The notes under the pieces: generated by a model
Seen by the model: the letters and a program-made list of their open reading frames with translations, nothing else
Databases searched by the model: none
Told to the model about the DNA's origin: nothing
Position numbers and translations under genes: made by a program
Shown: piece after piece, positions 1 to 1,162 of the stretch
Layout of the letters: the number at the start of each line of letters is the position of its first letter
Position numbering within the stretch: the first letter of the stretch is position 1
Assembly (NCBI GenBank): GCA_000004985.1
Contig: GG739521.1
DNA length: 1,162 nucleotides
From: Naegleria gruberi
Lineage: Eukaryota
Reading direction: 5' to 3' (one strand)

Positions 1-44
1 ACATGATATATAATAATATCAATTTTTTGAGGTACCCAACTCCC

Positions 45-76
45 GAACGGCTGCGATTCAGACGGTTCCGTAATTG
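45..76 (+). repeat. Direct repeat copy A: GAACGGCTGCGATTCAGACGGTTCCGTAATTG (core GCGATTCAGACGGTTCCG at 53-70)
   Basis: Aligns with 125-156 at about 22 of 32 identities. The 18-bp cores differ at only 2 positions. Copy spacing is 80 bp. Confidence 0.6.
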
Positions 77-112
77 CATAATCAATGAATGTATCGCGTA
101 GCTAACGTTTTC

Positions 113-123
113 AAAAAAAAAAA
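113..123 (+). repeat. Poly(A) homopolymer run, A11
   Basis: Read directly from the sequence. It lies immediately upstream of repeat copy B. Confidence 0.9.
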
Positions 124-124
124 T

Positions 125-156
125 GAAGGAGGGCGATTCAGGCGATTCCGATTAAG
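125..156 (+). repeat. Direct repeat copy B: GAAGGAGGGCGATTCAGGCGATTCCGATTAAG (core GCGATTCAGGCGATTCCG at 133-150)
   Basis: Same alignment as copy A. It also carries the internal sub-repeat GCGATTC twice and an AAGGAGG Shine-Dalgarno-like heptamer at 126-132. Confidence 0.6.
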
Positions 157-193
157 AGACCGGTGTCCATAGATTTAATTTGATTATAAATAT

Positions 194-220
194 AGTGACT
201 TTCGGAATTCACTTTTTTTA
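194..220 (+). terminator. Weak terminator-like element: AGTGA-(10 nt)-TCACT inverted repeat followed by T7
   Basis: A 5-bp AU-rich stem (194-198 and 209-213) lies immediately before TTTTTTT (214-220). The stem is short and GC-poor, so any termination would be weak. It could equally be an operator-like inverted repeat that contains the palindromic GAATTC. Confidence 0.15.
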
Positions 221-425
221 CATTCGATTTAGACGATTTAATGGTAGTATAATTGAGTATACAGGTCTATTATAAAGAATATATTGGGTAGAAACGGGTT
301 AATTTTTTTAATCGATTTTATGCATATATTACAAGAGGAATATAATGTTTTACAGTATTTGGTTATTTTAAAATCGGCTAGAAATGAAGTGAGGACAAAA
401 ATTTTAAAAAATTTCAGTCAAAAAT

Positions 426-578
426 ATGGTCATATTTATCAGTAAACTATATCTTGTGGATTTATATATTAATAGATTTTTCGTTTTTGACACCTCTATT
501 GTAAACACTATAAGATTATTTATTTATAGTTATTTCCATATCTACTTTCGAGTTCATCGACCCCCCCGAAATGTCTGA
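426..578 (+). CDS. Small ORF, 50 codons (MVIFISKLYLVDLYINRFFVFDTSIVNTIRLFIYSYFHIYFRVHRPPRNV); probably a chance ORF
   Basis: Hand translation from the ATG at 426 to the TGA at 576-578. No Shine-Dalgarno sequence upstream. The I/F/Y/L/N-rich composition is what AT-rich DNA encodes by default. It overlaps the promoter-like elements and crosses the compositional boundary. Confidence 0.07.
   Translation: MVIFISKLYLVDLYINRFFVFDTSIVNTIRLFIYSYFHIYFRVHRPPRNV
487..514 (+). promoter_or_regulatory. Sigma70-like promoter: -35 TTGACA (487-492), 16-bp spacer, -10 TATAAG (509-514); predicted TSS about 521, reading into the GC-rich domain
   Basis: The -35 hexamer is a perfect consensus match, the spacer is 16 bp, and the -10 matches 5 of 6 consensus positions. 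Caveat: AT-rich DNA yields promoter-like hexamers by chance. Confidence 0.3.
522..529 (+). promoter_or_regulatory. Alternative reading: archaeal/eukaryal-type TATA-like box ATTTATAG about 27 bp upstream of the GC-rich onset
   Basis: The TATA-like octamer is centred about 26-30 bp upstream of the C7 run and compositional switch at about 556-561, which matches archaeal TATA-to-TSS spacing. This applies only if the source organism is archaeal or eukaryotic, which I cannot determine. Confidence 0.12.
561..567 (+). repeat. Poly(C) run C7 marking the AT/GC compositional boundary
   Basis: TCATCGA-CCCCCCC-GAAATG. G+C content jumps from about 23% to over 55% within the adjacent blocks. Confidence 0.9.
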
Positions 579-588
579 ACTTCAGTTC

Positions 589-951
589 CTAACCTTGCGG
601 ACAGCAGGATCCTAAGGGATTACCCTCATCGAGGGTATCAACGCCCTTCGGAGCCCCCAATGGGTCAACCACCCGTTGGGGCCTGCTGTTCACACCGGGG
701 GTCGGTAACCCTCCCCGCCTGATGAAGGGCGGTGGGCACCCCCAGCCCTTGCGGCTGGGAGCCAAGGCAGCGCGTAACTGCGGGGCGCTGCTAACCAACC
801 AACCAAACCTGACCCGCCACCAGCCAACCAGCCCACCAGCCAGCCAACCACCAGCCACGCGCCCTCTGGCCCACCCAGGCCACGCGTGCGGTCGAGGCAC
901 CCTACAGCCAGCCGGCAGAACCCACGGCCATTCCCACGGACAACGGTCCAA
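589..951 (-). CDS. Probable spurious ORF (120 aa, the only ORF in the supplied track); not a credible protein
   Basis: The translation has about 13 Trp in 120 residues (about 11%, against about 1% typical) and is dominated by W/R/G/P/A. That is exactly what the reverse complement of the CCA/CAGCC low-complexity tract produces (TGG codes W, GGC/GGT codes G). It has no recognisable domain and overlaps the hairpin cluster. Confidence 0.05.
   Translation of the reverse strand: MDRCPWEWPWVLPAGCRVPRPHAWPGWARGRVAGGWLAGGLVGWWRVRFGWLVSSAPQLRAALAPSRKGWGCPPPFIRRGGLPTPGVNSRPQRVVDPLGAPKGVDTLDEGNPLGSCCPQG
621..637 (+). other. Hairpin TACCCTC-ATC-GAGGGTA, 7-bp perfect inverted repeat
   Basis: Reverse complement of TACCCTC is GAGGGTA; the loop is 3 nt. 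Confidence 0.6.
643..654 (+). other. Stem with UUCG tetraloop motif: GCCC-TTCG-GAGC
   Basis: C646:G651 closes the TTCG loop. G643:C654 and C644:G653 extend the stem with one mismatch. C(UUCG)G is a classic stable RNA tetraloop if the + strand is transcribed. Confidence 0.35.
697..713 (+). other. Hairpin GGGGGT-CGGTA-ACCCTC, 6-bp stem including one G:U pair
   Basis: Pairs are 697:713, 698:712 (G:T), 699:711, 700:710, 701:709 and 702:708. Confidence 0.4.
715..732 (+). other. Hairpin CCGCC-TGATGAAG-GGCGG, 5-bp stem and 8-nt loop containing TGATGA
   Basis: Reverse complement of CCGCC is GGCGG. The loop contains UGAUGA, which resembles a C-box or k-turn motif but is a weak signal on its own. Confidence 0.4.
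741..759 (+). other. Hairpin CCCAGCC-CTTGC-GGCTGGG, 7-bp perfect stem and 5-nt loop, of the CAGCC/GGCTG family
   Basis: Reverse complement of CCCAGCC is GGCTGGG. It has the same stem core as the terminal tandem hairpins GCAGCC-TTTT-GGGCTGC. Confidence 0.6.
767..791 (+). other. Hairpin GCAGCGC-GTAACTGCGGG-GCGCTGC, 7-bp perfect stem and 11-nt loop
   Basis: Reverse complement of GCAGCGC is GCGCTGC. Partly competes with an alternative CCTTG/CAAGG pairing at 747-767. Confidence 0.55.
791..860 (+). repeat. C/A-rich low-complexity tract of degenerate CCARCC/CAGCC microsatellite-like repeats; G/T-rich on the minus strand
   Basis: CTAACCAACCAACCAAACC...CCACCAGCCAACCAGCCCACCAGCCAGCCAACCACCAGCCACG. 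CAGCC occurs at 821, 837, 841 and 852. The minus strand reads ...GGTTTGGTTGGTTGG with many GG tracts. Confidence 0.8.
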
Positions 952-1015
952 CCCGCTGCCAGTCCTGACCCCAGGGCTGTCCAGGGAGCCTCCCGCGTGT
1001 GTGACCCGGGAGCCT
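854..1015 (+). repeat. Cluster of short closely spaced direct repeats: GCCACGCG twice (854-861, 879-886), CCCACGG twice (921-927, 933-939), CCAGGG twice (971-976, 981-986), GGGAGCCT twice (984-991, 1008-1015)
   Basis: Read directly. Copy spacings are 25, 12, 10 and 24 bp. This is consistent with low-complexity GC-rich spacer or repeat DNA, not coding sequence. Confidence 0.6.
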
Positions 1016-1059
1016 AGGAGGGCCCCCCAACCGTCCGGCCCAACCGCTGCCCCTGGGGC

Positions 1060-1067
1060 CGATTCAG
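1060..1067 (+). repeat. Third occurrence of the CGATTCAG octamer (CCGATTCAGATA), inside the GC-rich domain just upstream of the tandem hairpin array
   Basis: The exact 8-mer is shared with 55-62 and 135-142. Three copies of one 8-mer in 1.16 kb is unlikely by chance, with roughly 0.02 expected per additional copy. Confidence 0.45.
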
Positions 1068-1074
1068 ATACCTC

Positions 1075-1162
1075 AACCGCAGCCTTTTGGGCTGCCCACA
1101 GCCAAACCGCAGCCTTTTGGGCTGCCCAGATCCTACCAGCCTACCACCGCAGCCCTTTGGGC
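1075..1162 (+). repeat. Tandem array of hairpin-containing units AACCGCAGCC-TTTT-GGGCTGCCCA: copy 1 at 1075-1098, copy 2 at 1105-1128 (identical), variant copy 3 at 1145-1162 (CCCTTTGGGC) truncated by the window end
   Basis: The spacing between copies 1 and 2 is exactly 30 bp, with a 6-bp linker CAGCCA. The spacing between copies 2 and 3 is 40 bp. Each unit contains the inverted repeat GCAGCC/GGCTGC with a T-rich loop. The array continues beyond position 1162. Confidence 0.75.

Follow-up and report, generated by a model that had tools for sequence, protein, structure and literature searches.

The window (the whole stretch of 1,162 nucleotides analysed here) very probably comes from the circular extrachromosomal rDNA element (CERE) of an amoeba resembling Naegleria gruberi, on which it flanks the 18S rRNA gene on the 5' side. 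A metagenome scan with the hairpin repeats at the 3' end of the window retrieved the contigs L002 (14.4 kb), which matches window positions 3-1162 at 97% identity, and L003, which matches positions 431-1162 at 98.6% identity, and a second protein look-up added L019 and L020, with 98.5% identity to the window. All L-numbered loci are metagenomic contigs whose species labels are inferred. The 18S gene, with CTGGTTGATCCTGCCAG as its 5' end in L003 and L019, starts in these two contigs ∼270 nt past the end of the window, the strand of which is the rRNA strand, and in L002, L003 and L019 the window is physically linked to a single 18S-5.8S-28S cistron. L002 contains eukaryotic LSU, 5.8S and SSU rRNA as well as a GIR1 branching ribozyme; the GIR1 twin-ribozyme intron is located in the SSU, and its ORF encodes a His-Cys box homing endonuclease with 89% identity to that of Naegleria italica and 82-88% identity to other Naegleria proteins.

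The sequence of L019 recurs every 13,799 bp, which indicates a circular unit, and the LSU of L004 wraps around the contig ends; in both cases the signs of circularity are at the level of the assembly. When compared with the CERE of N. gruberi EGB (PMC5805870), the L019 circle has a size of 13,799 versus 14,007 bp, an overall GC content of 40.7% versus 40.8%, an rDNA of 5,801 bp (46.6% GC) versus 5,855 bp (46.5% GC), a non-ribosomal spacer (NRS) of 7,998 bp (36.4% GC) versus 8,152 bp (36.7% GC), and repeats comprising a 34-nt family and a 371-373-bp tandem versus sizes of 34-371 bp. The published N. gruberi CERE (MG699123, AB298288; Mullican et al. 2018, PMC5805870) is the same kind of molecule, with circle size, GC content and the lengths of rDNA and NRS agreeing within 1-2%, and the two circles almost certainly belong to the same or to sibling species. 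From their sizes only, we infer that the 34-nt family and the 371-373-bp unit correspond to the published repeats of 34 to 371 bp. Further CEREs were retrieved via homologues of the endonuclease and via a spurious 18S ORF. Among these, L007 is from a sister species, having an 18S 99.4% identical to that of the window species, while the 18S of L017 is only 66% identical and this contig is therefore assigned to another heterolobosean genus.

Searches for other genetic content yielded little. An Rfam scan of the window returned sub-threshold E-values only and no known RNA, ARAGORN detected no tRNA in the window, and blastn of the window against phage and plasmid collections gave zero matches; a viral contig (L001) matching the 18-mer discussed below was rejected as a chance match. 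The hairpin-repeat pattern was unmatched in bacterial and archaeal genomes, and the 120-aa ORF of the GC-rich block had no exact-protein record. On the circle, the only ORFs matching Pfam are His-Cys box endonuclease-like, with no gene for a Rep protein, recombinase or repressor. The features of the window are collected in Table 1.

Table 1. Features of the window, in window coordinates.
Feature	Position	Strand	Remarks
3' part of the promoter-proximal unit of the 371-373-bp tandem spacer repeat	1-220	+	from comparison with L019
Copy A, long-form element AACTCCCG-AACGGCTG-CGATTCAG-ACGGTTCCG	38-70	+	conserved member
AACGGCTG core and CGATTCAG within copy A	46-53; 54-61	+	
Copy B, short element GCGATTCAG-GCGATTCCG	133-150	+	tandem GCGATTC; without the AACGGCTG half
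Degenerate third spacer copy TCGATTTAGACGATTT	224-239	+	3 mismatches to the 16-mer pattern; weak alone; missed in the sequence-only reading
Boundary box ACTTTCGAGTTCATCGACCCCCCCGAAATG, candidate (inferred) Pol I initiation region	544-573	+	AT-to-GC transition
GC-rich, C-skewed block, probable 5' external transcribed spacer of pre-rRNA	556-1162	+	same strand as rRNA
Microsatellite-like (AACC)/(ACCAGCCA)n run	793-857	+	Tandem Repeats Finder; length differs among assemblies
Third exact CGATTCAG	1060-1067	+	inside the GC-rich block; in every same-species assembly
Hairpin unit AACCGCAGCC(T/C)TTTGGGCTGCCCA, three copies	1075-1162	+	within the GC-rich block

Architecture of the window

Positions 1-555 are AT-rich (29% GC, with a stretch of 24% GC at ∼160-555) and are part of the NRS of the CERE, while the remainder has 67% GC and probably constitutes the 5' external transcribed spacer (ETS); Pol I initiation may lie near positions 545-590. 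The homology between the window species and L007 begins at window position ∼551, at a box CATCGACCCCCC(C/T)-AAAT which is likewise found in L004, and the GC-rich blocks of L002/L019, L007 and L004 all open with (C)GTCGACCCCCC(C/T)-AAAT. Boundary sequences vary from clade to clade.

A block of 60-77% GC ahead of the 18S gene, stopping ∼250 nt short of it, is present in L004, L007, L008, L017 and the L021/L022/L023/L026 clade, and the L011/L013/L015 clade shows it weakly or not at all. Since the junction is spanned by four independent assemblies (L002, L003, L019 and L020) and a GC-rich block occupies the same place in most of the other CEREs compared here, the two halves of the window belong together. 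The sharp AT/GC boundary is a biological one, between spacer and probable 5' ETS, and does not stem from a chimeric assembly. The sequence-only reading had reached the same conclusion from a motif shared across the boundary; that argument is not supported, the copy at position 1060 being unconserved in the aligned GC-rich blocks.

The GC-rich block folds more stably than shuffled sequences (z = -4.7) and is alignable at 65-69% between some species, and the final ∼210 nt ahead of the 18S gene are 79-84% conserved across Naegleria. In the microsatellite-like run, L002 has 25 + 2 additional bases compared with the window and L003. The hairpin units at the 3' end appear to be species-specific and could not be aligned in L007, L004 or L008. 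Inverted-repeat pairs between the left half of copy A and these hairpins (pairs I4, I6 and I9; 80-86%) were rejected as chance-like, the hairpins being unconserved elsewhere.

Repeats in the window and on the circle

The repeats that drew attention to this locus lie in the AT-rich NRS, ∼1.3-1.4 kb upstream of the 18S gene and ∼420-510 nt upstream of the GC-rich block. They had been described as a pair of direct repeats of ∼32 bp with 18-bp cores differing at two positions. The cores are well supported: positions 53-70 (GCGATTCAGACGGTTCCG) and 133-150 (GCGATTCAGGCGATTCCG) start 80 nt apart and are identical at 16 of 18 positions, which exceeds the best match in each of 60 shuffles of window 1-555 (maximum 15/18). 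The larger extent is not, the identity of 21/32 between 45-76 and 125-156 being no higher than that of the best 32-nt pairs in shuffled sequence (mean 20.9, maximum 23). Beyond the 18-nt core, copies A and B are different elements. Copy B does contain, as claimed, GCGATTC twice (133-139 and 142-148; period 9).

The octamer CGATTCAG occurs exactly at window positions 54, 134 and 1060. Its recurrence was correctly judged to be above chance expectation: allowing up to one mismatch there are six matches, all on the + strand, where 0.56 are expected, and none of 200 shuffles reached six. The 16-mer GCGATTCAGRSGRTTC has three matches in the window versus 0.04 expected, and eight in L002 versus 0.36 expected. 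The copy at 1060, for which we estimate a nominal chance probability of ∼0.005-0.02, is nevertheless treated as unsupported because the sequence around it deviates from the 16-mer and because it is missing from the aligned region of L004, the corresponding region being deleted in L007.

Counting beyond the window, as had been proposed, places the motif far above background and confines it to the spacer. On the 13,799-bp circle of L019, CGATTCAG has nine copies in rRNA-sense orientation and one in the inverted orientation, always upstream of the 18S gene: eight sense copies and the inverted one are in the spacer, one sense copy is in the GC-rich block, and the 5.8-kb rDNA has zero. Copy A is included in a 34-nt repeat family (CAACTCCCGAACGGCTGCGATTCAGACGGTTCCG), the second L002 copy of which is located 298 nt upstream, and a 48-nt family (CCGACTTGCGATTCAGAGGATTCTCTTAATCC...) also carries copies of the motif. 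Spacings between copies are irregular (80, 92, 206, 298 nt and more).

Each 371-373-bp unit holds a degenerate AACGGCTG element, copy A and copy B. L002 has one such unit and L019/L020 have two; in L019, 13290-13660 and 13663-14033 are 98.7% identical, and window positions 3-220 match both. Recent duplicates among the copies comprise a 174-nt pair at 97% identity, the 373-bp tandem and a 2.2-kb repeat in L022. The assemblies from the same species differ at too few positions for constraint to be gauged from polymorphism.

Conservation of the element among species

Comparison with other CEREs makes it quite likely that copy A belongs to an element family of the form AACT-YYYG-AACGGCTG-SGWTTYAG, which has multiple copies, mostly in sense orientation. 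AACGGCTG is the invariant part of the collected instances, with AACT-YYYG on its 5' side and SGWTTYAG on its 3' side. In the sister species L007, the copy A block TCCCGAACGGCTGCGATTCAG is preserved at 21/21 positions, whereas its left and right flanks are 34% and 46% identical (shuffled baseline 32%). At the homologous place of copy B, L007 shows background-level identity. To the earlier question whether the repeats and their 80-bp spacing are conserved in relatives, the answer is yes for copy A; copy B and the spacing are not conserved in this species. Copy B is likely to be a lineage-specific short form with two GATTC half-sites one helical turn apart, and in the window species GCGATTCAG, at a similar level of confidence, makes up the 3' half of the element.

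When the 4.5 kb ahead of the 18S gene were compared pairwise by blastn, these elements were involved in most of the short islands located upstream of the GC-rich block, and all same-strand matches to the window species were among the islands involving them. Among the 8-mers shared by no fewer than 4 of 8 spacers in an unbiased screen, AACGGCTG ranked second overall after poly-T and first among non-homopolymers; the 8 spacers contained 11 copies where 0.22 were expected, and each of the four full spacers had two or more. A position-weight-matrix scan gave 2-6 matches per spacer in L002, L004, L007, L008 and L017 versus 0-0.1 in shuffles. The words AACTYYYGAACGGCTG and ACTTKCGATTCAG describe the spacer element for sequence scans.

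The AACGGCTG family is present in L004, L007, L008, L017 and the L021/L022 clade. In total, the element has a range of roughly five lineages of Naegleria plus a further heterolobosean genus; it was not found in the 0.8-2.8 kb of spacer scanned in the L011/L013/L015 clade. Long-form and short-form (ACTTTCGATTCAG) copies are both found in the N. fowleri-like clade (L021, L022, L026); at other places, the spacers of L002/L019, L007, L008 and L021/L022 contain short forms related to copy B, ACTT(K)CGATTCAG(R)(S)GATT. The long form is biased in orientation, with ∼22 sense and 5 antisense copies. In L019, L007, L004, L008 and L017 a sense copy is located ∼270-515 nt upstream of the GC boundary, and L019, L007 and L017 contain back-to-back inverted pairs.

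Discussion

Our finding that copy A is preserved in relatives makes a site for a DNA-binding protein a reasonable reading, and the conserved spacer element is probably a protein-binding control site. That such a site might be present had been proposed for the repeats in general; the proposal is reasonable for the conserved copy A. The element would be a conserved regulatory repeat of the rDNA spacer, which is a known kind of feature. The best explanation taken as a whole combines the 5' flank of a CERE, a conserved element family and a role resembling that of Reb1/TTF-I sites, and we assign to this combination a probability of about 0.5.

The element contains an invariant AACGG, which we take to be the classical Myb core. 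c-Myb prefers a pyrimidine ahead of AACGG, unlike the instances of the element, in which this base is mostly G. A Myb-type protein, or one with tandem domains, could presumably be accommodated by the AACGG core and by the pair of GATTC half-sites spaced by one helical turn. In other rDNAs, Myb-like factors bind to Pol I terminators, promoter-proximal terminators and fork barriers, e.g., the mouse Sal box recognized by TTF-I and the sites of yeast Reb1/Nsi1 and S. pombe Reb1. Like these, the Naegleria element is short, polar, present in multiple copies in the spacer, and has a copy a few hundred bp upstream of the (here presumed) promoter, and its AAC-containing core is compatible with a Myb-type domain, as for Reb1/TTF-I sites. 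Its sequence, however, is unrelated to either the Sal box or Reb1 sites.

It is as a tentative proposal by analogy, less likely than not, that we suggest the element to be a promoter-upstream Pol I terminator or polar replication fork barrier of the Reb1/TTF-I type, a function favoured because of the polarity of the copies and their position upstream of the presumed promoter. The elements would bind a sequence-specific nuclear protein and act as polar sites upstream of the Pol I promoter; they might halt polymerases or replication forks crossing the spacer, might shield and activate the promoter, and might in this way coordinate replication with transcription on the 14-kb circle. Polarity is shared with Reb1/TTF-I-type sites, the ratio being ∼22:5 for the long form and 9:1 for CGATTCAG in L019. 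Known terminator systems place one copy ∼170-220 bp upstream of the transcription start, compared with ∼270-515 nt upstream of the GC boundary for the sense copy of the element. Pol I terminators normally cluster shortly downstream of the 28S gene, and the terminator function is weakened by the absence of copies in L019 from this region, the first one being 3.4 kb away from the 28S 3' end on its downstream side.

A less probable reading, likewise based on analogy, is that the conserved repeats would mark, or help to fire, the single replication origin of the CERE, as Type I elements do in Tetrahymena, with the adjacent stretch of 24% GC serving as the unwinding region. The 5' spacer of the Tetrahymena rDNA minichromosome contains Type I elements in tandemly duplicated ∼430-bp domains. 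Both this minichromosome and the Naegleria CERE are extrachromosomal rDNA with repeated islands in a divergent 5' spacer, and the Naegleria arrangement can be likened to that of the Type I elements, which all have one orientation and are located in a ∼400-bp tandem duplication upstream of the rRNA promoter. The Naegleria elements are conserved islands in the divergent 5' spacer, are housed in the 371-373-bp tandem duplication beside very AT-rich DNA, and form the inverted pairs described above. The likeness does not extend to sequence: Type I elements are A/T-rich 33-mers, whereas the core of the Naegleria element contains G+C. The Tetrahymena ORC RNA, which is derived from rRNA, acts through complementarity. 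When four variants of the element were compared with the 5.8-kb rDNA, the best complementary matches were within the range of shuffled controls, and RNA-guided origin recognition of this kind was rejected. No match to the yeast ARS consensus at 11/11 positions was found in the window or the NRS, and most eukaryotic origins are generally known not to be defined by sequence. In favour of this reading, the CERE of N. gruberi has only one origin, which was mapped to a 2.1-kb fragment within the NRS (PMC13315211), and vectors make use of a 636-bp piece as 'ori' (PMC12845041).

Xenopus 60/81-bp enhancers and the spacer promoters of flies and plants are repeats derived from promoters, and the elements could in principle be duplicated pieces of the promoter region which recruit Pol I factors, although we consider this improbable. 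Like the Xenopus repeats, they are spacer modules upstream of the gene promoter which vary in copy number, here through tandem duplication, and share a short word, ACTTTCGA, with the promoter side. This word is enriched over the spacers (9 seen versus 0.65 expected), the boundary box (ACTTTCGAGTTCA, 544-556) is similar to the short form of the element, and in L026 CGATTCAG is located 31 nt upstream of the GACCCCCC box. The similarity ends there: the repeats and the boundary side have in common only the 8-13-nt word ACTTTCGA(G)TTCA, nothing at the boundary corresponds to the AACGGCTG half, and the boundary sequences are not alike between clades. Local alignment of the repeat units with the AT/GC boundary region gave AT-rich noise only, which speaks against a spacer-promoter duplication. 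Unlike the Xenopus repeats, the Naegleria elements show no extended homology with the presumed promoter region and are dispersed instead of forming long regular arrays.

Slightly less probable still is that the motif is a non-functional repeat spread by unequal crossing-over or gene conversion among the ∼4,000 circles. Within-species duplication cannot yield the same 16-24-nt word in unalignable spacers, including that of another genus, and passive duplication explains neither a 21/21 block amid flanks of ∼46% identity nor the bias in orientation. What such a process could account for is that some copies are clearly recent duplicates, that copy B is unconserved in L007, and that the repeat content of the NRS is 31% in N. 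gruberi and 65% in N. fowleri (PMC5805870, PMC7714845).

Bacterial iterons are at least three near-identical repeats of 17-22 bp, spaced by ∼2 helical turns and located beside a rep gene. The suggestion in the sequence-only reading that the repeats are such iterons, an operator or a recombination core, taken here as sites for a plasmid initiator, a repressor or site-specific recombination, can be set aside as very improbable, since the direct repeats do adjoin AT-rich DNA on a circular and, as in theta plasmids, theta-replicating molecule (PMC13315211), yet this replicon is a eukaryotic nuclear rDNA circle devoid of Rep, recombinase and repressor genes, the units are heterogeneous, their spacing is irregular and not phased at ∼22 bp, and no finding pointed to a recombination core.

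The repeats of the N. gruberi CERE have been listed with their sizes, 34 to 371 bp (PMC5805870). The published accounts of NRS repeats covered here (e.g., PMC5805870) describe no shared motif, cross-species conservation, function, promoter or terminator, and searches of the literature collection used here for the motif words with Naegleria and for Naegleria Pol I elements gave nothing relevant; an earlier description is still possible. The NRS has been described as poorly conserved (PMC13315211), which, according to recent papers, blocks the finding of the origin by sequence comparison and hampers the development of episomal vectors for N. fowleri (PMC13315211, PMC13398248).

All rRNA genes of Naegleria are located on the ∼4,000 copies of the CERE, and a short word surviving in spacers that are otherwise unalignable provides a concrete target for footprinting and deletion. 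For N. gruberi, a cloned CERE that can be put back into amoebae is reported to exist (Nguyen et al. 2024, cited in PMC13315211). The relevance of the finding is mainly to those working on replication and transcription of the Naegleria CERE. It is tempting to speculate, though doubtful at present, that AACT-YYYG-AACGGCTG is an ancient, Heterolobosea-wide cis-element which defines the region controlling replication and transcription of the CERE, by being recognized by a factor that either licenses the single origin or arrests forks and Pol I at the promoter. If this were true, AACT-YYYG-AACGGCTG would be the first sequence handle toward stable CERE-based episomes in Naegleria fowleri.

Spacer duplications and the region downstream of the 28S gene

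The A-run at window positions 112-123 reads CAAAAAAAAAAATG in the window versus CACAAATAGAAGTG in L002, and the complete circle L019 carries both forms, one in each unit of a 373-bp tandem. It is this partition of the two versions between the units of L019 which identifies the window as the promoter-proximal unit of the two-unit variant of the tandem. In the N. fowleri-like clade, the spacer of L022 (a contig of NCBI genome assembly GCA_020720765.1) contains a direct repeat of ~2.2 kb (-6024/-3798 and -4667/-2441 relative to the 18S gene) with both the short-form and the long-form elements duplicated, and thereby recalls the 2,135-bp direct repeat in the circular rDNA element (CERE) of N. fowleri LEE.

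The words CGACTTGG and TCGACTTG of the 119-bp array in L002 rank second among the complex 8-mers common to the spacers (10 seen versus 0.26 expected), and GACTTGC likewise occurs 5' of the short-form elements (CCCCGACTTGCGATTCAG). The T3 terminator box of Xenopus is GACTTGC, to which the word in the Naegleria spacers is similar. The GACTTGC word of the array may be considered a candidate Pol I terminator, located closer to the 28S end. About 600 nt 3' of the 28S gene lies an ORF that encodes a His-Cys box endonuclease domain; it is 99% identical between assemblies and shares 81% and 58% identity with two further database proteins. This ORF is intact in L002 and L019. Its positional counterpart in N. 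gruberi EGB was described as a likely pseudogene (PMC5805870).

Features of the rDNA elements. L002, L003 and L019, assemblies of the window species; L007, sister species; L004 and L008, other Naegleria CEREs.
Feature	Location	Strand	Context
Conserved box ACTTTCGAGTTCATCGACCCCCCCGAAATG	window 544-573		exactly on AT-to-GC transition; common to L007 and L004
ORF, 178-182 aa (gene-finder call)	window 722 to end; L019 736-1272	+ (window)	within GC block
Microsatellite (AACC)/(ACCAGCCA)n	window 793-857		GC block; length differs among assemblies
Three hairpin units AACCGCAGCC(T/C)TTTGGGCTGCCCA	window 1075-1162 plus ~15 nt beyond (L003 645-740)		
Conserved ~210-nt pre-18S segment	L003 ~790-1003; L019 ~15050-15264		past window end
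119-bp tandem array, 5-6 copies	L002 5622-6335		
Endonuclease-domain ORF (PF05551), 351-355 aa	L002 6341-7408; L019 7861-8916	- (L002)	rRNA-sense
Twin-ribozyme group I intron	L002 13282-14434	-	within SSU gene
His-Cys box endonuclease, 254 aa	L002 13315-14079	-	part of SSU intron
GIR1	L002 14046-14242	-	part of SSU intron
Group I intron (RF00028)	L008 11247-11534		inside LSU rRNA gene

From the compositional boundary to the 18S gene

Homology between the window species and its sister species starts at the ACTTTCGAGTTCATCGACCCCCCCGAAATG box, which we suggest as a candidate Pol I start region. Within the GC block, the microsatellite is longer by 27 bases in L002 and is overlapped by the 178-182-aa ORF. 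The latter matches in position the 'second ORF upstream of 18S' of N. gruberi EGB, for which no similarity was reported; a Pfam search yielded no match, and the ORF is probably not coding. The hairpin units (6-bp stem, T-rich loop, spacing of 30-40 nt) were not found in the aligned region of other species and may be an expansion of the 5' ETS confined to this species.

The SSU intron of L002 is missing from L019 (compared at ~2100) and L020, which are of the same species at 99.5% identity, and this intron-plus/intron-minus polymorphism probably explains the break of the L002 assembly just before the 18S gene. Finally, the last ~210 nt 5' of 18S (TTTTTCAATATYGATTACCYGCRTTAAGCRGG...) are 79-84% conserved in all Naegleria loci, a degree of sequence conservation consistent with a functional 5' ETS harboring, e.g., processing or U3-binding sites.

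Follow-up and report, generated by a model that had tools for sequence, protein, structure and literature searches.

The 5′ ETS of yeast is 700 nt long and scaffolds UTP-A, UTP-B and the U3 snoRNP in the small-subunit processome. Extrachromosomal rDNAs of protists, such as the circles of Entamoeba histolytica and the linear molecules of Didymium, Physarum and Tetrahymena, are high-copy nucleolar replicons that combine rRNA genes with a repeat-laden spacer; in Entamoeba, the preferred replication origin adjoins the rRNA promoter (PMC10285105). The rDNA plasmid of Naegleria gruberi (CERE) shares this layout but has a single cistron on each circle, and its origin has been narrowed only as far as a fragment (636 bp; PMC12845041). 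The plasmid is represented by records AB298288 (strain NEG-M; Maruyama & Nozaki 2007) and MG699123 (strain EGB; Mullican et al. 2018, PMC5805870). Plasmids of 14,007 and 14,128 bp have been published, and the G+C-rich regions were reported to be hard to sequence (PMC5805870). In the published records, the stretch considered here is labelled 'non-ribosomal sequence' with a hypothetical ORF, and neither a 5′ ETS nor a transcription start is marked. Our literature search found no paper mapping the RNA polymerase I (Pol I) start, promoter or 5′ ETS in Naegleria, and a 2026 paper describes the sequences governing rRNA transcription as little known.

Here we present an analysis of a 1,162-nt stretch of N. 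gruberi DNA (the window) in which AT-rich sequence gives way to GC-rich sequence at a run of seven cytosines. The window belongs to CERE. The reading that we consider probable is that the junction is the upstream edge of a 5′ ETS running into 18S, with Pol I possibly starting at the junction or slightly upstream of it. The features of the window are as follows.

1–220, + strand: last 220 nt of a 371-nt direct-repeat unit, non-ribosomal spacer (match to the copies in locus L006)
221–560, + strand: unique AT-rich spacer, ~25% G+C, directly before the GC block (composition, folding)
491–507, + strand: CACCTCTATTGTAAACA, candidate upstream promoter element (pattern recurrence)
552–709, + strand: predicted first structured domain, 158 nt (minimum free energy (MFE) against shuffles)
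557–567, + strand: compositional change point and C7 run, the latter at 561–567 (change-point fit; identical in 10 assemblies)
561–1162, + strand: GC-rich, C-skewed block, continuing 272 nt past the window to the 18S 5′ end at window-equivalent 1434 (locus comparison)
722–1162, + strand: first 147 codons of a 173-aa 'hypothetical protein' ORF (BAF74738.1, AUH25139.1; residue identity)
793–857, + strand: C/A-rich microsatellite-like tract, (AACC)n / (CCAGCCAACC)n (Tandem Repeats Finder)
1075–1162, + strand: three copies of a short hairpin repeat, AACCGCAGCC(T/C)TTTGGGCTGCCC, starting at 1075, 1105 and 1145, the third of which leaves the window

A piece of the Naegleria rDNA plasmid

Its sequence assigns the window to the ~14-kb circular extrachromosomal rDNA plasmid of N. 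gruberi, of the NEG-M/EGB type. It is 99.2% identical to loci L012, L013 and L016 and 99.9% identical to L014 (window positions 7–1162 correspond to L012 1–1156 at 99.2% identity). Its ORF at 722–1162 agrees with BAF74738.1 (UniRef A7BJ61_NAEGR, 'hypothetical protein [Naegleria gruberi]') in 147 of 147 residues and differs from AUH25139.1 by one mismatch; likeness to AB298288 and MG699123 was judged by ORF product and organization. Rfam matches to eukaryotic SSU, 5.8S and LSU rRNA are present in L006, L012 and L016, co-linear with the + strand of the window, and L005 carries its eukaryotic 18S–5.8S–28S genes on its minus strand. In the flanking loci, a single 18S–5.8S–28S cistron on one strand adjoins the spacer. 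The loci of the window also share with the published CERE (PMC5805870) a homing-endonuclease-like ORF downstream of 28S, a 371-bp repeat and an ORF upstream of 18S. The sequence of L006, taken from a 23-kb contig, recurs exactly every 13,799 nt; this fits a circle or a tandem array, which the assembly cannot separate, and circularity is taken from the literature (PMC5805870). The sequence is already known (in GenBank from 2007), and such a feature is usual in rDNA and holds no new biology.

The AT-rich side consists of two parts. The 371-nt unit is tandemly duplicated in L006 (8756–9126 and 9129–9499, 98.7% identity), both copies are matched by window positions 3–220, and a repeat of 371 bp is the longest one described in the EGB plasmid of N. 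gruberi (PMC5805870). Logan contig starts at window positions 177–213 were considered as transcript 5′ ends and rejected: the 371-nt repeat ends at this point, and assemblies built with short k-mers break there. The remaining 340 nt are unique and cannot be aligned with the corresponding sequence of other lineages.

The compositional junction

A maximum-likelihood fit placed a single change point after base 557 (2-lnL support, 544–596), at which G+C rises from 0.287 to 0.668. The log-likelihood ratio of 86.3 is far above chance (maximum of 10.5 in 500 base shuffles). The earlier note had described a step from ~29% to ~67% G+C at a C7 run, with C-skewed sequence beyond it, and this description is borne out: G+C is 28.7% before 557 and 66.8% after, the run is present at 561–567, and the base make-up of 561–1162 (C 40.5%, G 26.2%, A 19.4%, T 13.8%) makes the skew real. 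The note's switch 'within about 10 bp' was too abrupt, as G+C in 20-nt bins climbs from 0.15 (521–540) through 0.40, 0.60, 0.50, 0.50 and 0.50 and attains 0.70 only from 641. Its view that no gene lies on either side is half true, given that the 173-aa hypothetical ORF is annotated from 722 and that 18S begins 272 nt beyond the right end of the window.

A sharp compositional step could in itself mark the edge of a foreign or mobile GC-rich element or an assembly chimera, both of which had been proposed, and the step alone speaks for them. The junction, including the C7 run, is unchanged across 10 independent assemblies (NCBI, JGI, ENA and Logan samples) and is therefore not an artefact, which refutes a chimera. 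Against a mobile element, there are no terminal inverted repeats, flanking direct repeats or target duplication, no transposase or integrase is present, the ORF has no Pfam domain, and credible coding capacity is lacking. BLAST of the window against phage and plasmid collections, which contain no eukaryotic plasmids, returned no match, nor did two exact-pattern scans of viral contigs. Moreover, a GC block occupies the same site in four lineages. We give a foreign element or a chimera practically no credence. A bacterial sigma-70 and terminator scan was set aside as irrelevant to a eukaryote.

The GC block is the sole GC island in the 8-kb spacer (66–71% compared with 18–49% elsewhere, in 200-nt windows). 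The outcome that the note had named as refuting its proposals, an ordinary repeat structure like that of an rDNA spacer in a known eukaryote, is essentially what is seen here, with the difference that the plasmid is not mosaic in general and has a single island.

The GC block as a putative 5′ ETS

The 18S gene of L012 begins at position 1428 in the same orientation, which puts it 873 nt downstream of the junction. The order downstream is GC block, ~200 nt at 47% G+C, then 18S, with no AT-rich gap between them. In three other Naegleria-like lineages, a GC block also separates an AT-richer spacer from the same 18S-proximal leader, with a G+C content of 60–73% (45–61% in lineage C) and a length of 0.5–1.8 kb. 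Across lineages, only the ~270 nt adjoining 18S are conserved (74–83%); neither the GC block nor the junction can be aligned, and a start nearer 18S is therefore also conceivable.

The onset of sense-strand-specific folding is the junction. Positions 550–712 have an MFE of −77.6 kcal/mol compared with −52.3 ± 4.4 for dinucleotide shuffles (z = −5.74), none of 200 shuffles being as stable. In the predicted fold, 552–565 (including five C of the C7 run) pairs with 696–709 (GGGGGTCGG...) and encloses a small hairpin (577–588) and a branched stem (596–693), so that the C7 run is modelled as the 5′ arm of the helix closing the first 158-nt domain. The homologous window of L016 at the junction has a z-score of −7.59 in the sense and −3.95 in the antisense direction, and sliding windows detected a second sense-biased region at −350 to −126 (−4.3 and −4.6 versus −0.6 and +0.2). 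Positions 1–549 fold no better than shuffles (z = +0.30), 221–560 contains no significant RNA fold (sliding-window sense z from −1.98 to +2.04), and the middle of the GC block does not fold beyond shuffles. Sense-biased folding downstream of the junction was found in two of the three other lineages; lineage C gave no folding signal. Strain variants are 98–100% identical and differ by 3 substitutions in 663 nt, too few for a covariation test. In lineage D (91–96% identical, with variation mostly in repeats), three one-sided G–C to G–U changes that keep pairing and one compensatory pair were seen among 114 pairs, again too few to judge covariation.

This pattern bears on a further proposal, namely that a structured RNA begins at the junction and stands out as a GC island from an AT-rich, possibly thermophilic genome. 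Its core is retained, as the block lies on the sense strand directly upstream of 18S and folds from the junction onwards; the host, however, is a mesophilic amoeba, and the RNA would be a precursor leader and not a separate stable RNA gene. The RNA-gene GC islands of AT-rich hyperthermophiles are likewise structured RNA regions that are distinct by G+C and have a sharp 5′ edge, but those are mature stable RNAs, whereas the Naegleria block belongs to a mesophilic eukaryote, has no Rfam match and would be part of a precursor. At E ≤ 10, the best Rfam scores in the window were 8.9–17.1 bits against gathering scores of 37.8–90, so no family was reached, and ARAGORN found no tRNA or tmRNA. An exact scan of genome contigs with the 21-mer of the hairpin repeat returned only isolated chance hairpins in Akkermansia and Bacteroidales, without further similarity.

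From what the sequence is, where and in which orientation it lies with respect to 18S, the lack of a second island, the folding signal and the recurrence in related lineages, we infer that the block is transcribed and that 561–1162 is the upstream, rapidly evolving portion of the pre-rRNA 5′ ETS. The + strand is the rRNA sense strand, and 1–560 is AT-rich non-ribosomal spacer, made up of the repeat tail followed by the 340 nt of unique sequence. The GC block, from 557–561 onwards, would be the upstream part of the leader that continues unbroken into 18S and constitutes the 5′ ETS of the only rRNA operon. As elsewhere among eukaryotes, Pol I would transcribe this leader, which would fold into stable helices during its synthesis and scaffold early small-subunit assembly, before being cleaved away and degraded. 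Like eukaryotic 5′ ETSs, the Naegleria block is located directly upstream of 18S on the sense strand, is ~0.9 kb in length and contains strongly folded helices, and its 18S-proximal part is conserved while the distal part evolves fast and contains repeat expansions. As a putative 5′ ETS, it has an unusually steep contrast with the neighbouring spacer (29% versus 67% G+C).

Some observations would suit a non-transcribed spacer, in which the block serves, for example, as an array of enhancers or upstream promoters or as a replication fork barrier, or is a by-product of expanding repeats and biased gene conversion, with Pol I starting no more than ~270 nt before 18S. Cross-lineage conservation ends abruptly at about −273, block length varies from 0.5 to 1.8 kb even inside one lineage, and the block holds repeated hairpins and microsatellite-like repeats of variable length, as is typical of intergenic spacers: the tract at 793–857 differs in length between strains (variants of +15 and +27 nt), and lineage D has an analogous (CCAGCCAGACC)n tract of variable copy number. 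Sense-biased folding is nevertheless present both at the junction and over −350 to −126, spanning the supposed start; the block passes into the conserved leader without an AT-rich, promoter-like gap; and variable GC-rich expansions are common in the transcribed spacers of other eukaryotes. We therefore regard a non-transcribed block as unlikely, although it is the rival to which we give the most weight.

The block could, alternatively, be a protein-coding gene for the 173-aa hypothetical protein (BAF74738.1 / AUH25139.1). Its ORF is uninterrupted in every variant, and the differences in length of +15 and +27 nt preserve the frame; however, the loci were found partly via the ORF itself, which biases them towards intact frames. 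No homologue beyond its own lineage was found among 5.8 billion proteins, even though these included the GC-block ORFs of other lineages, which lie on either strand. An open stretch of at least 173 codons occurs in 26% of dinucleotide shuffles of the block, the observed 216 is reached by 5.9%, and the opposite strand has an open stretch of 183 codons. The product, encoded at 65–70% G+C, is of low complexity and rich in P, A, G and T, unlike the genes of the AT-rich host genome. The annotated ORF is probably a by-product of composition and not a real gene, and we consider a coding function very improbable. A look-up of a 120-aa ORF on the minus strand gave no record.

The possible Pol I start and promoter

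If the block is a 5′ ETS, the Pol I start would lie at the junction or a few tens of nucleotides upstream, and the promoter presumably within 221–560. The junction is possibly at or near this start. The narrower proposal, that the junction is the initiation site itself and that the core promoter, including CACCT..TGTAA.CA at 491–507, occupies the ~120 nt before it, is tentative and in our estimate has rather less than an even chance of being correct. The pattern CACCT(N0–4)TGTAA(N0–1)CA, which was defined post hoc, occurs once per locus, on the sense strand only, 76–117 nt before the junction in lineages A, C and D. Lineages C and D have an exact 15-mer in common at this element in spacers that are otherwise unalignable, and L012 and L016 carry two substitutions within it. 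An unbiased 10-mer search for a motif common to the four lineages at their junctions gave nothing significant, 14% of shuffles doing equally well. We take 491–507 as a weak lead to an upstream promoter element.

A start well upstream of the junction, for example near or in the 371-nt repeats (window positions below ~220), would place the junction inside the 5′ ETS and not at its beginning. In rDNA, spacer repeats commonly carry duplicated promoters. The motif GATTC(A/C)G, found in the window at 55–61, 135–141 and 144–150, is strand-specific and clusters 0.4–3.7 kb upstream in lineage A but 84 nt (lineage B) and 187 nt (lineage D) from the junction; with a fixed distance between motif and start, the start in lineage A would be placed upstream of the junction. 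Arguing the other way, the 340 nt before the junction have no folding signal and are more divergent between strains than the GC half (~7 versus 2 substitutions between the window and L012), and the candidate element keeps its short distance from the junction in three lineages. A distant start thus seems quite improbable to us, more so than a non-transcribed block.

The preferred reading, a leader that begins at or close to the junction, delimits a probable 5′ ETS and narrows the search area for the Pol I promoter. The 'hypothetical protein' upstream of 18S on N. gruberi plasmids is, according to this reading, most likely a compositional artefact within the pre-rRNA leader, and a 'knife edge' from AT to GC in a metagenomic contig can belong to a eukaryotic rDNA leader and not to a mobile element or a thermophile RNA gene. 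For Naegleria vectors, a current bottleneck is formed by promoters and regulatory sequences of plasmids, and builders of transfection vectors report lacking the Pol I promoter. If the junction is indeed the Pol I start, the sequence before it would provide a testable promoter candidate for high-copy Naegleria expression vectors, including those for the pathogen N. fowleri.

Origin of the window

By its sequence, the window is a piece of the circular ribosomal-DNA plasmid (CERE) that N. gruberi carries extrachromosomally. A 22-mer taken immediately to the right of the junction between AT-rich and GC-rich sequence had an exact match in one metagenome/WGS record, VFQN01005947.1 (L005, 14,434 nt), the minus strand of which aligns across the entire window at 97% and encodes eukaryotic 28S, 5.8S and 18S rRNA together with a GIR1 branching ribozyme. 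Further contigs were retrieved through two proteins that they encode, the ORF of the GC-rich block and an endonuclease-like ORF of the spacer. The open frame of the window (ATG at 722) matches BAF74738.1, 'hypothetical protein [Naegleria gruberi]', at 147/147 residues; we take that protein to be the one encoded in AB298288, the record of the NEG-M rDNA plasmid. A single residue separates the window frame from AUH25139.1, presumably the counterpart in MG699123, the record of the EGB plasmid. Among the rDNA loci fetched for comparison, DNA identity to the window is 99.2% for L012, L013 and L016 and 99.9% for L014, and L006 (from a 23-kb contig) shows an exact self-repeat with a period of 13,799 nt. 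The CERE assignment rests on the ORF identity, the DNA identity to relatives and this period. The period fits the published N. gruberi plasmid, a 14-kb circle with a single rRNA cistron, 8 kb of non-ribosomal spacer containing repeats of 34–371 bp, and one ORF each downstream of 28S and upstream of 18S (PMC5805870). Neither Rfam nor ARAGORN detected anything in the window, searches of phage, plasmid and viral collections returned no match to it, and its repeated hairpin 21-mer, scanned once against a genome collection, produced nothing but chance matches.

Two ORFs of homing-endonuclease type occur among the fetched loci, one in an 18S intron and one in the spacer:

L005 13282–14434, minus strand: 18S intron that combines a GIR1 branching ribozyme (202.7 bits) with an ORF of 254 aa for a His-Cys-box homing endonuclease (PF05551)
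L005 6341–7408, minus strand, and L006 3327–4382, plus strand: free-standing spacer ORF of 351–355 aa, downstream of 28S, with the zinc-binding loop domain of homing endonucleases (PF05551)

GIR1 and a homing endonuclease ORF are the two parts that characterise twin-ribozyme group I introns; GIR1 is not known outside such introns in the rDNA of Naegleria, its heterolobosean relatives and the myxomycete Didymium. The 18S gene is uninterrupted (2,020 nt) in L006, which is 98% similar to the window, and in the window-type loci L012 and L016; intron presence is polymorphic among very close plasmids (L005 versus L006, L012 and L016). The spacer ORF shares 81% identity with N. gruberi EGB AUH25140.1 and 58% with a third variant, and is intact in several lineages, whereas the EGB paper considers it a likely pseudogene (PMC5805870).

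The compositional step and its annotated ORF

A maximum-likelihood single change-point model of the window places the change after base 557 (support interval 544–596), with 28.7% G+C to the left and 66.8% to the right (log-likelihood ratio 86.3, against a maximum of 10.5 over 500 shuffles). The AT-to-GC shift described in the earlier note is real, if slightly softer than the sharp step claimed: G+C is only 40–60% across bases 541–640 and attains 70% from 641 on. The right half is C-skewed, as had been noted (C 40.5%, G 26.2%, A 19.4%, T 13.8%). A homopolymer lies at the step:

Window 561–567: C7 run

The segment 503–567, junction and C7 run included, is identical in ten assemblies (NCBI, JGI, ENA and Logan samples), which refutes the proposal that the junction is an assembly chimera. 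Within 500–1162, these assemblies vary by substitutions at 502, 568 and 940, and otherwise only in a C/A-rich microsatellite at 793–857, where bases are substituted and the length differs by +15 or +27 nt. A mobile element, also proposed earlier, is unsupported: the GC block is bounded neither by inverted repeats at its termini nor by flanking duplications, and Pfam detected no protein domain in its ORF. Over one full plasmid circle, the spacer has 18–49% G+C in 200-nt windows except for one island at 66–71%; the plasmid is therefore not mosaic in general. This sole island is joined to the rRNA genes on their 5′ side, falling to ~47% G+C in the final 200 nt ahead of 18S.

The ORF annotated in the GC block could be read as a real gene, its frame being open for 216 codons. 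We regard it as a compositional artefact, because 5.9% of dinucleotide shuffles of the block match this length and 26% reach 173 codons, the opposite strand is itself open for 183 codons, the product is low-complexity with no Pfam match, a search of 5.8 billion proteins returned a same-lineage cluster only, and ORFs called in the GC blocks of other lineages lie on either strand. In the microsatellite, (CCAGCCAACC)n (columns 335–388 of alignment A1), each length difference between strains consists of two separate indels that jointly leave the annotated frame open.

Position, folding and recurrence of the junction

Window positions equal L012 positions plus 6, and 18S begins at L012 1428 on the same strand as the window; the junction therefore lies on the sense strand of the rRNA, with the 5′ end of 18S 873 nt downstream. 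It is directly preceded by 340 nt of unique AT-rich sequence and, before that, by a 371-nt direct repeat that is tandemly duplicated in the L006 variant and within the last copy of which the window begins. GATTC(A/C)G, a motif to which a protein may bind (as an enhancer, terminator or fork barrier), occurs at window 55–61, 135–141, 144–150 and 1061–1067 and across L006 6173–9422, frequently doubled as GCGATTCAGRCGATTCCG. CGATTC(A/C)G is found 13 times on the rRNA sense strand and once antisense in one 13.8-kb circle, with 11 copies in the spacer 0.4–3.7 kb upstream of the junction. GATTC(A/C)G also lies 84 nt before the junction in lineage B and 187 nt before it in lineage D.

Bases 550–712 are predicted to form one closed domain, in which 696–709 is the partner of 552–565, a segment that takes in five C of the C7 run. 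Its minimum free energy is −77.6 kcal/mol, versus −52.3 ± 4.4 for 200 dinucleotide shuffles (z = −5.74); the entire AT half is no more stable than shuffled sequence (z = +0.30). In a sliding scan of 150-nt windows along the homologous locus L016, z was −7.59 sense versus −3.95 antisense at the junction, and −4.3 and −4.6 versus −0.6 and +0.2 between −350 and −126 from 18S. Spacer windows upstream of the junction ranged from −1.98 to +2.04, and mid-block windows, microsatellite included, showed no folding excess. Sense-strand-biased stability therefore starts at the junction. The earlier suggestion of the 5′ end of a structured RNA was near the mark, but the feature belongs to an rDNA plasmid known from a eukaryote, is unremarkable there, has been sequenced before and offers little that is new. 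Three tandem-like hairpin copies, 30 and 40 nt apart, extend from window 1075 to 1162 and on to window-equivalent 1174, each with a 6–7-bp GC stem and a U-rich loop (GCAGCC-UUUU-GGGCUGC); a similar hairpin lies at 740–757.

Loci of three further Naegleria-like lineages, fetched through a spurious ORF within the 18S 5′ end, are 92–97.5% identical to the window's lineage over the first 120 nt of 18S. All three have the same layout, with ~200 nt at 38–48% G+C beside 18S, then a GC-rich block (60–73% G+C, or 45–61% in one lineage; 0.5–1.8 kb), then AT-richer spacer. Only the final ~270 nt before 18S can be aligned between lineages (74–83% identity), the GC blocks and junctions being lineage-specific in sequence. 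Folding is biased to the sense strand downstream of the junction in two of the three. Lineage D has a long conserved hairpin and a (CCAGCCAGACC)n tract of variable copy number; substitutions in its predicted helices are mostly G-C to G-U, with pairing kept only in RNA of the sense strand, and are too few to count as covariation. The tract resembles the (CCAGCCAACC)n microsatellite. Within one non-gruberi lineage (L018, L019, L022 and L023, upstream of 18S), the block is between ~1.3 and 1.95 kb long, a spread that implies large expansions of internal repeats.

A candidate start for rRNA transcription

The best-supported interpretation is that the 5′ external transcribed spacer (ETS) of the plasmid rRNA operon has its upstream edge at the junction. 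The polymerase I promoter would lie within the AT-rich spacer, initiation would occur at or shortly before base 557, and the GC block would be transcribed. Alternatively, the block could be non-transcribed spacer and the start lie ~270 nt before 18S, where conservation is lost abruptly; however, strand-biased folding spans that supposed start, and the block passes into the conserved leader without an AT-rich gap. A further rival sets the start far upstream, making the junction internal to the ETS.

CACCT(N0-4)TGTAA(N0-1)CA (window 491–507; L029 1970; L038 81), a pattern defined post hoc, is a weak lead to what may be a promoter element for polymerase I. In three lineages, each locus has a single copy, confined to the sense strand, 76–117 nt before the GC junction, and two lineages with otherwise unalignable spacers have an exact 15-mer in common. 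The element carries two substitutions in the closest NEG-M-type loci, and an unbiased motif search at the lineage junctions was not significant. The literature searched yielded no mapping of a Naegleria start site, promoter or ETS, and according to a 2026 paper little is known of the sequences that control transcription of rRNA on the CERE. The remaining interest of the junction is as a precise candidate, and one that could easily be tested, for the site where polymerase I starts on the Naegleria CERE.

What the first reader, a model, noticed from the sequence alone, without database searches (positions are those of the whole stretch)
556..800. Candidate novel structured GC-rich ncRNA fed by upstream promoter-like elements
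A sigma70-like TTGACA-16 bp-TATAAG (487-514), or alternatively a TATA-like box at 522-529, sits in the right place to start transcription just before the GC-rich block. The first ~240 nt of that block fold by eye into at least six compact stem-loops. These include a perfect 7-bp hairpin (621-637), a C(UUCG)G tetraloop motif (643-654), a CCGCC/GGCGG stem with a UGAUGA loop (715-732), and two perfect 7-bp stems (741-759, 767-791). No coding potential exists. I could not match it to rRNA, tRNA, RNase P, tmRNA, SRP, 6S or group I/II intron signatures, so if it is real it may be an undescribed RNA.
Basis: partly seen in the sequence, partly recalled or inferred. Interest (0 to 1): 0.6.

Follow-up and report, generated by a model that had tools for sequence, protein, structure and literature searches.

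The report
Naegleria rDNA 5' external transcribed spacer
The GC-rich, strongly folding block is not a new RNA gene but the leader (5' external transcribed spacer) of the ribosomal RNA precursor on the rDNA element of the amoeba Naegleria gruberi or a very close relative, an ordinary part of every eukaryotic rRNA gene.

Summary
The described features are real. There is an abrupt switch from 24% to 70% GC at about position 556. The stated hairpins are present, and 556-800 folds far better than shuffled controls (z = -5.6). The interpretation as an undescribed stand-alone ncRNA fails. Near-identical contigs (98-99% identity) extend the window, and the GC-rich block runs without interruption into the 5' end of a eukaryotic 18S rRNA about 271 nt past the window end, on the same strand. 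Upstream lie 28S, 5.8S and 18S rRNA, a Naegleria-type GIR1 twin-ribozyme intron, and about 7 kb of AT-rich spacer, in a repeat unit of about 13.8 kb. One locus that is 99.1% identical to the window carries a spacer ORF 343/344 identical to a Naegleria gruberi protein. So window 556-1162 is the first ~600 nt of a ~880-nt 5' ETS, and 1-555 is intergenic spacer that probably holds the RNA polymerase I promoter. Seven Naegleria lineages show the same layout: a 550-1000 nt GC-rich block directly before 18S. Only the last ~250-330 nt are conserved across most lineages. Region 556-800 aligns only with one sister lineage, where three hairpins are retained. The "TTGACA" box belongs to a TTTGAC element kept about 70 bp upstream of the boundary in three lineages, so it is a candidate Pol I promoter element, not a sigma-70 box. 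The start site is unmapped. Interest is low.

The parts
1..555 (+). AT-rich (about 24-30% GC) intergenic spacer of the rDNA unit, called 'non-ribosomal sequence' in the Naegleria CERE literature. It is the 3' end of a ~7-kb spacer between 28S and the next 18S. Positions 1 to about 150 lie in the second copy of a 373-bp tandem duplication.
   Evidence: L001 and L003 show 28S, then ~7 kb of 30-35% GC DNA, then this window, then 18S.
53..150 (+). Two copies (53-70 and 133-150) of the spacer sub-repeat GCGATTCAGRCGRTTCCG. At least 7 copies occur along the spacer in L003.
   Evidence: D4, D9; D3, D7. Function unknown; spacer sub-repeats of this kind are typical of rDNA spacers (general knowledge).
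415..426 (+). CAGTCAAAAATA, kept at the same offset (-142 from TCGACCCCCC) in the sister lineage L008. Candidate upstream promoter element.
   Evidence: anchored sequences of L003 and L008. Two lineages only, so weak.
486..492 (+). It is kept at -71/-70 from the TCGACCCCCC boundary motif in three Naegleria lineages whose intervening sequence does not align. Candidate Pol I promoter element.
   Evidence: L003, L008 and L006 agree, and L009 has TTTGAC at -63 from its own boundary. Only 14 of 20000 shuffles give any 6-mer shared at the same offset (+/-1) in all three.
551..567 (+). AGTTCATCGACCCCCCC, a conserved motif exactly at the AT-to-GC switch. Proposed Pol I initiation region and 5' end of the 5' ETS (inferred, not mapped).
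   Evidence: Identical 16-mer in L003 and L008; L006 has AACTCGTCGACCCCCC. Each lies at that lineage's own AT-to-GC boundary, 762-976 nt upstream of 18S.
556..706 (+). ETS domain I, a multibranch fold closed by helix 556-565 / 697-706 (C-run pairing with a G-run). It contains hairpin 577-588, long helix 599-608 / 682-691, a composite hairpin 610-652 that includes the perfect 7-bp stem 621-637, and hairpin 655-681.
   Evidence: MFE and centroid agree. A 5' C-run / downstream G-run closing helix is also predicted in L008 and L006. The internal helices are not clearly conserved in L008.
709..736 (+). Hairpin CCGCCU-GAUGAA-GGGCGG with flanking pairs. It is 100% identical in sister lineage L008.
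   Evidence: No variation, so there is no covariation evidence. It is not a box C/D RNA (Rfam sR53 scores 12.3 bits against a gathering score of 49).
741..759 (+). Hairpin CCCAGCC-CUUGC-GGCUGGG. A hairpin is kept at this position in L008 with a different sequence (a 10-bp stem).
   Evidence: It sits between two invariant blocks, and the stem sequence is replaced while the hairpin is retained.
766..792 (+). Hairpin GGCAGCGC...GCGCUGCU(C), identical in L008 except that the closing G-U becomes G-C.
793..861 (+). C/A-rich microsatellite-like tract (AACC / ACCAGCCA units). It is predicted unpaired, and its length varies between samples by up to about 25 nt.
862..1074 (+). Middle part of the 5' ETS, GC-rich. 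Together with 551-861 it aligns to L008 at 68% identity (window 551-1016).
1075..1162 (+). Three tandem copies of the hairpin unit AACCGCAGCCYTTTGGGCTGCCC inside the ETS. The third copy is cut by the window end.
   Evidence: D2, D5; D12. The ETS continues for about 271 nt past 1162 to the 18S 5' end.

Best explanation
Window 556-1162 is the 5' two-thirds of the 5' external transcribed spacer (about 880 nt) of the rDNA unit of Naegleria gruberi or a very close relative. In Naegleria this unit is carried on a ~14-kb circular extrachromosomal element (CERE). Window 1-555 is the end of the AT-rich intergenic spacer.

Proposed mechanism, from established eukaryotic ribosome biogenesis (inferred here, not shown):
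1. RNA polymerase I initiates at or near the AT-to-GC boundary (about 550-560).
2. The GC-rich leader is transcribed first and folds into stable helices.
3. Those helices act as the co-transcriptional assembly platform for the small-subunit processome (UTP complexes, U3 snoRNP), which chaperones 18S folding.
4. The leader is then cut off at the 18S 5' end and degraded.

Shown: position, strand, contiguity with 18S, rDNA context, taxon, strong folding, lack of a conserved ORF, and the same architecture in related species.

Inferred: the transcription start site, Pol I dependence, and the processome-scaffold role.
For: 1. Contiguity with 18S. L002, L003 and L021 are 97.5-99.1% identical to the window. 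They extend it without any break in the GC-rich tract into TACCTGGTTGATCCTGCCAG... Rfam scores that sequence as the eukaryotic SSU rRNA 5' end (L002 1004-1089, 59 bits, model position 1) and as full-length SSU in L003 (1393 bits).
2. rDNA context. In the window's orientation, L001 reads GIR1 ribozyme, His-Cys-box homing endonuclease, SSU, 5.8S, LSU, about 7 kb of spacer, the window, then the contig end about 20 nt before 18S. L003 repeats with a period of 13,799 nt.
3. Taxon. The intron endonuclease is 89% identical to that of N. italica and 82-88% to other Naegleria. L021 is 99.1% identical to the window over 1160 ungapped nt. Its spacer ORF is 343/344 identical to AUH25140.1, 'hypothetical protein [Naegleria gruberi]'.
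4. Same architecture in seven lineages. L003, L006, L008, L009, L013, L016 and L018 each have AT-rich spacer followed by a 550-1000-nt GC-rich block that abuts 18S.
5. Divergence pattern typical of an ETS. The last ~250-330 nt are 76-92% conserved in four lineages (L008, L011, L009/L010, L006/L007). The L016/L018 clade aligns only over the last ~30-50 nt. The 5' part aligns only to L008, at 68%.
6. Strong folding, with z = -5.6 for 556-800 and z = -7.4 for the whole spacer.
7. Not coding. The ORF has no Pfam hit and is interrupted in L008.
8. A conserved boundary motif, plus TTTGAC at -70, fit a promoter at the boundary.
9. The literature places all Naegleria rDNA on ~14-kb circles. It reports G+C-rich stretches and an unexplained ORF upstream of 18S in N. 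gruberi (PMC5805870).
Against: The transcription start has not been mapped here or in the CERE papers that could be read. Those papers label everything outside the mature rRNAs 'non-ribosomal sequence', and one states that the sequences governing rRNA transcription are little known (PMC13398248). The 5' limit of the ETS is therefore inferred from composition and motif conservation.

The 556-800 part is conserved in only one other lineage, so evidence for structural constraint is thin. Two hairpins are invariant, one is retained with a new sequence, and several MFE helices are broken in the L008 alignment.

No U3 snoRNA sequence was available to test for the ETS-U3 pairing that defines a functional 5' ETS.
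Confidence: 0.9

Rival explanations
1. The GC-rich block, or its 5' part including 556-800, is not transcribed. The Pol I start would lie closer to 18S, for example within the ~300 nt conserved across lineages. The block would then be a promoter-proximal, enhancer or replication-related DNA element of the CERE spacer.
For: The start site is unmapped. Only the last ~250-330 nt before 18S are conserved across several lineages. GC content falls from 62-76% to 44-50% in the last ~200 nt. The N. gruberi replication origin lies somewhere in the non-ribosomal sequence (PMC13315211).
Against: No AT-rich or promoter-like break separates the block from 18S in any of seven lineages. Conserved motifs sit at the AT-to-GC boundary, with an upstream element at fixed spacing, as expected for a promoter there. 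The RNA-level fold is unusually stable and a hairpin is kept with changed sequence. ETS lengths of 0.55-1.0 kb are normal; the Didymium ETS is 1,483 bp (PMC13182076).
Confidence: 0.06
2. One reading: an independent, undescribed structured ncRNA gene at 556-800 with its own sigma-70-like or TATA-type promoter.
For: Promoter-like hexamers are present. The fold is strong. There is no Rfam match.
Against: The locus is eukaryotic rDNA. The GC-rich tract continues unbroken for another ~630 nt into 18S, with no terminator-like site. Rfam simply has no ETS models. The TATAAG hexamer is not conserved in L008.
Confidence: 0.02
3. The region encodes a proline/alanine-rich protein from the ORF starting at ATG 722 (173-182 aa). 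Metagenome pipelines annotate it as a hypothetical protein, and the N. gruberi CERE paper reports a 'second ORF upstream of 18S'.
For: The frame is open from 722 past the window end and for 173-182 aa in L021, L001 and L003. Gene callers report it (P0056). PMC5805870 reports the ORF.
Against: At 70% GC, long open frames are expected by chance. There is no Pfam domain. The only homologue in 5.8 billion proteins is the same species. The frame hits two stops after 45 codons in L008 although the DNA is homologous. No ORF is called on this strand in the ETS of L006, L008 or L009. A Pol I transcript would not normally be translated.
Confidence: 0.02

Closest known systems
5' external transcribed spacer of eukaryotic pre-rRNA (e.g. 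the ~700-nt yeast 5' ETS that scaffolds the SSU processome; the 1,483-bp Didymium iridis ETS, PMC13182076)
   Same: It lies immediately upstream of 18S on the same strand within an IGS-ETS-18S-ITS1-5.8S-ITS2-28S unit. It is non-coding, GC-enriched relative to the spacer, and strongly structured. It diverges quickly except near 18S. It contains internal direct repeats and a length-variable simple repeat, as reported for the Didymium ETS.
   Different: The start site, U3-binding sites and cleavage sites are not mapped for Naegleria. The GC contrast with the flanking spacer is very sharp (about 23% to 70%). The unit sits on a circular extrachromosomal element rather than in a chromosomal array (from the literature, not tested here).
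Published Naegleria gruberi CERE sequences (strain EGB, MG699123, PMC5805870; strain NEG-M, AB298288, cited there)
   Same: The window is 99.1% identical to a metagenomic contig (L021) whose spacer ORF is 343/344 identical to the N. gruberi protein AUH25140.1. The layout matches the published description: an endonuclease-like ORF downstream of 28S, an unexplained ORF upstream of 18S, G+C-rich stretches, and a repeat-rich spacer.
   Different: The GenBank records could not be aligned directly with the tools available, so identity to them is inferred through L021. The papers call this region 'non-ribosomal sequence' and do not annotate an ETS or a promoter.
GC-rich RNA genes standing out in AT-rich genomes (the approach used to find ncRNAs in AT-rich hyperthermophiles)
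   Same: There is a sharp GC island in AT-rich DNA, with strong predicted structure and a TATA-like box about 30 nt upstream. This is what made the region look like a stand-alone RNA gene.
   Different: The host is a mesophilic eukaryote, and the island is the leader of the rRNA precursor, not a separate gene. The idea came from memory and was dropped once 18S was found downstream.

Membership tests
Eukaryotic rDNA 5' ETS | Directly upstream of, contiguous with and on the same strand as the 18S rRNA gene | tested here: met
   L002, L003 and L021 extend the window into SSU rRNA (Rfam RF01960; model position 1 at L002 1004 and L003 10728). 18S starts about 271 nt after window 1162.
Eukaryotic rDNA 5' ETS | Embedded in a complete rDNA unit (spacer-ETS-18S-ITS1-5.8S-ITS2-28S) | tested here: met
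   Rfam hits for SSU, 5.8S and LSU are in order on L001, L003, L006, L008 and L009. L003 has a 13,799-nt repeat period.
Eukaryotic rDNA 5' ETS | Transcribed by RNA polymerase I from a start site at its 5' end | not testable with these tools
   No RNA data were available. The only evidence is indirect: conserved TCGACCCCCC at the AT-to-GC boundary and TTTGAC at -70.
Eukaryotic rDNA 5' ETS | Base-pairs with U3 snoRNA and holds the A0/A1-type processing sites | not tested
   No Naegleria U3 sequence was in the material fetched.
Eukaryotic rDNA 5' ETS | Non-coding | tested here: met
   The ORF from 722 has no Pfam hit, no homologue outside the species, and is broken in L008.
Eukaryotic rDNA 5' ETS | Positional conservation with fast sequence divergence, most conserved next to 18S | tested here: met
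   Seven lineages have a GC-rich block abutting 18S. The 3' ~250-330 nt are 76-92% identical in four lineages. The 5' part aligns only to L008, at 68%.
Eukaryotic rDNA 5' ETS | Conserved secondary structure supported by compensatory changes | tested here: inconclusive
   Only one divergent homologue of 556-800 exists. In the three-row alignment (only two divergent lineages), 7 of 76 pairs change on both sides. Two hairpins are invariant, one hairpin is retained with a new sequence, and several helices are broken.
Naegleria circular extrachromosomal rDNA element (CERE) | Naegleria-type rDNA markers and a single rDNA cistron per ~14-16-kb unit | tested here: met
   GIR1 scores 203 bits in an SSU intron whose position fits S516. 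The endonuclease is 89% identical to that of N. italica. The unit is 13.8 kb. The L021 ORF is 343/344 identical to an N. gruberi protein.
Naegleria circular extrachromosomal rDNA element (CERE) | Circular, extrachromosomal topology | not testable with these tools
   The >1-unit contig L003 fits either a circle or a tandem array. Circularity is taken from the literature (PMC5805870, PMC11008152).
Any described RNA family (Rfam 15) | Covariance-model score at or above the gathering threshold | tested here: not met
   The best hits in the window are 8.9-17.1 bits with E-values of 0.9-7, all far below threshold.
Box C/D RNA / K-turn hairpin (suggested by the UGAUGA loop at 720-725) | Box C plus box D arrangement recognised by a C/D model | tested here: not met
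   Rfam sR53 scores 12.3 bits against a gathering score of 49. By inspection, the 6-8-nt loop is too short for a bulge plus tandem G-A pairs.
Bacterial sigma-70 promoter-driven transcript | Bacterial host with -35/-10 hexamers used by sigma-70 | tested here: not met
   The host is a eukaryote. The TATAAG hexamer is not conserved in L008. Matches are barely above the shuffle expectation.

The most novel reading that the evidence does not exclude
The sharply bounded GC-rich leader could be more than a passive ETS. Its invariant hairpins (709-736, 766-792) or its tandem hairpin repeats (1075-1162) might be released as stable ETS-derived RNAs, as reported for repeat motifs in the Didymium ETS. Alternatively they might serve as lineage-specific protein-binding or replication/transcription-coordination elements of the circular rDNA plasmid. 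Separately, the TTTGAC (-70) and TCGACCCCCC (+1 region) pair would be the first delineation of a Naegleria Pol I promoter.
Probability: 0.1. Interest if true: 0.35.

Novelty: already known. Interest (0 to 1): 0.12.

Why it matters
It matters mainly as a correct re-labelling. A striking GC-rich, hyper-structured, Rfam-negative island next to promoter-like boxes turns out to be the leader of the rRNA precursor. This is a predictable false positive for ncRNA discovery whenever a window stops short of the 18S gene.

There is a modest practical by-product. Papers on the Naegleria rDNA circle lump this region into 'non-ribosomal sequence', annotate an ORF in it, and say that the elements governing rRNA transcription are unknown. 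The comparison here suggests three things:
- where the 5' ETS begins;
- that the 'ORF upstream of 18S' is spurious;
- which short motifs (TCGACCCCCC at the boundary, TTTGAC at -70) are worth testing as Pol I promoter elements, which is relevant to building CERE-based vectors for Naegleria.

Tried and rejected
- **Rfam.** An E-value scan of the window found only sub-threshold noise (mir-571, DUF3800-XI, sR53, HgcG).
- **Phage, plasmid and viral searches.** blastn against phages and plasmids found nothing. Four exact-pattern scans of viral contigs found nothing.
- **Bacterial and archaeal genomes.** One scan of the genome collection found nothing, as expected for a eukaryotic sequence.
- **Minus-strand ORF.** An exact look-up of the 120-aa minus-strand ORF (589-951) found nothing on record.
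- **Archaeal hypothesis.** My first working idea was a GC-rich RNA gene of an AT-rich hyperthermophilic archaeon with a TATA box about 30 nt upstream. I dropped it when L002 showed 18S rRNA downstream.
- **Assembly chimera at the AT/GC junction.** Rejected, because the same junction occurs in at least six independent assemblies.
- **K-turn or box C/D reading of the UGAUGA loop.** Rejected (plus loop geometry).
- **Coding reading.** Rejected.
- **Motif searches in more distant lineages.** The conserved blocks of 556-800 were not found in L006, L009, L013, L016 or L018. No covariance model was built, because two divergent lineages give no statistical power.
- **Literature.** A search for the source of VFQN01 found nothing. 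Clark & Cross 1987 was not held in the library.
Full report
**Observation**

The window splits into an AT-rich part and a GC-rich part. Positions 1-555 have 21-42% GC in 100-nt windows, and about 23% just before the boundary. From about 556 to the end the GC content is 53-74%, with C>G and A>T.

- TTGACA at 487-492, a 16-bp spacer, then TATAAG at 509-514;
- ATTTATAG at 522-529;
- the 7-bp hairpin at 621-637;
- CUUCGG at 646-651;
- the CCGCC/GGCGG hairpin at 715-732 with a UGAUGAAG loop;
- the 7-bp stems at 741-759 and 767-791.

Region 556-800 folds to -121.4 kcal/mol, against -94.7 +/- 4.7 for dinucleotide shuffles (z = -5.64, 0/200 as good). The opposite strand gives z = -3.47.

The MFE has a 150-nt multibranch domain (556-706), closed by the 5' C-run pairing with a G-run, followed by three separate hairpins. 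In that fold the CUUCGG is not used as a tetraloop.

Rfam gives nothing significant.

**Finding the context**

Phage, plasmid, viral-contig and prokaryotic-genome searches all found nothing. One exact 24-mer scan of metagenome contigs returned L001 (14.4 kb) and L002 (1.1 kb).

L002 extends past the window's 3' end. About 271 nt beyond window 1162 it reads TACCTGGTTGATCCTGCCAGTA...GCTTGTCTCAAAG...TAAGCCATGCA. Rfam scores this as position 1 onward of eukaryotic SSU rRNA.

Read in the window's orientation, L001 contains, in order:
1. a GIR1 branching ribozyme (203 bits);
2. a His-Cys-box homing endonuclease gene;
3. the rest of the SSU rRNA;
4. 5.8S rRNA;
5. LSU rRNA;
6. about 7 kb of 30-35% GC spacer;
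7. the window;
8. the contig end, about 20 nt before 18S.

**Taxon**

The intron endonuclease is 89% identical to that of Naegleria italica and 82-88% to other Naegleria species.

Looking up a spurious ETS ORF and the endonuclease relatives gave further loci. L003 is the same species and repeats with a period of 13,799 nt. This matches the ~14-kb rDNA circle described for Naegleria (PMC5805870, PMC11008152).

L021 is 99.1% identical to the window over 1160 ungapped nt. Its spacer ORF is 343/344 identical to AUH25140.1, 'hypothetical protein [Naegleria gruberi]'. The window therefore comes from N. gruberi or a member of its species complex.

Region 556-800 is identical in window, L001, L003 and L005, and differs by one base (G568A) in L002. 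L021 carries the same G-to-A change. The AT/GC junction is genuine.

**What it is**

Window 556-1162 is the first ~600 nt of a non-coding leader of about 880 nt that runs into 18S. This is the 5' external transcribed spacer of the rRNA precursor. Window 1-555 is the end of the intergenic spacer.

The same architecture appears in seven Naegleria lineages (L003, L006, L008, L009, L013, L016, L018): AT-rich spacer, a sharp switch, then 550-1000 nt of GC-rich sequence abutting 18S.

Sequence conservation follows the pattern expected for an ETS:
- The last ~250-330 nt are 76-92% identical in four lineages.
- The L016/L018 clade aligns only over the last ~30-50 nt.
- The 5' part (window 551-1016) aligns only to L008, at 68%.

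The whole spacer folds with z = -7.35.

A frame opens at ATG 722 and runs for 173-182 aa in L021, L001 and L003. [quoted passage not shown] Three results argue against coding:
- It has no Pfam domain.
- It has no homologue outside the species among 5.8 billion proteins.
- It hits two stop codons after 45 codons in L008.

**Structure conservation**

Between the window lineage and L008, two blocks are invariant: CCCTCCCCGCCTGATGAAGGGCGGTGG (hairpin 709-736) and CAAGGCAGCGCGTAACTGCGGGGCGCTGC (hairpin 766-792). Between them the 741-759 hairpin is replaced by a different 10-bp hairpin at the same place.

A 5' C-run / downstream G-run closing helix is predicted in L003, L008 and L006.

The interior of domain I is not clearly conserved. 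In the three-row alignment (only two divergent lineages), 7 of 76 pairs change on both sides and many are broken. With one divergent homologue this test has little power, so structural constraint on 556-706 remains unproven.

**Promoter**

The sigma-70 and TATA readings do not apply to a eukaryotic rDNA unit. Promoter-like matches are only weakly enriched (5 found against 1.8 +/- 1.4 expected).

The comparison does point to real upstream signals:
- AGTTCATCGACCCCCC straddles the AT-to-GC switch identically in L003 and L008, and as AACTCGTCGACCCCCC in L006.
Only 14 of 20000 shuffles give any shared 6-mer at the same offset.
- L003 and L008 also share CAGTCAAAAATA at -142.
- A second clade (L013, L016, L018) has TTTTTTCACTATAGG(G/A)GTACC at its own boundary. 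From memory, this resembles the TATAGGGG-type Pol I initiators of plants and some protists.

I therefore propose that Pol I starts at about 550-560. This is inference. [quoted passage not shown]

**Mechanism**

This rests on established knowledge of eukaryotic ribosome biogenesis and was not tested here. The leader is transcribed first, folds into stable helices, and recruits UTP complexes and the U3 snoRNP to form the SSU processome. It is then removed by cleavages ending at the 18S 5' end and degraded. U3 pairing could not be checked because no Naegleria U3 sequence was available.

**Rivals**

| Rival | Confidence | Main reason against |
|---|---|---|
| Block is non-transcribed spacer DNA, with a start site nearer 18S | 0.06 | Boundary motifs, continuous GC-rich tract, RNA-level fold |
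| Independent ncRNA gene | 0.02 | rDNA context; no gene boundaries |
| Protein-coding ORF | 0.02 | ORF not conserved |

An assembly chimera is excluded.

**Verdict**

It looked novel only because the window ends before 18S and Rfam has no ETS models.

The residual value is small. The comparison gives a proposed ETS boundary, a likely spurious annotated ORF, and candidate Pol I promoter motifs for an organism where these are unmapped.

Noticed in passing
L001 6341-7408 (minus strand); L003 3327-4382 and 17126-18181; L021 9977-11011: The spacer downstream of 28S carries an intact 344-355-aa ORF with a His-Cys-box homing-endonuclease domain (PF05551, E = 1e-26). It lies outside any intron. The N. 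gruberi CERE paper called its counterpart a likely pseudogene. It is only 83% identical between L021 and L003, although their ETS and promoter regions are 98-99% identical to the window. This suggests mosaic or uneven evolution of the spacer.
   Followed up: partly
L001 13285-14434 compared with L003 10728-12747 and L021: The SSU twin-ribozyme intron (GIR1 plus endonuclease gene) is present in L001. It is absent from L003, and apparently from L021, judged only from gene spacing. All three have nearly identical ETS sequences, so intron presence or absence appears to vary within one species complex.
   Followed up: partly
window 53-70, 133-150, 1057-1067; L003 8645-9429, 6165-8350: The short motif GCGATTCAG(R)CG(R)TTCCG recurs at least 7 times in the spacer, and once in degenerate form inside the ETS. 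A 373-bp tandem duplication (L003 8746-9418) covers window 1 to about 150. These could be Pol I enhancer or terminator-type protein-binding repeats.
   Followed up: no
window 817-861: The C/A-rich microsatellite (ACCAGCCA / AACC units) in the ETS varies in length between samples, by up to about 25 nt between the window/L002 and L001/L003/L005. Apart from single substitutions at 568 (in L002) and 940 (in the window), it is the only variable part of the ETS within the species.
   Followed up: yes
window 1075-1162 (continues to about 1185 in L001, L002 and L003): There are three tandem copies of a 24-nt hairpin unit, AACCGCAGCC(Y)TTTGGGCTGCCC, inside the ETS. A related hairpin lies at 1044-1059. 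L008 has only one similar hairpin (CCGCAGCCCGATAGGGCTGC). Repeat motifs in the Didymium ETS give enriched RNAs (PMC13182076).
   Followed up: no
L003 5558-5641 and 7431-7514: Two spacer repeats contain ...ATATC(G/T)A(G/A)(G/A)ACCCCCCC..., which loosely resembles the boundary motif CATATC...TCGACCCCCCC. They could be spacer-promoter duplicates or a chance resemblance.
   Followed up: no
L009 11247-11534: One related Naegleria rDNA unit has a group I intron inside its LSU rRNA gene (Rfam Intron_gpI, 50.4 bits, right at the threshold).
   Followed up: no
L013, L016 and L018, about 530-585 nt upstream of 18S: A second Naegleria clade has a conserved TTTTTTCACTATAGG(G/A)GTACC at its AT-to-GC boundary. 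This differs from the TCGACCCCCC motif of the N. gruberi-like clade. Candidate Pol I start regions therefore differ between clades of one genus.
   Followed up: partly

What the first reader, a model, noticed from the sequence alone, without database searches (positions are those of the whole stretch)
1060..1162. Tandem hairpin-unit array (GCAGCC-TTTT-GGGCTGC) running off the window edge, preceded by the CGATTCAG motif
Two identical 24-bp units at exact 30-bp spacing and a third variant unit 40 bp on each contain a 6-7-bp perfect inverted repeat with a T-rich loop. The array is cut by the window end, so more copies probably follow. The same CAGCC...GGCTG stem recurs at 741-759. The repeat and linker lengths are far too short for a CRISPR array, and the hairpin is not followed by a T-run, so it is not a terminator. 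It resembles REP/BIME-like or iteron-like protein-binding hairpin arrays, or a minisatellite in an rDNA-type spacer. It is immediately preceded by CCGATTCAGATA, the third copy of the octamer that defines the upstream direct repeats.
Basis: seen in the sequence. Interest (0 to 1): 0.6.

Follow-up and report, generated by a model that had tools for sequence, protein, structure and literature searches.

The report
Repeated hairpins in Naegleria rDNA spacer

Summary
The array is complete at three units and does not continue past the window. Two metagenome contigs extend the window, and 18S rRNA starts 272 nt beyond its end. The contig carries 18S, 5.8S, 28S and a GIR1 twin-ribozyme intron. The ORF overlapping the repeat is identical, over the 147 residues inside the window, to the N. 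gruberi NEG-M plasmid protein BAF74738.1. So the window is AT-rich non-ribosomal sequence (1 to about 550) followed by a GC/C-rich block (about 560 to 1162) that I infer to be the 5' external transcribed spacer (5' ETS) of the N. gruberi rDNA plasmid (CERE).

The array lies 358 to 266 nt upstream of 18S, just 5' of a ~250-nt spacer core conserved in four other Naegleria-like lineages. The rest of the GC-rich block cannot be aligned between lineages, and each lineage has its own short tandem repeats there. Unit 3 occupies the position of a hairpin (GCGGC-NNN-GCCGC) found in all other lineages, so units 1 and 2 look like gruberi-specific duplications. All 10 gruberi-type contigs carry exactly three identical units.

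Best reading: a slippage or recombination duplication of a pre-rRNA stem-loop, transcribed and then discarded during processing. Low interest. The transcription start has not been mapped.

The parts
1..220 (+). [quoted passage not shown]
   Evidence: Window 3-220 matches two places 373 nt apart in L004. D1 reports 2 copies with 373-nt spacing.
53..70 (+). NRS motif GCGATTCAGACGGTTCCG (contains the CGATTCAG octamer at 54-61)
   Evidence: D10. Part of the 34-nt family with 7 copies in L004 (D3).
133..150 (+). NRS motif GCGATTCAGGCGATTCCG (octamer at 134-141)
   Evidence: D4 and D10; D3.
500..507 (+). TGTAAACA, a candidate core-promoter motif about 45 nt upstream of the AT-to-GC switch
   Evidence: TGTAACA or TGTAAACA is seen within about 45-110 nt upstream of the composition boundary in all four lineages where the boundary was captured. 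This is an inference only.
549..560 (+). Sharp AT-rich to GC-rich boundary, the inferred neighbourhood of the RNA polymerase I start site
   Evidence: GC rises from 0.21-0.24 to 0.6-0.7. The boundary was computed at -885 from 18S. No experimental start-site mapping was found.
560..1162 (+). GC- and C-rich 5' external transcribed spacer of the pre-rRNA (inferred). It continues 271 nt past the window to the 18S start.
   Evidence: 18S begins at L003 1004, which is window-equivalent 1434. The sense strand folds better than shuffles (z = -3.9, against -1.8 for the antisense). The same layout is found in four related lineages.
722..1162 (+). Annotated 'hypothetical protein' ORF (BAF74738.1 / AUH25139.1, 173 aa, ending at window-equivalent 1243), most likely spurious
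   Evidence: Searches show the window translation identical to P0002 over its 147 aa. The only homologues are members of its own 90% cluster. There is no protein-level conservation in other lineages (best E 0.3), and the stop-free length is reached by 4.4% of shuffles.
741..759 (+). Hairpin CCCAGCC-CTTGC-GGCTGGG, with the same CAGCC/GGCTG stem core as the array units
   Evidence: It is predicted as a local hairpin in the full-spacer fold.
793..857 (+). AACC / ACCAGCCA microsatellite, the only length-polymorphic site of the spacer among gruberi-type copies
   Evidence: TRF. Alignment A1 shows alleles of 0, +15 and +27 nt.
1043..1059 (+). Degenerate 'unit 0', ACCGCTGCCCCTGGGGC, with a small GCCC-CTG-GGGC hairpin
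   Evidence: D3 (76% identity to the unit); fold.
1060..1067 (+). Isolated CGATTCAG octamer inside the spacer. It lacks the second half (CGRTTCCG) of the NRS motif.
   Evidence: It may be a chance match.
1075..1098 (+). Hairpin unit 1, AACC-GCAGCC-TTTTG-GGCTGC-CCA (stem 1079-1084 with 1090-1095)
   Evidence: D3, D5. Its 5' anchor CCTCAACCGC(A/G)GC is shared with the L013 lineage.
1105..1128 (+). Hairpin unit 2, identical to unit 1 (stem 1109-1114 with 1120-1125)
1146..1162 (+). Hairpin unit 3, GCAGCCC-TTT-GGGCTGC, cut by the window end (complete at window-equivalent 1168). It is positionally equivalent to the conserved hairpin GCGGC-NNN-GCCGC of other lineages.
   Evidence: completion; positional equivalence; local hairpin probability 0.77.

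Best explanation
The window comes from the circular extrachromosomal rDNA plasmid (CERE) of Naegleria gruberi, NEG-M type. Bases 1 to about 550 are AT-rich non-ribosomal spacer. Bases from about 560 onward are the GC- and C-rich 5' external transcribed spacer (5' ETS), which ends at the 18S gene 272 nt beyond the window.

The 'array' is three tandem copies, plus one decayed copy, of a 17-nt stem-loop embedded in C/A-rich linkers. It lies 358 to 266 nt upstream of 18S, directly 5' of a ~250-nt spacer core that is conserved across Naegleria lineages.

The third copy is the gruberi version of a hairpin that every examined lineage has at that position (GCGGC-NNN-GCCGC). It differs by one compensatory A-U/G-C pair and two extra C-G pairs. 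Copies 1 and 2 are gruberi-specific duplications, made by replication slippage or unequal recombination and kept uniform by the homogenisation typical of multicopy rDNA.

Inferred mechanism: RNA polymerase I transcribes the units as part of the pre-rRNA. There they fold either as three local hairpins or as a composite 14-bp hairpin (units 1+2) plus a local hairpin (unit 3). They form part of the structured 5' ETS on which the small-subunit processome assembles, and they are degraded with the spacer after cleavage at the 18S 5' end. The extra copies probably have no sequence-specific function.

Shown: source and location, copy number, lineage specificity, the positional equivalence of unit 3, and the predicted folds. 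Inferred: that the region is transcribed, the position of the start site, and any role in processome assembly.
For: Source and location:
- The 24-mer unit finds two metagenome contigs that contain the window at 97-99% identity.
- L003 runs into an 18S 5' end, TACCTGGTTGATCCTGCCAG (Rfam SSU).
- L002 carries, on the same strand, a GIR1 ribozyme plus a His-Cys homing endonuclease gene in the SSU, then 5.8S with a ~33-nt ITS1, then the LSU.
- The overlapping ORF falls in the same 90% cluster as N. gruberi BAF74738.1 and AUH25139.1, and the window translation is identical to the former.
- This architecture matches published CERE descriptions, including an ORF upstream of 18S and an endonuclease-like ORF downstream of 28S (PMC5805870).

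Copy number: exactly 3 units in 10 contigs.

Lineage specificity:
- Only -248..-1 of the spacer aligns to four other lineages whose 18S 5' ends are 94-96% identical.
- Each lineage has its own short tandem repeats in the GC-rich block, with copy-number differences between contigs.

Positional equivalence:
- The hairpin GCGGC-NNN-GCCGC lies about 6-11 nt 5' of a helix that carries a GNRA (GAAA) loop in most lineages (GGAA and a longer loop in two) and is kept in all. In gruberi, unit 3 lies about 13 nt 5' of it (sequences; helix columns).
- The 5' anchor CCTCAACCGC(A/G)GC and the 3' anchor CACAG are shared.
- The L033 lineage has independently duplicated its hairpin.

Folding: the sense strand gives z = -3.9, and unit 3 has local hairpin probability 0.77.

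Precedent: the Didymium iridis ETS carries four direct-repeat types in 2-5 copies (PMC13182076).
Against: - No experimental transcription start site exists for any Naegleria rDNA in the literature I could search. That the array is transcribed rests on the composition switch, on continuity with the conserved core, and on general knowledge of rDNA units.
- The array is invariant in 10 contigs from different samples, while the nearby microsatellite varies. This could mean constraint rather than neutrality, although these copies are only 1-3% diverged overall.
- The equilibrium fold does not favour three separate hairpins for units 1 and 2 (local probability about 0.1).
- The equivalence of unit 3 with the conserved hairpin rests on position and one compensatory pair, not on a statistically testable alignment. 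MAFFT misaligned it.
Confidence: 0.75

Rival explanations
1. All three hairpins are functionally required RNA elements. They would form a multi-copy docking platform in the pre-rRNA for a processome protein or snoRNP, or an element that shields the spacer or times its cleavage, so that copy number is under selection.
For: - The array is invariant in 10 contigs while the neighbouring microsatellite varies.
- It sits immediately 5' of the conserved spacer core.
- A hairpin at the unit-3 position is present in every lineage, and another lineage has also duplicated it.
Against: - Other Naegleria lineages manage with one copy, or with two in L033.
- Units 1 and 2 are 100% identical to each other over 24 nt, as expected of a recent duplication.
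- The gruberi-type contigs are too close (97-99%) for invariance to mean much.
- The surrounding block cannot be aligned between lineages.
Confidence: 0.13
2. It is a DNA-level protein-binding array on the plasmid: iteron-like origin or copy-control sites, a replication-fork barrier, or polymerase I enhancer or proximal-terminator sites. On this reading the GC-rich block is not, or not only, transcribed spacer.
For: - The element is an autonomously replicating, roughly 4000-copy circle (PMC11008152).
- The direct repeats are spaced 30 bp apart, about three helical turns.
- The adjacent CGATTCAG octamer is shared with oriented NRS repeats found upstream.
Against: - The array lies inside a GC-rich block contiguous with the conserved core that abuts 18S.
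- It is not conserved in related plasmids.
- No Rep-type gene is present. The only plasmid ORFs with a Pfam hit are His-Cys box endonuclease-like.
- The spacer octamer lacks the second half of the NRS motif.
Confidence: 0.08
3. The repeat is coding. It would encode a tandem peptide (TAAFWAAHSQ / TAAFWAAQ) within the annotated hypothetical protein BAF74738.1.
For: - A 173-182-aa ORF spans the array and is annotated in both published N. gruberi plasmid sequences.
- The microsatellite length variants (+15 and +27 nt) keep the frame.
- The stop-free stretch is somewhat longer than in shuffles (216 against 142 +/- 35 codons).
Against: - There is no homologue outside its own 90% cluster among 5.8 billion proteins.
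- There is no protein-level similarity in the spacers of other lineages (best E 0.3).
- In other lineages the long ORFs lie on either strand.
- The sequence is low-complexity and P/A/T/Q-rich, as expected from C-rich DNA.
- 4.4% of shuffles reach the same length.
- The frame-preservation argument is biased, because most of the contigs were retrieved through the protein.
Confidence: 0.03
4. It is a bacterial REP/BIME-type repetitive extragenic palindrome, or a CRISPR-like array.
For: It consists of short GC-rich palindromes in tandem.
Against: - The source is a eukaryotic rDNA plasmid.
- The 24-mer has no matches in bacterial or archaeal genomes.
- The single viral hit is an unrelated lone hairpin.
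- The spacers between units are 6 and 16-17 nt.
- No RAYT or cas genes are present.
Confidence: 0.01

Closest known systems
Short direct sub-repeats in the external transcribed spacers of extrachromosomal rDNA, for example repeat motifs E-H in the 1,483-bp ETS of Didymium iridis (PMC13182076)
   Same: These are short direct repeats in 2-5 copies between the polymerase I start and the 18S gene of a multicopy extrachromosomal rDNA. They are lineage-specific and vary in copy number between isolates and lineages.
   Different: Here each unit is itself a perfect small hairpin. One copy corresponds to a hairpin conserved across the genus. The gruberi array showed no copy-number variation in 10 contigs. 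The transcription start is mapped in Didymium but not in Naegleria.
Repeat families of the Naegleria CERE non-ribosomal sequence (PMC5805870, PMC7714845)
   Same: Same molecule. The published descriptions note numerous repeats (34-371 bp in N. gruberi EGB), G+C-rich stretches, and an ORF of unknown function upstream of 18S.
   Different: The published accounts treat everything outside the 18S-28S region as 'non-ribosomal sequence' and do not delimit a 5' ETS. The 30-nt hairpin units are below the size of the repeats they list, and they lie in the GC-rich block rather than in the AT-rich repeat region.
Helices of the yeast or human 5' ETS that scaffold the small-subunit processome (UTP-A, UTP-B, U3 snoRNP). 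This comparison rests on established knowledge and was not tested here.
   Same: A series of stem-loops separated by single-stranded linkers in the spacer 5' of 18S, with a conserved 3' portion next to the 18S 5' end.
   Different: There is no sequence homology. U3-binding sites and cleavage sites are not identified in Naegleria. The tandem identical copies have no counterpart in yeast.
REP/BIME elements of bacteria
   Same: Short GC-rich imperfect palindromes that can occur in tandem clusters.
   Different: REPs occur in bacterial chromosomes, in hundreds of dispersed copies, and are mobilised by RAYT transposases. This is a eukaryotic plasmid with 3-4 copies at one site and no RAYT.
Plasmid iterons
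   Same: Direct repeats at regular spacing on an autonomously replicating circle.
   Different: Iterons lie in an AT-rich origin next to a rep gene and are not palindromic hairpins. Here the repeats are in a GC-rich, probably transcribed spacer, with no rep gene, and are not conserved in sister plasmids.

Membership tests
Naegleria gruberi rDNA plasmid (CERE) | A single 18S-5.8S-28S unit plus AT-rich repeat-laden non-ribosomal sequence on a ~14-kb circle | tested here: met
   Rfam finds SSU, 5.8S and LSU on one strand of L002. The NRS repeats are seen. The unit length in L004 is 13,799 bp, from duplicated features in a 23-kb contig. Published sizes are 14,007 and about 14,128 bp.
Naegleria gruberi rDNA plasmid (CERE) | Sequence identity to the deposited N. 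gruberi plasmid | tested here: met
   The window's frame +2 translation is identical over 147 aa to P0002 = BAF74738.1 (N. gruberi), and clusters with AUH25139.1 of strain EGB. A direct nucleotide comparison with AB298288 was not possible with these tools.
rDNA 5' ETS sub-repeat (spacer minisatellite) | Located between the polymerase I start site and the 5' end of 18S | tested here: inconclusive
   The distance to 18S is shown (array at -358 to -266). The start site is only inferred from the AT-to-GC switch at about -885. No mapping was found in the literature.
rDNA 5' ETS sub-repeat (spacer minisatellite) | Lineage-specific, in a fast-evolving part of the spacer, with different repeats in related taxa | tested here: met
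   Only -248..-1 aligns between lineages. Other lineages have unrelated 18-nt, 41-nt, CGCAAGGGC-type or CCAGCCAGAC repeats.
rDNA 5' ETS sub-repeat (spacer minisatellite) | Copy-number polymorphism between individuals or strains | tested here: not met
   There are 3 units in all 10 gruberi-type contigs. Polymorphism is seen for the adjacent ACCAGCCA microsatellite and for the repeats of other lineages. This feature is common but not obligatory for the class.
REP/BIME | Bacterial host, with many dispersed intergenic copies and an associated RAYT | tested here: not met
   The host is a eukaryote. There are no matches in 185,579 prokaryotic genomes. Only 4 sites exist in the 14.4-kb element, all at this locus. 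No transposase ORF is present.
Iteron-type replication origin | Direct repeats within or next to an AT-rich unwinding region and a rep gene, bound by Rep | tested here: not met
   The local GC content is 63-74% and there is no rep-like ORF. Protein binding is not testable here.
CRISPR array | Repeats of 23-50 nt separated by unique spacers of similar length, usually with cas genes | tested here: not met
   The gaps between the 24-nt units are 6 and 16-17 nt, there are three copies only, and the locus is eukaryotic.
Intrinsic (rho-independent) terminator | GC-rich hairpin followed directly by a U-run | tested here: not met
   The hairpins are followed by CCCACAG, CCCAGAT and CCCTACC.

The most novel reading that the evidence does not exclude
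The triplicated hairpin is not a neutral duplication but a dosage-sensitive element of the plasmid. One version is an RNA platform that recruits several copies of a Naegleria-specific pre-rRNA processing factor at the 5' border of the conserved spacer core. The other is a DNA-level barrier that coordinates polymerase I transcription with theta-type replication of the ~4000-copy circle. This would explain its complete invariance while the neighbouring microsatellite varies.
Probability: 0.07. Interest if true: 0.45.

Novelty: new member of a known kind. Interest (0 to 1): 0.15.

Why it matters
Little, beyond tidying the annotation. The results show three things:
- The stretch of the Naegleria rDNA plasmid that published accounts lump into "non-ribosomal sequence", and annotate as a hypothetical ORF, is most probably the 5' external transcribed spacer.
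- This spacer has a ~250-nt core conserved across Naegleria lineages and a fast-evolving, repeat-prone GC/C-rich 5' part.
- The hairpin array is one lineage's expansion of a conserved stem-loop.

This could help people who want to build CERE-based vectors or map the polymerase I promoter in Naegleria. It also flags BAF74738.1 and AUH25139.1 as likely non-genes. It does not reveal a new kind of element.

Tried and rejected
- Rfam scan of the window at E up to 10 gave only sub-threshold noise. There were no tRNAs.
- BLASTN against the phage and plasmid collections found nothing. PLSDB is bacterial.
- The viral scan with the hairpin core gave one contig, which proved to be an unrelated single hairpin (CCGCAGCCTTTTGGGCTGCGG) with no other similarity.
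- The prokaryote genome scan with the 24-mer gave 0 hits.
- Early idea, dropped: a GC-rich structured ncRNA in an AT-rich hyperthermophile. L003 ran into a eukaryotic 18S.
- Coding reading of the +2 ORF: rejected as unlikely.
- I tried to reach other Naegleria plasmids through the endonuclease-like NRS ORF. It gave only gruberi-type hits and one 2-kb contig too short to reach the spacer.
- The bait that worked was a spurious ORF in the 18S 5' end.
- A literature search for a mapped Naegleria polymerase I start site or a defined 5' ETS found nothing. Clark and Cross 1987 and Mullican 2019 are not held.
- MAFFT/RNAalifold did not align gruberi unit 3 with the conserved hairpin of other lineages. 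That equivalence is argued from position and flanking anchors only.
- U3 snoRNA pairing sites could not be sought, because no Naegleria U3 sequence was available.

Full report
**1. The observation**

The window has two halves. Bases 1 to about 550 are AT-rich (21-42% GC). Bases from about 560 to 1162 are GC-rich (53-74% GC) and C-rich on the + strand, with GC skew down to -0.4.

- At the 3' end, AACCGCAGCCTTTTGGGCTGCCCA occurs at 1075-1098 and again, identically, at 1105-1128.
- A variant, ACCGCAGCCCTTTGGGC, starts at 1146 and is cut by the window end.
- A more degenerate copy lies at 1043-1059.
- Each unit contains a perfect 6-7-bp inverted repeat.
- A hairpin with the same CAGCC/GGCTG core is at 741-759.
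- CGATTCAG is at 54-61, 134-141 and 1060-1067.

In the longer contig L002 these patterns are far above chance. There are four CAGCC-N3-6-GGCTG sites against 0.01 expected, and eight CGATTCAG sites against 0.29 expected. So the description is accurate.

**2. Where the window comes from**

Rfam, tRNA, phage and plasmid searches on the window gave nothing. The hairpin core gave one irrelevant viral hit. The 24-mer is absent from 185,579 prokaryotic genomes.

It is present in two metagenome contigs that contain the window at 97-99% identity.

- **L003** continues 357 nt past the window. At window-equivalent position 1434 it begins TACCTGGTTGATCCTGCCAG, the 5' end of a eukaryotic 18S rRNA.
- **L002** (14.4 kb) carries the following on the same strand:
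  - a GIR1 branching ribozyme next to a His-Cys box homing endonuclease gene inside the SSU (a twin-ribozyme intron);
  - the rest of the SSU;
  - 5.8S after an ITS1 of about 33 nt;
  - the LSU;
  - about 7 kb of AT-rich, repeat-laden sequence with a second His-Cys box ORF;
  - the GC-rich block.

The ORF that overlaps the GC-rich block belongs to a 90%-identity cluster. That cluster contains BAF74738.1 and AUH25139.1, the hypothetical proteins of the two published Naegleria gruberi rDNA plasmids. The window's translation is identical to the former over all 147 residues it covers. The published description of the N. gruberi EGB plasmid matches in four respects: G+C-rich stretches, many repeats, an endonuclease-like ORF downstream of 28S, and an unassignable ORF upstream of 18S (PMC5805870).

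The source is therefore the N. gruberi extrachromosomal rDNA circle (CERE). The array lies 358 to 266 nt upstream of 18S.

**3. The array is complete at three units**

In L002 and L003, which extend past the window end, unit 3 is finished (GGGCTGCCC). It is followed by CTACCACCACAGCCAGCGAAGCC... and no further unit. Ten gruberi-type contigs from different samples all have exactly three units with identical sequence. The only length polymorphism in the whole block is the ACCAGCCA microsatellite at window 793-857, with alleles of 0, +15 and +27 nt.

**4. Comparison with other Naegleria lineages**

A spurious ORF in the 18S 5' end served as bait and retrieved 27 further loci. They represent four other lineages whose first 480 nt of 18S are 94-96% identical to gruberi.

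- All have the same layout. About 250 nt of moderate GC lie next to 18S, then a GC/C-rich block of about 450 to more than 1100 nt, then AT-rich sequence.
- Only the last ~250 nt align to gruberi, at 74-87% identity. This core contains several hairpins. One of them, capped by a GNRA loop (GAAA) in most lineages (GGAA in L033, a longer loop in L034), keeps its pairing through changes on both sides in many sequences. Across the helices counted, 97.6% of cells are paired, against 30-43% when partners are slid.
- The GC-rich block upstream cannot be aligned, and each lineage has its own short tandem repeats there. The L034 lineage has an 18-nt unit in 2 to 10 copies and a 41-nt unit in 2 to 5 copies in the contigs that reach that part of the spacer, giving spacers of about 694, 820 and 918 nt. 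The L013 lineage has CGCAAGGGC-type hairpin units in 2 to 11 copies. The L023 lineage has CCAGCCAGAC-type microsatellites.

The gruberi array lies at the 3' edge of this variable block.

**5. Relation of the units to a conserved hairpin**

In every non-gruberi lineage a hairpin, CGCGGC-NNN-GCCGC-AC(AG), lies about 6-11 nt 5' of the base of that capped helix. Gruberi unit 3 (GCAGCCC-TTT-GGGCTGC, followed by ...CACAG) lies about 13 nt 5' of it (sequences; helix columns). The stems differ by one compensatory pair (A-U against G-C) and two additional C-G pairs.

The 5' flank of unit 1 (CCTCAACCGCAGCC) matches CCTCAACCGCGGC in the L013 lineage. So the interval between shared anchors is about 110 nt with three hairpins in gruberi, and about 55 nt in L013. 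The L033 lineage has its own duplication of the hairpin, 60 nt apart.

I read this as follows. Unit 3 is the ancestral hairpin. Units 1-2, identical to each other, are gruberi-specific tandem duplications. This step is an inference from position and flanks. The automatic alignment did not place unit 3 on the conserved hairpin.

**6. Folding**

The + (rRNA-sense) strand of 560-1162 folds better than shuffles (z = -3.9), while the antisense gives -1.8. In a fold of the whole inferred spacer, unit 3 forms its local hairpin with probability 0.77. Units 1 and 2 preferentially form a composite hairpin with two 7-bp stems separated by a UUU/UUU internal loop, and the local hairpins have probability about 0.1. 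Co-transcriptional folding could still favour local hairpins, but this was not testable here.

**7. Mechanism**

*Shown:* the location in the rDNA unit, copy number, lineage specificity and fold predictions.

*Inferred from established knowledge of rDNA:*
- RNA polymerase I starts near the AT-to-GC switch (window about 550-560), which gives a spacer of about 880 nt.
- The array is transcribed, folds into GC hairpins between C/A-rich linkers, and forms part of the structured 5' ETS on which the small-subunit processome assembles.
- It is degraded after cleavage at the 18S 5' end.
- The duplication arose by slippage or unequal exchange and is kept uniform by homogenisation of a ~4000-copy plasmid population.

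No start-site mapping for Naegleria was found. The published accounts call everything outside the rRNA cistron (18S to 28S with the two internal spacers) "non-ribosomal sequence".

**8. Rivals**

- **A functional multi-copy RNA platform.** This is not excluded. The array is invariant and sits at the core border. However, other lineages have one copy, and the gruberi contigs are too similar for invariance to carry weight.
- **A DNA-level element (iteron, fork barrier or enhancer).** This is unlikely. The context is GC-rich and contiguous with the core, there is no rep gene, and there is no conservation.
- **The coding reading.** This is unlikely. There is no homologue outside its own cluster and no protein-level conservation in other lineages. 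The ORF length is reached by 4.4% of shuffles.
- **REP/BIME, CRISPR and terminator readings.** These fail their defining features.

**9. Comparison with the known, and novelty**

The closest known kind is the short direct sub-repeat of rDNA external transcribed spacers. An example is the Didymium iridis ETS, with four repeat types in 2-5 copies (PMC13182076). The DNA itself is already public (AB298288, MG699123), and the region carries a hypothetical-protein annotation. The hairpin array, the delimitation of a 5' ETS and its conserved core do not appear in the papers I could read.

Verdict: a new, unremarkable member of a known kind. Interest 0.15.

Noticed in passing
window 53-70 and 133-150; L004 6173-9420: The CGATTCAG octamer is part of a longer NRS motif, GCGATTCAG-R-CGRTTCCG, which is itself two 9-nt half-repeats. 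It occurs 9 times in about 3.3 kb upstream of the GC-rich block, 8 of them in the rRNA-sense orientation, partly within a 373-bp direct repeat. The arrangement resembles the oriented factor-binding repeats (enhancer or terminator sites) upstream of polymerase I promoters in other eukaryotes. The copy inside the spacer (1060-1067) has only the first half and may be chance.
   Followed up: partly
window 793-857: The AACC/ACCAGCCA microsatellite is the only length-variable site among 10 gruberi-type spacers (0, +15, +27 nt). All variants happen to keep the annotated ORF in frame, but most of the contigs were found through that ORF.
   Followed up: yes
window 722-1162 (to window-equivalent 1243): The GenBank hypothetical proteins BAF74738.1 and AUH25139.1 (173 aa) are translated from the GC-rich spacer. 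They are most likely not genes: no homologues, no conservation in sister lineages, and low-complexity composition.
   Followed up: yes
window 500-507; L026, L034, L014 upstream regions: TGTAACA or TGTAAACA lies 45-110 nt upstream of the AT-to-GC switch in all four lineages where the switch was captured. It is a candidate polymerase I core-promoter element.
   Followed up: no
window 716-733: The hairpin CCGCC-UGAUGAAG-GGCGG has a loop resembling a C-box/kink-turn sequence (UGAUGA). Its significance is unknown.
   Followed up: no
L008 1675-1917 and alignment A2 columns 173-435: A ~250-nt spacer core next to 18S is conserved across five Naegleria-like lineages. It has several hairpins, including one capped by GAAA in most lineages, that keep pairing through compensatory changes. 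Cleavage sites and U3 docking sites probably lie here.
   Followed up: partly
L002 14046-14242 (-), 13315-14079 (-); L008 end at 2587: L002 carries a twin-ribozyme SSU intron (GIR1 at 202.7 bits, plus a 254-aa His-Cys box endonuclease). L008 ends, and L002 starts, about where the published S516 intron site should lie (S516 is recalled from the literature, not tested here), which suggests mixtures of plasmids with and without the intron in the samples.
   Followed up: partly
L002 6341-7408 (-); L004 3327-4382; L011 9977-11011: The His-Cys box (PF05551) ORF downstream of 28S is intact (344-355 aa) in several environmental plasmids, although the EGB paper calls it a likely pseudogene. It is only 81% identical between two gruberi-type lineages whose spacers are 97-98% identical.
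   Followed up: no
L034, L035, L037, L039 upstream of 18S: In another Naegleria-like lineage the spacer holds an 18-nt tandem repeat (GATTCTATCCATTGGGCT) in 2 to 10 copies and a 41-nt repeat in 2 to 5 copies in different contigs. Spacer length therefore ranges from about 694 to 918 nt.
   Followed up: partly
window 936: The window has A where all 10 related contigs have C (GGACAAC against GGCCAAC). This is a private variant or a sequencing difference.
   Followed up: no
window 560-1162 and all related spacers: The rRNA-sense strand of the variable spacer block is strongly C-rich and G-poor in the gruberi lineage (GC skew down to -0.4). By eye the same holds in the other four lineages, where skew was not computed. 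The pre-rRNA there would be largely unpaired C/A-rich linker punctuated by short GC hairpins.
   Followed up: no
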